Shown: piece by piece, positions 1 to 32,000 of the stretch
Numbering within the stretch: position 1 is the first letter of the stretch
Layout: the number at the start of each line of letters is the position of its first letter
Source: Candidatus Kuenenia stuttgartensis
GTDB taxonomy: Bacteria > Planctomycetota > Brocadiia > Brocadiales > Brocadiaceae
Direction: 5' to 3'
Assembly: GCF_900232105.1 (NCBI RefSeq)
Contig: NZ_LT934425.1
Location: forward strand, 2,610,001 to 2,642,000
Length of the DNA: 32,000 bases
Position numbers and translations under genes: made by a program
Notes under the pieces: model-generated
Database searches by the model: none
Told to the model about the DNA's origin: nothing
Seen by the model: the letters and a program-made list of their open reading frames with translations, nothing else

Positions 1-1620
1 TTACCTCTTCAGATTTTTTATATTTTCCATAACTTCATCGGCATCTGGCGCTTCGGGATTAAGCTTTAAGTAGGTTACATAATCTTTTAATGCTTTTTCT
101 TTACATGCTAAATCGCGGTGAGTATTTGCACGATGAAGATATGCAAGGGGATTGTAAGGAAAGAGTTCTATGGAGGTATTAAGATCCGAAATGGCTTCAG
201 AAGGCATTCCTAATATTTTTTTTACAAGTGCACGTTCATAATAAACACCTGCAAGCATTGGTTTCAATGCTATCATTTTGTTAAAATCTTCAAGAGATTC
301 CCTGAAACGCCCGCTTCCGCGATACGCCTTTGCCCTTATGTAATATGCAAAGGCATTTTCAGGAACAGATTCAATAAAGGTAGTTATGTCCTGTATCGCC
401 TCTTCGTAACGCATTGCATCGGCATGAAGGATGCTTCTTTTCATGTAAATATCTACATTGCCCGGATCAAGTTCCAATGCCTTATTAAAATCGTTTAACG
501 CCTTTTCCGGTTCATTTGATTCGGCGTATGCCAGTCCCCTCGCTGCGTAAGCAGGGGCATATGCCGGATCAAAAGTTATCACCATGCTTAAATCGTGTAT
601 TGTTGATTCTATTTGTCCAATTAAATAGAATGCGATGCCTCTGTTATAATACGCCAATTTTGAGCCGGGGTCTAATGATATTGCCTTGTTATAATCCATT
701 ATGGCAGTATCAATATTTTCCATTTTGGCGTGATATGACCCCCGGTTATAATACGTCGACGCATAATCCGGATTCAAATCAACCGCCCTGTTATAGTCTG
801 CTATTGCCAGTTCATTATTGCCAAGTTTTTCGTGGAGTACGCCCCTGTCACAAAAAGCAACTGCATCGGTATCGCGCAATGCCATAGCTTTGTTCACGTC
901 GTGTAATGCATCTTTTAAATTGCCTTTTTGTTTTTGAACAAGGGAACGATTTAAATAAACACTGGCAAGCACCTCATCCACGGTAAGGTTTTTTAAATAA
1001 TATCCATTCACAATACTTTTTTCAGAGATAGCCTTTCCTGGAACGTTTATGTAATAACGATCCGGTATGGAAAGTCCGTTATAACCTGTCTCTATGTTTA
1101 TTTTATAACTTCCGTCATCATATCGCACAAACATATGTTCCGGCACACTTACTCCATATACCGGCAATTGAAGATTCTCTGCTATGCAAAGATACAGGAG
1201 AGATAATCCTACACAGTTTCCAATTTTATTGTCCAATACCTTATTTAGAAATATATATTCAATATCCCCCTTTTGTGTATATTTAAACCCGAATGTATCA
1301 AAAAGAATAGCATTTATCGTACTGATGATATACTCCGGCGTTTTATTTTTTCCTACAGATGTTTTTATGCTTTCACATATTTCATCTAATTGTTGAAGGT
1401 AATGTGTTTTGTCTATTCCCTGGCAGGATTCCGAGGCAATGTCAAGAATAATGCTTGCAATACCTTTTTTCTCCGGTTCGATTTCCCATACATGGTTAGG
1501 AATATGGTCATCTGCTGATACGTGAAAAGCAACGTTTCCCTTATCCGTAAAAAAGAAACCCTCATAGATTGCACAAAGAAGAAAACAAAGTAGCAGGGCT
1601 TTTTTAACGCTATGTTCCAT
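1..1620 (-). CDS. Transglutaminase-like core + TPR-repeat protein (SirB1/YchA-like architecture), signal-anchored
   Basis: ORF 1..1656, stop TAA at 1-3. Hydrophobic N-terminus MEHSVKKALLLCFLLCAIY. Cys/His core-like segment GNCVGLSLLYLCIAENLQLPVYGVSVPEHMFVRY. C-terminal two thirds is made of many TPR-like units (A..dYnrAi.ldP..a.aYynRG). The ATG at 1620 is preferred because it lies 2 nt from the upstream stop at 1623; 1656 is the alternative. Confidence 0.75.
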   Translation of the reverse strand: MEHSVKKALLLCFLLCAIYEGFFFTDKGNVAFHVSADDHIPNHVWEIEPEKKGIASIILDIASESCQGIDKTHYLQQLDEICESIKTSVGKNKTPEYIISTINAILFDTFGFKYTQKGDIEYIFLNKVLDNKIGNCVGLSLLYLCIAENLQLPVYGVSVPEHMFVRYDDGSYKINIETGYNGLSIPDRYYINVPGKAISEKSIVNGYYLKNLTVDEVLASVYLNRSLVQKQKGNLKDALHDVNKAMALRDTDAVAFCDRGVLHEKLGNNELAIADYNRAVDLNPDYASTYYNRGSYHAKMENIDTAIMDYNKAISLDPGSKLAYYNRGIAFYLIGQIESTIHDLSMVITFDPAYAPAYAARGLAYAESNEPEKALNDFNKALELDPGNVDIYMKRSILHADAMRYEEAIQDITTFIESVPENAFAYYIRAKAYRGSGRFRESLEDFNKMIALKPMLAGVYYERALVKKILGMPSEAISDLNTSIELFPYNPLAYLHRANTHRDLACKEKALKDYVTYLKLNPEAPDADEVMENIKNLKR

Positions 1621-1622
1621 AA

Positions 1623-3026
1623 TCAATAGGCATGTTTGTTGATAAAGCCGCGCCATAATGTAAGCCAGATAATCTTCAAATCAAATTTCATCGACCAATG
1701 TTCAATGTAGTATAGGTCGTATTTTATACGTTTTTCAAGGGACGTATTGCCGCGGAAACCGCAAACTTGCGCCCACCCGGTAATCCCCGCCTTCATTTTG
1801 TGCCGTAACATATATTTTGGTGTGGTATTTCTGAAATTCTTTATAAAAACAGGCCTTTCAGGACGCGGTCCGACAATGCTCATATCTCCCCACAACACAT
1901 TAAAAAATTGTGGCAATTCGTCTAAACTTGCCATTCGTAAGAATTTCCCGATTTTCGTACAACGGGGATCGTTTTTCTTTGTCCAGACAGGGCCGGTTTG
2001 TTCCTCCGCATTTATGCACATCGTCCTGAATTTAAGCAGGTTAAAAAGTCTTCCATCCAACCCCATCCTTTCCTGTTTATAGAAGACAGGCCCCTCCGAG
2101 GTGAGTTTTATTACTATTGCTATCGTTAACATAATTGGGGCTGCTACGACCAGCACAATGATGGCAAAAACAACATCCAATGTCCTCTTCAAAATAACAC
2201 TCCACCCGTAAAGTGGAGTATCGCGCAGGCTTATAAGGGGCATGCCCTCAAATTCACTAACATTTCCGCGTAATGTCACAAAATCAAAAAGATCTGGCAA
2301 AACCATGATCGTAACCATTTCATCGCCAATATGCTCTAATACCTCTTTTAATTGGTAATGTGAGTGAAAGGGCAATGTGATAAAAACAATATCAATATTA
2401 TGCCGTGTAATTAAATCACGAATATCAGAAAATTTACCTATAACTTCTATTCCGGAGATTTTTTTGCCGATAATGCTTGCGTCGTCCGACACAAACCCTG
2501 CTACCTGTATGCCCAGTTCCAAATGTTTTCTTAATTTGCCTGTAAGTTCTTGTCCCAGTTTTTCCGTGCCAACAACCAATGCGTACCTTTGGTTAAAACC
2601 TTTGTGCCGTATAAACCGCAAAAACTTTCTGAATATTACCCTTATAAAGCACAGGAATACGATGCTAATAATCCAAAAAAAGAGGAATATTACCCTGGAA
2701 AACTCATCCTGACGGAAAAGAAACGTTAGGGAAATGAGTATTAATGTTGCAAAGGTAGATGCCTTCACAATATCTATAATCTCTGATAATTTAGTAGAAA
2801 CCCGGCGGGGACGATATAAACCAAATGTCTTAAATACAATTCCCCAAAGGGGAATCATAAAAATTAATAAAATGATGTAATTTTTGAGAGGAGGTATACC
2901 CTTATACACAGGGATAATTTCAGCATAACAGCGTAAATAATACGCGGTTATCCATGAAACAGACAAGGCACACCAATCGGCAAGCAACAACAATGATTCA
3001 AAAAATTTGCTGTGTTTTTTTAGCAT
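1623..3026 (-). CDS. Polyprenyl-phosphate glycosylphosphotransferase (WbaP/WcaJ-type initiating sugar transferase)
   Basis: 467 aa with N-terminal TM helices. C-terminal bacterial sugar-transferase signatures: LLKFRTM, SLDELPQFFNVLWGDMSIVGPRPERP, YDLYYIEHWS. Confidence 0.9.
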   Translation of the reverse strand: MLKKHSKFFESLLLLADWCALSVSWITAYYLRCYAEIIPVYKGIPPLKNYIILLIFMIPLWGIVFKTFGLYRPRRVSTKLSEIIDIVKASTFATLILISLTFLFRQDEFSRVIFLFFWIISIVFLCFIRVIFRKFLRFIRHKGFNQRYALVVGTEKLGQELTGKLRKHLELGIQVAGFVSDDASIIGKKISGIEVIGKFSDIRDLITRHNIDIVFITLPFHSHYQLKEVLEHIGDEMVTIMVLPDLFDFVTLRGNVSEFEGMPLISLRDTPLYGWSVILKRTLDVVFAIIVLVVAAPIMLTIAIVIKLTSEGPVFYKQERMGLDGRLFNLLKFRTMCINAEEQTGPVWTKKNDPRCTKIGKFLRMASLDELPQFFNVLWGDMSIVGPRPERPVFIKNFRNTTPKYMLRHKMKAGITGWAQVCGFRGNTSLEKRIKYDLYYIEHWSMKFDLKIIWLTLWRGFINKHAY

Positions 3027-3230
3027 AGGTAAGCACTACACCAAACTACCCTATTTGTTATTTTAAAAAAACACCCGCATTGCATAGAAAAAATTCTCAA
3101 ACCAGCAGGACTTATCTGTAAAAAATCCGTCACGTTACTCTATTGCTTGAGCAAAAAGTTTTAAAAGCAATGGGTTTTGTAAAAAAAACATCTTAATAGT
3201 GCAGCGTATAAATTCAGGCTATTTTGTGTC

Positions 3231-3656
3231 CTATACGTAAACAAGAGCCCCTGTTTTACACGCCTCAACACACGCCATCGTATCGAATCCCTTACAATCA
3301 TCACAATTAAAAGCGTATTTAAGTTCAGTATTTTTGGTAATGGCGCCAAACGGGCAAGCACTTACACACTCCCAGCACCCAACACATTTTGCGGTATCAA
3401 TTACAACATTTCCATCCTCATATTTTGTAATTGCCCCATACTCACAAGAAGCCATACACTTTGGTTTTGCGCAATTCTGGCACACCGTCATATATGGATG
3501 ATCTTTCCGGATAGACACTTGCAAGCGGTACTGCGATTTTGGATTTTCGGTAAAAGCATCATAAAGGTTTCGGGACGATGAATGCCTCACCGCACACTCG
3601 ATCATGCATTGTTTACACGTTACGCATTTGCTTTTTATAAATTTTTTTTTCAGCAT
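3231..3656 (-). CDS. 4Fe-4S ferredoxin-type iron-sulfur protein (multi-cluster)
   Basis: 141 aa with four Cys clusters: CVTCKQCMIEC, CQNCAKPKCMASC, CVGCWECVSACP, CDDCKGFDTMACVEAC. Confidence 0.85.
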   Translation of the reverse strand: MLKKKFIKSKCVTCKQCMIECAVRHSSSRNLYDAFTENPKSQYRLQVSIRKDHPYMTVCQNCAKPKCMASCEYGAITKYEDGNVVIDTAKCVGCWECVSACPFGAITKNTELKYAFNCDDCKGFDTMACVEACKTGALVYV

Positions 3657-3886
3657 AGGTTCATACTCCTGCGTTTGACAAGTTCATTAAACGGTTTCTC
3701 TACAATTTATCTTCATAAATAAGTCAACGTGGGGAGAGCTTCCTGAAACCATGGATTGCTCAGATAAAAATATCAATACTCTGTGAAATCAGTAGCTTCA
3801 ATCTTTTTTAATTGGTGGATAGTTTCTCCTCTCCAGTACAACGAGTATTTTATAATAGAATGATAAAAGCCGCAAACAAAATTCTG

Positions 3887-4300
3887 CTATGGTTGTTTTT
3901 CAGGGTCAACAATAGTAGGAGCGACTATCTTCTTCAGACCAGCCCCTTTAGCGGCATCCATTACGTCAATGACAAGTCCGTAGGGAACATTTTTGTCCAC
4001 CCGCAAAACAAGGGTCTTTTCCGTTTGTTGAGAAAAAGCCTTCTTCAATACCTGTATAAGTACTTTTCTTTCAACAGGTTCATTCTGGAAAAATAACCTT
4101 CCGTCACGGGAAATATTTAATACTTGTTCATCTACTTTGCTGGTTGGTGTGTGTTTTGTCGTGGGAAGTTCCAGTTGAATATTTGGCTGATCGATAAAGG
4201 TTGAGGTAACCAGAAAGAATAATAGGATAATGAACAACATATCCACCAATGGAGTAAGATTAATAAATGATTTTGAAGGAGTTTTTTCTCTGAATCTCAT
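3887..4300 (-). CDS. exbD: ExbD/TolR biopolymer transport protein
   Basis: 137 aa. Typical N-terminal segment INLTPLVDMLFIILLFFLVTSTF followed by a periplasmic domain (LVLRVDKNVPYGLVIDVMDAAKGAG). Confidence 0.9.
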   Translation of the reverse strand: MRFREKTPSKSFINLTPLVDMLFIILLFFLVTSTFIDQPNIQLELPTTKHTPTSKVDEQVLNISRDGRLFFQNEPVERKVLIQVLKKAFSQQTEKTLVLRVDKNVPYGLVIDVMDAAKGAGLKKIVAPTIVDPEKQP

Positions 4301-4319
4301 TGTTTAATTACCAAATTTC

Positions 4320-4466
4320 TACGGGTTAGGGTTTGTAACCCGAAGCCCACATGTTTTCTATGGTTGATTTCTCTATCGCTCGCATAGAGTGTTATTAACT
4401 AAATTGTAGAGACGTATTGCAATGTGTCTCTACCCTTGTTCAGATTTTAAGCCCTAACCGTCGGAG
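4320..4466. repeat. Composite palindromic (MITE-like) element containing a GTAGAGAC...GTCTCTAC hairpin
   Basis: Outer inverted copies acgggttagggt (4321-) and gccctaaccgt (4450-). Local hairpin cgggtta/taacccg. Central 28-nt hairpin gtagagacgtattgcaatgtgtctctac at 4406-4433, with two G-U wobble positions on the + strand. Confidence 0.6.
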
Positions 4467-4496
4467 TGCGCTGTCGCTTCTCTCACCTTAAATAAC

Positions 4497-4658
4497 TCAA
4501 ATTTTGGCTTTTTTCTCTTGAACTCGTTTCAAACAAGATGGGCTTTCGGATGCTTTTTTATACCATAGAGCGCGCTTATTCGATGCCTTTATTTCCTTAA
4601 AACCTTCTTCTTCCAGATGTTTTTTAATAGCATTTTCTTTTAATATTCTTTCAGCCAT
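4497..4658 (-). CDS. Hypothetical small protein (53 aa), overlaps the upstream gene by 19 nt
   Basis: Hand-translated MAERILKENAIKKHLEEEGFKEIKASNKRALWYKKASESPSCLKRVQEKKAKI. Below the ORF-track size cutoff. Its only support is the overlap with 4640..4957. Confidence 0.3.
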   Translation of the reverse strand: MAERILKENAIKKHLEEEGFKEIKASNKRALWYKKASESPSCLKRVQEKKAKI

Positions 4659-4957
4659 TTCTGATACCTTTCTTTGTAAAATTCGAAATTGTCTTTAATA
4701 TCCTTTATTGCCATCGTCAATGCCTGTCCGTTATCGAGGAAATCATACCAGATTTTTCTTGTAACTTTTCCATCTGTATTGAGAATATCTTTATGTGGAC
4801 AGCCGTGTCCACTATCATATCTAAGAATTTCATGCCATTCGCCTTCAAACGCGGACAAAAGCTTTACGACAAATTCTGTAACATATCCCTTTTCTGTTTT
4901 AAAGTGCACATAAACAATAGTTTTTTCTTCCAATTCCAAAAAATATTCTTTATCCAT
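4640..4957 (-). CDS. Hypothetical protein (105 aa), possible toxin/antitoxin-type small accessory gene
   Basis: ORF MDKEYFLELEE...ILRYDSGHGCPHKDIL... No family recognised with confidence. Sits inside the insertion that splits exbB from exbD. Confidence 0.5.
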   Translation of the reverse strand: MDKEYFLELEEKTIVYVHFKTEKGYVTEFVVKLLSAFEGEWHEILRYDSGHGCPHKDILNTDGKVTRKIWYDFLDNGQALTMAIKDIKDNFEFYKERYQKWLKEY

Positions 4958-5033
4958 ATTATCAAAGGAAATATTCCATTATTGAAATAATAATGTCGCA
5001 TTTGTTTAAATCAACAGTGCTTTTCCGCCGCTT

Positions 5034-5056
5034 ATATAGCTTCTTTTCAAAAAACT
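5034..5056. repeat. Solo copy of the TTTTCAAAAAACTAAAGYGTTAC motif (terminal repeat of the MITE-like family)
   Basis: ttttcaaaaaactaaagtgttac, 22 nt from the 3' end of the hicB-like gene. A weaker direct copy (cttttcaaaacaaaattagtttatg) lies at about 5285-5309 on the other side of that gene. Confidence 0.6.
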
Positions 5057-5078
5057 AAAGTGTTACCAGTAAATAGCA

Positions 5079-5273
5079 TCAGGCATTTACCTCTACCTCA
5101 TAAATAGCGCCTTTGTTTTCCTCAGCAAGCATTGTTAAATATGTATGAATTGCATCTTTAATGTTTTCCAGAGCATCTTCTAAAGTATCTCCTTGGCTGT
5201 GGCAGCCATGGTAGATTGGACAATGCACATCATAGCCATATTCACTTTTATGCACCACTACCGGGTATTTCAT
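5079..5273 (-). CDS. HicB-like antitoxin-fold protein (UPF0150), orphan
   Basis: 64 aa: MKYPVVVHKSEYGYDVHCPIYHGCHSQGDTLEDALENIKDAIHTYL. Fits the UPF0150/HicB N-terminal pattern (y.v.fPd.pGC.sqGdT.eEAl.N.keAi). No adjacent hicA could be found. Confidence 0.75.
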   Translation of the reverse strand: MKYPVVVHKSEYGYDVHCPIYHGCHSQGDTLEDALENIKDAIHTYLTMLAEENKGAIYEVEVNA

Positions 5274-5515
5274 TTGTCAGCCCTCTTTTCAAAACAAAAT
5301 TAGTTTATGATTTTACTATTCATCAGGTTTGTTGGCATTGCCATTAACTGGCACACGCGCCAAATACCACTATCCTTTTTTCCAGGATTCGATAATTAAT
5401 GGCAACTTCATAAAATCTATCCTTTTTCTAAAGCTTGTTTTCGATGTATTGTCTTCCTTTAATTCTTTTCTGAAAAGCCCTTTTATTGTAACTCCAAACA
5501 AAAAATATCTTTTCT

Positions 5516-6121
5516 CTATACTTCGGGTGGATAAAGCTTGTTGAGAATAGTGAGGGAATATTCTTCTATTTCACGGACATAACCATCCACCTTCCTGTCA
5601 AAATAATTATATGCAACCAAAGAAGGAATTGCAATGCACAGGCCAAACACCGTTGTACGTATGGCAACCGCCAGGCCTCCGGCAAACGCCTTCGCATGTC
5701 CAAGTCCCAGTTCAGAGATAATGGCGAAGATATCTTCCAGCCCTAATACGGTACCCAGCAACCCCAGCAAGGGAGCGATTGCGGTAATAACCTCCAAAAG
5801 CCAAAGACGCTTTTCAAGCACCCTTGTTTCCTGCCTTCCCATGGCCTGGATATCAATAAACTTTTCTTCCCGCGAGAGGTGGTTATTCGAAAGAATACGC
5901 CGCAAAAGATTCGAAAAAGGGCCTTCTATTACCTCGCATTTTGAGATTGCAAACGGTATGTCTCTCGGGCTCTTTATTGCTTCTATTGTCTGTATTATTT
6001 CAGGTTTGAGTATCTTGTTCTTTCTTAAATTAATTGCCCGCTCCATAATAATTGCGAGTGAAAACACCGAACATACCAATAACGGTATCATTATCGGCCC
6101 TGCTCCCAATAGCCATTCCAA
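5516..6121 (-). CDS. exbB: ExbB/TolQ/MotA-family proton channel
   Basis: 201 aa with three TM segments. Conserved C-terminal core AIAPLLGLLGTVLGL...GGLAVAIRTTVFGLCIAIPSLVAYNYF. Confidence 0.9.
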   Translation of the reverse strand: MEWLLGAGPIMIPLLVCSVFSLAIIMERAINLRKNKILKPEIIQTIEAIKSPRDIPFAISKCEVIEGPFSNLLRRILSNNHLSREEKFIDIQAMGRQETRVLEKRLWLLEVITAIAPLLGLLGTVLGLEDIFAIISELGLGHAKAFAGGLAVAIRTTVFGLCIAIPSLVAYNYFDRKVDGYVREIEEYSLTILNKLYPPEV

Positions 6122-6157
6122 ATTACTATTCCTCCTGTTATGTATTTTTCTGAATAA

Positions 6158-7606
6158 TTAGAAAAAATAAAAATTAAACTTTACATTAATAGATGATTCC
6201 TTAATGTGTGAGGGAAAGGGGTCCAGCGGAGAAGCACTCTTAATAGAAGAAACAATACGCGAGGCAAGTTGAAAATTACCCGCATCCTCCACAATTTTTA
6301 CCCCTTCAATAGCACCATTTGGCAACACTTTGAATTCAATAATAATCGGCTTGTCTTTGTTCGTCACCAGGTTAATCTCTGCCCGTGTGCCATATCCCAG
6401 AAACCAATACAATGATATTCTCTGCCGGATATGTTTAAAATATGCTGCATACTTGTGTTGTTTAACGTTAAAAGACGGCGCCCCTGGAATTTCTGCATTA
6501 GACAGCGTATCTTCAAACAACACCGGATCATTGCCGGAGCCTTCATCCTTGGCAGCAACATTAAAGGAGGCCTTGGGCTGCTCCTTTTCAGCTACAACCT
6601 TCTGGCTTTCCCCGGTGGTTTCTCTTTTATTTTGCTGTGTAACACCGTATGTTCCTGCTGGCGGTGTAGTTACATGGTCTTTTCTCTCTTTTCCAGTTTC
6701 TTTCGTTATTTCACTTTTCCTTATGCCTTGCAATTCTTGCGGCTCTGGTAACAACTCGCCTTTTTCCACCTTTGACGCATTTTTAATATTCCTTGTTTCT
6801 TCCAGAACATGTATCCCCTCCTGGCGGGAAATTTTCTCGGGGAATCTTTCCTGCCTAACGCCGGCTTCTGCCGCTAACGTTTGTTTCTGCAGTTCTTTTC
6901 CATCGGTATCCGTCAGGGTAGTGGTTTTATCGGTTTCATCTGCCTTTCCCGCGGAGGGCACTCTTTTGTATTCTTTTACGTCAACCCTTTCCTGCTGCAT
7001 ACCTATGGAGTCAATTTGTTCTTTCTGAGGAGCTGGATTTTTTTCTGTCTGCCGAGATTCCTTGGCAGCATTGTTTTCTGCAACTCTCTCTTCCTTACTG
7101 CCAGGCTTTTCAACCGTTTTCTGCGCCTGGTTTTGCCGCTGGTCTTCAATGGAAATGCCCTGTTCGCCTTTTCCCAGCAAAGGAACCTTTGACTGTCCGC
7201 CTGCGTATGGTTCGTTGTTAAGCACACTTGTGTCATCCGGGTTTTTGCCTTTTGCGGAAGCCCCTTTTTCACCAATCCTGTCTGTTTCGGCGGAGGGTTC
7301 CTCTTCTTCTTTGTTTTGGGAAGTATCCGTAAACGTCTTATCCTTCTTCTCCTTTTCTAATAGGCTTTTTTCCTTCGATACTTCAGAAGCCGTGAGTTCT
7401 TTTTTATCGTCCTTACTTTCCAGGTCAAATGTAATTGTGAATTCATCCGGTTCACGCACAAAACTATCTCTGAGCGATCTGATGCTTAATAACTGATTTC
7501 CCTGAGGAGAAAAGAAAAAAAAAAGGCCATGGATTGCTACAGAAACAATAATAAGGAGGGCAAACAGGTATCTTTTATAAAAATCGGAAAGGTGTTTAAT
7601 GAACAT
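6158..7606 (-). CDS. TonB/TolA-family energy transducer with a long charged linker
   Basis: 482 aa. N-terminal TM anchor (YLFALLIIVSVAIHGLFFFF), then a linker of about 330 aa rich in E/K/Q/T. C-terminal TonB_C/TolA-like domain (YAAYFKHIRQRISLYW...IIIEFKVLPNGAIEGVKIVEDAGNFQLASRIVSSIKSASPLDPFP). Lies immediately upstream of exbB. Confidence 0.65.
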   Translation of the reverse strand: MFIKHLSDFYKRYLFALLIIVSVAIHGLFFFFSPQGNQLLSIRSLRDSFVREPDEFTITFDLESKDDKKELTASEVSKEKSLLEKEKKDKTFTDTSQNKEEEEPSAETDRIGEKGASAKGKNPDDTSVLNNEPYAGGQSKVPLLGKGEQGISIEDQRQNQAQKTVEKPGSKEERVAENNAAKESRQTEKNPAPQKEQIDSIGMQQERVDVKEYKRVPSAGKADETDKTTTLTDTDGKELQKQTLAAEAGVRQERFPEKISRQEGIHVLEETRNIKNASKVEKGELLPEPQELQGIRKSEITKETGKERKDHVTTPPAGTYGVTQQNKRETTGESQKVVAEKEQPKASFNVAAKDEGSGNDPVLFEDTLSNAEIPGAPSFNVKQHKYAAYFKHIRQRISLYWFLGYGTRAEINLVTNKDKPIIIEFKVLPNGAIEGVKIVEDAGNFQLASRIVSSIKSASPLDPFPSHIKESSINVKFNFYFF

Positions 7607-7780
7607 ATTATACCGTCACGGGTTAGCCGACAACAGTTTTAACGCAGGTATTAGGAGGAGATATAAAGCATAATAATCGTTTTTTTTATTCGTACTAAAG
7701 TTTAACGCACGCATATTTTCTTGTCAATATAATATAAGAGCCGTCCTTTCTGCGGTAAATAACTATCCTATTGATAATTT

Positions 7781-7933
7781 GTAACATTTTAGTTTTTTGA
7801 AAAAGTAGGGGGCGAAGCATTTGCCGCAAATTGTCATACATGCGTTCATACCCAAAACGGGCAAATGCTTCGTCCCTACACTGTGCGGCAAACATCGCTA
7901 TTATTGGAATTTTTCAAAAAACTAAAGCGTTAC
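7781..7933. mobile_element. MITE-like element (153 bp) with terminal inverted repeats GTAACRYTTTAGTTTTTTGAAAAA
   Basis: Left end gtaacattttagttttttgaaaaa (7781-7804) and right end ttttcaaaaaactaaagcgttac (7911-7933). Inner hairpin gtagggggcgaagcatttgcc (7805-7825) pairs with ggcaaatgcttcgtccctac (7860-7879). A related copy lies at 30063-30273 in the opposite orientation. Confidence 0.7.
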
Positions 7934-8079
7934 GATAATTTTCAAATTTTTTATTGAGAAAACCCCGTAAAGTCCATATAGTTATCCAAATTTGCGAAAA
8001 AGATAAATTACAGGTAGTATGTATTTTTACAAATTGTATGTTTTTAATAAATACAACGTTCAGGAATTTCAATATTCTT

Positions 8080-8166
8080 GTAGAGACGCATTGCATGCGT
8101 CTGGAAACTGCTGCGCGTGAATAAAATGTTGACAAAAACAGAGAGACGCATGCAATGCGTCTCTAC
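8080..8166. repeat. Two GTAGAGACGCA...TGCGTCTCTAC-family hairpins flanking 39 bp
   Basis: gtagagacgcattgcatgcgtct (8080-8102, right arm truncated) and agagacgcatgcaatgcgtctctac (8142-8166). Located 22 nt upstream of the ychF start. Confidence 0.7.
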
Positions 8167-8187
8167 ATTTAAAAATGGGGATAAAAA

Positions 8188-9276
8188 ATGGGTTTAAACT
8201 GTGGTATCGTAGGTTTGCCAAACGTTGGGAAATCTACCATCTTTAATGCGCTAACATCTGCCAAGGCAGCATCTGCAAATTATCCCTTCTGCACAATCGA
8301 CCCCAATGTGGGTGTGGTATCGGTGCCGGATATACGTATGGATAAAATAGCGGAAATAATATCAACGGAAAAAATTGTCCCTACAATAGTTGAATTCGTT
8401 GACATTGCAGGACTGGTAAAAGGGGCAAGCAAGGGCGAGGGACTGGGGAATCAGTTTCTGGGACACATCAAAAACGTAAATGCCCTATTGCATGTAGTGC
8501 GCTGTTTTGAAAAAAGCGATACCATCCATGTGGAAGGTAGTGTTCACCCGGAAAGGGATATCGACATTATTAATACAGAACTGATCCTGGCGGATATTGA
8601 AACGGTAGATAAAAGATTAAACAGGAGCGAAAAACTAGCAAAGACCGGGGACAAAAAAAACCTGGCAACTATTGATGTTCTGAAAAAGGTTAAAAACTCC
8701 CTGAACAATGGCGTACCGGTACGGTTATTGTGTTTGACCGATGAGGAAAAAGCCGACATTGCAGACCTGCATTTAATCACGTCGAAACCCGTATTATATG
8801 TGGCAAATATCTTTGACATAGAACAGGACAAAAAATACATCGACACCATTACCGGGTTTTCAAAAAAAGAAAACTCCGGGTTTGTCGTCATTTCCGGAGA
8901 TATCGAATCTGAAATTGCGCAAATGGAACCTTCTGAAAGGAAGGCGTATTACGAAGAAATGGGGCTGCAGGAATCGGGACTCGAAAAGCTTATCCGGGAA
9001 ACATACCAATTACTGGGATTGATTACCTATTTTACCGCCGGGCCAAAGGAAATAAGGGCATGGACTATCCTTCAAGGCACAAAAGCGCCTCAGGCGGCAG
9101 GGGTAATCCACTCGGATTTCGAGCGGGGTTTTATCCGTGCGGAAATTTATAATTATAACGATCTTATCACCCTGGGTTCTGAACAAAAGATAAAAGAAAA
9201 AGGGCTTTTGCGGCTGGAAGGCAAAGACTACGTCATGAAAGACGGCGATATCGTTCATTTCAGATTTAATGTGTAA
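8188..9276 (+). CDS. ychF: Ribosome-binding ATPase YchF (Obg/OLA1 family)
   Basis: 362 aa. GIVGLPNVGKSTIFNAL P-loop, DIAGLVKGASKGEGLGNQFL, and C-terminal TGS-like FERGFIRAEIY...GKDYVMKDGDIVHFRFNV. Confidence 0.95.
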   Translation: MGLNCGIVGLPNVGKSTIFNALTSAKAASANYPFCTIDPNVGVVSVPDIRMDKIAEIISTEKIVPTIVEFVDIAGLVKGASKGEGLGNQFLGHIKNVNALLHVVRCFEKSDTIHVEGSVHPERDIDIINTELILADIETVDKRLNRSEKLAKTGDKKNLATIDVLKKVKNSLNNGVPVRLLCLTDEEKADIADLHLITSKPVLYVANIFDIEQDKKYIDTITGFSKKENSGFVVISGDIESEIAQMEPSERKAYYEEMGLQESGLEKLIRETYQLLGLITYFTAGPKEIRAWTILQGTKAPQAAGVIHSDFERGFIRAEIYNYNDLITLGSEQKIKEKGLLRLEGKDYVMKDGDIVHFRFNV

Positions 9277-9297
9277 CCTTTTTACCACCCATCATCT

Positions 9298-9315
9298 CCC
9301 CTCTAAAAAGAGGGG
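9298..9315. terminator. Possible bidirectional terminator hairpin between convergent ychF and pyrE
   Basis: cccctc-taaaaa-gagggg, a 6-bp GC stem between the ychF stop (9276) and the pyrE stop (9405). The U-tract is weak (caatttttcg further on). Confidence 0.3.
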
Positions 9316-9404
9316 CCGGGGGGTGTGTCAATTTTTCGAAAACCTTATTTGTCTGACTATATTTATAATGAGAGGGTGCCGGCTTATGCTGGGGAGAGAT
9401 AGGG

Positions 9405-10100
9405 TTACGGTTTGTTTTTATAAGCGTCAATCAATTCATCCCGCGTAAAGAGGGACTCAAATATAACCATTTTCTTTTCTATATTCTCCCTGCCGCCTTC
9501 CTGCCTGTCTACAAGCGCAATTACCTTAACAATTTCAAGTTTGTGTTCCCTTGCCCTGTCTATGGCCTGAATAGTAGAACCCCCTGTGGTAACCACATCG
9601 TCCACAATCACCACCTTATCGCCTTCCGACACATTGCCCTCAATAACCTTCATAAGCCCGTGTGATTTGGCTTCCTTCCTGATAACAAATGCCTGAACTG
9701 GTTTTACTCTGAGGTCTGACCATTGATCTCCGACCTCTGACCTCTGACCTCTGGCTTCTGACATAGCGCTTACCATGGCGGTTGCAAATGCTATAGGATC
9801 TGCGCCATGGGTTAGGCCGCCTATGGCATCTACGTCAAGATGCCTGATTTTTTCATAAAAAAGACTGCCAATAAGCAACATTGAGGATGGATTAAGGGTT
9901 GTCGCCTTACAATTAATATAATAATTGCTTGTCTTTCCGGATGTAAGCTTGAAAACAGGCCTTTCATCATACTTAAACGATCTTTCTATAAGTGCTTGCA
10001 GTAATGCTTTTCTGGCGTTATCGATGTTTATGGGCGAGTTTTGTACAGATTCAAAATTAATTGTCAATTGTATACTTCTCCTTTTTAAGCCGTCTTCCAT
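9405..10100 (-). CDS. pyrE: Orotate phosphoribosyltransferase carrying an in-frame repeat-encoded insertion
   Basis: 231 aa. FKLTSGKTSNYYINCK, IGGLTHGADPIAFA, FVIRKEAKSHG, and the PRPP motif VVIVDDVVTTGGS. The extra segment SEARGQRSEVGDQWSDLRV is encoded by the heptamer array at 9727-9782. Confidence 0.9.
   Translation of the reverse strand: MEDGLKRRSIQLTINFESVQNSPINIDNARKALLQALIERSFKYDERPVFKLTSGKTSNYYINCKATTLNPSSMLLIGSLFYEKIRHLDVDAIGGLTHGADPIAFATAMVSAMSEARGQRSEVGDQWSDLRVKPVQAFVIRKEAKSHGLMKVIEGNVSEGDKVVIVDDVVTTGGSTIQAIDRAREHKLEIVKVIALVDRQEGGRENIEKKMVIFESLFTRDELIDAYKNKP
9727..9782. repeat. Tandem heptamer array (8 units, consensus CTCTGAC) inside pyrE
   Basis: ctctgag gtctgac cattgat ctccgac ctctgac ctctgac ctctggc ttctgac, phased by hand. 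Confidence 0.85.
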
Positions 10101-10211
10101 GTTAATATCATCTCCGGATAGTTTGTAATCATTTTTTCAAAATAGGTGCTTGCCGGTGCAATTCTATCCCACATTAATATTGCCGGCTTCAGAAAGATAC
10201 GTTGCTATTTT

Positions 10212-10518
10212 TTATCTTTCATCGGCGCCAATGTTATCAAAATGTATACTGGCCAGATATGTTTTTTCCTTCGCCCCGGCATACATTCCATTTCTAACGC
10301 GCACAATTATTCCAAAGCCCTCAACAGTTTCGTTCTTAACAGGCAGATCAAATGTTATTTTAACCGGCGTAAAAGAGGGCAAATATTCTGTGGTCTCGCA
10401 ACACCCCCCCCCGTTCACTCAAATTTATGCTATTCGCGGGAAAAGTATTGCCATCCACACACAATGTGACAGGAAAGTTAGTCCCAAATCTTGGAGAAAC
10501 CCTTCTTTCTTCAGACAC
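10212..10518 (-). pseudogene. PilZ-domain protein, frameshifted in a G9 (C9 on +) homopolymer
   Basis: GTG at 10518 with AAAGGAG 9 nt upstream. Frame 1 reads VSEERRVSPRFGTNFPVTLCVDGNTFPANSINLSERGG (PilZ RRxxxR and N.SxxG motifs). The sequence continues in another frame as CCETTEYLPSFTPVKITFDLPVKNETVEGFGIIVRVRNG... (ORF 10212..10418). Total length is 307 nt, that is 3n+1. The C run occupies 10404-10412. Confidence 0.7.
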
Positions 10519-10541
10519 GTTATGCAACTCCTTTCATTTGC

Positions 10542-10625
10542 CTAATGATGTTTATAATAAACGTATAGCTCAATTAACAACGCGGTAATAACAATAATAG
10601 AAATAATGATAATTGTTTTTTTCAC
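10542..10625 (-). CDS. Candidate 27-aa hydrophobic peptide upstream of the PilZ gene
   Basis: GTG at 10625 preceded by a strong SD (GGAGGAGGG, 5 nt away). Translates to (M)KKTIIIISIIVITALLIELYVYYKHH. Confidence 0.3.
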   Translation of the reverse strand: MKKTIIIISIIVITALLIELYVYYKHH

Positions 10626-11079
10626 ATAACCCTCCTCCGGTTTAGAGAGTAATTTAGCAAAGGTGTAATGATTTTAAAAGTAAATATTTATTATTTTGCA
10701 ACAATATGCTAAAAAATGGAAAGAAAAGGAGTTGGCGGCACAAAACTGGAGTTCAACAACCCATGCTGAAGCAGTTGCGCAATCCACTCACAGTCCTTCA
10801 TGTCGGTCTTCCGGTCGGTTTACAATATACGCATGCCCCAGACACATTTTCATCGTTTCTGGGTGCCGCTAAAGCGGCATGATGACTGGTTCGTAAAACG
10901 TAAAATACGGGAAAAAATTTGCATTCTTCTTTATTTTTGTGTTACCATCCTTTCTTTTCCAGGGAAACGCAATTTCCTATCCTCTCTCCATTTAAAAGAA
11001 ACTTGATATTTTCAAACAGTGAATGATAGCCAATGACTCGAAAATAAGCCGCAACAAAAAAGTATAAAGATACCAATAT

Positions 11080-11247
11080 CGCCATGTGATCGGCCGCGAA
11101 ATCGGCGATCTCGGCAAGGTCATATGTACCCGCAAACCAACACGCTTGCCAGTGGTTATGACTCGCGATGAAGTGAAAGCTGTTCTTGCAAACTTGACGG
11201 ACGATAAGTGGTTCATGGCCTCGCTTATGTACGGCTCGGGGTTATAG
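11080..11247 (+). pseudogene. Fragment of a tyrosine recombinase, most like the integron-integrase (IntI) subfamily
   Basis: Hand translation ...RKPTRLPVVMTRDEVKAVLANLTDDKWFMASLMYGSGL* matches the IntI/Xer region RLPVVLT.dEv..ll..l.g...l.a.LLYGtGlR. Homology stops at a TAG (11245-11247), within the sequence GTTATAG. The upstream 10.75-11.08 kb is only faintly similar and is multiply disrupted. Confidence 0.65.
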
Positions 11248-11323
11248 TCAAAAGCGTCTGGTTTTAGAATAATAAACACACCCCTTATATGATGAGTAAT
11301 TTTAGAGAGATAGGAGGTTATCA

Positions 11324-11539
11324 ATGAAATTTACAGCAATTATTGAACGTGAATGTGATGGACATGTATCACTGTGTCCGGAGTTAGATATTGCAAGCCA
11401 AGGTGATAGTATTGAACAAGCACGGGACAACCTTCGGGAAGCATTAGAACTGTTTTTTGAGACAGCATCCGCTGAAGAGATAAAACATCGACTTCACGAT
11501 GATGTTTTCGTAACGCAGGTTGAGGTGGCAGTTGGGTAA
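11324..11539 (+). CDS. hicB: HicB-family antitoxin (UPF0150)
   Basis: 71 aa: MKFTAIIERECDGHVSLCPELDIASQGDSIEQARDNLREALELFFE. GGAGG lies 7 nt upstream. Overlaps the hicA start. Confidence 0.85.
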   Translation: MKFTAIIERECDGHVSLCPELDIASQGDSIEQARDNLREALELFFETASAEEIKHRLHDDVFVTQVEVAVG

Positions 11540-11752
11540 ACTCCGAGTTTTGTCTGGCAAAGATGTATGCTCGATTTTGGCAGCACATGGTTTCATAGAA
11601 GTGCGTCGCCGTGGTAGCCACATCGTCATGCAAAAAAACTTCCCCAAGGCACAATAACGGTTACTGTCCCAGACCTTGATGAAGTCAGAATTGGAACGCT
11701 TCAATCCATCATCCGTCAATCAGGGCTGCCTCGGGGTGAATTTGAAACATGA
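11532..11752 (+). pseudogene. hicA: HicA-family toxin, frameshifted in an A7 tract
   Basis: TTG at 11532. Frame 1 reads LGKLRVLSGKDVCSILAAHGFIEVRRRGSHIVMQK, then a stop at 11655-11657. The +1 frame continues KKLPQGTITVTVPDLDEVRIGTLQSIIRQSGLPRGEFET*. An eighth A in caaaaaaac (11631-11639) would restore one HicA ORF. Length is 221 nt, that is 3n+2. Confidence 0.8.
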
Positions 11753-11761
11753 GGATTTGGT

Positions 11762-11833
11762 GTCTAACAAACCGCTGCACCTGACCGCGATTCCGCTGCG
11801 CTCCATAGCGGCAGGTGGGCTTTGTCGTTATGC
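11762..11833 (+). repeat. attC-like imperfect palindrome after the hicBA cassette
   Basis: GTCTAAC (fits RYYYAAC) at 11762-11768 and GTTATGC at 11827-11833. Between them, hand-paired stems aaa/ttt, cc/gg, cacctg/caggtg and ccgc/gcgg, with bulged bases. Confidence 0.35.
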
Positions 11834-11929
11834 GGTATAATTAAATCATTGGTGTCCAATAAGGCCACTGGCTTCTTGAAAATTTAATTTAGATAAGAGT
11901 GTAATTAAATATAAAACATTGGAGGGGAT

Positions 11930-12217
11930 GTGAGAACCCCTGAAGAGTCAAAGATCGTATGGACTGACTATATGAAATATAGAGCCGAATTAAGAGGATT
12001 TGAACTACTTAAGGTTGAAAATATATTGCGGTATTCGGGAGAAATATACTTCGATACTGCAACCCAACGTTTAATTGCAGTAGGTAAACATGATGATAGA
12101 CTGGTTATAATTCCATATGAGAAACAGGGGTGTGAAATAACACCTATCTCAATTCATGCTACTACGCGTCAACAAATTAATTTCCGACTTAAAACGGGGA
12201 GGTTCATATATGGATAA
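11930..12217 (+). CDS. DUF4258-like small protein (putative toxin of a DUF4258/DUF2283 pair)
   Basis: 95 aa with a GTG start preceded by GGAGG. IVWTDYMKYRAELRGFELLKVENIL...LVIIPYEK...ITPISIH. 8-nt overlap (ATGGATAA) with the next gene. Confidence 0.6.
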   Translation: MRTPEESKIVWTDYMKYRAELRGFELLKVENILRYSGEIYFDTATQRLIAVGKHDDRLVIIPYEKQGCEITPISIHATTRQQINFRLKTGRFIYG

Positions 12218-12437
12218 AACAAAGATGGCATATTTTAAAGATGAAGATATTCTGCATATAATTATCTCTGAGGAAAAAGAAGCAGATAGCATTGAGTTAA
12301 GCCCGAATATTACAGCGGAGCTGAATGAAAGCGGAGAATTAATTGGCATAGAAATATTAGAGGCAAGTTCTTTTCTTCGCGATTCAATATTGGAATCATC
12401 ACAAGCTAAAATACTTAAATTAAAAAAAACCGTATAA
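12210..12437 (+). CDS. DUF2283-family protein (putative antitoxin)
   Basis: 75 aa from the ATG at 12210 (GGGGAGG 7 nt upstream). MDKTKMAYFKDEDILHIIISEEKEADSIELSPNITAELNESGELIGIEILEAS fits the pattern YD.e.D.l.i.l....s.e....vd.d..G.lvGiEil.As. Confidence 0.75.
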   Translation: MDKTKMAYFKDEDILHIIISEEKEADSIELSPNITAELNESGELIGIEILEASSFLRDSILESSQAKILKLKKTV

Positions 12438-12490
12438 CAATCAAATTCAGCGGACGGCTAATAGTCCACCGCTGATTTCTGTCGTTATGT
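12432..12490 (+). repeat. attC-like imperfect palindrome after the DUF4258/DUF2283 cassette
   Basis: GTATAAC (12432-12438) and GTTATGT (12484-12490). Inner stem aaat(t)cagcgg / ccgctgattt has 10 bp with one bulged T. The ending tgtcGTTATG is shared with the 11762-11833 element while the centre differs. Confidence 0.35.
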
Positions 12491-12653
12491 TTCACGATGA
12501 CTGGAGTGCGGCATGAAGCTGGAAAGCTTTGGCGATGTACTTGCATCCATAAGGAAGAACTCTATTGATCCCTCAGATTACAGCGATTGTACGGGTGCAT
12601 TCCTGATTTTTTGTAACTTCCGCTATGTTTTAATGAAACGTTGCAGTAGTGTT

Positions 12654-12668
12654 AACCCTGACAGGGTT
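12654..12668. repeat. Single REP unit AACCCTGACAGGGTT
   Basis: Exact 15-nt palindrome of the family that flanks the RAYT gene. Confidence 0.8.
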
Positions 12669-12771
12669 GTTTCGTCCTGACCCCATCATTAACGGTTACA
12701 AAAAAACGGGAATGCTCCCGATTGTACAGATTAAAAAAACGTAGGAACACGGAGCACCATGTCCCTGCAAT

Positions 12772-12928
12772 TGACCAATGACCAATGACGAAACACCTTC
12801 TAATTACAAGCCCAAATTCCGCAGACAAGGAAAAATGTTCAATATTCAATTCTCAATGTTCAATTCTCAAATTGTTGCTCATTTGCCTCTATTCTTTTAC
12901 ATTGAGCATTGAATATTGAATATTAATT
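12772..12928. repeat. Heptamer-periodic repeat block (TGACCAA x3, then AATNYTC arrays forming a long hairpin)
   Basis: tgaccaa tgaccaa tgacgaa (12772-12792). aatgttc aatattc aattctc aatgttc aattctc (12834-12868), opposed by attgagc attgaat attgaat (12901-12921). Confidence 0.8.
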
Positions 12929-12961
12929 TTCAAAAAGGTGCTAACGGAGCTTTTCGCGGTG

Positions 12962-12986
12962 TTTTTTCAAAAATCTAAAGTGTTAC
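12962..12986. repeat. Solo copy of the TTTTCAAAAAYCTAAAGTGTTAC motif, 13 nt upstream of the helicase start
   Basis: ttttttcaaaaatctaaagtgttac. A weaker second copy (ttttcaaaaaggtgctaac) lies at about 12927-12945. Confidence 0.6.
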
Positions 12987-12999
12987 AAAAGACTTCTTA

Positions 13000-15900
13000 A
13001 TGAAGATGGGGAATAGCCGCATTGTGAACTCAGATTTAACCTTTATTACCAATGAAGAAAATAGAAGCCTCCTGGAAAGATTCAGGGTCCTTATTGCAGA
13101 CACCCGGCTCTTTGATGTACTCGTTGGTTATTTCTATACCAGCGGATTCCATGCCATCTACAAATCCCTGGAAGATACCGAAAAGATCAGGATTCTTATC
13201 GGGATAAGTACAAACAAACAGGCAATAGAACTCATTCAAAAAGCAAAAAACAATCACCAGCCATTCCTTCCATATTCTCACGCCGAAGTAAAAGAACAAT
13301 TCGAACAATCTGTCACGGAAGAAGTAGAAAATGCTGAGGATAGAACAGAAGTTGAAGGGGGGATCCTTAAGTTTATTGAATGGCTGAAAAACGGAAAACT
13401 GGAAATCAGGGCTTATCCCACCGAAAATATCCACGCAAAGCTTTACATTATGACTTTTGTGGAAGGTGACAGGGATACCGGGAGAGTCATTACCGGGTCT
13501 AGTAATTTTACTCAATCAGGCCTTGTTGATAACCTTGAATTTAATGTAGAGTTAAAAACCAGGGCGGATTATGAATTTGCACTCCAAAAATTCAATGAAC
13601 TGTGGAAAGACGCCGTTGATGTAAGGGAACGATATATCTATACGATTCAAATAAAGACATGGCTGAACAACACCATTACCCCTTACGAATTGTATCTGAA
13701 ATTTTTATATGAATATTTCAAAGACGAACTCAGTCAGGCAGATGAAGTGTTTTTGAAATATCTTCCCCATGAATTTAAAAAACTGGAATATCAGGAGCAG
13801 GCAGTTTTAAACGCCAGGAAGATACTTCTGGAATACGGCGGCGTTTTTATCTCTGATGTTGTAGGGTTAGGCAAGACATACATATCGGCAATGCTGGCAG
13901 GACAGCTTGACGGCAGGACACTTGTCATTGCCCCTCCTGTGCTGCTTGAAAGATCGAATCCCGGTTCATGGACTAATGTATTTTCCGATTTCAGGGTATC
14001 GGCGGATTTTGAATCACTCGGTAAATTGGATGACCTTATTGACAGAGGGACAGAGAAATACACCAATATTATCATTGATGAGGCACACCGTTTTAGAACG
14101 GAAACAACGGTTACCTATGAGAAATTGGCGGAAATCTGCCGTGGCAAAAGAATTATTCTTGTAACGGCAACGCCTTATAACAATGCGCCAAAAGATATTT
14201 TAAGTCTTTTAAAATTATTTCAAAAAGCCAAAAAAAGCACTATTCCAAATCTTCAGGACATGGAAGGCTTCTTTAATGGACTAGATAAAAAGTTAAAAAA
14301 ACTGGACAGGCAGAAAGATTATATTAGATACATAAATACGGTAAAAGAAAATGCGCGGGAATTACGGGAAAAAGTCCTCAAATATCTCATGGTTCGCCGT
14401 ACCCGAACAGAGATTGAGAGATATTTTGGTGAAGACATAAAGAGCCAAAACATTAGATTCCCTTACGTTGAAAAGCCTGTTCCTCTTTTTTATGAACTCA
14501 ACGATACGGAGGATGAAATATTCAGCAAAACCATAGCATTGATAGCGCAAAAATTCAAATACGCCCGTTATATGCCTATGCTTTATTATGACGGTAAAGT
14601 TGGCCAGCTTGAAAAGCAGTCACAGAAAAACATGGGCAAGTTTATGAAAATACTGCTTGTTAAGCGTCTTGAAAGCAGTTTCTTTGCATTTAAAAATTCG
14701 GTGGACAGATTCCTCCGCTCTTACGAGATGTTTATAAAAGAGCTTGATGACGGAAGTGTTTATATAAGCAAGAAACACACTGGTAAAATATTTGAGTTGC
14801 TTGATAGTGACGATGATGAAGCCGTCCAGCGATTGATAGAGGAAGGCAAGGCGGAAAGATATGCAAGCAGTGAATTTAGAGAAGGCTTAAGAGATGATTT
14901 ACAGCACGACCATGACATTCTGCTTGAAATTAAAAAACTATGGCATCACATTGACCGCGACCCAAAGCTTTTAAAATTTTTGTGGGAATTATCCAAAAAC
15001 CCGGTCTTAAAAGAGAATCATCTGATTATCTTTACGGAATCAAAGGAAACCGCAAACTATCTGTTCAAAAACATAAATGAACATTATCCGGATAAGGTGC
15101 TGTGTTTTACTGGTGATTCAAGCGAGGCAACGCGAGACAAGGTTATTGAAAATTTTGACGCCAAAGCACGTCATCCTAAGGAAGATTACCGGATACTGGT
15201 CTCTACAGAAGTATTGGCTGAAGGCGTTAACCTGCACCGTTCCAATACAGTGATAAATTACGATATCCCCTGGAATCCTACCCGCATGATGCAGCGCGTA
15301 GGGCGTGTCAACCGCGTGGATACGCTATTTGAAACGATACATACCTTTAATTTTTTCCCGACCAAACAATCGAATGACCAGATAAAACTGAAAGAAGCGG
15401 CAGAGGCTAAAATCAATGCCTTCTTAACCCTGCTTGGAGGCGACGCAGAACTTTTAACAGAAGGAGAACCCATAGGCTCGCATGAATTATTTAACAGGTT
15501 GATTTCCAGACAAACGCTGGAAGGTGAGGAAGGGTCGGAGGAAAGCGAATTGAAATACCTCCAGGTCATTAAAGAGATTCGCGATAAAGACCCCGACCTT
15601 TTTGAAAAAATAAAACGCCTCCCCAAAAAGGCGCGCACTGCAAAAACCCTGACAGGGTTCTCAACCCTGTCAGGGTTAATTACCTACTTCAGACGGGGAA
15701 AACTCCAGAAATTTTTCAAAGCCGGCAGTAAAAATGTGGCGGAAGAACTGGATTTCATATCTGCGGCAAAGATTTTGGAAAGCGCCCCTGATGAAGAAAA
15801 GAAAGACCTTCCCGGACACTTTTACGAACTTCTGGATAAAAACAAAGCGGCATTTATCTTAGCGACAACGGAAGAAGTGCCGCAGCAATGGCAAAGGGGC

Positions 15901-16224
15901 GGACGTGACAGCACGGCAAGTATCCTGAGAATTTTAAAGGCAACCACGAAGAACACCCAAAAACTGACAGAAGACCAGGAACTATACCTCAAAAAAGTCC
16001 TCACCCAACTCGAGGAAGGCGGACTGCCCAAACAGACTGCAACGCAAACACTGAAAACCCTGAATGCGCTGAAGAATGAAATCGTTAACCCCCTCAAGGT
16101 ACTGGCAGTACTTCGGACGCATATACCGAAAAAACTTCTGGAAGAACATTATGCTGAGCAAAACCCAGCGGTATTTGGCAAGCGGGAAGTCATATTATCA
16201 TTATATTTGACAGCAAAACCCTGA
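13000..16224 (+). CDS. HKD/PLD-family nuclease domain fused to an SNF2-family helicase (defence-type helicase-nuclease)
   Basis: 1074 aa. One HKD motif, NIHAKLYIM...VITGSSNFTQSGL. Helicase motifs DVVGLGKT (I), IIIDEAHRFR (II), VTATPYNN (III), EGVNLH...NYDIPWNPTRMMQRVGRVNR (V/VI). Contains an in-frame REP doublet, and its stop codon lies inside a REP. Confidence 0.9.
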   Translation: MKMGNSRIVNSDLTFITNEENRSLLERFRVLIADTRLFDVLVGYFYTSGFHAIYKSLEDTEKIRILIGISTNKQAIELIQKAKNNHQPFLPYSHAEVKEQFEQSVTEEVENAEDRTEVEGGILKFIEWLKNGKLEIRAYPTENIHAKLYIMTFVEGDRDTGRVITGSSNFTQSGLVDNLEFNVELKTRADYEFALQKFNELWKDAVDVRERYIYTIQIKTWLNNTITPYELYLKFLYEYFKDELSQADEVFLKYLPHEFKKLEYQEQAVLNARKILLEYGGVFISDVVGLGKTYISAMLAGQLDGRTLVIAPPVLLERSNPGSWTNVFSDFRVSADFESLGKLDDLIDRGTEKYTNIIIDEAHRFRTETTVTYEKLAEICRGKRIILVTATPYNNAPKDILSLLKLFQKAKKSTIPNLQDMEGFFNGLDKKLKKLDRQKDYIRYINTVKENARELREKVLKYLMVRRTRTEIERYFGEDIKSQNIRFPYVEKPVPLFYELNDTEDEIFSKTIALIAQKFKYARYMPMLYYDGKVGQLEKQSQKNMGKFMKILLVKRLESSFFAFKNSVDRFLRSYEMFIKELDDGSVYISKKHTGKIFELLDSDDDEAVQRLIEEGKAERYASSEFREGLRDDLQHDHDILLEIKKLWHHIDRDPKLLKFLWELSKNPVLKENHLIIFTESKETANYLFKNINEHYPDKVLCFTGDSSEATRDKVIENFDAKARHPKEDYRILVSTEVLAEGVNLHRSNTVINYDIPWNPTRMMQRVGRVNRVDTLFETIHTFNFFPTKQSNDQIKLKEAAEAKINAFLTLLGGDAELLTEGEPIGSHELFNRLISRQTLEGEEGSEESELKYLQVIKEIRDKDPDLFEKIKRLPKKARTAKTLTGFSTLSGLITYFRRGKLQKFFKAGSKNVAEELDFISAAKILESAPDEEKKDLPGHFYELLDKNKAAFILATTEEVPQQWQRGGRDSTASILRILKATTKNTQKLTEDQELYLKKVLTQLEEGGLPKQTATQTLKTLNALKNEIVNPLKVLAVLRTHIPKKLLEEHYAEQNPAVFGKREVILSLYLTAKP
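15645..15677. repeat. 33-bp REP doublet inside the helicase ORF (in frame)
   Basis: aaccctgacagggtt-ctc-aaccctgtcagggtt, translated as (K)TLTGFSTLSGL. Confidence 0.9.
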
Positions 16225-16249
16225 CAGGGTTCTTAACCCTGTCAGGGTT
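16217..16249. repeat. 33-bp REP doublet, left flank of the RAYT; supplies the helicase stop codon
   Basis: aaccctgacagggtt-ctt-aaccctgtcagggtt. The helicase TGA (16222-16224) is the cccTGAcag of the first unit. Confidence 0.9.
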
Positions 16250-16270
16250 ACTTGTCCTTGGAGGAAGACA

Positions 16271-16834
16271 ATGAGCACAACTATCACGCCACTGTTACCA
16301 GGACACTGGTATCATATTTATAACCGGGGTATCAATGGCGAAACCATTTATCACACCGAGGCAAATTACCAATATTTTCTGGACTTGCTCGCCAAATATG
16401 TTTTTCTCACAGCAAAAGTATATGCCTATTGTCTTATGAAGAACCATTTTCACCTGTTGGTTTCTATTCATGATGATACAAAGAGAAAGCCACATCTGTA
16501 TTTTTCAGATATGTTTAACAGCTATACACAAGGGCTTAACAAACACCTGGGAAGGACGGGGAGTCTCTTCGAACGCCCCTTTCGCCGTAAGGTGATTTCA
16601 TCCGAAAAACAGCGGGTTCAGGTGACTTTATATATACACAACAATCCCAGGCATCATGGTATCATGAACGACATTGCGAAGTACCAATACTCTTCTTACA
16701 GGGCAGTGATGTCAAGCGCCCCAACGAAAGTAGAGCGTGAAGAAGTGCTTTCGTGGTTTGGTGGGCGTGATAGTTTTGTGGCTTATCATGGTGCCAGTCG
16801 TGATGACATTTCAGATGATTTAACATTGGAGTAA
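16271..16834 (+). CDS. REP-associated tyrosine transposase (RAYT; IS200/IS605 Y1-transposase superfamily)
   Basis: 187 aa. WYHIYNRGINGETIY, HUH motif AYCLMKNHFHLLV, catalytic-Tyr region TLYIHNNPRHHG, and FNSYTQGLNKHLGRTGSLFERPFRRK. Flanked on both sides by REP doublets. Confidence 0.85.
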   Translation: MSTTITPLLPGHWYHIYNRGINGETIYHTEANYQYFLDLLAKYVFLTAKVYAYCLMKNHFHLLVSIHDDTKRKPHLYFSDMFNSYTQGLNKHLGRTGSLFERPFRRKVISSEKQRVQVTLYIHNNPRHHGIMNDIAKYQYSSYRAVMSSAPTKVEREEVLSWFGGRDSFVAYHGASRDDISDDLTLE

Positions 16835-16844
16835 ATTTACCGTC

Positions 16845-16877
16845 AACCCTGACAGGGTTTGAAACCCTGTCAGGGTT
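16845..16877. repeat. 33-bp REP doublet, right flank of the RAYT
   Basis: aaccctgacagggtt-tga-aaccctgtcagggtt, ending 16 nt upstream of the MTase ATG. Confidence 0.9.
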
Positions 16878-16893
16878 AAAATGAGGCATTGAC

Positions 16894-19800
16894 ATGGATA
16901 AACAACAGGCAAAACAAATTATTCAGGAGACATTTGAGAACCCTTTTGATAAGGGCAGGTTTACCCTATTCATCAAAAATCTTCTGAACCATATTGAAGA
17001 AAACCGCATTCCTCCACGTCATGGTCAATTCATTCCTGACGCTTACAAGCCATACATCAGCAGTCTGGCGCGAATCGGCAAATTCAATGACAATGAAAAC
17101 AGGGTTGATATCCTTATCATAAAACTTCAGAAAGAGACCTCCCTTGAACGCGCCCGCACCATGCAGCGAAACTTTGTTGCCGGGTATTTACAGGGCAAAT
17201 ACGGTAGTTCAAATGAAAAAGAAGCTGCACTGGTTGCCTTTGTATCCCCGGATTCGGCAGACTGGCGTTTTTCACTGGTTAAGATGGACTATAAGTTTGA
17301 ACAGACTCAAGCCGGCAGAATGAAGGTAAAAGAAGAGTTTACACCTGCACGCCGATGGTCATTCCTGGTAGGCGCAAACGAAACCAGCCACACCGCCCAG
17401 AGCAGGCTGGTTAATATGTTGGCAAATGATGAGCATAACCCAACCCTTAAAGAACTGGAACAGGCATTTGATATTGAAACCGTAACCGAAGAATTTTTCC
17501 GAGAATACCGTGGGCTTTTTATCCGTACAAAAGAAGAACTGGACAAAATAGTAGAGACAGGTTTCAAACCTGTCTCTACCAGCCTGAAAAAGGAATTTGA
17601 ATCTAAAGGAGTTGATACCGTAAACTTTGCAAAAAAACTATTGGGCCAGATTGTATTTCTCTATTTTTTACAGAAAAAAGGCTGGTTCGGTGTAGCCCGC
17701 GAAGCCGAATGGGGCACAGGCTCTAAACACTTTTTGCGAGAGCTTTTTGAAAAAAGGCACGGCGACTATAAAAATTTCTTTAATGACATTCTGGAACCAC
17801 TCTTTTACGAAGCCTTGCGTAACGACCGCAGTCATGATGATCACTATTACAGCCAGTTTAACTGCAAAATCCCCTTCTTAAACGGTGGTCTTTTTGATCC
17901 CATTGGCAACAATGGCGGATACAACTGGGTACATAACGATATCTGTCTGCCGGACAGCCTATTCTCTAATAAAAATAAAACCAAAGAAGGCGATGAGGGT
18001 AATGGTATTCTGGATATTTTTGACCGTTACAATTTTACTGTTAGAGAAGATGAACCACTGGAAAAAGAGGTTGCCATTGATCCTGAACTTCTGGGCAAGG
18101 CGTATGAAAAGTTTAATGCAGTCCGTCCTGACAACTTTGAGGAATATGAAAAAGCGTTAAAGAGCGGTAAAAAAGGTGAAGAAAGCAAATTCAACAAGCA
18201 ATATGGCGTTTATTACACACCCCGTGAGATTGTCCACTATATGTGCCAGCAGAGCCTGATCAATTACTTGCACACAGAATTGATCGCTTCCAACCCTGAC
18301 AGGGTTCCAAACCCTGTCAGGGTTAAAGATATCGAAACCCTGATACACTTCGGCGAGCAGGTTAGCGAAAATGAAGAAATAGCATTGATCAAAGAACAAA
18401 TAATCTTAGAGGGTAAACAGAAATCTTCTGATTACAAATCAAAACTACCCGAAAGCATACGCAAGAATGCCGTATTAATTGATCAGAAACTGGCGGACAT
18501 CACCGTCTGCGACCCGGCAGTTGGCTCAGGCGCCTTTCCCGTTGGTATGATGAGCGAAATTGTAAAGGCGAGAAATGCGCTAGCACCCTTTATTGTAACT
18601 CAAGCTTCCCTATCTGCGTGTGTAGACGCACAGGCAGGCAGCTTGAGCCCAGGAACCCTGTCAGGGTTAAGGTTAGATACGCCAAGAACAACCTATGATT
18701 TCAAACGGCAATGCATCGAAAAATCTCTTTACGGCGTGGATATTGACCCCGGCGCGGTAGAAATTGCAAAACTTCGGCTGTGGCTATCGCTTGTTGTGGA
18801 TGAAGATGACATAAAAACCATCAAACCGCTACCCAATCTGGATTATAGAATTATGCAAGGCAACAGTCTGATTGAGATTCTAAACAACGAATTTTTTGAT
18901 GTGGCATTTAATCAAGAGAAGAAGGCACTTATAGAGCAACTTAAAAAAGCAAAGGACGAACTTTTTGCAATTTCAACTCCTTCATTAAAAGATGCAAAGC
19001 GAAAAGAAATTGAGGCATTGATTGCCAAAATTATTGAGCATGACAAAAAGGCAGCAATAGAAAAAATAAATTTAGAAATTCGTAGTAAGAAGGAACAAGG
19101 CAAGTTGTTTAATGATAAAATAATAGAAGAAGTAAATAGTAAGAGGATATTAGAATTAGAGGGAAAAATTCAAAAAATAAAAGACCTTAAAATCCCAGGA
19201 CCATCAGAACATTTTGAATGGCATCTTAATTTTGTCGAGGTTTTTCTCGAAAAAGGAAGATTTGATATTGTGATTGCAAATCCACCTTATTTACGCATTC
19301 AAGAAATCCAGAAAAATACTCCGGAACTAGCTGGAAAACTTAAGGATTGTTACTTATCAGCATCAGGCAGCTTCGATATTTATGCCTGTTTTGTTGAATT
19401 GGGAATAAGGTTAATGCATGATAGCGGTAACATTGCTTATATATTACCGCACAAGTTTTTCCAGGCATCTTTTGGGAAGAACCTACGAAAATTAATTTCC
19501 TCACAAAAGCTTTTACGAAAAATTGTAGATTTCGGTAGTAGTCAGGTATTTGAATCAGCAACAACATATACGTGCCTTCTGTTTTTATCTTCTCAAAATA
19601 AGAATTTCAAGTTTGCGGAACTGAAACCAAATACAAAATTAGACGATTTAAATGATGTATTTGCGTCTATAAATAGCAATAATGACTTGCGTTCAGAAAA
19701 TGTAGATGTTGCAATCATATCAAATAATACTGTGACAGAAAAAGAATGGCACTTTTCTGCAAGTAGTGCTGGAAATATCCTGTCCAAATTGAAGCAACAG

Positions 19801-20628
19801 CCAAGAACACTTGCTGATATTTGTGAAAAGATTTTTGTCGGTTTGCAAACAAGTGCTGACAAAATATATTTTCTTGAGCATATCTCAGAGAAGGATGGTG
19901 TGATAAATGCCTTTTCTAAGTCGCTCGATCGGGAAATCTCTATTGAAAAAGAAATTGTTAAACCATTATTAAAAGGTGCGGATGTTCATCGTTATTCAAA
20001 GTTACAGCCTAAAATATGGTGTATTTTCCCGTATGAACTGAAGAATAATAAGGTATTCCTTTATTCACAGAAAGAGATAAAGAGAAAATTCCCTTTAGCA
20101 TGGAAATATTTACTAGAGAATAAGAATGAACTAGAAAATAGAGAGCATGGGAGATTTAAAAAAAATTGGTGGTGTTTCAGTAGACCGCAAAATTTAACAG
20201 AATTTGAAAAGATGAAGATTCTTACACCAGATATTGCTTCAAATTGTCAAATGACAATTGATGATAAAGGTCTTTACCATACAACAACAGTGTACAGTTT
20301 TGTTTTTAAAGAAAACGGTAAAGAATCATCGAAATATTTCTTAGCCTTATTGAATTCAAAGTTATTGTGGTACTTTTTAACAACAACTGGTTCTGTTCTT
20401 CGCGGAGGCTTTTTTAGATTTAAAACAAACTATTTATTGCCTTTCCCCATCCCGAAAGAGCTTTCACAAAGCGAGCAAAAGCCTTTTATTGCCGTTGTTG
20501 ATCAAATCCTCATCACTAAAAAGAAAGACCCAAGCACCGACACGTCAGCGATGGAAAGGCAGATTGACCAAATGGTTTACAAACTCTACGACCTCACGCC
20601 GGAGGAGATTGCGATCGTTGAAGGGTAA
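16894..20628 (+). CDS. Large gamma-class N6-adenine DNA methyltransferase (Eco57I/PglX-like, with TaqI_C-like C-terminal module)
   Basis: 1244 aa. Motif I VCDPAVGSGAFPV; LYGVDIDPGAVEIAKLRLWLSLV; motif IV DIVIANPPYLRIQE. C-terminal LNSKLLWYFLTTTGSVLRGGFFRFKTNYLLPFPIP and the terminal QMVYKLYDLTPEEIAIVEG. The N-terminal region of about 530 aa has unknown function. Carries three in-frame repeat insertions. Confidence 0.9.
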   Translation: MDKQQAKQIIQETFENPFDKGRFTLFIKNLLNHIEENRIPPRHGQFIPDAYKPYISSLARIGKFNDNENRVDILIIKLQKETSLERARTMQRNFVAGYLQGKYGSSNEKEAALVAFVSPDSADWRFSLVKMDYKFEQTQAGRMKVKEEFTPARRWSFLVGANETSHTAQSRLVNMLANDEHNPTLKELEQAFDIETVTEEFFREYRGLFIRTKEELDKIVETGFKPVSTSLKKEFESKGVDTVNFAKKLLGQIVFLYFLQKKGWFGVAREAEWGTGSKHFLRELFEKRHGDYKNFFNDILEPLFYEALRNDRSHDDHYYSQFNCKIPFLNGGLFDPIGNNGGYNWVHNDICLPDSLFSNKNKTKEGDEGNGILDIFDRYNFTVREDEPLEKEVAIDPELLGKAYEKFNAVRPDNFEEYEKALKSGKKGEESKFNKQYGVYYTPREIVHYMCQQSLINYLHTELIASNPDRVPNPVRVKDIETLIHFGEQVSENEEIALIKEQIILEGKQKSSDYKSKLPESIRKNAVLIDQKLADITVCDPAVGSGAFPVGMMSEIVKARNALAPFIVTQASLSACVDAQAGSLSPGTLSGLRLDTPRTTYDFKRQCIEKSLYGVDIDPGAVEIAKLRLWLSLVVDEDDIKTIKPLPNLDYRIMQGNSLIEILNNEFFDVAFNQEKKALIEQLKKAKDELFAISTPSLKDAKRKEIEALIAKIIEHDKKAAIEKINLEIRSKKEQGKLFNDKIIEEVNSKRILELEGKIQKIKDLKIPGPSEHFEWHLNFVEVFLEKGRFDIVIANPPYLRIQEIQKNTPELAGKLKDCYLSASGSFDIYACFVELGIRLMHDSGNIAYILPHKFFQASFGKNLRKLISSQKLLRKIVDFGSSQVFESATTYTCLLFLSSQNKNFKFAELKPNTKLDDLNDVFASINSNNDLRSENVDVAIISNNTVTEKEWHFSASSAGNILSKLKQQPRTLADICEKIFVGLQTSADKIYFLEHISEKDGVINAFSKSLDREISIEKEIVKPLLKGADVHRYSKLQPKIWCIFPYELKNNKVFLYSQKEIKRKFPLAWKYLLENKNELENREHGRFKKNWWCFSRPQNLTEFEKMKILTPDIASNCQMTIDDKGLYHTTTVYSFVFKENGKESSKYFLALLNSKLLWYFLTTTGSVLRGGFFRFKTNYLLPFPIPKELSQSEQKPFIAVVDQILITKKKDPSTDTSAMERQIDQMVYKLYDLTPEEIAIVEG
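17551..17579. repeat. Perfect 29-bp GTAGAGAC...GTCTCTAC hairpin inside the MTase ORF (in frame)
   Basis: gtagagacaggttt-c-aaacctgtctctac, translated as VETGFKPVST. Same stem ends as the intergenic hairpins at 4406 and 8080/8142. Confidence 0.85.
18292..18324. repeat. 33-bp REP doublet inside the MTase ORF (in frame)
   Basis: aaccctgacagggtt-cca-aaccctgtcagggtt, translated as NPDRVPNPVRV. Confidence 0.9.
18654..18668. repeat. Single REP unit inside the MTase ORF, preceded by another palindrome
   Basis: aaccctgtcagggtt, translated as (G)TLSGL. Upstream at 18598-18647, ctcaagct...agcttgag encloses tgcgtgtgtagacgca. Confidence 0.8.
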
Positions 20629-20668
20629 AAGATGAACAAAAAAAGGAACTATTACATCTCCTAAAGAT

Positions 20669-22366
20669 ATGAATAAAATACTTGATAAATTACATCACAT
20701 GTCTAAAATTCCCAGGCATGGTACAGACTGTTATAAGCAATGGCTTGAACAGAAAGATTTTTTGCAGTTTCTTTTAGATACAAGCCATGGAGATATTCCT
20801 TTATATGTCTCTTATAAAGAAAGCTATATTTATTCTGTATTTCTACCGCAAAACTGTCTGCGGGGGAATTATATTGACGATTTAATGAATTGGAACTGCT
20901 TCCCTGACAGTTCATGGGGATACAGTTATTCTTATGGTAAAAAGGAAAGGGCAATAGATATTTCTCTTTTGCATCCTTTCGATTCTTCCGGGTCAAAATT
21001 ATTAAAGAATGCAACCCCTATAACTTTTCTAAGGAGTTTTGAAGGCAGAATAGGGCAAAAAAGTTATATAGAGGTTCTTCAATTGTTTACCCATCTTAAT
21101 GGTTTGCACTTTGTAGAAGAAAAGAATGCCTATTGTCGCTTAAATGAAGATGGAGATATTGAAGAAATTATTAAAATTCATCATACACCGGATGATATTT
21201 TAGTTACCATTAAACAAGATGTACTGGATCATCATTTGTTTCTATCTAACTCAGTATTGTTACGACTTTTTGACAGAACTCTTTGCAATAACTGGATAAA
21301 ATCTAGCGCAGAAACCCGGAATAAATCTAATTTTTCTGATAAAAAGAATAAAATATATGCTCGACAAGGTATTGCGTATGATAAAGAATGTCTGCCCACT
21401 GCGGGCTGGCTGAGAGGATTTCAAATCATACGAAATTATCAGCCACGCAAAAAGATGATAAAGATTTTAACCGATGGACATTCAAAACCTCAAAAGTATG
21501 AAGAGTTTATTGCCCATGATTGGAAGCGTAAGAAAATTGCGTCTTTTTCCTGTGACCCCAAAAAACTGGACAATTATTTTGTTGAATCAGATAAACCTTT
21601 TGAGACATCTCCTGTGTTTTTTAAACCAGATGTCCTTTTAAAGTATAAACAGAATCCAGAAAAATATACTCTCGAACAACGAAGTATACATTGTAGGGAG
21701 AGTTGGAGTTTAAAAACATACGATATTAACGAAGCGGGCCAAGTCCATACCTATTTGATTTACTTGGGAGATCTTCCGCATTCAGAACAACTTCATTGGA
21801 AGTCTTATAATGAGAAACCAAAGGCTAAAATATCCAGGAGAGCTTTTACAACAGATTTCATGGGGAAGTGTGATTTATCGTATGAGCCTTTATCTGCATT
21901 AAAAAAAGCTCTAAAAGATTTAGAGGAAGAAAAACCAGATTTATGGTCATGTTCAGATGGAAAACTAAATCAGCAACTCCACTATCCGGTTACTGATTCA
22001 CTGAAAGAATGGATAGACGAAATTCATACATTGGATAAGCTTGTAGTTGAAGGGCTTAAAAAACCGTATTTAAGGAATATAGCGATATCATTGAATTGTT
22101 ATGACAATAAAGTGGGCACTATAAAACTACTAAAAAAGATTCTTGAGACAAAAGAAATTGATAGTCATGAAATCAACGAAATCATATCCCCTTTGGAAGA
22201 TATTCATTTTTTGAGAACAAAGTTAGCTGGGCATAGCTCTGGAAAAGAAGCAGATAAAATCAGAAAAGATCTAATTGCAAAGCATGGAGACCTAAGAAAG
22301 CATTTTCGCAACCTTGTTGAAAAAACTGATAAAAGCATAAAAGGGATGAAACGAATCCAACTATAA
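20669..22366 (+). CDS. Uncharacterised 565-aa protein, third gene of the helicase/MTase module (possible C-terminal HEPN-like Rx5H)
   Basis: Long uninterrupted ORF 41 nt after the MTase, on the same strand and with the same AT-rich composition as the MTase 3' half. No P-loop, TM segment or nuclease motif was seen. The only candidate motif is IHFLRTKLAGHSSGKEA near the C-terminus. Confidence 0.6.
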   Translation: MNKILDKLHHMSKIPRHGTDCYKQWLEQKDFLQFLLDTSHGDIPLYVSYKESYIYSVFLPQNCLRGNYIDDLMNWNCFPDSSWGYSYSYGKKERAIDISLLHPFDSSGSKLLKNATPITFLRSFEGRIGQKSYIEVLQLFTHLNGLHFVEEKNAYCRLNEDGDIEEIIKIHHTPDDILVTIKQDVLDHHLFLSNSVLLRLFDRTLCNNWIKSSAETRNKSNFSDKKNKIYARQGIAYDKECLPTAGWLRGFQIIRNYQPRKKMIKILTDGHSKPQKYEEFIAHDWKRKKIASFSCDPKKLDNYFVESDKPFETSPVFFKPDVLLKYKQNPEKYTLEQRSIHCRESWSLKTYDINEAGQVHTYLIYLGDLPHSEQLHWKSYNEKPKAKISRRAFTTDFMGKCDLSYEPLSALKKALKDLEEEKPDLWSCSDGKLNQQLHYPVTDSLKEWIDEIHTLDKLVVEGLKKPYLRNIAISLNCYDNKVGTIKLLKKILETKEIDSHEINEIISPLEDIHFLRTKLAGHSSGKEADKIRKDLIAKHGDLRKHFRNLVEKTDKSIKGMKRIQL

Positions 22367-22401
22367 GCGTACGACAAGGGAATCGAATCTTTCCATAGTC
22401 A

Positions 22402-22512
22402 CACCTTGATTAGTGATTATAATGTTGAGTATTCATAACTGTTTTAAGTTTTTTTTGGCGCATCTTTGCTATCATGAAAGAGGATTATCTGCAAAACATG
22501 AACAAACAAGCC
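22402..22512 (+). repeat. Direct repeat R, copy 1 (about 110 bp)
   Basis: caccttgattagtgattataatgttgagtattcataactgttttaag...gctatcatgaaagaggattatctgcaaaacATGaacaaacaagcc. Near-identical to copies at 24387 and 25433; a diverged copy lies at 23485. Confidence 0.85.
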
Positions 22513-22708
22513 CCGCTAGACAGGCATGTCCGTTATCTAACAAAGCAAACCAATATGCCTGCCTGAGCGAGGATGTTCACAGACATGTCCACGATTTGAA
22601 AAACACATTGACCCCATTAGATGTTTACTATCTAACGGGGCTGTCCAAATGGTTTACAAACTCTACGACCTCACGCCAGAGGAGATTGTGATTGTGGAGG
22701 GAAAATAA
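22498..22708 (+). pseudogene. Ghost of an MTase gene: N-terminal codons (MNKQA) plus C-terminal remnant (MVYKLYDLTPEEIVIVEGK*)
   Basis: 22649-22708 is nearly identical to the true MTase 3' end (20572-20628). The two parts are not in one frame and are separated by stops. Confidence 0.7.
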
Positions 22709-22714
22709 ACAGGA

Positions 22715-22930
22715 TTGATTTATCATATCTATTGTGACGAAAGCAGGCAGTCGAAAGATCGCTTTATGGTAATAGGCGGCGCAATTATTCCATCGGATAA
22801 TGTAGAGCCGTTTAATAAAACGATGCAGAAATACCGAAATGAACAAAAGATGTTTTCAGAGCTAAAATGGTCAAAAGTAACCAATCAGAAACTTACCGAA
22901 TACAAAGGTTTAATAAATAATATAAATTGA
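22715..22930 (+). pseudogene. Truncated DUF3800-like gene (N-terminal 71 codons only)
   Basis: (TTG)IYHIYCDESRQSKDRFMVIGGAII...FSELKWSKV resembles the DUF3800 N-terminus (iyiDESg...ElKWsk). Full-length members are about 3 times longer. Confidence 0.45.
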
Positions 22931-22980
22931 TATAATGCTTATATCTTATTCTATCATTGCTTGAAAGAGGATGTATTTAA

Positions 22981-23178
22981 ATGCGGGAATTGAAAGTGCC
23001 CGTATCGGCAGATGAAATTATAGAAGCGGTGAAAAAGATGAAAAAAAGCGACAGGGAGGCTTTTGTTGAGGATCTACTGGCTATAACTTCTCCTGAGTAT
23101 TTACAGAGCATTAAAGAAGCAAGGGCAGGCTACAAGACAGGCAAGACAAAATCCCATAAAGAGATTTTTGGAAAATGA
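22981..23178 (+). CDS. Putative antitoxin of the RelE/ParE-like module
   Basis: 65 aa with a 4-nt ATGA overlap with the downstream toxin gene. The family itself was not recognised. Confidence 0.55.
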   Translation: MRELKVPVSADEIIEAVKKMKKSDREAFVEDLLAITSPEYLQSIKEARAGYKTGKTKSHKEIFGK

Positions 23179-23434
23179 ACTATAACCTTGTTTATACTTA
23201 CAGGGCAGAGAGGGACATAAAGAAACTGGATTCTTCGATAAAAAACCGTATCGGGAATGCCCTTTTAAAACTTCGGGATAATCCCTTATTATATTCTGAA
23301 AAACTGAGTGACCCTGCACTTGGGACATACAAATTCAGGATGGGAGATTACAGGGTAATCTTTGATATTGAAGGCAGCGAGTTGTTATTCTCAGAATTGG
23401 CCATAGAAGGGAAATTTATAAAAGATTGATATAA
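23175..23434 (+). pseudogene. RelE/ParE-family toxin with a 3'-proximal frameshift
   Basis: N-terminal 69 aa are typical (YRAERDIKKLDSSIKNRIGNALLKLRDNP...GTYKFRMGDYRVIFDIEGSE). The expected C-terminus VVILRIGHRREIYKRLI* is present, but in the +2 frame from 23381 to 23434. Confidence 0.75.
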
Positions 23435-23484
23435 CCCTTAGCTCCCACTCAATCCATCCTTGCCAAAACCTTCCGCGGCGAACG

Positions 23485-23607
23485 CTGGGAGTGATTAAAG
23501 GGAAGAATCATTCAAAATGACAAGTTATATTTGAAGGGAAAAGTTCAAAGGCGAATCTTTTCTATCAAGAAAGACGAGTATTACTTGCAAAACATGGATA
23601 AGCAATT
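23485..23607 (+). repeat. Direct repeat R, diverged copy
   Basis: gagtgattaaagggaagaatcattcaaaatgac...aagttcaaaggcgaatcttttctatcaagaaagacgagtattacttgcaaaacATGgataagcaattt aligns by eye with R1-R3. Confidence 0.55.
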
Positions 23608-23699
23608 TGAGAAAACAGTTAGTGGGTTTGTTATAATATAATAAGAAAAGTAATTAGAGTACTGAGCGTACGTTTTAAAATAGAAAGGAATTACGTAAA

Positions 23700-23927
23700 A
23701 TGAATACGGCAATTGAGAGAATAGCGATTGATCCAAAGATATGCAGTGGAAAACCCTGTATTAAAGGCACAAGAATACCAGTACATATAATACTTGACCT
23801 TCTTGCCGCTGGAGAAGATTTTGATGGTATAAAAAAGGCATATCCCAATATTACGGATAAAGATATTAGGGCATGCCTGAATTATGCAGCAGTTCTTGCT
23901 GATGAAGAAGCCGGGGTTACGGCGTGA
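23700..23927 (+). CDS. DUF433-family protein (antitoxin-like partner of DUF5615)
   Basis: 75 aa: IAIDPKICSGKPCIKGTRIPVHIILDLLAAGEDFDGIKKAYPNITDKDIRACLNYA. Confidence 0.85.
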   Translation: MNTAIERIAIDPKICSGKPCIKGTRIPVHIILDLLAAGEDFDGIKKAYPNITDKDIRACLNYAAVLADEEAGVTA

Positions 23928-24287
23928 AGATTTTTGCCAATGAAAACCTCTTTGAGCCAATTATTGATTATTTAAGGTCTTTAGGGAATGATGTGCTGAG
24001 TATCAGAGACTGCGGTCTTTCCGGTATTTCTGATGATGAGGTATATGAGATGGCGTGCAAGGAAAACAGGGTCATTATTACCATGGACAAAGACTTCACA
24101 AGAATATTCAGATTTCCTCTCCAAAGATGCGGGGGGAATTGTTGTTGCTAAAATTTATAAAAGACCTGTTGATGAGACGCTCACAATATTCAGAAAATAT
24201 TATCAGTCTATCAAGGCGGAGGACGTAAAAGAAAATCTGGTTATTATTACCCCGGAAGGTGTACGGATAAGAAGGTCAGCAAGATGA
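23924..24287 (+). pseudogene. DUF5615 (Mut7-C/PIN-like) toxin-like gene, frameshifted
   Basis: Frame 1 reads (V)KIFANENLFEPIIDYLRSLGNDVL...ENRVIITMDKDFTRIF. This continues in another frame as ..LSKDAGGIVVAKIYKRPVDETLTIF...LVIITPEGVRIRR. Length is 364 nt, that is 3n+1. The shift lies near 24105-24125, not in a long homopolymer. Confidence 0.7.
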
Positions 24288-24386
24288 CGAACGACTTCCA
24301 ATTCTCCCTTACTCTTGTTACCCAAACCCCTGCTGTAAAAGAATAACATTTCTTTTTATCCCGCTTTGATAAACCAGGGGGGGCGT

Positions 24387-24495
24387 GCCTTGATCAGAGA
24401 TTATAATGTTGAGTATTCATGACTGTTTTAAGTTTTTCTGCGCATATTTGCTCTCATGAAAAGAGGATTATCTGCAAAACATGGACAAGCAAGCC
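24387..24495 (+). repeat. Direct repeat R, copy 2
   Basis: gccttgatcagagattataatgttgagtattcatgactgttttaag...ctctcatgaaaagaggattatctgcaaaacATGgacaagcaagcc. Confidence 0.85.
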
Positions 24496-24612
24496 AAAGT
24501 CCGCGATTTGGAATGCCAGAGTAATACCAGATGTTTACCGTCTAACGGGGTTGACAAGATTGTCTACAACCTTTACGACCTCGCGCCGGAGGAGGCTGAG
24601 ATTGTGGAGGGG
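24481..24612 (+). pseudogene. Ghost MTase mini-ORF (MDKQAK...VDKIVYNLYDLAPEEAEIVEG)
   Basis: Starts like the true MTase (MDKQQAK) and ends like it (..VYKLYDLTPEEIAIVEG) with only about 25 codons between. The ORF then runs on to 24789. Confidence 0.65.
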
Positions 24613-24728
24613 AAAAAGGGGAAGAATGGGAATAAACAGAGCATACTGTATAAATATTTCATCGAAGTAATGCCATGTGCCGCCTTGCAGAAAATGTTTG
24701 GTTTTGAAGTACATCGGAAGGAAAGAAT

Positions 24729-25232
24729 ATGTATTATTTTGAGATACTGGAAGGATTGTATAAGAGAGATGTCAGATATCTCATCGTAGGCGGATTGTCC
24801 GTCAATCTCTATGGTGTTCCACGGGTAACCCAGGACATAGACATCGTTATTGCTATGAGTAAAGAAAATATTCTTAAGACAACCTCCCTATTGAAAAAAT
24901 TGGGCTATATTCCTCGCCTGCCCGTAAATCCCGAAGACCTTGCAAACCCCGAGAATGTAAAAGACTGGATAGAAACTAAAAACCTTAAGGCGTTTAGTTT
25001 CTATCATAAAAAAGATAATTATAAGGTTGTTGATATTGTGCTTGTTCATCCATTGGATTTCGAAAAATCGTTTATAAACAGAACAATCAAAAAGGCAATG
25101 GATATAGACATTTATCTGGCATCAATAGATGATATAATAAAGATGAAAGAATTTAGCGGAAGAAGTCAGGATTTAAGTGATATTGCAATGCTCAGGAAAG
25201 TAAGGAAATATCTGGAGGAAGAGAATGGATAA
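24729..25232 (+). CDS. Nucleotidyltransferase-fold protein (MNT/AbiEii-like small NTase)
   Basis: 167 aa. YLIVGGLSVNLYGVPRVTQDIDIVI (G-S...D.D NTase signature) and C-terminal SIDDIIKMKEFSGRSQDLSDIAML. Confidence 0.65.
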   Translation: MYYFEILEGLYKRDVRYLIVGGLSVNLYGVPRVTQDIDIVIAMSKENILKTTSLLKKLGYIPRLPVNPEDLANPENVKDWIETKNLKAFSFYHKKDNYKVVDIVLVHPLDFEKSFINRTIKKAMDIDIYLASIDDIIKMKEFSGRSQDLSDIAMLRKVRKYLEEENG

Positions 25233-25395
25233 GGGATTTATGTATACACTTGAAGATGAAAAAATAATGGAATATATGAAATTATCCACAGAGGAAAAAT
25301 TAAAATGGCTGGACGAAATCAACGAGTTTAACAAAATAGTATTAAGTGAACGCGAGAAGGGGTTAAGGGAGAAATTAAGAAAATGCGAAATATAA
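25225..25395 (+). CDS. Hypothetical 56-aa protein coupled to the NTase gene
   Basis: Hand-translated MDKGFMYTLEDEKIMEYMKLSTEEKLKWLDEINEFNKIVLSEREKGLREKLRKCEI. 8-nt ATGGATAA overlap with the NTase stop. Confidence 0.4.
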   Translation: MDKGFMYTLEDEKIMEYMKLSTEEKLKWLDEINEFNKIVLSEREKGLREKLRKCEI

Positions 25396-25432
25396 TAAAT
25401 AAGATGGTAAAATGTAGGAGGGGAATGGGGTC

Positions 25433-25552
25433 GCACCTTGATTAGTGATTATAACGTTGAGTATTCATAGCGGTTTTAAAGTTTTTGGCGCATATTTGCT
25501 ATCATGAAGGATGATTATCTGCAAAACATGGACAAGCAGGCCAACGTCCGCG
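25433..25552 (+). repeat. Direct repeat R, copy 3 (last, abutting the anmK 3' end)
   Basis: gcaccttgattagtgattataacgttgagtattcatagcggttttaaag...gctatcatgaaggatgattatctgcaaaacATGgacaagcaggccaacgtccgcg. Confidence 0.85.
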
Positions 25553-25596
25553 GTCCCGTTAAAATGTTTCGGATAAATCGTGGATGCCTGAACCGG

Positions 25597-26832
25597 TTAT
25601 CTGTGTCTCCCGGGGAGAATTTTCCCCAGAACCACCTGTTCCCTTGCCCCCGTTGCATTAGGAACATTGTTGGTGTTTCCCGATATCGTTTCGTTTGCAA
25701 GGATGGCAAAGGCGAGGGCTTCTTTGGAATCAGAGGTAATGCCAAACATGTCTATTGGATATACCCTTATGGAAGGGTCAAGGTTTTGCTTAATACATTT
25801 TAATAGCGTTTTGTTGTGGCAACCCCCTCCGGAAAGGATTACCTCCGAGATACTATGCCTGTTTAATATCCATTGTTTATAGCTTTCCGCAATCGAGTAT
25901 GCGGTAAACCATGTAACGGTTGCAAGGATATCCATGTTGTTTATGCCTGCCTTCACGGCATCGTTGTAAATCTTATCTGCGTAGCAGACGCCAAATTCCT
26001 CGCGTCCGGTAGTTTTTGGAGGCGGCTTTGACAGGAAAGAATGTCTTTGCAGATTCAACAGGAGTTCCCTGTTTATCTGCCCCTGCGCAGCCAGTATTCC
26101 ATCTTTGTCAAAGTGCGCAGCGTTGTTTGTAATGCGTTCTGTTATTCTGTCAATGATCATATTGCCGGGTCCGGTGTCAAAGGCGATTACCTCGTTGATA
26201 TTGCAATCTTTCGGCAGAAACGTAACGTTCGCGATTCCCCCGATATTTTGCAATGAGCGTCCCTTTTCTTTATCCCTGAAAAGAATAAAGTCCGCATATG
26301 ACACAAGAGGCGCCCCCTGGCCTCCTGCTGCTATGTCTCTGGGGCGAAAATCCGCCACGGTGGTAATGCCTGTTTCATGGGCTATTACGGAAGGTTCTCC
26401 GATTTGAAGGGTTGAGCCGGCAGGAGCAATGCCAGGCAGCATGTTGTCATGTGGAGGGGAATCTGAAGACAAACAAGGTATATGATAAATAGTTTGTCCG
26501 TGAGACCCGACAAGATCAATATCAAGGAGAGAAATGCCGGATGCATTTGCAATGTTCTTTACTGCTTCCGCAAAGAGTTTTCCAAGGGTGAAGTTTAACC
26601 GGCAGATTTTTTCAACCGTACCGGAAGAAGGGTTGCTCGCTTCCAGGACAGCATTGCGAATGTTGTCGGGATAAGGATACGTGGCAAAGGCAAGGACGTT
26701 TACTCTGGTGCTTACCCCATTTCCTGAAATCTCAGCGAGGCAGGTATCTATTCCGTCAACGGAGGTTCCGGACATAAGCCCTACAACCTTCTTTGTAGTC
26801 TTTCCCTTTAATCGTAAAAGTTCCGCTAACAT
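25597..26832 (-). CDS. anmK: Anhydro-N-acetylmuramic acid kinase
   Basis: 411 aa. VVGLMSGTSVDGID, VGSHGQTIYH, DFRPRDIAAGGQGAPLV, FDTGPGNMIID. Confidence 0.92.
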   Translation of the reverse strand: MLAELLRLKGKTTKKVVGLMSGTSVDGIDTCLAEISGNGVSTRVNVLAFATYPYPDNIRNAVLEASNPSSGTVEKICRLNFTLGKLFAEAVKNIANASGISLLDIDLVGSHGQTIYHIPCLSSDSPPHDNMLPGIAPAGSTLQIGEPSVIAHETGITTVADFRPRDIAAGGQGAPLVSYADFILFRDKEKGRSLQNIGGIANVTFLPKDCNINEVIAFDTGPGNMIIDRITERITNNAAHFDKDGILAAQGQINRELLLNLQRHSFLSKPPPKTTGREEFGVCYADKIYNDAVKAGINNMDILATVTWFTAYSIAESYKQWILNRHSISEVILSGGGCHNKTLLKCIKQNLDPSIRVYPIDMFGITSDSKEALAFAILANETISGNTNNVPNATGAREQVVLGKILPGRHR

Positions 26833-26962
26833 TTATTAATTCTTTTTGTTTAACTATTTTATCAAATGTCGTCGGTTCTATTCGTGTTGCCTTTTGAAGA
26901 AGCCGGTAGAAAAGCTTGCCGCGATGTTTCGAGGTTATCCGGTTGAATCTAAACGCATACTC

Positions 26963-27018
26963 AAAATAATCTAATCCTCAATCCTCAATCTGCAACTTGC
27001 AATTAGCCGACTGTAGAT
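26963..27018. repeat. Heptamer-periodic array (8 units)
   Basis: aatcctc aatcctc aatctgc aacttgc aattagc cgactgt agattgc tgactgc, between anmK and the Usp gene. Confidence 0.75.
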
Positions 27019-27029
27019 TGCTGACTGCC

Positions 27030-27467
27030 TTACCCTCTTATGCACAAGACGGGGCAAGGGGCATTTCTTATCACATTCTCTGTCACGCTGCCAATAAACA
27101 TATGAGAAATGCCCGTACGGCCGTGAGTACCCATAACTATAAGATCTACCCCCACATCGCGGGCTGCTTTTAAAATCTCTTCGAAAGGAACACCCGCTCT
27201 CATCAGTATTTCAACATTTATACGATGCCTTATTTCTTCAGGAATACTGCTCCTCAATTTCTGTTCTATCTCTGCATCCGTTTCCGCAGTACGGTTTAAC
27301 TCAGCGTCAAATTTAAGCCCGCCATAATCAGAGGTATGCTCTTCATGGACATGCATAAGATAAAGCACGGCAGCATCCTTGATCGCCAATTTCTCCGCAT
27401 ATGCAAGCGCATTCATGGAACAATCTGAATAATCTATGGGACAAAGAATTTTCTGATAGTGAATCAT
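27030..27467 (-). CDS. Universal stress protein (UspA family)
   Basis: 145 aa: KILCPIDYSD...AVLYLMHV...DLIVMGTHGRTGISHMFIGSVTENVIRNAPCPVLCIR. Confidence 0.9.
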   Translation of the reverse strand: MIHYQKILCPIDYSDCSMNALAYAEKLAIKDAAVLYLMHVHEEHTSDYGGLKFDAELNRTAETDAEIEQKLRSSIPEEIRHRINVEILMRAGVPFEEILKAARDVGVDLIVMGTHGRTGISHMFIGSVTENVIRNAPCPVLCIRG

Positions 27468-27483
27468 TTTTACCTCGGAGTAT

Positions 27484-29736
27484 TCAGTTTAACACTGCCC
27501 CTTCTAATTCCTTTTTTCTTTTAGTAACAGGAAGAATCTCAGGAGAACAGCCTTTCTTTAGCAAGATGTTTCTTAAAAGAGAGGGGCATATGATGGAAGT
27601 AAATACAATTGCCATAATAACAGAGGAAAATACCGTATCACTTAACGTTCCCATATCCCTGCCAAGTCCTGCCAGAATTAATGTCCCCTCCATCTTTGTC
27701 GCCATCCCTATGCCTATGGCCAGACGGTTTATACCTTTCTCAATCGGGCAAACACTGCAAAACATCTTTCCGATAACGGCAGCGCCTGTTATGGCAAGGC
27801 CGAGGAGGAGGGCATTTAGATTGAAAAAACTCCCCAGTTCTACCTGTGCCCCCACCCGAACAAAAAGTATCGGTACGAGGAGCATATAAAATGGTCTTAT
27901 AAACGATTCAACATTACGATGTTCCCCATCATCAGAGTTCCATAACTTCACATTCCGCAGGAATAAACCTGCAACAAATGCGCCTATTACCGTGTGGAGT
28001 CCTACAGACCCAAACATAAAGGCTAACAAAAGGGATAAAATTACCACTATGGGTATATTTAAACCCTCCGTAAGCCTTTTCGTGAGAAAATTCCCAAACT
28101 TATCACCATATTTTACGATAACAATCAAACTGATTATCAGAGAAGTGATTGCTATGCCAAAGCTGAGGGACATACCTACGAGAGAACCTCCTCCTTTTAC
28201 AACAAATCCACTTACTACACCGAAGGTTAAAATTACAATAATATCGGTAAGAATAGTAGCACCGGCTATTACCCTTCCTTCCAGGGTATTTATTGCCTTT
28301 AATTCGCTCAAAACCGCAAGTAATAATCCGGTACTCGAATTACAAAGAACGATTGCCAAAAGAAGTTTCGTGCCGCTTGAGATATCCGGAAGGAGAAAAT
28401 GCCCAACCATAAGTCCCAGCCCTGCAGGGGCTATTATACCGCCCAGACATACCAGGAGAGAAGATGTTCCTACCCGTAATAATGCCCTGAGGTCTGTATT
28501 GAGACCAGCGGTAAAAAGAAGTATCAACGTTCCAAAGTATGATATCATCTTTACGAATGGCATAGTCCTGAGAAAATCAAAAAAATCCCATCCGGTAAAG
28601 GTGATGACGTTACCCAGTATCATTCCTATTATCAGTTTTCCTACTACACCGGGAAGCCGTAACCTCCTTGCCAGCCATTCTGCTATCTTGGCGGCGATAA
28701 GTATTATGGCGATGGCAAGGATTACCGCATGGGTTGGATCTTTATGCCATATCTCCCACACATGCCCGGAACCTTCACTTTCTGCTATATCTCCAACTGG
28801 TTTTTGCAGAGATATTTCCTCATTGCGAACTGATTGGTACTCGATAGGTAATTTTTCTTCCTGTAAGAGAGAAATACTTTCCTCATCAGGAACAACAGAT
28901 GATTGTGTACCCTTTTCTTCTTTAACCAATACCATCTCTTCTCCGGGAGAAGGAGTAGAAGGTGTTGACGTAGGCGCGATAGAAAGGGTTTCCTCTTCTT
29001 TAACATCCGAAAGCATATCTTTATCGATAACAATATCTTCTTTATCTTCATTGGTAGGAGATGTCTCTTCTGAACTTTCATTATTCGCGACATCAAATTC
29101 AGGAAAAGGTCCCTCCTCACGAGCAGTCGCAGGAGAGGGTTCTGGCAAATAAGAAGAGACACCCATCTCTTTTATATCCTGAAACTCGCCCTCGTCGGTA
29201 TTTACCTGATGGCTAATAGGTGATTTCTCTTCTTCATGAGAAGATGCTTTTCCCTCATCAGGGGTATTTTCCTGCTGTTCGTTATCTACAACCGATGTTT
29301 GATCCCCCTTTTCTTCCTCAATTGAGGATACTTCTCCATCGGGGGAAGGATTAGAAAGTATTATCGGGGATGTGACATCATAAATTTCCTCTTCAGTTGC
29401 AATTTCCTGACCATCCTCACGAATGGAGGTGTTCTCCTTAAGGGTTTCCCCCTCTGCAGTAACGGTACCAGAAGGAGGAGTTTTCTCTACAACAATAGCC
29501 TGAAAGGGTTTTTCATCTAAGGCAGGTGACTGTATTTCGCATTGCTCGATAGGGGCGGATTGTGTCTCTAAAGTCTCTTTTTTATTATTGGCGGGAACTT
29601 GCTCCGAATCCTTTGTTATTGAAACTTTTTCTGCTTTTACCTGGGGTAACCAAATTCCATAAAAGTAAAACAAAAAAATTAATAGTATTACGGATGCCCG
29701 TTTCAATTTTATAGTATGCATCTGAAAGTTAATCAT
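27484..29736 (-). CDS. Cation:proton antiporter (CPA2/Kef-NapA type) with an acidic N-terminal extension of about 330 aa
   Basis: 750 aa. Signal anchor VILLIFLFYFYGIW, then an E/S/P/T-rich low-complexity region. From about aa 335 there is a typical Na_H_Exchanger core (ILAIAIILIAAKIAEWLARRLRLPGVVGKLIIGMILGN... with 10 or more TM segments). Confidence 0.8.
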   Translation of the reverse strand: MINFQMHTIKLKRASVILLIFLFYFYGIWLPQVKAEKVSITKDSEQVPANNKKETLETQSAPIEQCEIQSPALDEKPFQAIVVEKTPPSGTVTAEGETLKENTSIREDGQEIATEEEIYDVTSPIILSNPSPDGEVSSIEEEKGDQTSVVDNEQQENTPDEGKASSHEEEKSPISHQVNTDEGEFQDIKEMGVSSYLPEPSPATAREEGPFPEFDVANNESSEETSPTNEDKEDIVIDKDMLSDVKEEETLSIAPTSTPSTPSPGEEMVLVKEEKGTQSSVVPDEESISLLQEEKLPIEYQSVRNEEISLQKPVGDIAESEGSGHVWEIWHKDPTHAVILAIAIILIAAKIAEWLARRLRLPGVVGKLIIGMILGNVITFTGWDFFDFLRTMPFVKMISYFGTLILLFTAGLNTDLRALLRVGTSSLLVCLGGIIAPAGLGLMVGHFLLPDISSGTKLLLAIVLCNSSTGLLLAVLSELKAINTLEGRVIAGATILTDIIVILTFGVVSGFVVKGGGSLVGMSLSFGIAITSLIISLIVIVKYGDKFGNFLTKRLTEGLNIPIVVILSLLLAFMFGSVGLHTVIGAFVAGLFLRNVKLWNSDDGEHRNVESFIRPFYMLLVPILFVRVGAQVELGSFFNLNALLLGLAITGAAVIGKMFCSVCPIEKGINRLAIGIGMATKMEGTLILAGLGRDMGTLSDTVFSSVIMAIVFTSIICPSLLRNILLKKGCSPEILPVTKRKKELEGAVLN

Positions 29737-30062
29737 CGTTAACCCCTATTCAGTTTAAAGCTGACCCTTCTCATTCCTTTTTTTCGGCAGCACTATGCAA
29801 ACCTTTGCAATGAACACCTTTCTTAAGTGTGTAAGAATGGTCTTAAGATTTTAGGTAACCGCGCACAGGGGATAAAATGGCGTTAAATATAATATTCTAA
29901 GCAAGTTATGTATTTTTTATGAAATTCATGAATTAGCCAGCAAATATTTAATGCGCTGAAAATAAGCGCTTTAGCAATTCAAATTTTTTTCTGTAATAAA
30001 TTCATAATTTATTAAGTACCAATTTAACAGTAACTTAAATACTGTGAACGGTTACGGTTTTA

Positions 30063-30273
30063 GTAACACTTTCGTTTTTTGAAGAATTCCAATAACAGCG
30101 CGACTTGCCGTATTAAAAAGGTAAAAAGGATGGTATAGAGGCGGAGCATTTGCTGTAAACGGATGTTGTTCGTTCCTCACTTGAAACACCTAAGCCCACT
30201 AAATTCAAATAGTGCGACGGACCTCGTCACACTACAAAGGACTTTTTCCCGTTTCAAAAGGCTAAGGTGTTAC
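30063..30273. mobile_element. MITE-like element (211 bp), same family as 7781-7933 in the opposite orientation
   Basis: Ends gtaacactttcgttttttgaagaa (30063-30086) and tttcaaaaggctaaggtgttac (30252-30273). The subterminal attccaataacagcg is the reverse complement of cgctattattggaat at 7897-7911. Inner gaggcggagcatttgctg resembles ggggcgaagcatttgccg. Confidence 0.65.
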
Positions 30274-30496
30274 AGGTTTTATGATTGTTCCTGCGTGGTT
30301 TTTGTAGTTATTGGCAATTGCAGCAAGCAATATTCAGTATACTTTCGTTTACATATTTGTCAAGAAAATGTAAATATAGGTTTACACATGGGAGGGTATT
30401 TTGTATCATAGTGTTGTCGTTGCACCAAAATACTTAAGACAATGAGAAAAGGCATTAATCGATTTACTTATTTTCAATAAAAGGTAATCACTCAAA

Positions 30497-31051
30497 ATGA
30501 AAAAATACATTTCTTTTATCGCCTTTGTAATAAGTCTGTCTTTTTTATTAACGGGATGTACAGGGTTTTCCAAAAAAATTAACGAAATCCAAAAGGAACA
30601 AGAAGAACATGCTGCACTCGTTAATAAGAAGATTCAAGACCATGGGCAAATACTTTCAAATTTACAATCTTCCTGCCAAAATATTGAAGGACAAATTGAA
30701 GAACTTTCACAAAAAGCCACTAATACGGACAGCGATTATTCAAAACTTCAAACAGCACTGGATACCCTCAATAATAAAATTGAGACAAGAGGTAATTTCC
30801 TTGATACTATTTACCCGAAAATCCAAAAACGCATCGATGATCTTGAAATGAAGGTAAATACCCTTCTCGAGATAGAGCATGATTTACAAACTAAGATTAC
30901 CGCACTTCAATCACAGTTGTCTGATATCTCGTCTGAAACAAAACAATATGATACTAGTTATGATGAGCTGGGCTACTCGAATAGGTGGCTAAGAAACCTT
31001 TCTAATAAAAAAGGGCAACAGGAGGAGGTTCAGAAACAAGAAAGGAAATAG
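30497..31051 (+). CDS. Coiled-coil lipoprotein
   Basis: 184 aa. Signal peptide with lipobox SLSFLLTGC. The rest is heptad-rich and Q/E/K-rich (IEGQIEELSQKATN..., LEMKVNTLLEIEHDLQTKITALQSQL). Confidence 0.75.
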   Translation: MKKYISFIAFVISLSFLLTGCTGFSKKINEIQKEQEEHAALVNKKIQDHGQILSNLQSSCQNIEGQIEELSQKATNTDSDYSKLQTALDTLNNKIETRGNFLDTIYPKIQKRIDDLEMKVNTLLEIEHDLQTKITALQSQLSDISSETKQYDTSYDELGYSNRWLRNLSNKKGQQEEVQKQERK

Positions 31052-31220
31052 TGGGGAAGAACTAACGGAATAGAAAGGAAGATAACGAGGTCACACATTA
31101 GAAGGTTTTAAAATAAAACCTGACTTAATAGGATTTTCATATAGCACTAAGACACTTTTAAGCCGATTTCGGGGCAGAAACTCGATGGACGATTTTTGTT
31201 TTTGTCCGTCAACGAATAGA

Positions 31221-31262
31221 CCGCACAATGACAGAGCAATATCGTTGTGCGGCCTTTTTTTT
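31221..31262 (+). terminator. Rho-independent terminator
   Basis: ccgcacaa(tg)a...(t)cgttgtgcgg stem (31221-31252) followed by cc and T8 (31255-31262). Lies 170 nt after the lipoprotein stop. Confidence 0.6.
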
Positions 31263-31595
31263 GGTTTGCATATTTGCGATATTTGCGTTAGCCCGACTTT
31301 CGCAACTCAATGGGTAGATAAATCGCTAAGCCAGTAAATACAAGAGGTCCTCTGCTCCGGTGCAAGGGTCATCGGCGCAGATAAGCCCCTCGATATATTT
31401 ACTATGGAGACAAACATGGCGTCCATTTCGCCACTATTTATCCAACATACCGCCAGTCCTTATGTTTAAATTTAAAGAGAAGGATATTTGATTGAAGCAT
31501 TAGTTGTTGTACGTCTCTAATTATGTGAGAATTAGCCGGTCAAGTGAATGCCCCAATTATCAATATTTAATATGTGACTCTAAAAATCCCCTAAA

Positions 31596-31847
31596 ATGAA
31601 TTTAAGTTTCAATACAAAACTAGCAGAAGGATATTCTAGCAATTCGCAAATTGCAAGAGTATTAACTGAAAATTGGGTTAAAGAAAATTCTTATTGTCCT
31701 TGTTGTGGTAATTTTCCATTGAGTGAATTTAAAAACAATAGCCCTGTAGCTGTCTTTTATTGTCTTAAATGCAGCGAAGAATTTGAATTGAAAGGAAATA
31801 GACTCGAAGTGTCTCCTGAATTTGCTCAGGTTTGCGTTGTGGCTTAA
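31596..31847 (+). pseudogene. N-terminal fragment of a DpnI-like (methyl-adenine-dependent) restriction endonuclease
   Basis: EGYSSNSQIARVLTENWVKENSYCPCCGNFPLSEFKNNSPVAVFYCLKCSEEFELKG matches my recollection of the DpnI N-terminal catalytic domain (SNSQ.AR..TE.W....YCP.CG...L..F.NN.PV.DF.C..C.EEFELK). The ORF ends after 83 aa, whereas the full family is about 250 aa. Confidence 0.55.
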
Positions 31848-31940
31848 ACTATCATGTGATAGTAATTTTAATTTTCCATGCGGATAGAAGTGATAGTTCC
31901 AACATCAGCCAACATGGCACCGTCTTTGTCCCAATGATAA

Positions 31941-32000
31941 CTACCCTCTTATGCACAAGACGGGGCAAGGGGCATTTCTTATCACATTCTCTGTCACGCT
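31941..32000 (-). CDS. 3' end of a second Usp gene (partial, runs off the window)
   Basis: 31942-32000 is identical to 27031-27089 (taccctcttatgcacaagacggggcaaggggcatttcttatcacattctctgtcacgct). The stop is TAG here and TAA in the first copy. Confidence 0.7.
   Translation of the reverse strand, partial: SVTENVIRNAPCPVLCIRG

What the first reader, a model, noticed from the sequence alone, without database searches (positions are those of the whole stretch)
9727..9782. Eight-unit heptamer tandem array translated inside the essential pyrE gene
Hand phasing gives ctctgag gtctgac cattgat ctccgac ctctgac ctctgac ctctggc ttctgac. On the coding strand it encodes SEARGQRSEVGDQWSDLRV, inserted between the GADPIAFA helix and the FVIRKEAKSHG strand/loop of orotate phosphoribosyltransferase. 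Homologues, as I recall them, have only a short connector there. A 7-nt period is out of phase with codons, so every unit gain or loss would frameshift pyrE unless it happens in threes. Similar heptamer arrays occur intergenically at 12772-12928 and 26963-27018. In style they resemble the short tandemly repeated heptamers (STRR) known from filamentous cyanobacteria; TGACCAA at 12772 is the complement of the STRR unit TTGGTCA.
Basis: partly seen in the sequence, partly recalled or inferred. Interest (0 to 1): 0.6.

Follow-up and report, generated by a model that had tools for sequence, protein, structure and literature searches.

The report
Heptamer repeat fossil inside pyrE
A decayed run of eight 7-base repeats, one of hundreds that spread through the DNA between genes in this anammox bacterium and its sister species, sits in frame in a floppy surface loop of the single-copy pyrimidine enzyme PyrE; it looks like a tolerated passenger, not a switch.

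Summary
The array is real, but it lies at window 9707-9762, 20 bases left of the stated coordinates. It has eight units, and 35 of 49 positions match at lag 7.

It sits in the minus-strand pyrE gene (9405-10100). It turns a 6-residue helix-to-strand connector, as found in 46 of 48 homologues, into 23 residues (net +51 nt, +17 aa).

By exact size and G+C the genome is Ca. Kuenenia stuttgartiensis MBR1. It carries about 300 heptamer arrays, and 86% lie outside ORFs. Some have units identical to cyanobacterial STRR1 and STRR2.

The two array families I could search for, and the pyrE insert, occur in this species and one sister species. They are absent from the two other Kuenenia species and nearly absent from 40 other Brocadiaceae.

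Since insertion, the pyrE array has kept its length in every allele seen: at least 6 alleles, and the exact protein is on 298 contigs. Its sequence has diverged about 5 times faster than the rest of the gene. By contrast, 12 of 14 arrays outside confirmed coding sequence differ between the two species.

My reading is a near-neutral passenger insertion filtered by frame, orientation and position.

The kind is known: heptamer arrays inside ORFs are published for Beggiatoaceae, and earlier notes of this scan describe them on other DNA. Read-level data could not be obtained.

The parts
9707..9762 (-). Degenerate 8-unit heptamer array. The coding-strand unit is (T/C)CAGAGG, a rotation of GTCAGAG; on the + strand it reads CTCTGAC.
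   Evidence: TRF period 7, 8.0 copies, score 56. Lag-7 identity 35/49. The same unit occurs as arrays at 10 or more other loci of the genome.
9699..9761 (-). The enlarged connector, codons S114-P134 (21 codons). It replaces the 4-codon QGSN/KGRN of insert-less Kuenenia species, a net gain of 51 nt or 17 aa.
   Evidence: Codon-level comparison with G027 and G028 orthologues. AlphaFold2 (AF2): helix 100-120 runs into the insert, then coil 121-135 with mean pLDDT 51 for residues 121-130.
9405..10100 (-). pyrE (orotate phosphoribosyltransferase), longest ORF 231 aa including stop. An alternative TTG start is at 10065-10067 (L12). The ancestral start position is ATA here (I24, 10029-10031).
   Evidence: It is the only pyrE match in the genome. 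The PRPP motif VVIVDDVVTTGGS and the flexible loop RKEAKSHG are intact.
12772..12789 (.). Intergenic TGACCAA x2.6, the reverse complement of STRR2 TTGGTCA.
12811..12927 (.). Dispersed element of about 100 nt. It holds 7/14-nt arrays (12834-12870) and an inverted ATTGAAT x2.4 (12908-12924).
   Evidence: 13 BLAST hits in the genome. An 89%-identical copy lies at a non-syntenic intergenic site in the sister species.
26971..27026 (.). Intergenic compound heptamer array with drifting units (TCAATCC, TCAATCT, GCAACTT, GCAATTA, GCCGACT, GTAGATT, GCTGACT).
   Evidence: TRF AATCCTC x2.6 at 26973-26990. The longer register was read from the sequence.

Best explanation
The segment is a fossil of one heptamer array of the (T/C)CAGAGG type. 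It entered the pyrE connector between the GADPIAFATAMVSAM helix and the QAFVIRK strand in the common ancestor of this species and one sister species. That is the same branch on which heptamer arrays multiplied across the genome.

It survived because three filters were met. Net length is 51 nt, or 3 x 17. The orientation is the only one without stop codons: GTCAGAG reads V-R-G-Q-R-S-E through all three phases, while CTCTGAC contains TGA. The site is a helix-to-strand connector, which in a parallel alpha/beta fold lies on the edge opposite the active site (inferred from fold topology).

The array is translated as an extra, mostly disordered 17-residue loop with no specific function. Since fixation it has drifted by point substitutions under relaxed constraint. 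Changes in unit number, which would frameshift a single-copy biosynthetic gene, have been removed by selection, or have become rare as the units decayed.

Shown: the insert, its phylogenetic distribution, the genome-wide family, the constant length, the faster divergence and the low model confidence.

Inferred: neutrality, the mode of entry, and that the protein is made with the loop.
For: **Insert and its distribution**
- The 23-residue connector occurs only in the window's protein and its closest relatives; 46 of 48 homologues have 6 residues.
- It is present in G000, G029 and three metagenome contigs. It is absent in the other two species of the genus, G027 and G028.

**Genome-wide family**
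- Exact tandem repeats of 3 or more copies: 70 at period 7, against 0 in a Markov-3 control. Periods 6, 8 and 9 give 21, 3 and 7.
- There are 306 TRF period-7 arrays, and only 14% lie in crude ORFs that cover 79% of the genome.
- Array density is the same in tandem, convergent and divergent spacers, 0.27-0.29 per kb.

**Same clade for burst and insert**
- (CAGTCNN) arrays give 17 and 53 hits in G000 and G029, and 0 in 42 other Brocadiaceae genomes.
- (TTCGTAN)x3 gives 10 and 19 hits, against 5 hits in two other genomes.
- TRF period 7 shows no excess in 279 kb of G027 or 103 kb of G028.

**Relaxed constraint**
- Nucleotide divergence in the array is 16-18%, against 3.2-3.3% in the rest of the gene (Fisher p 3e-4 and 8e-5).
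- The insert is the most variable part of the protein among 15 cluster members.

**Length stability**
- All 15 members, at least 6 insert alleles, have the same insert length.
- 12 of 14 anchored orthologous heptamer loci differ in length or content between G000 and G029, mostly by multiples of 7.

**Structure**
- AF2 mean pLDDT is 86.8 with the core above 95. Residues 121-130 average 51, and 126-129 are below 50.
- The fold matches solved OPRTases.

**Not an artefact**
- The exact protein is on 298 contigs from several sources.
- The genome matches the closed PacBio MBR1 assembly: 4,406,153 bp, 41.1% G+C, 419x depth.
Against: - Translation of the loop, and the absence of minority frameshifted molecules, are therefore inferred.
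- Retention through speciation is also what a useful loop would show.
- The mode of entry is unknown. There is no target-site duplication and no flanking element sequence; the BLAST matches are confined to the array itself.
- G000 still has 3.1 perfect units (CAGAGGT x3), so slippage is not impossible.
- The G029 versus metagenome-allele comparison shows no significant excess divergence in the array (p 0.18).
Confidence: 0.8

Rival explanations
1. Origin variant: the array was amplified in place by replication slippage from a local seed in pyrE. On this view it arose independently of the genome-wide family rather than being copied or inserted from it.
For: Heptamers are the repeat size said to be most prone to slippage in many bacteria (Mrazek 2007, as summarised in PMC4679880 and PMC4692102). 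No flanking element sequence and no target duplication were seen. The ancestral connector CAGGGCAGT has some CAG content.
Against: The insert-less orthologues have no 7-nt seed; their CAG triplets are 5 nt apart. The unit is the same as in 10 or more other arrays, including those flanking a PF05635 gene at 2478150-2478629. That makes 8 TRF rows where about 0.5 would be expected by chance (the expectation is my estimate).
Confidence: 0.12
2. The insert is an adaptive new loop, for example a contact or regulatory surface on PyrE, kept because it is useful.
For: It has been retained at constant length in all alleles and in both species. AF2 extends helix 100-120 into the first 7 insert residues.
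Against: The insert is the fastest-changing part of the protein: 4-7 of 19 residues differ, against 6-9 of 189 elsewhere. Its sequence is just the three-phase reading of a repeat. Model confidence is low. It is absent from every other homologue, and those enzymes evidently function without it.
Confidence: 0.06
3. The array is an active contingency (phase-variation) tract that switches pyrE off and on by gaining or losing 7-nt units.
For: The period is not a multiple of 3, the tract lies mid-gene, and 3.1 perfect units remain in G000.
Against: There was no length variant among 15 cluster members or 5 independent assemblies. The units are degenerate (71% matches). The gene is single-copy and biosynthetic, in an autotroph. 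Arrays outside confirmed coding sequence do vary, so variation would have been visible.
Confidence: 0.02
4. The array is an assembly or sequencing artefact.
For: None found.
Against: The same protein is on 298 contigs from NCBI, JGI, ENA and Logan. The array is present in a second species and in three metagenomes. The source assembly is PacBio at 419x with over 99.99% concordance in an independent run (PMC5854607).
Confidence: 0.005

Closest known systems
Cyanobacterial STRR sequences (short tandemly repeated repetitive heptamers CCCCAGT, TTGGTCA, CAACAGT of Calothrix/Nostoc/Anabaena; Mazel et al. 1990, from my own knowledge; cited as ref. 39 in PMC4692102)
   Same: Tandem 7-nt units, hundreds of dispersed and mostly intergenic arrays, and compound arrays whose unit drifts along the array. 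This genome has perfect arrays of CCCCAGT (1296588, 1409960) and TTGGTCA (2246107, 3650707). Cyanobacterial STRRs are also known inside a functional gene, the RNase P RNA (Vioque 1997, from memory).
   Different: The host is an anammox planctomycete, not a heterocystous cyanobacterium. The pyrE unit GTCAGAG is not one of the three named STRR units, and no CAACAGT arrays were found. Here the array is inside a protein-coding gene and is translated. RNase P RNA of this genome carries no array.
TAACTGA heptanucleotide direct repeats of marine Beggiatoaceae (MacGregor 2015, PMC4679880)
   Same: A non-cyanobacterial genome full of intergenic heptamer repeats. A minority lie inside ORFs, and only in the stop-free orientation, where they read as a 7-residue periodic peptide. 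The paper raises the same idea of tolerated insertions at permissive positions.
   Different: There is one dominant unit there, against about 200 canonical units here. Those repeats concentrate upstream of start codons, whereas here density is even across spacer types. In-ORF copies there are mostly at protein ends; here the array is mid-enzyme.
GGGNATC / GGGGA(C/T)T heptamer repeats of Xanthomonas and Nostoc (Rehm et al. 2015, PMC4692102)
   Same: Lineage-specific over-representation of heptamer repeats, under-represented in coding DNA, with variable unit number. GGGGACT is the complement of CCCCAGT, and that unit is present here.
   Different: Those are G-tract repeats proposed to form quadruplexes, with a preference for four units. 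The pyrE unit has no G-tract.
Rickettsia palindromic elements inserted in frame in housekeeping genes (Ogata et al. 2000, from my own knowledge; also named in earlier scan notes)
   Same: Selfish-looking repeat DNA tolerated in frame as an extra surface segment of conserved proteins.
   Different: Those elements are 100-150-bp palindromes. The pyrE array is a one-directional tandem repeat with no significant hairpin (z -1.2).
Heptamer-armed PF05635 (23S rRNA intervening-sequence protein) cassettes: Coxiella IVS with strain-variable GACAGAT repeats (Warrier 2016, PMC4990558), and earlier notes of this scan
   Same: In this genome 5-6 of 12 PF05635 hits lie within 300 nt of a heptamer array, against 3.6% expected. 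One gene (2478200-2478517) is flanked by arrays of the same CTCTGAC unit as pyrE.
   Different: There is no PF05635 gene at pyrE. About 300 arrays stand against 7 intact genes. PF05635 is present in 43 of 44 Brocadiaceae genomes, including those without the tested heptamer families, so it does not explain the burst.

Membership tests
Orotate phosphoribosyltransferase (PyrE, type I phosphoribosyltransferase) | Sequence and fold match to solved OPRTases | tested here: met
   5hkf E 1.7e-24. AF2 model against 5hki: Foldseek E 2e-19, TM (target) 0.86-0.90. PF00156 is listed for all homologues.
Orotate phosphoribosyltransferase (PyrE, type I phosphoribosyltransferase) | PRPP-binding motif and catalytic flexible loop intact | tested here: met
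   VVIVDDVVTTGGS and RKEAKSHG are present. R141, K145, D167, D168, T171, T172 and G173 fall in invariant or nearly invariant columns.
Cyanobacterial STRR | Tandem heptanucleotide units in many dispersed, mostly intergenic arrays | tested here: met
   70 exact arrays of 3 or more copies against 0 in the control. 306 TRF arrays, 86% outside crude ORFs.
Cyanobacterial STRR | Unit is one of CCCCAGT, TTGGTCA, CAACAGT | tested here: not met
   The pyrE unit is GTCAGAG. Elsewhere in the genome CCCCAGT and TTGGTCA arrays exist, 2 perfect loci each, and CAACAGT has none.
Cyanobacterial STRR | Host is a heterocystous cyanobacterium | tested here: not met
   The relatives are Ca. Kuenenia and other Brocadiaceae.
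Contingency locus (repeat-mediated phase variation) | Unit-number polymorphism among close strains or within a population | tested here: not met
   Insert length is identical in 15 cluster members, at least 6 alleles, and in 5 assemblies. Within-population reads were not available.
Contingency locus (repeat-mediated phase variation) | Long perfect repeat tract | tested here: not met
   71% matches, with the longest perfect run about 3.1 units (sequence read).
Palindromic in-frame elements (RPE-like) | Inverted-repeat or hairpin architecture | tested here: not met
   All units are in one orientation. RNA fold -18 kcal/mol, z -1.2, and 27 of 200 shuffles fold as well.
Heptamer-armed PF05635 cassette | PF05635 four-helix-bundle gene between two heptamer arms | tested here: not met
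   No PF05635 hit lies in the window; the nearest is at genome position 2478200, about 141 kb away. The pyrE insert consists of array only.

The most novel reading that the evidence does not exclude
The heptamer arrays of this two-species Kuenenia clade may not be passive slippage products. They may be written, and rewritten, by an active lineage-specific machinery that was possibly acquired horizontally. It could be the same one that makes STRRs in heterocystous cyanobacteria, given the identical CCCCAGT and TTGGTCA units and orthologous slots holding different units in sister species. On this reading the pyrE insert is a footprint of that activity inside a gene.
Probability: 0.15. Interest if true: 0.7.

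Novelty: new member of a known kind. Interest (0 to 1): 0.33.

Why it matters
For PyrE itself the finding matters little. It is a tolerated extra loop, useful mainly as a marker of a permissive site in the OPRTase fold and as a clade marker for two Kuenenia species.

The context is more interesting. A sharp, recent, clade-restricted burst of STRR-like heptamer arrays in a well-studied anammox bacterium, with a closed genome and close relatives that lack the burst, gives a clean comparison. It could be used to ask what makes heptamer arrays proliferate. That question is still open for cyanobacteria, Xanthomonas and Beggiatoaceae.

The pyrE array also dates the burst: it came after the split from the two insert-less species and before the split of the two carriers. 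It further shows how selection filters such insertions. Arrays are depleted more than 100-fold in coding DNA, only the stop-free orientation survives, net length is a multiple of 3, and the site is a loop.

Tried and rejected
- **Read-level check.** Independent assemblies and cluster members stood in for it.
- **Hairpin or palindrome in the mRNA.** Not significant.
- **STRR-style array in RNase P RNA, as in cyanobacteria.** The gene is 386 nt with no array.
- **PF05635 genes as the cause of the burst.** They are near some arrays but are present in 43 of 44 family genomes whatever their heptamer content.
- **AcrB-family gene as a second clade-specific in-frame insert.** The heptamer-like tract is present in all four Kuenenia species, so it is older.
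- **Other 'in-ORF' arrays.** Most of the other 41 fall in short spurious ORFs or in over-extended N-termini. Apart from pyrE, the other mid-protein arrays (AcrB, MurE-like) are older or weak; the clear one of 4.4-4.7 units lies in a large SBBP/DUF7948 protein.
- **Spacer-type preference of arrays.** None found.
- **Synteny beyond window 10978 with the sister species.** It breaks, so the window's own intergenic arrays could not be compared.
- **Literature.** The searches 'Kuenenia + heptamer' (0 papers) and 'Kuenenia + tandem repeat' found only the statement '260 short tandem repeats' in the MBR1 genome paper.

Full report
**Observation**

Tandem Repeats Finder (TRF) reports a period-7 array of 8.0 copies at window 9707-9762, with 71% matches, score 56 and consensus CTCTGAC. 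They start at 9707, not 9727, so the coordinates are off by 20. Identity at lag 7 is 35/49 and at lag 14 is 31/42. All other lags give 10-28%. Only 82 loci in the whole genome reach that lag-7 value.

The array lies in the minus-strand ORF 9405-10100 (231 aa, P0001). Its translation contains ...AMSEARGQRSEVGDQWSDLRVKPVQAFVIRKEAKSHG... as stated.

**The gene**

P0001 is an orotate phosphoribosyltransferase:
- It matches solved OPRTases (5hkf, E 1.7e-24).
- Its homologues carry PF00156 and are named OPRTase by their sources.
- An AlphaFold2 (AF2) model (mean pLDDT 86.8) superposes on M. tuberculosis OPRTase with TM 0.86-0.90.
- The PRPP motif and the catalytic flexible loop are intact.
- It is the only pyrE match in the genome.

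**The organism**

The genome is one contig of 4,406,153 bp with 41.1% G+C. These are exactly the figures given for the closed PacBio genome of Ca. Kuenenia stuttgartiensis MBR1, sequenced at 419x with over 99.99% concordance in an independent run (PMC5854607). That paper mentions only '260 short tandem repeats' and says nothing about heptamers.

**The insert**

In an alignment of 48 homologues, 46 have a 6-residue connector between the GADPIAFATAMVSxM helix and the QAFV(I/V)RK strand. P0001 and its 94%-identical relative P0002 have 23 residues.

At the DNA level the insert-less Kuenenia species read ATG-CAGGGCAGTAAT-ATTCAG or ATG-AAAGGGCGCAAT-ATTCAG. Here 63 nt replace those 12, a net gain of 51 nt or 17 codons.

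Within the genus, the window's genome (G000) and G029 carry the insert. G027 and G028 do not, and neither do 36 other Brocadiaceae orthologues. Three metagenome contigs (L009-L011) carry a third allele.

The majority consensus of the three alleles is a more regular array: TCAGAAG CCAGAGG TCAGAGG TCAGAGG CCGGAGA TCAGAGG TCAGGTC TCAGATC. The array has therefore been decaying since it arose.

**Structure**

In the AF2 model, helix 100-120 runs into the first insert residues. Residues 121-135 are coil, with mean pLDDT 51 for 121-130 and values below 50 for 126-129. The core is above 95.

A helix-to-strand connection in a parallel alpha/beta fold lies on the edge opposite the C-terminal ends of the strands, where the active site sits. 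This is inference from fold topology. I could not inspect coordinates.

**Evolution since insertion**

Divergence between G000 and either other allele is 16-18% in the 56-nt array. In the remaining 568 nt it is 3.2-3.3% (Fisher p 3e-4 and 8e-5).

In the 90% cluster of this protein, 15 members show at least six different insert peptides, all of the same length. Their overall length differences come only from start-codon calls. The exact P0001 sequence was seen on 298 contigs from several sources.

Fourteen orthologous heptamer loci could be anchored between G000 and G029. Twelve differ in length or content, mostly by multiples of 7 (7, 14, 21, 28 nt). One slot holds (ACAGTCT)x7.9 in G000 but an AAATACG-type array in G029. 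Only pyrE and one other locus are unchanged.

So arrays are dynamic where nothing constrains them and frozen in pyrE. This fits selection against frameshifts, helped by decay of the units. About 3.1 perfect units remain in G000.

**Genome-wide family**

- Exact tandem repeats of 3 or more copies number 70 at period 7. Periods 6, 8 and 9 give 21, 3 and 7, and a third-order Markov control gives 0 at period 7.
- TRF finds 306 period-7 arrays of 3 or more copies. Only 14% lie inside crude ORFs, which cover 79% of the genome.
- Most of the arrays inside ORFs fall in spurious short ORFs or over-extended N-termini.
- Units are diverse, about 200 canonical forms. They are far from random: AAATACG has 71 TRF rows, and the pyrE unit has 8.
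- Arrays are often compound, with units that drift along them.
- Perfect arrays of CCCCAGT and TTGGTCA, the cyanobacterial STRR1 and STRR2 units, occur at two loci each.
- Density is the same in tandem, convergent and divergent spacers, which argues against a position-specific regulatory role.
- BLAST of the pyrE array with its flanks finds only other arrays, never the flanks, so the insert is pure array.

**Clade restriction**

- (CAGTCNN) arrays of 3.7 or more units give 17 hits in G000 and 53 in G029. They give none in 42 other Brocadiaceae genomes, including complete single-contig ones and the two other Kuenenia species.
- (TTCGTAN)x3 gives 10 and 19 hits, with only 5 hits in two genomes of another genus.
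- A unit-agnostic TRF scan of 279 kb of G027 and 103 kb of G028 shows no period-7 excess: 5 and 0 rows, no more than at periods 8 and 9. G000 gives 14-46 rows per 280 kb.

The burst and the pyrE insert therefore map to the same branch.

**PF05635 lead from earlier scan notes**

Earlier notes on this genome (e1-2529370) and on other genomes tie heptamer arrays to PF05635 four-helix-bundle genes, the family found in 23S rRNA intervening sequences.

I confirmed part of this. Here 5-6 of 12 PF05635 hits lie within 300 nt of an array, against 3.6% expected. One gene is flanked by CTCTGAC arrays, the pyrE unit. Warrier 2016 does report strain-variable tandem heptamers in the Coxiella IVS.

But PF05635 genes occur in 43 of 44 Brocadiaceae genomes whatever their heptamer content, and none is near pyrE. 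They do not explain the burst or this insert.

**Mechanism: what is shown and what is inferred**

Shown:
- An in-frame heptamer array.
- Its restriction to the clade with the burst.
- Constant length together with accelerated substitution.
- A low-confidence loop on an otherwise confident fold.

Inferred:
- The array entered by whatever process disperses or seeds the arrays. There is no 7-nt seed in the insert-less orthologues.
- It survived because its net length is 3n, its orientation is the stop-free one (GTCAGAG has no stop in any phase, while CTCTGAC contains TGA), and the site is permissive.
- It is translated as a functionless loop.

Rivals are an adaptive loop, an active phase-variation tract, local slippage from a seed, and an artefact. 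They are weighed in their own sections of this report.

**Comparison with the known**

- Heptamer over-representation in bacteria is published (Mrazek 2007, as summarised in PMC4692102 and PMC4679880).
- Lineage-specific heptamer families are described for Calothrix/Nostoc (STRR), Xanthomonas/Nostoc (Rehm 2015) and Beggiatoaceae (MacGregor 2015).
- MacGregor 2015 already reports heptamer repeats inside ORFs, restricted to the stop-free orientation and read as 7-residue periodic peptides.
- Earlier notes of this scan describe in-frame heptamer arrays in housekeeping genes of Omnitrophota, Patescibacteria and Chloroflexota. The scan has therefore seen this phenomenon before on other DNA, and heptamer arrays were already noted in this same genome.
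- In the searchable library I found nothing on heptamers in Kuenenia.

My verdict is a new member of a known kind. The pyrE case on its own is modestly interesting. The clade-restricted burst is the better lead.

Noticed in passing
window 10029-10031 and 10065-10100: Insert-less Kuenenia PyrE proteins start at MNID.... In this lineage that codon is ATA (I24) and the ORF stays open upstream to a TTG (L12) and an ATG (M1). Public annotations use all three starts (208, 220/223 and 231 aa). AF2 gives residues 1-22 low confidence. The true start is unclear.
   Followed up: partly
window 12811-12927: A roughly 100-nt element with 7/14-nt internal repeats and an inverted ATTGAAT arm is dispersed, with 13 BLAST hits in the genome. 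In the sister species an 89%-identical copy sits at a different intergenic site, between the orthologues of window 5312 and 5388. It behaves like a small mobile element.
   Followed up: partly
genome 3654950-3655004 (L073:4950-5004) and other loci: Orthologous intergenic slots hold different heptamer units in the two sister species: (ACAGTCT)x7.9 here against an AAATACG-type array there. The slot at 3683621-3683777 also has quite different content. Arrays seem to be replaced as well as expanded or contracted.
   Followed up: partly
genome 4067990-4068035 (L017:2362-2407): An AcrB-family transporter gene has an in-frame heptamer-like tract (CAAAATT/CAAAATC, about 6 units, aa 787-802). It is present in all four Kuenenia species, so it predates the burst.
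   Followed up: partly
genome 3442300-3442614 (L059): One PF05635 (23S rRNA IVS protein) domain lies inside a 760-aa open frame. Similar open frames of 747-779 aa occur in the three other Kuenenia genomes, so this is a four-helix-bundle domain fused to a large protein.
   Followed up: no
genome 1032133-1032330, 2034956-2035093, 2709408-2709531, 3638798-3638986 and others: AAATACG arrays are paired with inverted TTTCGTA arrays 77-170 nt away at 8 or more loci. This is a hairpin-type element distinct from the one-directional pyrE array.
   Followed up: no
genome 484180-484439: The longest array in the genome is (GCTCATG)x28.3, followed directly by (CAGCTAT)x9. It lies a few kb from the CRISPR cluster that the MBR1 paper places at 489,976-498,766.
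   Followed up: no
genome 3459259-3459292 (L075:4259-4292): A TCTGACT array lies in the over-extended N-terminus of a cytochrome b gene. It differs by 28 nt (4 units) between the sister species, so it presumably lies upstream of the true start.
   Followed up: partly

Follow-up and report, generated by a model that had tools for sequence, protein, structure and literature searches.

Sedentary chromosomal integrons with a decayed integrase are found in the arrays of Xanthomonas, and toxin–antitoxin cassettes in the superintegrons of Vibrio. The 32,000-nt stretch of Candidatus Kuenenia stuttgartensis DNA analysed here (the window) holds at 10989–12559 what is, judging from its sequence, very probably a chromosomal integron of the inverted (Treponema) type that was wrecked in place. 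With the Xanthomonas and Vibrio systems it shares a fixed array, an inactivated intI, a host-specific attC family (attC 1, below) and toxin–antitoxin cassettes, but it has only two cassettes, and about 16 attC loci are scattered over the genome in place of one large array. Clusters of attC sites lacking an integron integrase are termed CALIN (Cury et al. 2016, PMC4889954). As in CALINs, two or more attC sites (here two, on the + strand) share one strand within 4 kb, there is no integrase gene and no working integrase in the vicinity, the functions of the cassettes are unknown or toxin–antitoxin, and the genome has a complete integron elsewhere. The locus belongs to the minority class adjoining an intI pseudogene, although the relic here is 58 codons long without the C-terminal part and so would escape the pseudogene criterion of that study (>50% profile coverage; PMC4889954); a further difference is that in-place loss of intI is demonstrable here through a sister species. 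An IntI of Kuenenia stuttgartiensis has been assigned to the Treponema group, in which intI is oriented towards attI (PMC3607928). In contrast to the inverted ('reverse') integrons of the Treponema denticola type (PMC3607928), the platform here is dead, and the intact integron of this genome is classical and divergent, with an integrase 32% identical to the fragment.

The sole match to the integron integrase profile TIGR02249 in the window is a 58-codon intI fragment on the + strand (11071–11244), aligned to positions 75–130 of 315; the ORF at 11086–11247 encodes the peptide from which a sequence-only reading of this DNA had proposed an IntI-type integrase. In the profile search the fragment scored 45.6 bits with TIGR02249 (E 5.8e-12), 24.1 bits with NF011946 and 11.9 bits with XerC. 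Full-length relatives exceed the curated TIGR02249 cut-off of 265 bits, with the IntI of G017, 76% identical to the fragment at the protein level over 58 residues, reaching 454.9 bits over all 315 positions. On these profile scores the recombinase piece groups with the integron integrases and away from XerC, in agreement with the earlier proposal. Identity to full-length genes of the same lineage (lineage B, inverted type) from other genera of the family is 77–84%, and 84% at the DNA level for the G012 gene. The fragment does not amount to a complete integrase gene, its 45.6 bits lying well under the cut-off, and the region of the IntI additional domain is deleted; the ALDRKYPNAP...W.WQ insertion is carried by two integrase genes of the sister species (G002:C2 and G002:C53). 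Integrase similarity stops at GGGGTTA, inside GTTATAG (11241–11247), as had been read from the letters, and this limit is the same against a 92%-identical paralogue (genome 3972241–3972369) and against the intact genes of relatives. Both ends of the gene are missing from the fragment: about 300 nt have been lost at the 5′ side and, at the 3′ side, everything from the LYGSGL motif through the stop codon, plus attI. Upstream, 10989–11028 (+) aligns locally to promoter-proximal DNA just before and overlapping the start codon of the intact-length G012 intI (L027 10904–10943) with a score of 38, against 18.7 ± 2.4 for shuffles, none of 300 of which reached 38, and is a relic of the lineage-B intI start.

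Downstream lie two + strand palindromes whose lengths, ends and places after the two gene pairs had been given correctly: attC 1, 72 nt (11762–11833; R″ GTCTAAC, R′ GTTATGC), and attC 2, 59 nt (12432–12490; R″ GTATAAC, R′ GTTATGT), the R″ of the latter containing the stop codon of the preceding gene. Both are imperfect palindromes of the attC architecture, with an R box, an unpaired spacer, an L box carrying additional bases in its 5′ arm and a variable loop. The attC design suggested for both was borne out by covariance models in both directions. Model R1, made from the window elements and two genome copies, was run against 45 kb of plasmid DNA with class 1 integrons and gave five matches with E < 0.01, each of which coincides with a true attC on the strand of the cassettes, and no further match below E = 1; it recovers the attC sites of the aadA1, blaVIM-1 and arr-3 cassettes as well as those beside the only intact intI of this genome. 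Model R2, made without window sequence from class 1 plasmid integrons, the intact integron of this genome and attC sites of relatives, scored 51.5 bits for attC 1 (E 2.8e-13) and 46.4 bits for attC 2, with 11.9 bits for the next best match in the window; the R2 sequences are independent but its architecture not fully, both alignments deriving from the structure drawn on the window elements. For attC 2 the + strand is preferred (46.4 versus 11.9 bits on the − strand). Its inner stem has compensatory changes at seven of 12 pairs among six orthologous cassettes, most double changes coming from one sequence, and the homology of these six copies ends at G|TT. attC 1 is a member of a Kuenenia-wide attC family joined to different cassettes, with further copies at genome 1789579–1789650 and 1556237–1556308 and in the genomes G001, G002 and G003. 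On the strength of the models, both palindromes are assigned as real attC sites.

As had been cautioned, the fit to RYYYAAC/GTTRRRY is partial: GTCTAAC fits fully, GTATAAC, GTTATGC and GTTATGT are each one position off, and AAC/GTT is invariant. By thermodynamic folding alone both elements are only modestly better than shuffled sequence (z −1.1 to −2.6), in keeping with bulged attC hairpins. The proposed genome search for other palindromes ending in the shared TGTCGTTATG gave no further attC sites: of the eight copies present only the two in the window are attC ends, and the motif alone is not diagnostic. A crude regular-expression and k-mer palindrome scan for RYYYAAC...GTTRRRY returned 78 unclustered matches and was useless, and Rfam and tRNA scans of the window returned nothing.

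The two sites close two complete cassettes, which together with the intI fragment are all on the + strand. Cassette 1 (11285–11827) comprises a hicB-like antitoxin gene (11324–11539), a broken hicA (11520–11753) and most of attC 1. By comparison with intact copies in G001 and G002, hicA is a pseudogene through a 1-nt deletion in the run 11632–11638, and the Pfam HicA_toxin domain matches it in two pieces in different frames (positions 1–29 and 28–58). The antitoxin gene product resembles HicB only weakly (E 0.02; PDB 2yzt, E 0.056), and with the HicA domain split there is no intact HicAB pair. The sequence-only reading had named hicBA here without mentioning the frameshift. As a unit the cassette is 80–82% identical to cassettes in G002:C27 and G001:C8, where hicA is intact; the homology begins at TTATATG and stops at the attC GTTA, and hicBA with its attC sits in cassette arrays of these two other Kuenenia species. 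This homology sets the cassette start at 11285 and not at GTTATAG, where it had been put; of the claim that the integrase is truncated exactly where the first cassette begins, the truncation stands and the coincidence does not, and the 5′ side is cut too.

Cassette 2 (11828–12484) consists of a gene for a 95-aa protein (11930–12217), a DUF2283 gene overlapping it by 8 nt (12210–12437) and most of attC 2. The DUF2283 label holds, with PF10049 matching at 55.1 bits (E 8.4e-15) against a gathering cut-off of 23. The label DUF4258 does not: in Pfam, the 95-aa protein has no PF14076 match at E up to 0.1 (BrnT matches weakly, E 0.086), and no Pfam domain was found in any of the 120 homologues among the matches listed (554 found). 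Its predicted fold (pLDDT 92) has a weak likeness to RelE/ParE/HigB/YafQ toxins (best E 0.063, TM 0.53). Both units are mobile gene cassettes; of the two toxin–antitoxin pairs that had been named, one has a broken hicA toxin gene and the other joins a RelE/ParE-fold-like protein with DUF2283. By sequence the latter pair is apparently intact. The left end of cassette 2 and the DUF2283 gene are 91–94% identical to the first cassette after attI in G002:C6, and contigs of Scalindua, Calditrichota, Nitrospirota and Bacteroidetes carry the same pair with an attC. Altogether the pair and its attC are found in four or more other phyla. It was present in seven of the eight distant contigs examined, with homology stopping exactly at G|TT. 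The array is followed by a unique 75-nt stub (12485–12559, +), which has no other copy in the genome and probably represents the beginning of a third cassette that was lost.

Between the intI fragment and cassette 1 lies a 40-nt piece (11245–11284, no strand assigned) of a dispersed repeat, module X. Its other copies, at genome 1422761–1422800 and in G003:C40 and G003:C79, are all in unrelated intergenic settings, and Rfam returned nothing relevant for the G003 module X. The base preceding cassette 1 is C, where G is expected at an intact attI or attC junction. The attI palindrome of the lineage, TTATACAGWCTGTATAA, follows the intI stop in G017, G002:C6 and G002:C2 and is also found in relics of this genome, but has no match in the window at up to three mismatches. 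GTTATAG was at first taken as an attI core overlapping the intI stop because the G017 intI ends GGGTTATAG. We dropped this reading because in G002:C6 and G002:C2 the crossover is found beyond the attI palindrome, at a distance of 37 to about 170 nt from the stop, and because the window DNA past GTTATAG is the dispersed repeat piece.

The layout can be compared with that of relatives. Both G017 and G012 have their attC sites 3′ of intI and co-oriented with it, and in G002:C6 the 3′ end of intI is followed by attI and then directly by the homologue of cassette 2. The co-directional intI and cassettes of the window, with attI after the stop in G002:C6 and G002:C2, are those of an inverted integron, so the same-strand integrase, which had been called atypical, is the normal layout of lineage B (PMC3607928). 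The sister species G002 (contig C2) has the pyrE-side flank in common up to window position 10978. Past this flank its intI is present from around codon 137 as far as the stop codon and is followed by attI and by an attC-bearing cassette that differs from those here; synteny resumes at about 12560, where the match of G002:C2 to the window begins at 50060. The two-thirds of this integrase gene that complement the fragment, and attI, are preserved in G002 at the same chromosomal site.

The genome search that had been proposed for an intact intI found a single one, about 180 kb away and of a different lineage. A single anammox genome thus contains integrases of two lineages whose platforms have opposite layouts; of one lineage only fragments survive. 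Integron relics of this kind are numerous in the genome. So are small high-copy repeats, three of which are no more than 1.5 kb from the integron remnant.

In order, the remnant consists of the intI-start scrap, 58 middle intI codons, the 40-nt X piece, two cassettes and the 75-nt stub, with the X piece occupying the place of the lost remainder of intI and attI. Its course is inferred. The cassettes would once have been inserted at attI by the now-lost integrase, and the toxin–antitoxin pairs may have helped to retain the array. Two deletions would have destroyed the integrase, and a later rearrangement would have severed the array after the second cassette. With neither an intact intI nor an attI, the locus is not a complete integron, and with both missing the platform is unable to take up or rearrange genes on its own. 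Both attC sites are structurally sound and the cassettes are complete, each ending in attC; the locus is a CALIN with an intI relic.

Three other origins have to be weighed against an in-place wreck. Integrase homology stops at a GTT, use of secondary sites by integron integrases is known (discussed in PMC4889954), and three of the four module X copies begin G|TT(A/G)TAG. These points would suit insertion of the cassettes into a secondary site within intI (GGGG|TTA), splitting the gene and leaving the fragment as its left half. No integrase remainder was found 3′ of the second attC, however, the alignment scores there being reached by 63–93 of 1000 shuffles. The break is 40 nt of foreign sequence away from the true cassette end at 11285, the fragment is truncated at its 5′ side as well, and the sister species has attI-linked cassettes at the same locus, so that we consider such an insertion improbable.

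The palindromes could instead be REP- or MITE-like elements or terminator hairpins resembling attC, with the integrase scrap beside them by chance, a reading consistent with the nearby small repeats, the multi-copy nature of attC 1 and the modest folding scores. The window-derived model nevertheless found experimentally established class 1 attC sites and nothing else in 45 kb, the covariance-model matches are strand-specific and directly follow small genes read in the same direction, and homology between cassette copies stops at G|TT. Moreover, attC matches cluster with integrase genes, 12 of 29 genome-wide lying within 10 kb of an integrase match in regions that make up 7.3% of the genome. 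This reading is close to refuted. Equally remote is the view that transposition or duplication brought the scrap here and that it has nothing to do with the cassettes beside it. In its favour, the 92%-identical scrap at 3.97 Mb has the same 3′ alignment end; the two nevertheless end differently, the window copy extending further 5′ and the other further 3′. The copy at 3.97 Mb has as its orthologue a longer pseudogene in G002:C53, which is followed by an attC of its own, while the window retains DNA around the intI start and the rest of the gene lies at the same site in the sister species.

In summary, in-place decay of an inverted integron is the reading we favour, and the locus is an ordinary example of a well-known kind of element, with no new mechanism. 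Its importance is modest, as a clean, dated case of a CALIN arising by in-place loss of the integrase, in which two sister species retain, at one chromosomal site, complementary parts of a single integrase gene that are followed by different cassettes. It also documents a small toxin–antitoxin-like cassette (the 95-aa protein and DUF2283) moving with its attC among at least five phyla. The attC sites could still serve in trans for the intact integrase 180 kb away; that the dead integron is a live cassette reservoir moved in this way, its intI having been destroyed by recombination at the internal GTT, seems to us a speculative and rather unlikely extension. If it were true, one canonical integrase would serve about 16 orphan attC loci of an extinct inverted lineage.

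The source genome is a single contig of 4.41 Mb with 41% G+C, in which the window is G000:C1:2610001–2642000. The features described by the sequence-only reading at 11080–12490 were found where it had placed them, all on the forward strand: an integrase-like ORF containing the peptide quoted there (11086–11247), a hicB-like gene (11324–11539), hicA (11520–11753), a 72-nt palindrome (element 1, 11762–11833), a 95-aa ORF (11930–12217) overlapping by 8 nt a DUF2283 gene (12210–12437), and a 59-nt palindrome (element 2, 12432–12490), whose first heptamer contains the DUF2283 stop codon.

The 58 residues from 11071–11244 score 45.6 bits (E 5.8e-12) against NCBIfam TIGR02249, at positions 75–130 of 315, and 24.1 bits against the IntI equivalog NF011946, versus just 11.9 bits (E 0.1) for XerC, which upholds the assignment of the fragment to IntI. 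A Pfam search of this very short piece gave no match. The genome's sole intact integron integrase (2802527–2803486; 411 bits against a cut-off of 265), besides which there are many scattered fragments, is 32% identical to the window fragment, versus 77–84% for genes from other genera within the family. We term the window fragment and these relatives lineage B; the group includes a full integron integrase (454.9 bits, all 315 positions) in G017, a relative from another genus (L026 10041–11183, minus strand). In this genome, lineage B is represented by fragments only, in the window, at 3.97 Mb and 3.78 Mb, and as C-terminal relics at 3.077–3.085 Mb. The relic at 3972229–3972405 adjoins the end of a [NiFe]-hydrogenase large-subunit gene, and its counterpart in the sister species G002 (G002:C53, L039) is a far longer pseudogene, followed 1.3 kb further on by an attC in the same orientation. 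The intact integrase, 46.6% identical to lineage B overall, belongs to the only intact integron of the genome (2800020–2803486; L013 7020–10507), which has the classical divergent layout and at least two cassettes. A live canonical integron and an extinct inverted lineage coexist in one genome.

A covariance model (R1) was trained on the two palindromes plus two further element 1 copies from the genome, using an R-box/spacer/L-box/loop structure drawn by hand. On 45 kb from three class 1 integron plasmids it gave five matches with E<0.01, all coinciding with genuine attC sites and on the strand of the cassettes, and beyond these none below E=1; the dfrA1 attC site was missed. Three of the matches are attC sites of aadA1 (one intact, at 46.6 bits, one cut short by IS1, and one split by an IS110-type element), and the other two are those of blaVIM-1 (34.4 bits) and arr-3 (21.6 bits); the first nine bases of element 1 are those of the aadA1 attC. 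Run on the whole genome, R1 detected additional sites, including two immediately upstream of the intact intI; these lie on the strand opposite to that gene and sit at the 3′ ends of small ORFs oriented as they are, as in the classical divergent layout. A second model (R2) used ten sites, all from outside the window: three from class 1 integrons, two beside the intact intI and five from lineage-B arrays of relatives. It recovered both palindromes, element 1 at 51.5 bits (E 2.8e-13) and element 2 at 46.4 bits (E 1e-11), and the next best match in the 32-kb window, element 2 read on its other strand, reached 11.9 bits. As judged from their sequence, we take the two palindromes to be attC sites, in agreement with the sequence-only reading. 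Genome-wide, R2 gave about 30 sites with E<0.01, spread over 16 loci; 12 of 29 have a TIGR02249 match no more than 10 kb away, compared to 7.3% of the genome in such windows, a comparison that is indicative only as clustered sites are non-independent. Element 1 is a member of an attC family found throughout the genus (86% mean identity), whose copies are attached to varied cassettes, as is typical of sedentary chromosomal integrons.

The stretch 11285–11833 (hicB, hicA and attC; cassette 1) is 80–82% identical to copies in G002:C27 and in another Kuenenia species (G001:C8), where it lies among other attC sites. Homology starts at TTATATG, preceded by G in both relatives, and stops at the GTTA of the attC, beyond which all three sequences differ fully. 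By these comparisons, cassette 1 is a mobile unit. Its hicA is intact in both relatives; the window copy lacks one G (CAAAAGAAAC to CAAAAAAAC), and the HicA domain is split into two frames. The HicA identity is clear and the gene broken, and the match of its partner to HicB is weak (Pfam E 0.02; PDB 2yzt E 0.056).

The 95-aa protein of cassette 2 (11828–12484) has more than 550 homologues, with 67–94% identity among those listed, none of which carries a Pfam domain; named anammox bacteria among them are Ca. Loosdrechtia and Ca. Scalindua. In each of the eight distant contigs examined (including Ca. Scalindua japonica, Calditrichota, Nitrospirota and Bacteroidetes) the gene is followed by an overlapping DUF2283 gene, and in seven of the eight an R2 attC lies at the end of the latter. 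Across these distant phyla and metagenomes (L042–L049), the pair is accompanied by an attC of 59–61 nt, and the Nitrospirota pair sits within an array that also holds TIR and PIN cassettes. A MAFFT alignment of six cassette 2 attC sites showed an invariant inverse core and unrelated sequence past G↓TT. Their inner stem has two-sided changes in 7 of 12 pairs, and 86% of stem cells pair, compared to 33–53% with the partner slid, values reached by none of 500 shuffles; the sample is small, with most double changes from one sequence. Cassette 2, like cassette 1, is thus a mobile unit. The DUF2283 assignment is firm (Pfam), and the label DUF4258 for the 95-aa protein has to be dropped, the protein not being a Pfam member of that family. 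Its predicted structure (pLDDT 92, pTM 0.82) retrieved mostly RelE/ParE/HigB/YafQ-type toxins in Foldseek, all weakly (best E 0.063, TM 0.53); BrnT and DUF4258 have both been placed in this fold superfamily (PMC11980606). A toxin–antitoxin role is the likely prediction for cassette 2.

The integrase fragment is indeed co-directional with the cassettes, as had been noticed, but this layout, then called atypical, is the rule for lineage B. Both G017 and a further relative, G012, have their attC matches on the intI strand, downstream of the gene. A lineage-B intI in G002:C6 has a palindromic attI motif after its 3′ end, and beyond CATTG↓TTATACGG the sequence is 91–94% identical to the left end and DUF2283 gene of cassette 2, with the 95-aa ORF absent. 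A Kuenenia stuttgartiensis IntI has been grouped with the Treponema branch, in which intI is transcribed towards attI (PMC3607928). Cassette 2 is first behind attI in G002:C6 and second, behind hicBA, in the window; insertion of a newer cassette (hicBA) at attI ahead of cassette 2 would give the window order. At this G002:C6 locus (L040, G002:C6:2501–7500, minus strand), intI has a large internal deletion: its N-terminal part runs up to GREVGDLGK and is there fused to the catalytic C-terminal part. The DUF2283 gene of the cassette 2 copy is frameshifted, and an antitoxin/ParE-like pair ending in an element-1-family attC follows. The presumed lineage-B attI holds the perfect palindrome TTATACAGWCTGTATAA (L026 of G017; L040 and L031 of G002; own genome 24548–24699 and 3077264–3084868), and full versions have two copies separated by about 130 nt, one immediately following the intI stop and the other immediately preceding the G↓TT crossover.

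The first cassette had been thought to begin at GTTATAG, where the integrase is truncated. This is not the case, because integrase homology stops at GGGGTTA (11244), the true end of cassette 1 is at 11285, and the 40 nt between (11245–11284) are a piece of a dispersed repeat, module X, also present in ordinary intergenic DNA at genome 1422761–1422800 and in two copies in the Kuenenia species G003. The GTTATAG heptamer is likewise unsupported as an attI core, the sequence after it being part of this same piece. The motif G↓TT(A/G)TAG opens three of the four X copies, and the same heptamer carries the lineage-B intI stop codon; the break in intI could have arisen by microhomology deletion or by an integrase-mediated event at a secondary GTT. 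A history of simple insertion, with the cassettes entering the intI gene, is opposed by the finding that no integrase remainder follows the last attC.

Comparison with G002, the closest species (95% identity in the flank), points to decay in place. The pyrE-side flank is common to both up to window 10978, immediately past which G002 has the latter part of a lineage-B intI, starting near codon 137 and running to the stop; this part contains the IntI-specific ALDRKYPNAP...W.WQ stretch. Behind it come attI and another cassette than in the window, whose ORF is ion-channel-like and whose attC scores 49.9 bits. Because the flank is shared and opposite intI portions follow it, the two species keep nearly complementary parts of one ancestral intI at one site. 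In addition, 40 nt of the window are homologous to DNA around the G012 intI start (score 38 versus 18.7 ± 2.4 for shuffles). Relative to the G012 gene, the window has lost about 300 nt that would separate this relic from the integrase fragment, and everything from the Leu codon of LYGSGL through the stop, plus attI; the lineage-B attI motif has no match anywhere in the window. Synteny with G002 restarts on the right at about 12560, 70 nt past the second attC, and since in G002 this flank and the pyrE flank are 180 kb apart, the array was also truncated by rearrangement.

Three small dispersed repeat families flank the remnant (12590–12720, 12814–12990 and 10845–10891); those at 12590–12720 (about 130–148 nt) and 10845–10891 (47 nt, palindromic) each have dozens of copies in this genome and other species of the genus. 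The 55-aa ORF at 12513–12680, which overlaps the first of these, is probably not a gene. Directly to the right, on the flank that in the sister species is 180 kb away from the pyrE side, lies a defence-like gene set (13000–22366) encoding a 1074-aa protein that combines PLD-like nuclease and SNF2/helicase domains, and a 1244-aa Eco57I-type N6-methylase with a TaqI-like specificity domain; two further ORFs of the set gave no Pfam match.

Compared to a complete integron, the locus lacks both an intact intI and an attI. Under the definitions of Cury et al. 2016 (PMC4889954), it is a CALIN, a cluster of attC sites lacking an integron integrase, and it belongs to the minority (15 of 279 in their study) that adjoin an intI pseudogene. 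This CALIN derives from a chromosomal integron of the inverted type. It adds a case of complementary decay of one integron in two sister species, an example of a live canonical integron beside an extinct inverted lineage in the same genome, and the broad phylogenetic spread of cassette 2.

Follow-up and report, generated by a model that had tools for sequence, protein, structure and literature searches.

A RAYT-type REP doublet translated in frame within a variable linker of a helicase gene of Candidatus Kuenenia stuttgartensis

The helicase-methylase locus and its REP copies

The stretch of Candidatus Kuenenia stuttgartensis DNA analysed here (32,000 nucleotides, hereafter the window) carries a helicase gene and an adenine methyltransferase gene with a small RAYT-like gene between them, together with copies of a short palindromic repeat (Table 1). 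Analysis of the helicase with PADLOC gave HKD+Snf2 and DrmD-like matches, and the NCBIfam matches were partial. The methylase matched REase_MTase_IIG (PDLC03596) with 1119 bits in four stretches, the first of which ends at aa 468. All matches to the NCBIfam profiles of named systems (DISARM DrmD, BREX PglX) were far below cut-off and the two-gene system was, therefore, not filed as DISARM or BREX. A PDB sequence search with the C-terminal 274 aa of the helicase gave no match. Synteny of helicase and methylase was retained in three related loci (L121, L124 and L126), while two others (L123 and L125) end before the methylase could be identified. Judged by their domains, the two are partner genes of a restriction/defence-type operon, in keeping with the original prediction that the repeat resides in a defence gene.

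Table 1. Genes and repeat copies of the locus, in window coordinates
Feature	Position	Strand	Remarks
Single REP 15-mer	12654-12668	.	Upstream of helicase operon
PLD (HKD) nuclease + SNF2 helicase, 1074 aa	13000-16224	+	Pfam PLDc_2, SNF2-rel_dom, Helicase_C
REP doublet	15645-15677	.	15-bp stem, CTC loop; in frame in helicase ORF
REP doublet, loop CTT	16217-16249	.	Overlaps helicase 3' end; left flank of RAYT gene
RAYT-like Y1 (HUH) transposase, 187 aa	16271-16834	+	Profile, motif and fold evidence
REP doublet, loop TGA	16845-16877	.	Intergenic; right flank of RAYT gene
Eco57I/Type IIG-like N6-adenine methyltransferase, TaqI_C specificity domain, 1244 aa	16894-20628	+	Pfam
REP doublet, loop CCA	18292-18324	.	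In frame, methylase hypervariable loop 1
Methylase loop 2	18598-18690	.	About 28 extra residues from nested/adjacent palindromes

The exact sequence of the doublet in the helicase gene, by direct reading, is AACCCTGACAGGGTT-CTC-AACCCTGTCAGGGTT. It constitutes aa 882-892 of the protein, downstream of Helicase_C (aa 671-773), and is translated as (K)TLTGFSTLSGL in the context ...ARTAK TLTGFSTLSGL ITYF... with zero stops, confirming that a 33-bp doublet lies within the helicase without breaking the ORF. To the K codon (AAA) that precedes the peptide the doublet contributes the third base alone. The 15-mer AACCCTGWCAGGGTT is present in 10 exact copies in the window as against 0.03 expected (0/100 shuffles reached 10), and all ten copies are confined to 12654-18668. 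They make up four doublets (starting at 15645, 16217, 16845 and 18292), all of 33 bp as had been claimed, and two single 15-mers (at 12654 and 18654). Only two of the four doublets, those at 15645 and 18292, are wholly intra-coding. The doublet at 16217 supplies the stop of the helicase gene along with its last codons (AAA CCC TGA), and the resulting C-terminus, LYLTAKP, is common to the Brocadia alleles P0005 and P0019-23, while REP-free alleles end in LTGE or LTGK. A shufflon or inversion between doublets was ruled out, as no long ORF was present on the opposite strand of 15678-16216.

The possibility of a chimeric assembly at this point, raised along with the original prediction, was checked. 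The TLTGFSTLSGL peptide is also present in P0001 (Ca. Kuenenia stuttgartiensis, 99% identity, 34 member sequences, 5 contigs), and the doublet DNA recurs in the independent Brocadiales assemblies L063, L077, L093, L118 and L125, thereby ruling out an assembly artefact at 15645.

The 33-nt hairpin family and its RAYT gene

The RAYT-like ORF matched NCBIfam REP_Tyr_transpos (NF047646) with an E-value of 6e-12 and 45.6 bits, below the cutoff of 80, and Pfam Y1_Tnp (PF01797) with an E-value of 0.004 and a score of 17.6, below the cutoff of 23. A PDB sequence search with the protein gave no match. Among 88 RAYT homologues, H59/H61 were invariant and Y121 nearly so (at least 90%). The AF2 model of the protein (pLDDT 93.5) had as its top Foldseek match 4ER8, the E. 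coli RAYT bound to a REP hairpin (E 2e-8), at a sequence identity of 14%, followed by IS608/ISDra2 TnpA. Doublets of the identical repeat bracket the ORF in the window and, likewise, bracket RAYT homologues in L037, L084, L028, L020, L010 and L072. The fold and the bracketing doublets agree with the earlier assignment of the repeat to the RAYT type, and the 33-nt repeat would belong to the RAYT encoded 600 bp downstream, as a putative cognate pair.

The element is REPIN-like, with two inverted 15-nt REPs and a 3-nt loop forming one hairpin. Between the arms, 96.2% of positions were paired and compensatory changes were found in 8/15 pairs (0/500 shuffles as high). The alternative of a hairpin within each arm was the poorer model, with compensatory changes in 3/14 pairs. 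Covariation between the arms shows the 33-nt unit to be one hairpin, with a stem of 15 bp. The RNA of the 15645 copy has an MFE of -28.1 kcal/mol (z = -4.3). A 3-nt loop was found in 133 of the 134 A-then-T arm pairs (121 sequences) and about 90% of the copies are intergenic; a size of 33 nt is, thus, inherent in the element. The constant length had been read as a sign that only codon-neutral insertions survive in genes, and this was not borne out. The doublet is by construction stop-free in two of the three reading frames on either strand. Its copies are nevertheless depleted from genes and mainly extragenic: 12/114 doublets were located at least 75 codons deep in an open frame, as compared to 53% of positions drawn at random from these loci.

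The exact doublet is present at no fewer than 120 loci in many phyla, and RAYT homologues adjoin it in Bacteroidota, KSB1, Balneolaceae and Brocadiales. The identical 33-nt repeat accompanies RAYTs which, across phyla, are only 31-46% identical. Elsewhere, it was also found within unrelated genes (AroA-like, GNAT and T9SS cargo proteins). The flanks of 134 genomic doublets were unconserved, with GTAG/CTAC/CGTC within 6 nt in at most five cases and no TGCAAA-like motif that would mark a conserved insertion target. A search of 12000-19500 against Rfam gave just two matches, both weak and far below gathering scores, and neither of them coincided with or lay close to a REP copy. In a terminator scan, the 16217 copy alone scored as terminator-like, and the 15645 hairpin has no T-tract and is, hence, not an intrinsic terminator. 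A literature search, not exhaustive, for the 15-mer and for REP in Kuenenia found nothing relevant.

This distribution bears on the reading that TLTGFSTLSGL is native to the helicase, or that the restriction system itself uses the palindrome as operator or recognition site, its likeness to a mobile repeat being coincidental. Conservation of the peptide in several anammox alleles would fit such a reading. The same 33-mer, however, is found in intergenic DNA, in the other frame as NPDRVxNPVRV in the methylase, across a stop codon, and at the loci of other phyla, beside RAYT homologues and in unrelated genes, and helicase homologues of unrelated taxa do not carry the 11 residues. Thus, the reading is refuted and we hold it to be almost certainly wrong, in agreement with the view that the insert is not native helicase sequence. 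A controller or operator palindrome of the restriction system, in particular, was ruled out by the cross-phylum, RAYT-linked distribution.

The helicase linker and the history of the insertion

Helicase homologues with 77-89% identity, from Bacteroidota, Desulfobacterota, Nitrospirota and Methanosarcinales, are free of the REP and have a variable 8-aa linker instead. Anammox helicase alleles show the motif TLTG[FL]xTLSG, and the REP was seen only in Kuenenia and Brocadia alleles. Alignment of the homologues did not reveal the 11-aa indel that had been expected. Between the GCAAA and ATTACC junctions, REP alleles have 34 nt as compared to 28 nt in REP-free alleles, and the linker is now 10 aa as against the native 8 aa, a net gain of 6 nt and 2 aa. 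A gain of 6 nt in place of 33 nt does not correspond to a simple insertion, and insertion followed by trimming is a reconstruction. No close empty-site allele was found among the sequences compared; the closest of the REP-free alleles, at 89% identity, gives no precise insertion junction. Two variant linkers were present, QCCK followed by the doublet in L125 and YCK followed by a single REP in L124. The downstream junction, GGGTTA/ATTACC, is alike in all REP alleles save for one G variant.

The linker is among the three top variability (entropy) peaks of the helicase alignment, and the same linker hosts hairpin repeats of three unrelated kinds, each in a different lineage. In REP-free alleles it forms no hairpin (-3.3 and -3.4 kcal/mol). 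The AF2 model of the helicase was poor (mean pLDDT 54.7), built on a shallow alignment whose members are 77-91% identical to the window protein, and in it aa 866-890 are coil with pLDDT < 50, between a helix and a strand. The variability points to a hypervariable, permissive linker as the location of the REP, for which placement in a surface loop would, given the poor model, be tentative.

Helicase alleles that share the REP diverge at about 32% of four-fold sites, and in six of them an intact ORF has been conserved. Being common to alleles that differ to this extent, the insertion appears to be old and stable, and affects the linker alone. The proposal that the helicase gene is being remodelled was, thus, not supported. 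As judged by four-fold sites, the arms are more conserved than neutral positions, with 8/8 arm sites invariant across the six alleles as compared to 13/32 in the flanks (P about 2e-4 to 7e-4), while the loops read CTC, GGA, CTC, CTT, TGG and GAG. In a tree of aa 1-870 the REP alleles fell in three groups, whereas in a tree of aa 896-1060 they formed nearly one clade. Sliding protein identity showed a switch of similarity near aa 900-920; despite the discordant trees, the breakpoints could not be assigned to the REP itself.

We consider it likely that a REPIN-like RAYT repeat was tolerated in the helicase linker and has been kept since the Kuenenia/Brocadia ancestor. A REP copy would have inserted, in a stop-free frame, into the short hypervariable linker of the PLD+SNF2 helicase, and the linker would afterwards have been trimmed to near its original length, L125 and L124 being the presumed surviving longer and shorter intermediates. 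The insertion would date to the ancestor of the Kuenenia and Brocadia alleles, with retention ever since. The arms would be held constant as DNA as the loop drifts, suggestive of a hairpin constraint (RAYT recognition or concerted evolution) and not of peptide selection. As protein, the insert most likely acts as a neutral flexible linker, and as nucleic acid it would behave like other REPs of its family.

Different loops on identical arms could also reflect repeated independent insertions or gene conversion. Several separate entries of the doublet at a preferred target, either a pre-existing hairpin or ...TGCAAA, in place of one ancestral insertion, would account for identical arms with loops differing in five of six alleles, for the three upstream junctions (window type, L125 and L124), for the three unrelated repeat families in one linker and for the lack of monophyly among REP alleles in the N-terminal tree. 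All variants at the helicase site have TGCAAA directly 5' of the REP, and the 16217 copy is preceded by GCAAA. A downstream junction that is the same throughout, apart from the one G variant, argues against separate entries, as does the near-single clade of the C-terminal tree, which fits one origin followed by recombination, and the 134 genomic copies have no conserved target motif in their flanks. We, therefore, regard separate entries as unlikely.

The invariant arms with a free loop in alleles about 32% diverged, and the strong fold (-28 kcal/mol), would also suit an intragenic hairpin that is itself functional, as a selected RAYT binding site, as mRNA structure that sets how well the helicase transcript is translated or how stable it is, or as a short patch of identity for recombination between alleles that exchanges C-terminal modules; for the last, the discordance between the N- and C-terminal trees and the switch of similarity close to aa 900-920 may be cited. 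Concerted evolution with other genomic copies, or repeated insertion, would, however, conserve the arms just as well, the breakpoints are not placeable on the REP at protein resolution, and the missing T-tract argues against a role as intrinsic terminator. Unrelated repeats at the same site in other lineages suggest tolerance and not a specific function. A functional hairpin, thus, seems rather improbable, and ancestral insertion into a tolerant linker is preferred.

Methylase loops and relation to described repeats

In the methylase, the doublet is read as NPDRVPNPVRV, i.e. in the other open frame than in the helicase. Loop 1 consists of 5-60 unrelated residues, or of other repeats, in homologues, and the doublet likewise occupies the place of this native loop and is not a clean insertion. 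In loop 2, CTCAAGCT...AGCTTGAG enclose a second hairpin, followed by the single REP 15-mer at 18654-18668; in most homologues this loop has only about 4 residues. In several lineages, both loops contain repeat-like peptides, which were judged repeat-derived from translations alone. Whole RAYT genes, with HUH and Tyr motifs intact, are present in frame inside the methylase in three Brocadia-type lineages. These RAYT-in-methylase proteins (P0145, P0205 and the L124 methylase) would be made either as fusions of 1350-1400 aa or with the RAYT as a separate product.

In-frame intragenic REPs of the GTAG and CGTC super-families were described by Di Nocera, De Gregorio & Rocco 2013 (BMC Genomics 14:522; PMC3733652). 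These are palindromic, RAYT-associated and often dimeric, lie wholly within ORFs, many of them in DNA repair, helicase and recBCD genes, and in some cases supply stop codons from their ends; two Xanthomonas species carry different REPs at the same recB site (PMC3733652). The phenomenon is, thus, already known and the Kuenenia case is a further instance, alike in being an in-frame RAYT-associated palindrome in a helicase-type gene, with a REP-derived stop. The Kuenenia family differs in having neither a GTAG or CGTC tag nor a conserved flank, and in the constant size of its unit, a perfect 33-nt hairpin that codes for 11 aa, while GTAG/CGTC dimers encode 20-30 aa. Its hosts are also different, namely Planctomycetota (Brocadiales), Bacteroidota, KSB1 and other phyla, and it replaces a native linker where the GTAG/CGTC intragenic REPs simply add residues.

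With the REP/BIME-RAYT system of E. coli (TnpA_REP) and the REPIN-RAYT system of Pseudomonas, the Kuenenia elements share a Y1 HUH gene flanked by its own inverted repeats (REPtron), inverted doublets that form a long hairpin, mainly extragenic copies, and a fold nearest to 4ER8. In contrast to those systems, the RAYT is only 14% identical to 4ER8 and below the Pfam/NCBIfam cut-offs, the GTAG tag is lacking, the spacer between the two REPs is just 3 nt, and one identical repeat is found with RAYTs that have diverged to 31-46% identity in different phyla.

Rickettsia palindromic elements (RPE; Ogata et al., cited in PMC3733652) are in frame in many genes that are apparently still functional. 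The analogy drawn earlier with these elements is apt, both being palindromes in frame within a protein-coding gene. RPE-1 is much longer, about 100-150 bp encoding 30-50 aa, and, to our knowledge, is limited to Rickettsia and has no identified cognate transposase; the Kuenenia element, unlike it, is of 33 bp and has a RAYT gene next door.

The helicase-methylase restriction system is itself 77-89% conserved among bacterial phyla and an archaeon. We tentatively put forward, at low confidence, that the variable loops of this widely transferred system are landing pads or safe havens for each host's REP/RAYT, and that the hairpins are perhaps still active, their arms being constrained as nucleotide sequence, and promote exchange of modules between alleles. 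Loss of the methylase would be lethal in an active restriction system, so that only in-frame, function-sparing insertions would persist.

The present case adds another RAYT-type REP translated within a gene, beyond the GTAG/CGTC cases of 2013 and the earlier Rickettsia RPE, and shows that the 33-bp length is not a product of selection in genes, as had been thought. A 33-nt hairpin family without a tag that has stayed identical across phyla while its RAYTs diverged may merit follow-up, as may the recurrence of host-specific palindromes in one helicase linker along with repeat-like peptides in the methylase loops. Such systems could report where REPs land and what proteins tolerate, and the RAYT together with its 33-nt hairpin offers a tractable substrate for studying the mechanism of REP dispersal.

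The REP doublet in the helicase linker

The original prediction placed a REP doublet, two inverted 15-nt arms around a 3-nt loop, in frame inside the helicase gene. Both the sequence and the stop-free translation across it (...ARTAK-TLTGFSTLSG-LITYF...) confirmed this 33-bp element. The 15-mer AACCCTGWCAGGGTT was found 10 times in the window, all copies exact, where 0.03 are expected (0/100 shuffles reach 10); all of them fall in 12654-18668 and none in the remaining 26 kb. The same peptide is present in P0001, a homologous protein 99% identical to the window helicase and represented by 34 member sequences on 5 contigs, thereby ruling out a chimeric assembly or other assembly artefact. Short direct repeats upstream of the helicase start may have a regulatory role.

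Alignment of sixty close helicase homologues showed that those from other taxa, 77-89% identical (named ones from Bacteroidota, Deltaproteobacteria, Nitrospirota and Methanosarcinales), do not share the 11 residues but carry a variable 8-residue linker (HNTEHANS, YHAEQANS, RSAEYANS) between ...PKKART[AS]K and LITYFRRGKLQKFF. TLTG[FL]xTLSG was confined to Kuenenia/Brocadia alleles and close metagenome sequences (P0001-6, 10, 14, 19-21, 23), and the P0016 helicase has a single REP, read YCKTLTG. At the DNA level, the window linker (GCAAA[AACCCTGACAGGGTTCTCAACCCTGTCAGGGTTA]ATTACC) has 34 nt where the REP-free alleles at loci L121 (TCAAA[ACGTAGCGCTGAATACGCAAATTCTCTG]ATTACC) and L123 (GCAAA[GCATAATACTGAACATGCAGGCGTTCTG]ATTACC) have 28 nt, a net gain of 2 aa and not the 11-aa indel that had been expected. 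The L125 linker has four extra codons (QCCK) ahead of the doublet, and that of L124 has YCK and a single REP; these two may be steps in a process of insertion and subsequent trimming, in frame, back to linker length.

Variability along the helicase alignment has one of its three highest peaks at the linker, which in a low-confidence AF2 model forms a coil (pLDDT <50) between helix 865-872 and strand 892-899. The same linker holds three unrelated hairpin repeats in three lineages, namely the AACCCTGWCAGGGTT doublet in Kuenenia (fold energy -27.0 kcal/mol), a CTCAAG/CACAAGCAGGATGCTTGTG pair, present 3 times in the locus, in Brocadia WS118 (L009; -27.7 kcal/mol) and a CCCCCC/GGGGGG palindrome in Nitrospirota (L126; -31.6 kcal/mol). 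The repeat-free linkers of L121 and L123 gave -3.3 and -3.4 kcal/mol.

Positions of the repeats and associated genes in the window and in the compared loci
Locus	Position	Feature	Detail
Window	12654, 18654	Single REP 15-mers	
Window	12780-12940	Direct repeats	GACCAATGACCAATGAC, TTCAATTCTCAA (twice), TTGAATATTGAATATT
Window	15645-15677	Helicase doublet	AACCCTGACAGGGTT-CTC-AACCCTGTCAGGGTT; inside ORF 13000-16224 (+, 1074 aa)
Window	16217, 16845	Doublets on either side of RAYT	
Window	16219-16224	Helicase end	AAA CCC TGA, KP-stop frame of REP
Window	16225-16893	Slot cargo	RAYT
Window	16271-16834	RAYT ORF	187 aa
Window	18292	Methylase loop 1 doublet	Read NPDRVPNPVRV; homologues have 5-60 unrelated residues here
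Window	18598-18690	Methylase loop 2	~28 extra residues from nested palindromes and a single REP 15-mer
Window	20669-22366	Third operon gene	+, 565 aa
L010	5905-5937	Doublet in RAYT gene	
L072	1795-1827	Doublet in RAYT gene	
L084	6367-6399	Doublet in RAYT gene	
L013	1405-1437	Degenerate doublet in RAYT gene	
L053	4516-4548	Degenerate doublet in RAYT gene	
L106	3603-3635	Doublet in AroA-like gene	Named from translation
L120	6943-6975	Doublet in GNAT-like gene	Named from translation
L017	1950-1982	Doublet in membrane protein gene	Named from translation
L121	4040-4867	Slot cargo	Bro-N protein
L123	3640-4554	Slot cargo	SLFN/AlbA_2 protein; contig ends before any methylase is visible
L124	9259-9905	Slot cargo	76-aa protein and PIN_3, toxin-antitoxin-like pair
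L125	9275-9921	Slot cargo	76-aa protein and PIN_3, toxin-antitoxin-like pair
L126		Slot cargo	None
L124	9987-14144	Methylase containing RAYT	Brocadia sp. GCA_030409075.1

Hairpin architecture and the associated RAYT

The A-centred 15-mer is the reverse complement of the T-centred 15-mer, so the two arms of the 33-mer pair perfectly over 15 bp around a 3-nt loop (RNA MFE -28.1 kcal/mol, z = -4.3). In thirty distinct aligned arm variants from the fetched loci, the inter-arm hairpin model gave 96.2% paired cells, compensatory change at 8/15 pairs and covariation of 0.256 (0/500 shuffles), as compared to 91.0%, 3/14 and 0.122, respectively, for a model of two 7-bp palindromes. Variants such as AACGCTGACAGGGTT...AACCCTGTCAGCGTT keep the long stem and break the small palindromes, which makes the unit a single REPIN-like hairpin of 33 nt. 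Among the matches listed, the loops are diverse in sequence and neither conserved flanks nor a GTAG or CGTC tag was found around the doublets, while 133 of 134 A-then-T arm pairs have a 3-nt loop. Thus, the element is 33 nt long by nature, and its length does not support the proposed filtering of insertions within genes.

At least 120 loci were found to contain the exact doublet when one genome per species was scanned, the matches listed being from Bacteroidales, Flavobacterium, Spirosomataceae, Balneolaceae, KSB1, Vecturithrix/Moduliflexus, Kuenenia and Brocadia. The exact hairpin is common to at least five phyla (L001-L120), which is unexpected because REPs generally vary from species to species. 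In 12 loci among the matches listed, doublets adjoin RAYT homologues that share 31-87% identity with the window RAYT, with doublets on both sides in L037, L084, L028, L020, L010 and L072. Several RAYTs adjoining the hairpin (L028, L013, L053, L020, L084, L010, L072) are just 31-46% identical to that of the window.

The window RAYT matched the NCBIfam 'REP-associated tyrosine transposase' (E 6e-12, under the curated cut-off) and, at just E 0.004, Pfam Y1_Tnp, and has 3425 homologues, several named RayT by JGI. The HUH histidines H59 and H61 are invariant and Y121 nearly so in 88 homologues. The confident AlphaFold model (pLDDT 93.5) matched best in the PDB to 4ER8, in which the E. coli RAYT is in complex with a REP hairpin (E 2e-8, TM 0.59/0.66), followed by IS608, ISDra2 and IS200 transposases. 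The core interpretation of a RAYT-type REP in frame within a defence-type helicase is supported.

Age and constraint of the helicase doublet

Over 200 flanking codons, about 32% of the four-fold degenerate sites differ among six REP-bearing alleles. The insertion is not recent, and ongoing remodelling of the helicase, as suggested originally, was not supported. Both arms are identical in 6/6 alleles and the loops vary (CTC, GGA, CTC, CTT, TGG, GAG). Four-fold sites invariant in all six alleles numbered 8/8 in the arms as against 13/32 in the flanks (P ~7e-4, binomial; ~2e-4, resampling), and it follows that the nucleotide sequence of the arms is maintained, through either hairpin/RAYT constraint or concerted evolution/re-insertion.

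The REP-bearing alleles cluster in different ways in the trees of helicase aa 1-870 and of aa 896-1060, indicating mosaic alleles. Recombination breakpoints sought along the helicase alleles could not be localised to the REP; in alleles P0003 and P0019, similarity switches partner soon after it, at aa ~900-920 (window ~15700-15760). The helicase doublet is best explained, with fairly high confidence, as an old REPIN insertion that a permissive linker tolerated.

Repeats in other genes and in the restriction operon

Among the matches listed, 12 of the 114 doublets far enough from locus ends to be counted (10.5%) are in open frames at a depth of at least 75 codons, as compared to 53% of random positions. 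They occur in RAYT genes (L010, L072, L084), in the AroA-like, GNAT-like and membrane protein genes of L106, L120 and L017, in helicase alleles (L063, L077, L118) and in genes for large surface proteins of Bacteroidota (L033, L098, L113; named from translation). In the surface proteins, as read from translations, the doublet is directly upstream of an apparent T9SS C-terminal sorting domain; L119 and L052 encode two more such proteins, outside this count. Nine of the 12 are read as TLTGFxTLSG and three as NPDRVxNPVRV, the third frame being KP-stop. Doublets inside RAYT genes are in frame, copies of the doublet of that same RAYT, about 200-280 nt from the RAYT start and, judged by offset and secondary structure, would lie close to the loop that follows strand 59-66 in the model of the window RAYT.

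The pattern of the helicase linker recurs in the partner methylase, with repeats in variable loops. In loop 2, which has ~4 residues in most homologues, CTCAAGCT...AGCTTGAG encloses a second, GTAG-containing hairpin, and the single 15-mer comes after it. Matches of the PADLOC Type IIG profile to the methylase fall into four stretches; the first of these stops at aa 468, precisely where the doublet lies. Other lineages appear, from translations, to carry different repeat-like peptides in both loops. Some methylase homologues enclose in frame an entire Y1/RAYT transposase, its HUH and YxxNP motifs intact, between repeat-derived peptides of their own. It is in loop 1 of P0145 (Brocadia sp. WS118) and P0205, and a different RAYT is in loop 2 in L124; these genes are predicted to encode single 1359-1404-aa proteins. 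The small cargo in the slot between the helicase and methylase genes varies from lineage to lineage. The third operon gene had no match in Pfam, NCBIfam or PADLOC. The helicase has thousands of homologue matches, and its 77-89% protein identity across Bacteroidota, Desulfobacterota, Nitrospirota, Marinimicrobia and a Methanosarcinales archaeon (P0007-P0120) implies very recent, wide horizontal spread of the restriction system.

REPs wholly within ORFs are known in several species; over half are dimers or groups encoding 20-30 aa, and many lie in DNA synthesis/repair genes, including helicases and recBCD (Di Nocera et al. 2013, PMC3733652). The same study reported stop codons supplied by REP ends and different REPs at the same recB site in two Xanthomonas species, and linked intragenic REPs to Rickettsia RPEs. 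The Kuenenia case is another instance of the in-frame intragenic REPs described in 2013. It differs from them in that the family is an untagged, fixed 33-nt hairpin found in Brocadiales and Bacteroidota, and the helicase copy replaces a linker. The wider pattern is what deserves attention: in the loops of this mobile restriction system, repeats and even entire RAYT genes are in frame.

Follow-up and report, generated by a model that had tools for sequence, protein, structure and literature searches.

A probable REPtron with untagged, nested-palindrome repeats at the helicase/methyltransferase junction of a mobile defence system

In the usual account, RAYTs are specific to a lineage, are inherited vertically and have GTAG-tagged REPs as their partners, and in the characterised REP systems a GTAG/CGTC tetranucleotide guides cleavage. 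Rickettsia palindromic elements reportedly insert in frame into the linkers of unrelated proteins. For intragenic GTAG/CGTC REPs, the repeat termini have been found to give stop codons to upstream ORFs (Di Nocera 2013, PMC3733652). The REPtrons that served as our comparators are E. coli TnpAREP (PDB 4ER8; Ton-Hoang 2012, Messing 2012) and the Pseudomonas REPIN-RAYT system (Bertels & Rainey 2011). Two subclasses of TnpAY1 are also pertinent. Subclass 2.4 (Bertels group 4) comprises proteins of about 194 aa with the HuH motif NH[IFV]H and the Y motif YIxNNP, is patchily distributed across many phyla, and is associated with ‘double-foot’ REPs that form perfect hairpins with a 3-nt loop, as well as with in-frame REP insertions in the part of the RAYT gene that separates HuH from Y (Quentin et al. 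2018, PMC6006769). Subclass 2.6 (Bertels group 5) is found mostly in Bacteroidetes, and its proteins of about 179 aa carry the Y motif YIH[QN]NP and an SS tail (PMC6006769).

Here, we have analysed a 32-kb stretch of DNA from the anammox planctomycete Candidatus Kuenenia stuttgartensis (the window) and conclude that the segment at 16217-16877 is very probably a REPtron: a RAYT with its cognate repeats, lodged at the helicase/methyltransferase junction of a mobile defence system. A first-pass annotation had pointed to a 187-aa ORF with an HUH motif (NHFHLLV) and a YIHNNP motif, and this ORF is indeed present on the plus strand at 16271-16834, where it opens with ATG and has a GGAGG Shine-Dalgarno sequence 7 nt upstream. 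By its motifs, profile match and predicted fold, the product is a TnpAREP-like HUH-Y1 transposase belonging to a family of more than 3,400 homologues. The sequence KNHFHLLVS occupies residues 57-65, with the HUH motif at H59-F-H61, and the tyrosine motif is Y121-I-H-N-N-P126. Both the HUH and the YxxxNP motifs are invariant across 37 aligned homologues and align with the HMH and YIYINP of E. coli TnpAREP.

The same annotation had named a lack of Y1-transposase homology in an HMM search as grounds for refuting its reading. E-values were significant both for Pfam Y1_Tnp (PF01797; E = 4.4e-3, 17.6 bits) and for NCBIfam REP_Tyr_transpos NF047646, which is labelled an equivalog (E = 6.2e-12, 45.6 bits), but the two scores fall under the curated cut-offs of 23 and 80, respectively. 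HMM support for the identity of the RAYT is real but sub-threshold. The single protein found no match among PDB sequences with phmmer, and a profile of the family returned E. coli TnpAREP 4ER8 as its sole match (E = 9.6e-6). An AF2 model of the protein (pLDDT 92.1, pTM 0.89) likewise has 4er8_A as its best Foldseek match in the PDB (E = 3.6e-8, TM 0.64/0.72), followed by the TnpA proteins of IS608, ISDra2 and IS200. The RAYT is a single-copy, selectively maintained and vertically stable gene: its dN/dS against orthologues is 0.13-0.14, comparable with the 0.10 of the helicase; the identical protein occupies the same position in at least 10 assemblies; and in the complete genome CP049055.1 it occurs at one place only, a count made for this gene itself.

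Two 33-bp doublets of a 15-nt palindrome had been placed on either side of the ORF, and we find exact matches at both positions. The left doublet (16217-16249; 15+CTT+15, with exact AACCCTGWCAGGGTT at 16217 and 16235) lies 22 bp upstream of the RAYT ORF, and the right doublet (16845-16877; 15+TGA+15, with exact AACCCTGWCAGGGTT at 16845 and 16863) lies 11 bp downstream. The repeats do bracket the RAYT, as had been proposed, but this description is incomplete because copies also occur in frame inside both flanking genes. One doublet is found in the helicase CDS (15645-15677; aa 882-893, KTLTGFSTLSGL), another in the methyltransferase CDS (18292-18324; aa 467-477, NPDRVPNPVRV), and a singlet follows in the latter gene (18654-18668; aa 587-592, GTLSGL). 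A further singlet (12654-12668) is central to a MITE-like element of 129 bp with 26-nt terminal inverted repeats, located at 12592-12720. The window thereby holds 10 matches to the exact 15-mer, against 0.03 +/- 0.17 expected from shuffles, none of 100 of which reached that number; all 10 copies fall within 12.6-18.7 kb, and the other 26 kb is devoid of them.

Each doublet is a perfect inverted repeat with a 15-bp stem and a 3-nt loop. The four doublets fold as ssDNA at -17.3 to -18.7 kcal/mol (z = -6.4 to -8.1), and the two intergenic doublets, taken as RNA in a 76-nt context, at -29 to -31 kcal/mol. As a unit, the repeat spans 33 nt and forms a nested palindrome, AACCCTGACAGGGTT-YNR-AACCCTGTCAGGGTT, in which each 15-nt arm is palindromic by itself. 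Because this unit amounts to exactly 11 codons and two of its three frames are stop-free on either strand, doublets can persist in frame in protein linkers, where they read as TLTGFxTLSGL or NPDRVxNPVRV; the third frame carries a TGA, which serves here as the stop codon of the helicase. Outside its loop, the unit is identical to its reverse complement, and hence encodes the same peptide in either orientation. Furthermore, the arms are direct as well as inverted repeats, so that doublets can collapse to singlets through 18-bp (6-codon) deletions and the loop can flip. The flanks of 129 doublets revealed no conserved tetranucleotide, with neither a GT[AG]G nor a CGTC foot, and no more than a preference for T/C at -1 and for A/G at +1; in these doublets a conserved foot, AACC...GGTT, sits within the arms. 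An Rfam search (E <= 1) returned no family for the hairpins, and the 15-mer was not found in the literature searched.

The suggestion that the RAYT is flanked by the REPs that it presumably mobilises gains support from the motifs and 4ER8 matches described above and from the RAYT's relatives. Among 120 loci listed through the doublet alone, 12 have a RAYT homologue (31-87% identity) that immediately adjoins or encloses the doublet. Conversely, 61 of 80 RAYT relatives collected by protein alone possess a perfect hairpin (stem of at least 10 bp, short loop) beside or inside the gene, with arms of 14-16 nt and loops of 3 nt, and the same hairpin architecture recurs in 4/4 further relatives. In about 22 of the 80, REPs lie in frame within the RAYT gene itself, at nt +170 to +260. 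The arm sequences follow the RAYT clusters and not the neighbouring genes. The exact 15-mer of the window occurs at 0/80 of these unbiased loci, and the link between RAYT and repeat is therefore one of architecture and co-variation, not of sequence identity.

By analogy with E. coli TnpAREP and IS608 TnpA, the RAYT would recognise the 33-nt hairpin on ssDNA, and Tyr121, together with a His59/His61 metal site, would cleave and rejoin it; such cleavage and rejoining would disperse the repeat copies and maintain them. That the RAYT acts catalytically on these hairpins is what we infer from 4ER8 homology and from co-variation. Counting against the REPtron reading are the missed curated HMM cut-offs, the lack of a GTAG/CGTC tag in the repeat, the absence of the window's 15-mer from the 80 unbiased loci, the age and fixed positions of orthologous copies, and the share of the anammox dispersal that is due to the 129-bp element.

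Enrichment of the repeat elsewhere in the genome had been named as a decisive point for the REPtron reading, and the exact doublet has at least 120 matches, which are scattered over several anammox genomes. Ca. Brocadia pituitae contains at least 9 doublets at no fewer than 6 distant loci, B. carolinensis at least 7 and K. hertensis at least 8. Exact doublets extend to at least 6 phyla, and the sequences around them are unrelated in Kuenenia, Brocadia, KSB1, Balneolaceae, Bacteroidales, Flavobacterium isolates, Calditrichota and Moduliflexus. No exact doublet was found in IMG/VR viral contigs, and carriage by phage is accordingly not supported. At seven anammox loci the flanks of the 129-bp element enclose full doublets; part of the anammox dispersal runs through this element, whose spread need not depend on the RAYT. 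Of the 129 doublets, 17 fall within long ORFs and invariably use one or other of the two open frames; among the host ORFs are aroA, T9SS surface proteins and the RAYT genes.

Orthologous loci show the repeat copies to be old, positionally stable and in some cases decayed (as in L087), and no excision or insertion event was seen. At the left position, L001 and L103 carry a doublet, and L212, L019, L073 and L087 a singlet; the right repeat is a doublet in L212, L087, L103 and L019, with the spacers TCA, TGA, CCG and TAA. The helicase-internal doublet retains perfect arms in anammox orthologues while its spacer varies (CTC, GAG, CTT, TGG, GGA), and in helicase homologues of other phyla the place of the doublet is taken by a linker of 8 aa that is variable and unrelated in sequence. 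We rejected the notion that this copy is a clean 33-bp insertion; it replaces the variable 8-aa linker with a net gain of 2-3 aa. The methyltransferase doublet at 18292-18324 is situated in a linker that varies between two methyltransferase alleles, and is perfect in L212 and degenerate in L087 and L103. The singlet at 18654-18668 belongs to a stretch of 25 aa that the other methyltransferase allele lacks, and its site holds a full doublet in L103, L087 and L212; it is a former doublet minus one arm and the spacer (18 bp). L212, which was fetched via the helicase and is in that respect unbiased, has four doublets and one singlet whose 135 arm nt are all unchanged, against a helicase nucleotide identity of 86% with the window (pS 0.43); 4/9 spacer bases differ, including a CTC -> GAG change that amounts to a loop flip.

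The genes that the REPtron separates form a two-gene defence system, and both lie on the plus strand. Upstream is an HKD(PLD) nuclease-SNF2 helicase of 1074 aa (13000-16224) with the Pfam domains PLDc_2, SNF2-rel_dom and Helicase_C, which matches PADLOC ‘HKD+Snf2’ with E = 1.3e-46. Downstream is a Type IIG-like restriction-modification methyltransferase of 1244 aa (16894-20628), with the Pfam domains Eco57I, TaqI_C and N6_Mtase and a PADLOC REase_MTase_IIG match of 1119 bits. This system is horizontally mobile. Helicases from other phyla and from an archaeon are 77-82% identical to that of the window, and the genomic neighbourhood of the helicase-RAYT-methyltransferase unit differs between Kuenenia-type genomes and those of B. 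pituitae. The element had been held to split a normally tightly coupled pair, and a distant system agrees with this: in L211, which lacks the RAYT and has a helicase 78% identical, 2 bp separate the stop codon of the helicase from the start of the methyltransferase. In L213, however, the junction is occupied by another gene.

At the window's locus, the helicase stop codon (16222-16224, in the context AAA CCC TGA) lies inside the left doublet, and the right doublet is held in the 59-bp gap from the RAYT stop to the methyltransferase start. A terminator-like T-rich tail follows the left doublet only (ACTTGTCCTT) and is weak, and the window sequence offers no convincing promoter candidate upstream of the methyltransferase. 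The effects on expression that the first-pass annotation had raised, namely uncoupling or re-promotion of the methyltransferase and a terminator or stabiliser role of the hairpins, are putative. As a modest practical point, translational coupling of the helicase and methyltransferase is presumably lost at this locus, and their transcripts would contain three stable hairpins. We also considered the REP doublets as breakpoints of a methyltransferase allele swap and rejected this, with allele homology stopping at 18110 and restarting at 22629; the nearest REP is at 18292, and the right boundary of the swap is a 60-nt remnant of a methyltransferase 3' end.

One rival account holds that the RAYT and its repeats are more than passengers. 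They would form a module that accompanies defence systems, as an accessory or as a hitch-hiker, and prefers gene junctions in their operons; it would have spread with these systems by HGT or would contribute to them, for instance by processing ssDNA, by offering hairpin ‘bait’ or by helping the locus to recombine and diversify. Evidence for it comes from the relatives. RAYT genes lie between cas9 and cas1 at three loci and directly upstream of cas1 at six, and cas1 is the next gene in 6/69 unbiased RAYT loci having at least 300 bp downstream; one locus has the order cas4, RAYT, REP array, cas3, and another has a RAYT between a type III mod gene, which itself contains a doublet, and res. The window's own order of helicase, RAYT and methyltransferase fits, as do the differing neighbourhoods of this unit and the cross-phylum identity of the helicase. 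A CRISPR-like role for RAYT/REPIN, speculated on by Bertels et al. 2017, also counts in its favour. Nevertheless, the sample is small, most RAYT relatives examined have housekeeping neighbours, and defence islands are general sinks for mobile DNA. Furthermore, the defence system is apparently intact in L103 and L019, where the RAYT has been replaced or lost, and L211 has its tight pair with no RAYT at all. We consider this account unlikely as an alternative to a REPtron.

A broader formulation seems to us conceivable, though it falls well short of being probable: that the RAYT lineage with 11-codon nested-palindrome repeats is associated with defence operons, seeding hairpins in frame into their genes, and is either cargo or has a role in processing ssDNA hairpins. 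Travel as cargo of mobile defence systems would explain the 30 identical arm bases in at least 6 phyla, and ssDNA-hairpin processing in defence would echo the ‘CRISPR-like’ role for RAYT/REPIN proposed by Bertels et al. 2017. In the literature searched we found no description of a RAYT between cas9 and cas1 or in R-M operons, which is not proof of novelty. Should the association survive a systematic survey, it would provide a concrete, testable handle on RAYT function; if true, it would also supply a mechanism by which hairpins reshape restriction and CRISPR genes, by inserting into linkers, creating stop codons, splitting operons and providing slots for cassettes.

It is far less plausible that 16217-16877 is an autonomous IS200/IS605-like insertion sequence that moves as a unit with the doublets as its ends. 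Hairpins do bracket the gene on both sides, the fold also matches IS608 and ISDra2 TnpA, and the same two doublets enclose a different small ORF in L103, as though they marked out a cassette. Against this stand the one copy in the complete genome and the constant context across at least 10 assemblies. The best structure and profile match is TnpAREP and not IS200 TnpA, and the two ‘ends’ are identical, symmetric palindromes instead of distinct LE and RE. Hairpin copies vastly outnumber the genes and occur alone, and the left bracket is a mere singlet in several orthologues. No tnpB-like ORF lies near the RAYT in the window. Least credible of all, and barely worth entertaining, is that the palindromes have no relation to the ORF and serve the R-M system or a regulator as protein-binding operators or recognition sites: they are perfect, cluster in and around one operon, and a sigma-70-like match on the minus strand overlaps the left doublet, but the doublet adjoins RAYT homologues in genomes and contexts without this defence system, copies occur inside unrelated ORFs such as aroA, and the arms co-vary with the RAYT and not with neighbouring genes.

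Taken as a REPtron, the locus shares much with the described REPtron/REPIN systems: a single-copy HUH-Y1 gene under purifying selection and flanked by its own palindromic repeats; repeats that are paired, inverted and hairpin-forming and that are dispersed at least in related anammox genomes; co-variation of RAYT and repeat; and a fold closest to 4ER8. Unlike them, its repeat lacks both the GT[AG]G and the CGTC foot, the doublet spacer is only 3 nt and the arms are themselves palindromic, the W of the WQ motif is replaced by F in the RAYT family (LFE/LFQ), the exact repeat is found in at least 6 phyla and not in one lineage, and the gene is inside a defence operon.

The two TnpAY1 subclasses divide the resemblance between them. 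With subclass 2.4 the window RAYT has in common NHFH, YIHNNP, a similar length, a patchy distribution across many phyla, perfect hairpins with a 3-nt loop and, in its relatives, in-gene in-frame REPs; however, the REPs of that subclass begin GT[AG]G followed by a G/C-rich stem (PMC6006769, Table S1), and its proteins have WQ and no C-terminal extension, whereas the window family has F[EQ] and a tail of about 45 aa whose conserved SS is a feature of subclasses 2.1 and 2.6. With subclass 2.6 it shares the Y motif, the SS tail and ‘atypical’ flanking hairpins that lack GTAG and have copies elsewhere in the genome. Yet the listed 2.6 hairpins (for example GCTAGCGCGAGCGTCCCGCTCGTG) consist of a 5' foot and a stem of 8-10 bp in place of the 15-3-15 nested palindrome, and the subclass differs from the window family in its HuH motif NH[LIV]H and W motif WQ. 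Among the subclass 2.4 and 2.6 entries of Table S1 of Quentin et al. 2018 (PMC6006769), none resembles the REP type of the window. Since its motifs mix features of 2.1, 2.4 and 2.6, we assign the RAYT to no single subclass.

Likeness to Rickettsia palindromic elements and to intragenic REPs is seen in in-frame insertion into linkers and in the provision of a stop codon to the upstream gene; unlike the Rickettsia elements, the window unit is much shorter, at 33 nt, and yields the same peptide in either orientation. Three departures from the usual picture of RAYTs stand out: an untagged 11-codon nested palindrome able to live in proteins, a repeat that crosses phyla, and a gene that sits in defence operons. 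The kind of element is known; the type of repeat, and the habit of lodging in defence operons, are unusual.

The locus between the helicase and the methyltransferase is a REPtron, and had been correctly interpreted as such. The first-pass annotation had described a 187-aa ORF with an HUH motif and a YIHNNP tyrosine region, and this ORF was indeed recovered (16271-16834, + strand; KNHFHLLVS and YIHNNP). In HMM searches for Y1-transposase homology, the matches to Pfam Y1_Tnp (17.6 bits, cut-off 23) and NCBIfam REP_Tyr_transpos (45.6 bits, cut-off 80) are significant, but both fall below the curated cut-offs. Searched against solved structures, the family profile returned E. coli TnpAREP (4ER8) as its sole match (E = 9.6e-6), which was also the best match of the AlphaFold model (pLDDT 92; E = 3.6e-8, TM 0.64/0.72), followed by the TnpA structures of IS608, ISDra2 and IS200. 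HIYNRG, H59-F-H61 and Y121-I-H-x-N-P are invariant across a 37-sequence alignment. Homologues number more than 3,400, some named RayT by JGI, and dN/dS is 0.13-0.14 (two orthologues compared).

A pattern search of the window confirmed the two 33-bp doublets bracketing the ORF, with exact matches to the 15-mer AACCCTGWCAGGGTT at 16217/16235 and 16845/16863. Altogether the window (39.6% G+C) holds ten exact matches against 0.03 expected, spanning 12654-18668. Each doublet comprises an arm, 3 nt and the reverse complement of the arm, giving a perfect 15-bp stem with a 3-nt loop; each arm taken alone is a 7+1+7 palindrome, which makes the pair of arms direct repeats in addition to inverted ones. 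Folded as ssDNA, the four window doublets give -17.3 to -18.7 kcal/mol (z = -6.4 to -8.1). The unit is 11 codons long, open in frames 0 and 1 with TGA in frame 2, and since it is its own reverse complement except for the loop, the same frames are open on the opposite strand.

The view of these repeats as brackets holds for both doublets, but further in-frame copies had gone unreported: a doublet in the helicase (15645-15677, encoding KTLTGFSTLSGL), and a doublet (18292-18324, NPDRVPNPVRV) and a singlet (18654, GTLSGL) in the methyltransferase. The helicase stop codon (16222-16224; AAA CCC TGA) lies within the left doublet. Immediately 5' of the methyltransferase singlet is an imperfect palindrome with GTAG (CTGCGTGTGTAGACGCACAGGCAGG, ~18600-18653), and together they make up an inserted stretch of 25 aa (…SLSACVDAQAGSLSPGTLSGL…) that the other methyltransferase allele lacks. 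Helicase homologues P0216 and P0210 contain similar inserted peptides, DLSACGHAQAG and DLSASQLRRAG, and further palindrome-like peptides occur in the helicase linker of P0150, P0138 and P0200.

Is the repeat the RAYT's own? A genome scan with the exact doublet (30 specified bases) gave at least 120 matches with unrelated flanks, in several anammox genomes and other phyla; the matches listed come from Kuenenia, Brocadia, KSB1, Balneolaceae, Bacteroidales, Flavobacterium and Marinilabilia isolates, Calditrichota and Moduliflexus. Among them, twelve 8-kb loci have a RAYT homologue (31-87% identity) immediately next to the doublet or surrounding it. In a set of 80 RAYT relatives gathered by protein search alone (29-48% identity), the window's exact 15-mer was found at 0/80 loci; a perfect hairpin (stem >=10 bp, short loop) adjoins or lies within the gene in 61. 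These hairpins share the window architecture of a 14-16-nt near-palindromic arm and a 3-nt YNR-like loop (for example, AGACCCTAAAGGTCT-tta-...), as do those of further relatives (4/4). Arm sequences follow RAYT clusters. Taken together, doublet dispersal, the relatives' hairpins and this tracking amount to the RAYT/REP co-variation that a REPtron should show, and uphold the REPtron reading.

In-frame colonisation by the doublet is general. Within long ORFs lie 17 of 129 doublets, 13 read as TLTGFxTLSGL and four as NPDRVxNPVRV; these ORFs include EPSP synthase, T9SS surface proteins, a GNAT and a membrane protein. The helicase-internal doublet stands in for a variable 8-aa linker of homologues from other phyla, and the methyltransferase-internal copies occupy linkers that differ between the two alleles. 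RAYT genes are themselves colonised, ~22/80 having their own hairpin between HuH and Y, and REP-derived peptides are seen in RAYT homologues (e.g. TPDRVSNPVRG in P0079). Six lineages have perfect arms at the orthologous site in the helicase, where the flanks are 84-90% identical and the spacers read CTC, GAG, CTT, TGG or GGA, GAG being the reverse complement of CTC, i.e. a loop flip. The arms are constrained or homogenised beyond what coding requires, because in Ca. Brocadia pituitae (L212), retrieved via its helicase and hence free of repeat-selection bias, 135 arm nucleotides are unchanged despite a helicase pS of 0.43 and changes at 4/9 spacer bases. Gain or loss of 18 bp converts doublet and singlet into each other at 18654 and at the left site, and decayed copies exist, as in the L087 methyltransferase.

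A 129-bp MITE-like element (12592-12720) has the singlet at 12654 in its middle and 26-nt terminal inverted repeats (CGGGTGCATTCCTGATTTTTTGTAAC / GTTACAAAAAAACGGGAATGCTCCCG); homologues of this element bear full doublets at many Kuenenia and Brocadia sites. In the KSB1 MAG RBG_16_48_16, the exact doublet lies inside a different, larger, lineage-specific repeat (L012, L013, L057, L098, L099, L121, L127) with common flanks ...CAACTTTTATTGCAATGGTTGT / TGCCATATTCATTAG.... This suggests that longer repeat families repeatedly have the doublet as their core.

The RAYT is flanked by an HKD(PLD)+SNF2 helicase and a Type IIG-like methyltransferase, and the identical protein occupies the same position in at least ten assemblies; L003 matches window 6271-26834 at 100% identity. 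NCBI's name for the helicase cluster with 99% identity is Ca. Kuenenia stuttgartiensis, which makes the source an anammox planctomycete. The defence system is horizontally mobile, because counterparts of the helicase with 77-82% identity occur in Nitrospirota, Desulfobacterota, Marinimicrobia, Bacteroidota and a Methanosarcinales archaeon MAG (P0150-P0240); such identity implies recent inter-phylum, possibly inter-domain, transfer. L212 carries the helicase-RAYT(89%)-methyltransferase unit in other genomic surroundings.

That the RAYT splits a coupled gene pair is supported by L211 (78% identity, without RAYT), where 2 bp separate helicase stop and methyltransferase start. The junction is a variable slot: an AlbA_2/HATPase gene occupies it in L213, in L019 only the final ~55 bp of the RAYT are left and ~730 bp replace the rest, and in Ca. 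Kuenenia hertensis (L103) a 67-aa ORF (MATNAKKFIGKVLPDGHLSLPEDTAKEVG...; reverse complement of ~2056-2315) replaces the RAYT between the same two doublets, the stretch right after the left doublet, ribosome-binding region included, being conserved. Both intergenic gaps hold predicted RNA hairpins of about -29 to -31 kcal/mol, with a weak terminator-like tail at the left doublet only. RAYT and methyltransferase each have a separate SD-like sequence, and no convincing + strand promoter was found 5' of the methyltransferase.

Two strain alleles of the defence locus were observed (window 18111-22628 versus 11811-16211 of L001, from the 4.33-Mb genome CP049055.1). The swap covers the C-terminal two thirds of the methyltransferase and the downstream gene (a 565-aa unknown protein in the window, AlbA_2 of 358 aa plus a 292-aa protein in L001); helicase, RAYT and methyltransferase N-terminus are ~98% identical. 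The boundary on the right consists of a 60-nt copy of the 3' end of the methyltransferase, with 90% identity between the two (20565-20624 and 22642-22701). Downstream of the defence genes, 22400-25300 holds a run of small toxin-antitoxin-like genes (ParE toxin, DUF433/DUF5615, DUF6036), a typical defence-island feature kept in all related assemblies.

Relatives also occur in other defence operons. The order cas9, RAYT, cas1, with the RAYT flanked by its own hairpins, is seen in L156:257-6522, L094:4336-7679 and L201:1203-6590, and a relative lies directly 5' of cas1 in six short contigs (L186, L147, L173, L204, L020, L082). In the unbiased set, cas1 is the next gene in 6/69 loci with >=300 bp available downstream. 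L035:370-5226 reads cas4, RAYT, REP array, cas3, the array (2150-2850) being a BIME-like cluster of ~8 tandem ~85-bp units, each with a REP singlet or doublet; L215:85-5416 (57% identity) has a RAYT between type III mod and res, with a doublet within mod. Most other relatives have housekeeping neighbours. A literature search found no paper describing RAYT relatives within such operons; a CRISPR-like function of RAYTs had been raised as speculation by Bertels et al. 2017. That relatives recur in defence operons is a lead rather than a finding, given the small sample and the tendency of defence islands to collect mobile DNA. This recurrence adds to the interest of the locus, together with the 11-codon untagged repeat and its identity across phyla.

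The kind of element is already known, since Quentin et al. 2018 (PMC6006769) described REPtrons and 'double-foot' hairpins, REPs inserted in frame into RAYT genes of subclass 2.4, and atypical hairpins without a tag flanking genes of subclass 2.6, and Di Nocera et al. 2013 (PMC3733652) described intragenic REPs and stop codons donated by REPs. The window's repeat type is not among the subclass 2.4 and 2.6 entries compared in Table S1 of Quentin et al. 2018. It differs from described REPs in having no GTAG/CGTC tag and in its arms being nested palindromes; in its RAYT family F replaces the conserved W, and features of several of the Quentin et al. 2018 subclasses are mixed.

Follow-up and report, generated by a model that had tools for sequence, protein, structure and literature searches.

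Copies of a palindromic REP repeat probably inserted in frame into loops of an Eco57I-type methyltransferase of Candidatus Kuenenia stuttgartensis

Within the 32,000-nt stretch of the Candidatus Kuenenia stuttgartensis genome analysed here (the window), the gene for an Eco57I-type methyltransferase contains segments that are best read as copies of mobile palindromic repeats, inserted into the gene and surviving in dispensable loops of its product; we put the probability of this reading at about 0.75. The inserts would have survived because they are in frame, free of stop codons and located in loops that the enzyme can spare. The main repeat is a 33-bp doublet of a repetitive extragenic palindromic (REP) unit, and its presumed mobiliser is the product of the RAYT gene at 16271-16834. 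The segments are copies of a dispersed repeat, lie in the host reading frame and are restricted to certain lineages; the host gene is under purifying selection, and a structural model of its product places the segments in loops.

The repeat unit is the 15-bp palindrome AACCCTG[A/T]CAGGGTT, which occurs ten times in the window, always within 12654-18668. Searching with AACCCTGNCAGGGTT gave 10 matches in the 32,000 nt against 0.00 expected from 100 shuffles, and perfect palindromes with a stem of at least 9 bp numbered 20 in the raw count (7 non-overlapping, five of which lie inside 15645-18324) as opposed to 0-2 in the shuffled sequences. Unit T is the reverse complement of unit A, and the doublet (REPIN) consists of the palindrome, a 3-nt spacer and the palindrome's reverse complement, 33 bp or 11 codons in all. 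The two inverted units can thus form one long hairpin, with a 15-bp stem and a dG of about -18 kcal/mol (z -7 to -8). An Rfam scan of the whole window returned no match, so no known structured RNA accounts for these hairpins. The doublet is open in two of the three frames on either strand and reads NPDRVxNPVRV or TLTGFxTLSGL.

At least 120 genomic stretches contain the exact doublet; their sources include Brocadia, Kuenenia, Bacteroidota, Balneolaceae and KSB1. Five of the stretches fetched (L017, L082, L084, L093 and L107) map to separate places scattered over the complete Ca. Brocadia pituitae genome. The doublet is mostly intergenic in the Brocadia, Kuenenia, Bacteroidota and KSB1 genomes; among 129 doublets, about 12-15% lie in long ORFs and the remaining 85% or so in short open stretches. 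Outside this locus, in-frame copies were seen in T9SS cargo proteins, a T2SSE ATPase, EPSP synthase and several RAYTs. One exactly matching single unit of the A form is intergenic in the window as well, upstream of the helicase gene (12654-12668). As a short palindromic unit with many dispersed and mainly extragenic copies, the window palindrome is a genuine REP.

The host gene (16894-20628, forward strand) encodes a predicted gamma-class N6-adenine DNA methyltransferase of 1244 aa with a TaqI_C target-recognition domain. Its Pfam matches to Eco57I (1.4e-39, 136 bits) and TaqI_C (1.2e-14, 55 bits) exceed the gathering cut-offs, and Foldseek returned CamA (E 2e-23), M.BseCI, PglX and M.TaqI. 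The motifs run in the order X, I, II and IV (YYTPREIV, DPAVGSGAF, LYGVDID and NPPY) ahead of the C-terminal target-recognition domain, as is typical of the Eco57I/TaqI_C class. Motif I (PAVGSGAFPVGMM, 18514-18552), which forms the SAM-binding loop, is where the preliminary description of this DNA had placed it, whereas LYGVDID (18727-18747), there called a helix, is modelled as strand beta2 and represents motif II. Catalytic motif IV occupies 19279-19290 (residues 796-799); like motif I, it is invariant in alignments A1 and A3. The protein matches the PADLOC REase_MTase_IIG model over its full length (1119 bits), and its conserved partner is a PLD-SNF2 helicase. The label 'PglX-like' was too strong, as the resemblance is distant (98 bits against a cut-off of 500 for BREX_1_MTaseX, and 84 against 400 for BREX_2); no BREX partner genes were found near the methyltransferase gene, whose neighbours are the PLD-SNF2 helicase, the RAYT and an unassigned protein of 565 aa. 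With the NCBIfam BREX cut-offs missed and BREX neighbours absent, identification as a BREX PglX was rejected.

The first in-frame doublet in the methyltransferase gene (site 1, 18292-18324) reads AACCCTGACAGGGTT-CCA-AACCCTGTCAGGGTT and is translated in frame 1 as NPDRVPNPVRV, residues 467-477, as originally reported; its hairpin has a 15-bp stem (dG -17.9 kcal/mol, z -8.1). In alignments of 19 and 85 homologues this position is a bimodal indel region, with the NPDRV.NPVRV peptide restricted to a few close relatives, and the AlphaFold model of the window protein shows it as a loop linking helices 443-466 and 477-505. Two orthologues, L001 and L096, keep an ancestral loop between two REP copies, and in L177 site 1 has been trimmed by a 9-nt in-frame deletion. 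Rather than a simple insertion, site 1 is most likely an ancestral loop with REPs on either side, since reduced by deletion to one doublet, which is one reading of five sequences: two doublets would at the start have flanked a loop of about 35 residues, and recombination between them would have removed the loop and left a single doublet. The order of these events, as at site 2, is one that we infer.

Site 2 (18595-18668) is probably a pile-up of three pieces, namely a hairpin from a second family of repeats, a palindrome nested inside that hairpin, and a REP doublet that would later have been cut to one unit. The hairpin comprises GTAACTCAAGCTTCC (18595-18609) and AGCTTGAG (18640-18647), with an imperfect inner palindrome of 30 bp between them (18610-18639). 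The nested palindrome given earlier as 18598-18647 is present, and so is its inner TGCGT..ACGCA stem (z -3.95), but its start had been set one base early, as the outer arms are CTCAAGCT at 18599-18606 and AGCTTGAG at 18640-18647. A fuzzy search with the entire palindrome as a single unit found only the orthologous position, at five loci. The outer arms, however, equal an unsplit 23-mer of relatives, which allowed the palindrome to be recognised as a known repeat. This 23-mer occurs in 53 metagenome contigs, and its family is linked to a second Y1 transposase. The 'extra palindrome' of the earlier account is thus what is left of a hairpin from a second family of dispersed repeats, GTAACTCAAGCTTCC|AGCTTGAG. 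The single T-form REP unit that follows (18654-18668) is an exact match and is read in frame 2 as TLSGL (codons 18655-18669). In orthologues L002 and L096 a complete doublet stands at this place, and in L080 a degenerate one. The complete site-2 peptide between motif I and LYGVDID, VTQASLSACVDAQAGSLSPGTLSGL, had been translated correctly. At 37 residues this segment is longer in the window than in any homologue seen, 64 of the 85 having 10-13, and the closest full-length homologue (L003, 79% aa identity) is without the entire insert.

REP doublets also occur in and around the two genes upstream. The helicase gene (13000-16224, forward strand) encodes the conserved PLD(HKD)-SNF2 partner of the methyltransferase (Pfam PLDc_2, SNF2-rel_dom and Helicase_C; PADLOC HKD+Snf2, E 1e-46) and carries an in-frame doublet at 15645-15677 (TLTGFSTLSGL) that stands in place of KHKTEHANS in REP-free homologues, a net gain of 2 aa. 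In the REP-free lineages L178 and L179 the helicase gene directly adjoins the methyltransferase gene, whereas in the window a RAYT-type Y1 (HUH) transposase gene (16271-16834, forward strand, 187 aa) is wedged between them. One doublet lies 5' of it (16217-16249), its A unit supplying the helicase stop codon TGA (16222-16224), and another lies 3' of it (16845-16877), 16 nt before the methyltransferase start codon, so that the gene is flanked by repeats in the manner of a REPtron. The same doublet-RAYT-doublet arrangement is present in L001; in L002 and L080 a single unit is all that is left on the 5' side.

The RAYT product matches NCBIfam REP_Tyr_transpos with an E of 6e-12, but its 45.6 bits fall below the curated cut-off of 80 (NF047646, REP-associated tyrosine transposase), as does its Pfam Y1_Tnp match (E 0.004, 17.6 bits against 23); by these scores it is a distant relative of the curated model and not an equivalog. 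A single-sequence phmmer search of the PDB gave no match, and a profile of 12 RAYT-family sequences reached TnpA_REP (4ER8) with an E of 1.2e-4. The motifs are at N58-H-F-H61 and Y121-I-H-N-N-P126; no variation is seen in alignment A2 at N58, H59, F60, H61, H123, N125 or P126, and Y121 and I122 are nearly invariant. That this transposase mobilises the REP is presumed.

A third loop of the methyltransferase holds a 29-bp perfect palindrome, GTAGAGACAGGTTTCAAACCTGTCTCTAC (17551-17579, translated as ETGFKPVST), of the GTAG...CTAC 'double foot' REP type. The segment has 18 aa in the window and 13 aa in 82 of 85 homologues, residues 225-228 have a pLDDT below 50, and further copies of the palindrome were found in L001, L041 and L065. 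The same three loops (residues ~221-230, 467-477 and 567-596) have been colonised repeatedly by different palindromes, with at least four unrelated palindrome families at these positions in different lineages and phyla, and in the relatives P0025 and P0085 a whole Y1 transposase gene is read in frame with the methyltransferase at the same loop sites. It is conceivable, if unlikely, that the three loops are true insertion targets for hairpin-recognising Y1 transposases, beyond the mere survival of random insertions, such that REP-RAYT elements preferentially home to, nest in and remodel the loops of defence genes. If so, these elements could supply restriction-modification-like enzymes with an internal means of deleting and varying their loops.

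That the segments are ordinary conserved features of the methyltransferase family, repeat-like by chance, is extremely improbable. Several homologues do have the peptides in common (P0002, P0005, P0012 and P0017); however, they are missing from most of the 85 homologues, the closest full-length one is without site 2 entirely, and the DNA exactly copies a repeat found at no fewer than 120 unrelated genomic places. The earlier suggestion of repeat-derived, lineage-specific insertions is borne out by these comparisons, and the alignments with 19 and 85 homologues make both sites indel-variable loops. The predicted structures agree. AlphaFold puts both inserts between conserved helices, and in the insert-free homologue P0014 short loops connect these same helices; the assignment to loops is based on the secondary structure and pLDDT of the model, the latter being very low at site 2 (34-37).

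The preliminary description had left it open whether the catalytic domain tolerates its inserts or is compromised by them. Inactivation would mean that the inserts broke the enzyme and that the gene is a recent casualty, its frame open only because units of 33 bp and 30 bp preserve it. Defence genes are frequently lost, site 2, which separates motifs I and II of the SAM-binding fold, is the longest among the 85 homologues, and the methyltransferase gene of the L002 orthologue has lost 1 nt close to its 5' end, a frameshift which shows that decay does occur in this family. However, REP-bearing orthologues have a dN/dS of 0.07-0.2 at a dS of 0.5-0.8, an average since divergence in which a recent loss of function in the window genome would stay hidden, and their inserts are older than the split of several lineages that have kept intact frames of 1150-1290 aa. 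Motifs I, II and IV are invariant in the homologue alignments, and the inserts occupy helix-helix loops whose length varies across the family. We consider inactivation quite improbable; the intact ORFs and low dN/dS speak for lineage-specific insertions that are in frame and tolerated by the enzyme, and against a compromised one, and from selection we infer that its activity has been retained.

It is also rather unlikely that the intragenic REPs have been retained because they themselves serve a function, whether as hairpins tuning expression of the helicase-RAYT-methyltransferase operon, as RAYT binding sites or as recombination sites that diversify the locus. Such a role could be suggested by the REP units in a three-way helicase alignment, which are invariant at 30 of 30 positions as compared with 61% at third codon positions (P ~9e-4), with spacers that vary freely and even flip to the reverse complement; REPIN populations, however, are generally homogeneous in sequence and need no local function to be so. 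The RAYT is itself under purifying selection (dN/dS 0.13-0.15) and has a fixed place within the operon in six or more assemblies, and the repeated colonisation of the three loops would fit as well. Against this, copies at the same sites have decayed (the first doublet of L001, and those of L080, L096 and L177). The doublet at 16217-16249 scores as terminator-like, but intragenic copies are without a T-tract; terminators were rejected as a general explanation, this one doublet having the only T-rich tail, and a weak one. The REPs were likewise rejected as breakpoints of swapped C-terminal specificity (target-recognition) modules, since identity breaks near residue 660 or at NPPY, away from them.

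Our preferred reading, mobile repeats tolerated in loops, has precedents, as in-frame intragenic REPs and the RAYT subclass concerned (2.4) have both been published. Most REPs of the GTAG/CGTC super-families lie outside genes, and a minority have entered known genes in frame, often as dimers and at times twice in one gene; since the insertion points are in modular or loop regions, neutrality was proposed for them (Di Nocera, De Gregorio and Rocco 2013, PMC3733652). The window repeats share all of these traits. They differ in that the main repeat is without a GTAG or CGTC tag (only the palindrome at 17551 is of the GTAG...CTAC type), in the size of the dimer (33 bp or 11 aa, as against 20-30 aa) and in the hosts, a restriction-modification-type methyltransferase and a helicase instead of repair genes. 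A text search of that paper for 'Kuenenia' found no anammox genomes. REPtrons of TnpA_REP subclass 2.4 (Bertels group 4) have a REP-flanked gene with the motifs NH[IFV]H and YIxNNP, and REP stems with three G-C pairs near the base or a 'double foot' GT[AG]G...C[TC]AC (Quentin et al. 2018, PMC6006769). The window RAYT has both motifs and agrees in its REP flanks and the form of the stem; unlike those REPtrons, this one sits inside a two-gene defence module and its REPs have entered both neighbouring genes, whereas the RAYT itself is without an internal REP. A further subclass 2.4 trait quoted from that paper was seen in the relatives L013, L016, L056, L075 and L087.

Rickettsia palindromic elements (RPE; Ogata et al. 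2000, as cited in PMC3733652) are in-frame palindromic inserts in protein-coding genes. They resemble the window inserts in being palindromic repeats that lie in frame in functional genes and add surface peptides. The E. coli REP/BIME system with TnpA_REP (PDB 4ER8) has the Y1 HUH fold and the association with REP hairpins in common with the window, and its sequence kinship with the window RAYT is distant. The REPs of E. coli, imperfect palindromes that carry a GTAG tag, lie strictly outside genes. RPE-1 is much longer than the window doublet, roughly 100-150 bp, and its hosts are reduced intracellular genomes; no dedicated transposase is known for RPE. Full-text literature searches with the literal repeat core gave only chance primer matches, and a search combining anammox with repetitive extragenic palindromic gave nothing relevant.

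General knowledge of REPs is left unchanged by this finding, which would provide a clean and datable case of selfish palindromic DNA turned part of a working protein. Sister lineages preserve its stages: a loop with two REPs, one REP after deletion, doublet versus single unit, and nested elements. The more notable aspect is the repeated arrival of different palindromes, and in relatives even of a whole transposase gene, at the same three loops. For enzymology, these loops of a large Eco57I-type methyltransferase accept from 5 to more than 300 extra residues and may be useful for tags or fusions. For annotation, the repeats explain the odd low-complexity peptides NPDRVxNPVRV, TLTGFxTLSGL and VTQASSL...HKQDACDT, all three of which are found again and again in otherwise unrelated anammox and Bacteroidota proteins.

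The palindromic unit AACCCTG[A/T]CAGGGTT occurs in 10 exact copies in the window, with none expected by chance, and all 10 are confined to 12654-18668. Among them are four doublets, in which an A-form unit and a T-form unit, its reverse complement, are separated by three variable bases; each 33-bp doublet can fold as a single hairpin with a 15-bp stem (dG about -18 kcal/mol, z -7 to -8). One doublet (15645-15677) is read in frame in the helicase gene as TLTGFSTLSGL, two flank the REP-associated tyrosine transposase (RAYT) gene (16217-16249 and 16845-16877), and the fourth, site 1 (18292-18324), lies in frame in the methyltransferase (MTase) ORF (16894-20628) as NPDRVPNPVRV, residues 467-477, just as the preliminary description had read it. 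At site 2 the single T unit described as encoding TLSGL is present at 18654-18668, with its codons at 18655-18669. The nested palindrome reported beside it is also present, with an inner TGCGT/ACGCA stem, and its outer arms are 18599-18606 and 18640-18647, so that it begins at 18599 rather than 18598.

The 1244-aa host protein is predicted to be an Eco57I-type, gamma-class N6-adenine DNA methyltransferase with a TaqI-like target-recognition domain. It matches Pfam Eco57I (1.4e-39) and TaqI_C (1.2e-14), a PADLOC type IIG model covers it end to end, and its nearest solved folds are CamA, M.BseCI, PglX/BrxX and M.TaqI. Identification as a BREX PglX failed the curated cut-offs.

We compared segment lengths among 85 MTase homologues. 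The site 2 segment (L563-Y601) is 10-13 residues long in 64 of the 85 and 37 in the window, the longest of all. The site 1 segment (L459-D479) is bimodal: a short class has 11-16 residues, a long class of 42-46 residues contains a conserved SYEKLGD...GQLDLTIEH module, and the window has 19. Six orthologous loci (L001, Brocadia sp.; L002, B. pituitae; L096, Kuenenia hertensis; L080, a Brocadiaceae MAG; L003 and L177, metagenomes) have the same repeats in the same places, with differences. At site 1 the long ancestral loop survives in L001 and L096, bordered on both sides by a REP copy. The window, L002 and L003 have a single doublet and lack the loop, which on the simplest reading would have been deleted when the two copies bordering it recombined; L177 shows an in-frame loss of 9 nt of the A unit. 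Site 2 holds a full doublet in L002 and L096 and a degenerate one in L080; the window, L001 and L177 have a single unit there, and L003, the closest full-length homologue (79% amino acid identity), has no site 2 insert whatever. The alignment thus bears out the inserts at both sites as lineage-specific rather than conserved family features.

The outer part of the site 2 palindrome, GTAACTCAAGCTTCC followed by AGCTTGAG, forms a 23-mer that is found unsplit in relatives and in 53 metagenome contigs, where it usually precedes the inverted variant CACAAGCAGGATGCTTGTGTTAC and frequently has a second Y1 transposase linked to it. Since a 30-bp imperfect palindrome (18610-18639) interrupts the window 23-mer (15|8), site 2 reads as a stack of three pieces: a hairpin belonging to a second repeat family, a palindrome nested within it and, after six bases, the REP unit. 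B. pituitae has a fourth element here, GTCATTGCGAGG...CTCGCAATGAC.

Whether the enzyme tolerates these inserts or is compromised by them had been posed as an alternative, and the evidence favours tolerance. Over the N-terminal 800 codons, REP-bearing orthologues show dN/dS of 0.07-0.2 at dS of 0.5-0.8, and MTase motifs X, I, II and IV do not vary among homologues. In an AlphaFold model of residues 1-1200 (mean pLDDT 80), site 1 forms a loop between helices 443-466 and 477-505, and site 2 an unstructured stretch (residues 570-595, pLDDT below 50) between helices 547-566 and 600-610. A further palindrome insert, at 17551-17579, is modelled as a turn of low confidence (residues 225-228). In the homologue P0014, which lacks the inserts, short loops connect the same helices. 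LYGVDID, previously called a helix, is modelled as strand beta2 (motif II). In Rossmann-fold methyltransferases generally, the loop that leads from helix A to strand 2 faces away from the cofactor pocket. Selection, motif invariance and modelled loop placement together favour inserts that are tolerated rather than damaging, and the MTase may remain active.

The repeat is a true REP, with its putative transposase adjoining. The 187-aa RAYT ORF (16271-16834), between the helicase and MTase genes with a doublet on each side, has HUH (NHFH) and tyrosine (YIHNNP) motifs conserved in 12 relatives. Against the NCBIfam model for REP-associated tyrosine transposases it reaches E 6e-12, with a score below the curated cut-off, and its family profile matches E. 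coli TnpA_REP (PDB 4ER8, E 1.2e-4). The RAYT motifs, REP stems and double-foot palindromes match the published hallmarks of TnpA_REP subclass 2.4, namely these HUH/tyrosine motifs, three G-C pairs close to the base of the stem and palindromes of the "double foot" form GTAG...CTAC; members of the subclass have been found in Cyanobacteria, Bacteroidetes and a scattering of other phyla (PMC6006769). The insert at 17551-17579, a 29-bp perfect palindrome of double-foot type (GTAGAGACAGGTTTCAAACCTGTCTCTAC), adds 5 residues to the MTase; the same element is in the same place in L003, and elsewhere in L001 (19030), L041 (two copies) and L065. A palindrome at 8142-8166 (AGAGACGCATGCAATGCGTCTCT, then AC), GTAG-tagged on the minus strand, lies 22 nt upstream of a ychF-like gene at 8188.

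Exact copies of the 33-bp doublet are present in at least 120 stretches from other genomes, among them Brocadia, Kuenenia, many Bacteroidota, Balneolaceae, KSB1 and Moduliflexus/Vecturithrix; five of the stretches are scattered over the complete Ca. Brocadia pituitae chromosome, and RAYT homologues (31-55% identity) lie beside doublets in about 10 of these loci. About 85% of 129 doublets are in short open stretches, which marks the family as chiefly extragenic. In-frame doublets also occur in four T9SS cargo proteins, a T2SSE ATPase, an EPSP synthase, a caspase-domain protein and several RAYTs. The T9SS cargo proteins, large surface proteins of Bacteroidota (L036, L101, L116, L122), carry theirs 56-207 codons before the ORF end, and each ends in a T9SS C-terminal sorting domain of about 75 aa. 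In L003 (3550-4935) and L177 (3363-4841) a 461-492-aa protein fills the helicase-MTase slot instead of the RAYT (SLFN_AlbA_2/HATPase_c_4/Fic-like_C matches in L003, no Pfam hit on record for L177), and both loci still carry REP copies inside the flanking genes.

Conservation is much higher in the REP units than around them: in a three-way helicase alignment they are invariant at 30/30 positions, against 61% of third codon positions (P about 9e-4). Decayed copies are also found. In orthologous doublets (spacers 15660-15662, 16232-16234 and 16860-16862 against L001 and L002) the 15-bp units are identical and the 3-nt spacers differ. Two spacer pairs are exact reverse complements (CTC and GAG, TGA and TCA), as hairpin-loop inversion or re-insertion in the opposite orientation would give. 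Across 142 doublets the spacer follows the pattern Y-N-R.

Rickettsia RPEs are the classic precedent for in-frame palindromic inserts. In-frame intragenic REPs, often dimers and sometimes two per gene, have been judged probably neutral (PMC3733652), and are already described inside subclass 2.4 tnpA_REP genes (PMC6006769). The MTase inserts are a further case of this known kind, in anammox bacteria and in a defence methyltransferase. Most interesting is the repeated colonisation of the same three MTase loops, which might mean that existing hairpins are targeted, and not only that insertions survive there. Site 2 holds other palindromes in other phyla (CCCTCCT...AGGAGGG in L178, CATTCCCGCGAAGGCGGGAATC in L179), and the homologues P0025 (Ca. 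Brocadia sp. WS118; L012) and P0085 carry an entire second Y1 transposase, read in frame, within site 1. L172 and L174 likewise read one there. These in-frame transposases have RRNLPHW...MPNHVHAIV...IEDNP motifs, with VTQASSL...HKQDACDT repeat peptides on both sides that recur at site 2 and the 17551-equivalent site; the MTases bearing them are single ORFs of 1359 and 1404 aa.

The constant partner of the MTase is a PLD-SNF2 helicase gene (13000-16224), and the two abut or overlap in REP-free lineages. The N-terminal half of the MTase gene is 83-88% identical to L001, L002 and L003, whereas the C-terminal target-recognition half (19300-20628) has only about 45-48% nucleotide identity to L001/L002 and 91% to L003, a contrast that indicates swapping of specificity modules. 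Compared with the other orthologues, L002 has a 1-nt deletion near the MTase 5' end (about 9840), which makes annotated P0017 begin at the equivalent of residue 92. For the 565-aa ORF directly downstream (20669-22366), none of Pfam, NCBIfam and PADLOC gave a match; the B. pituitae gene in this position is 87% identical, and L001 has Piwi-domain and SIR2-like proteins in its place. The helicase insert at 15645-15677 takes the place of about 9 residues present in REP-free homologues and so lengthens the protein by 2 aa; the equivalent site in L179 holds a different palindrome, giving the peptide PLVKGGEGGF. The helicase stop TGA (16222-16224) sits in the A unit of the 16217-16249 doublet and is thus supplied by the repeat; the last residues vary among orthologues (TAKP, TG, TGE). 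Just upstream of the helicase start, a 26-nt inverted repeat (12834-12924), whose arms are 92% complementary and separated by 39 nt, is rich in TTCAAT motifs and overlaps promoter-like hexamers.
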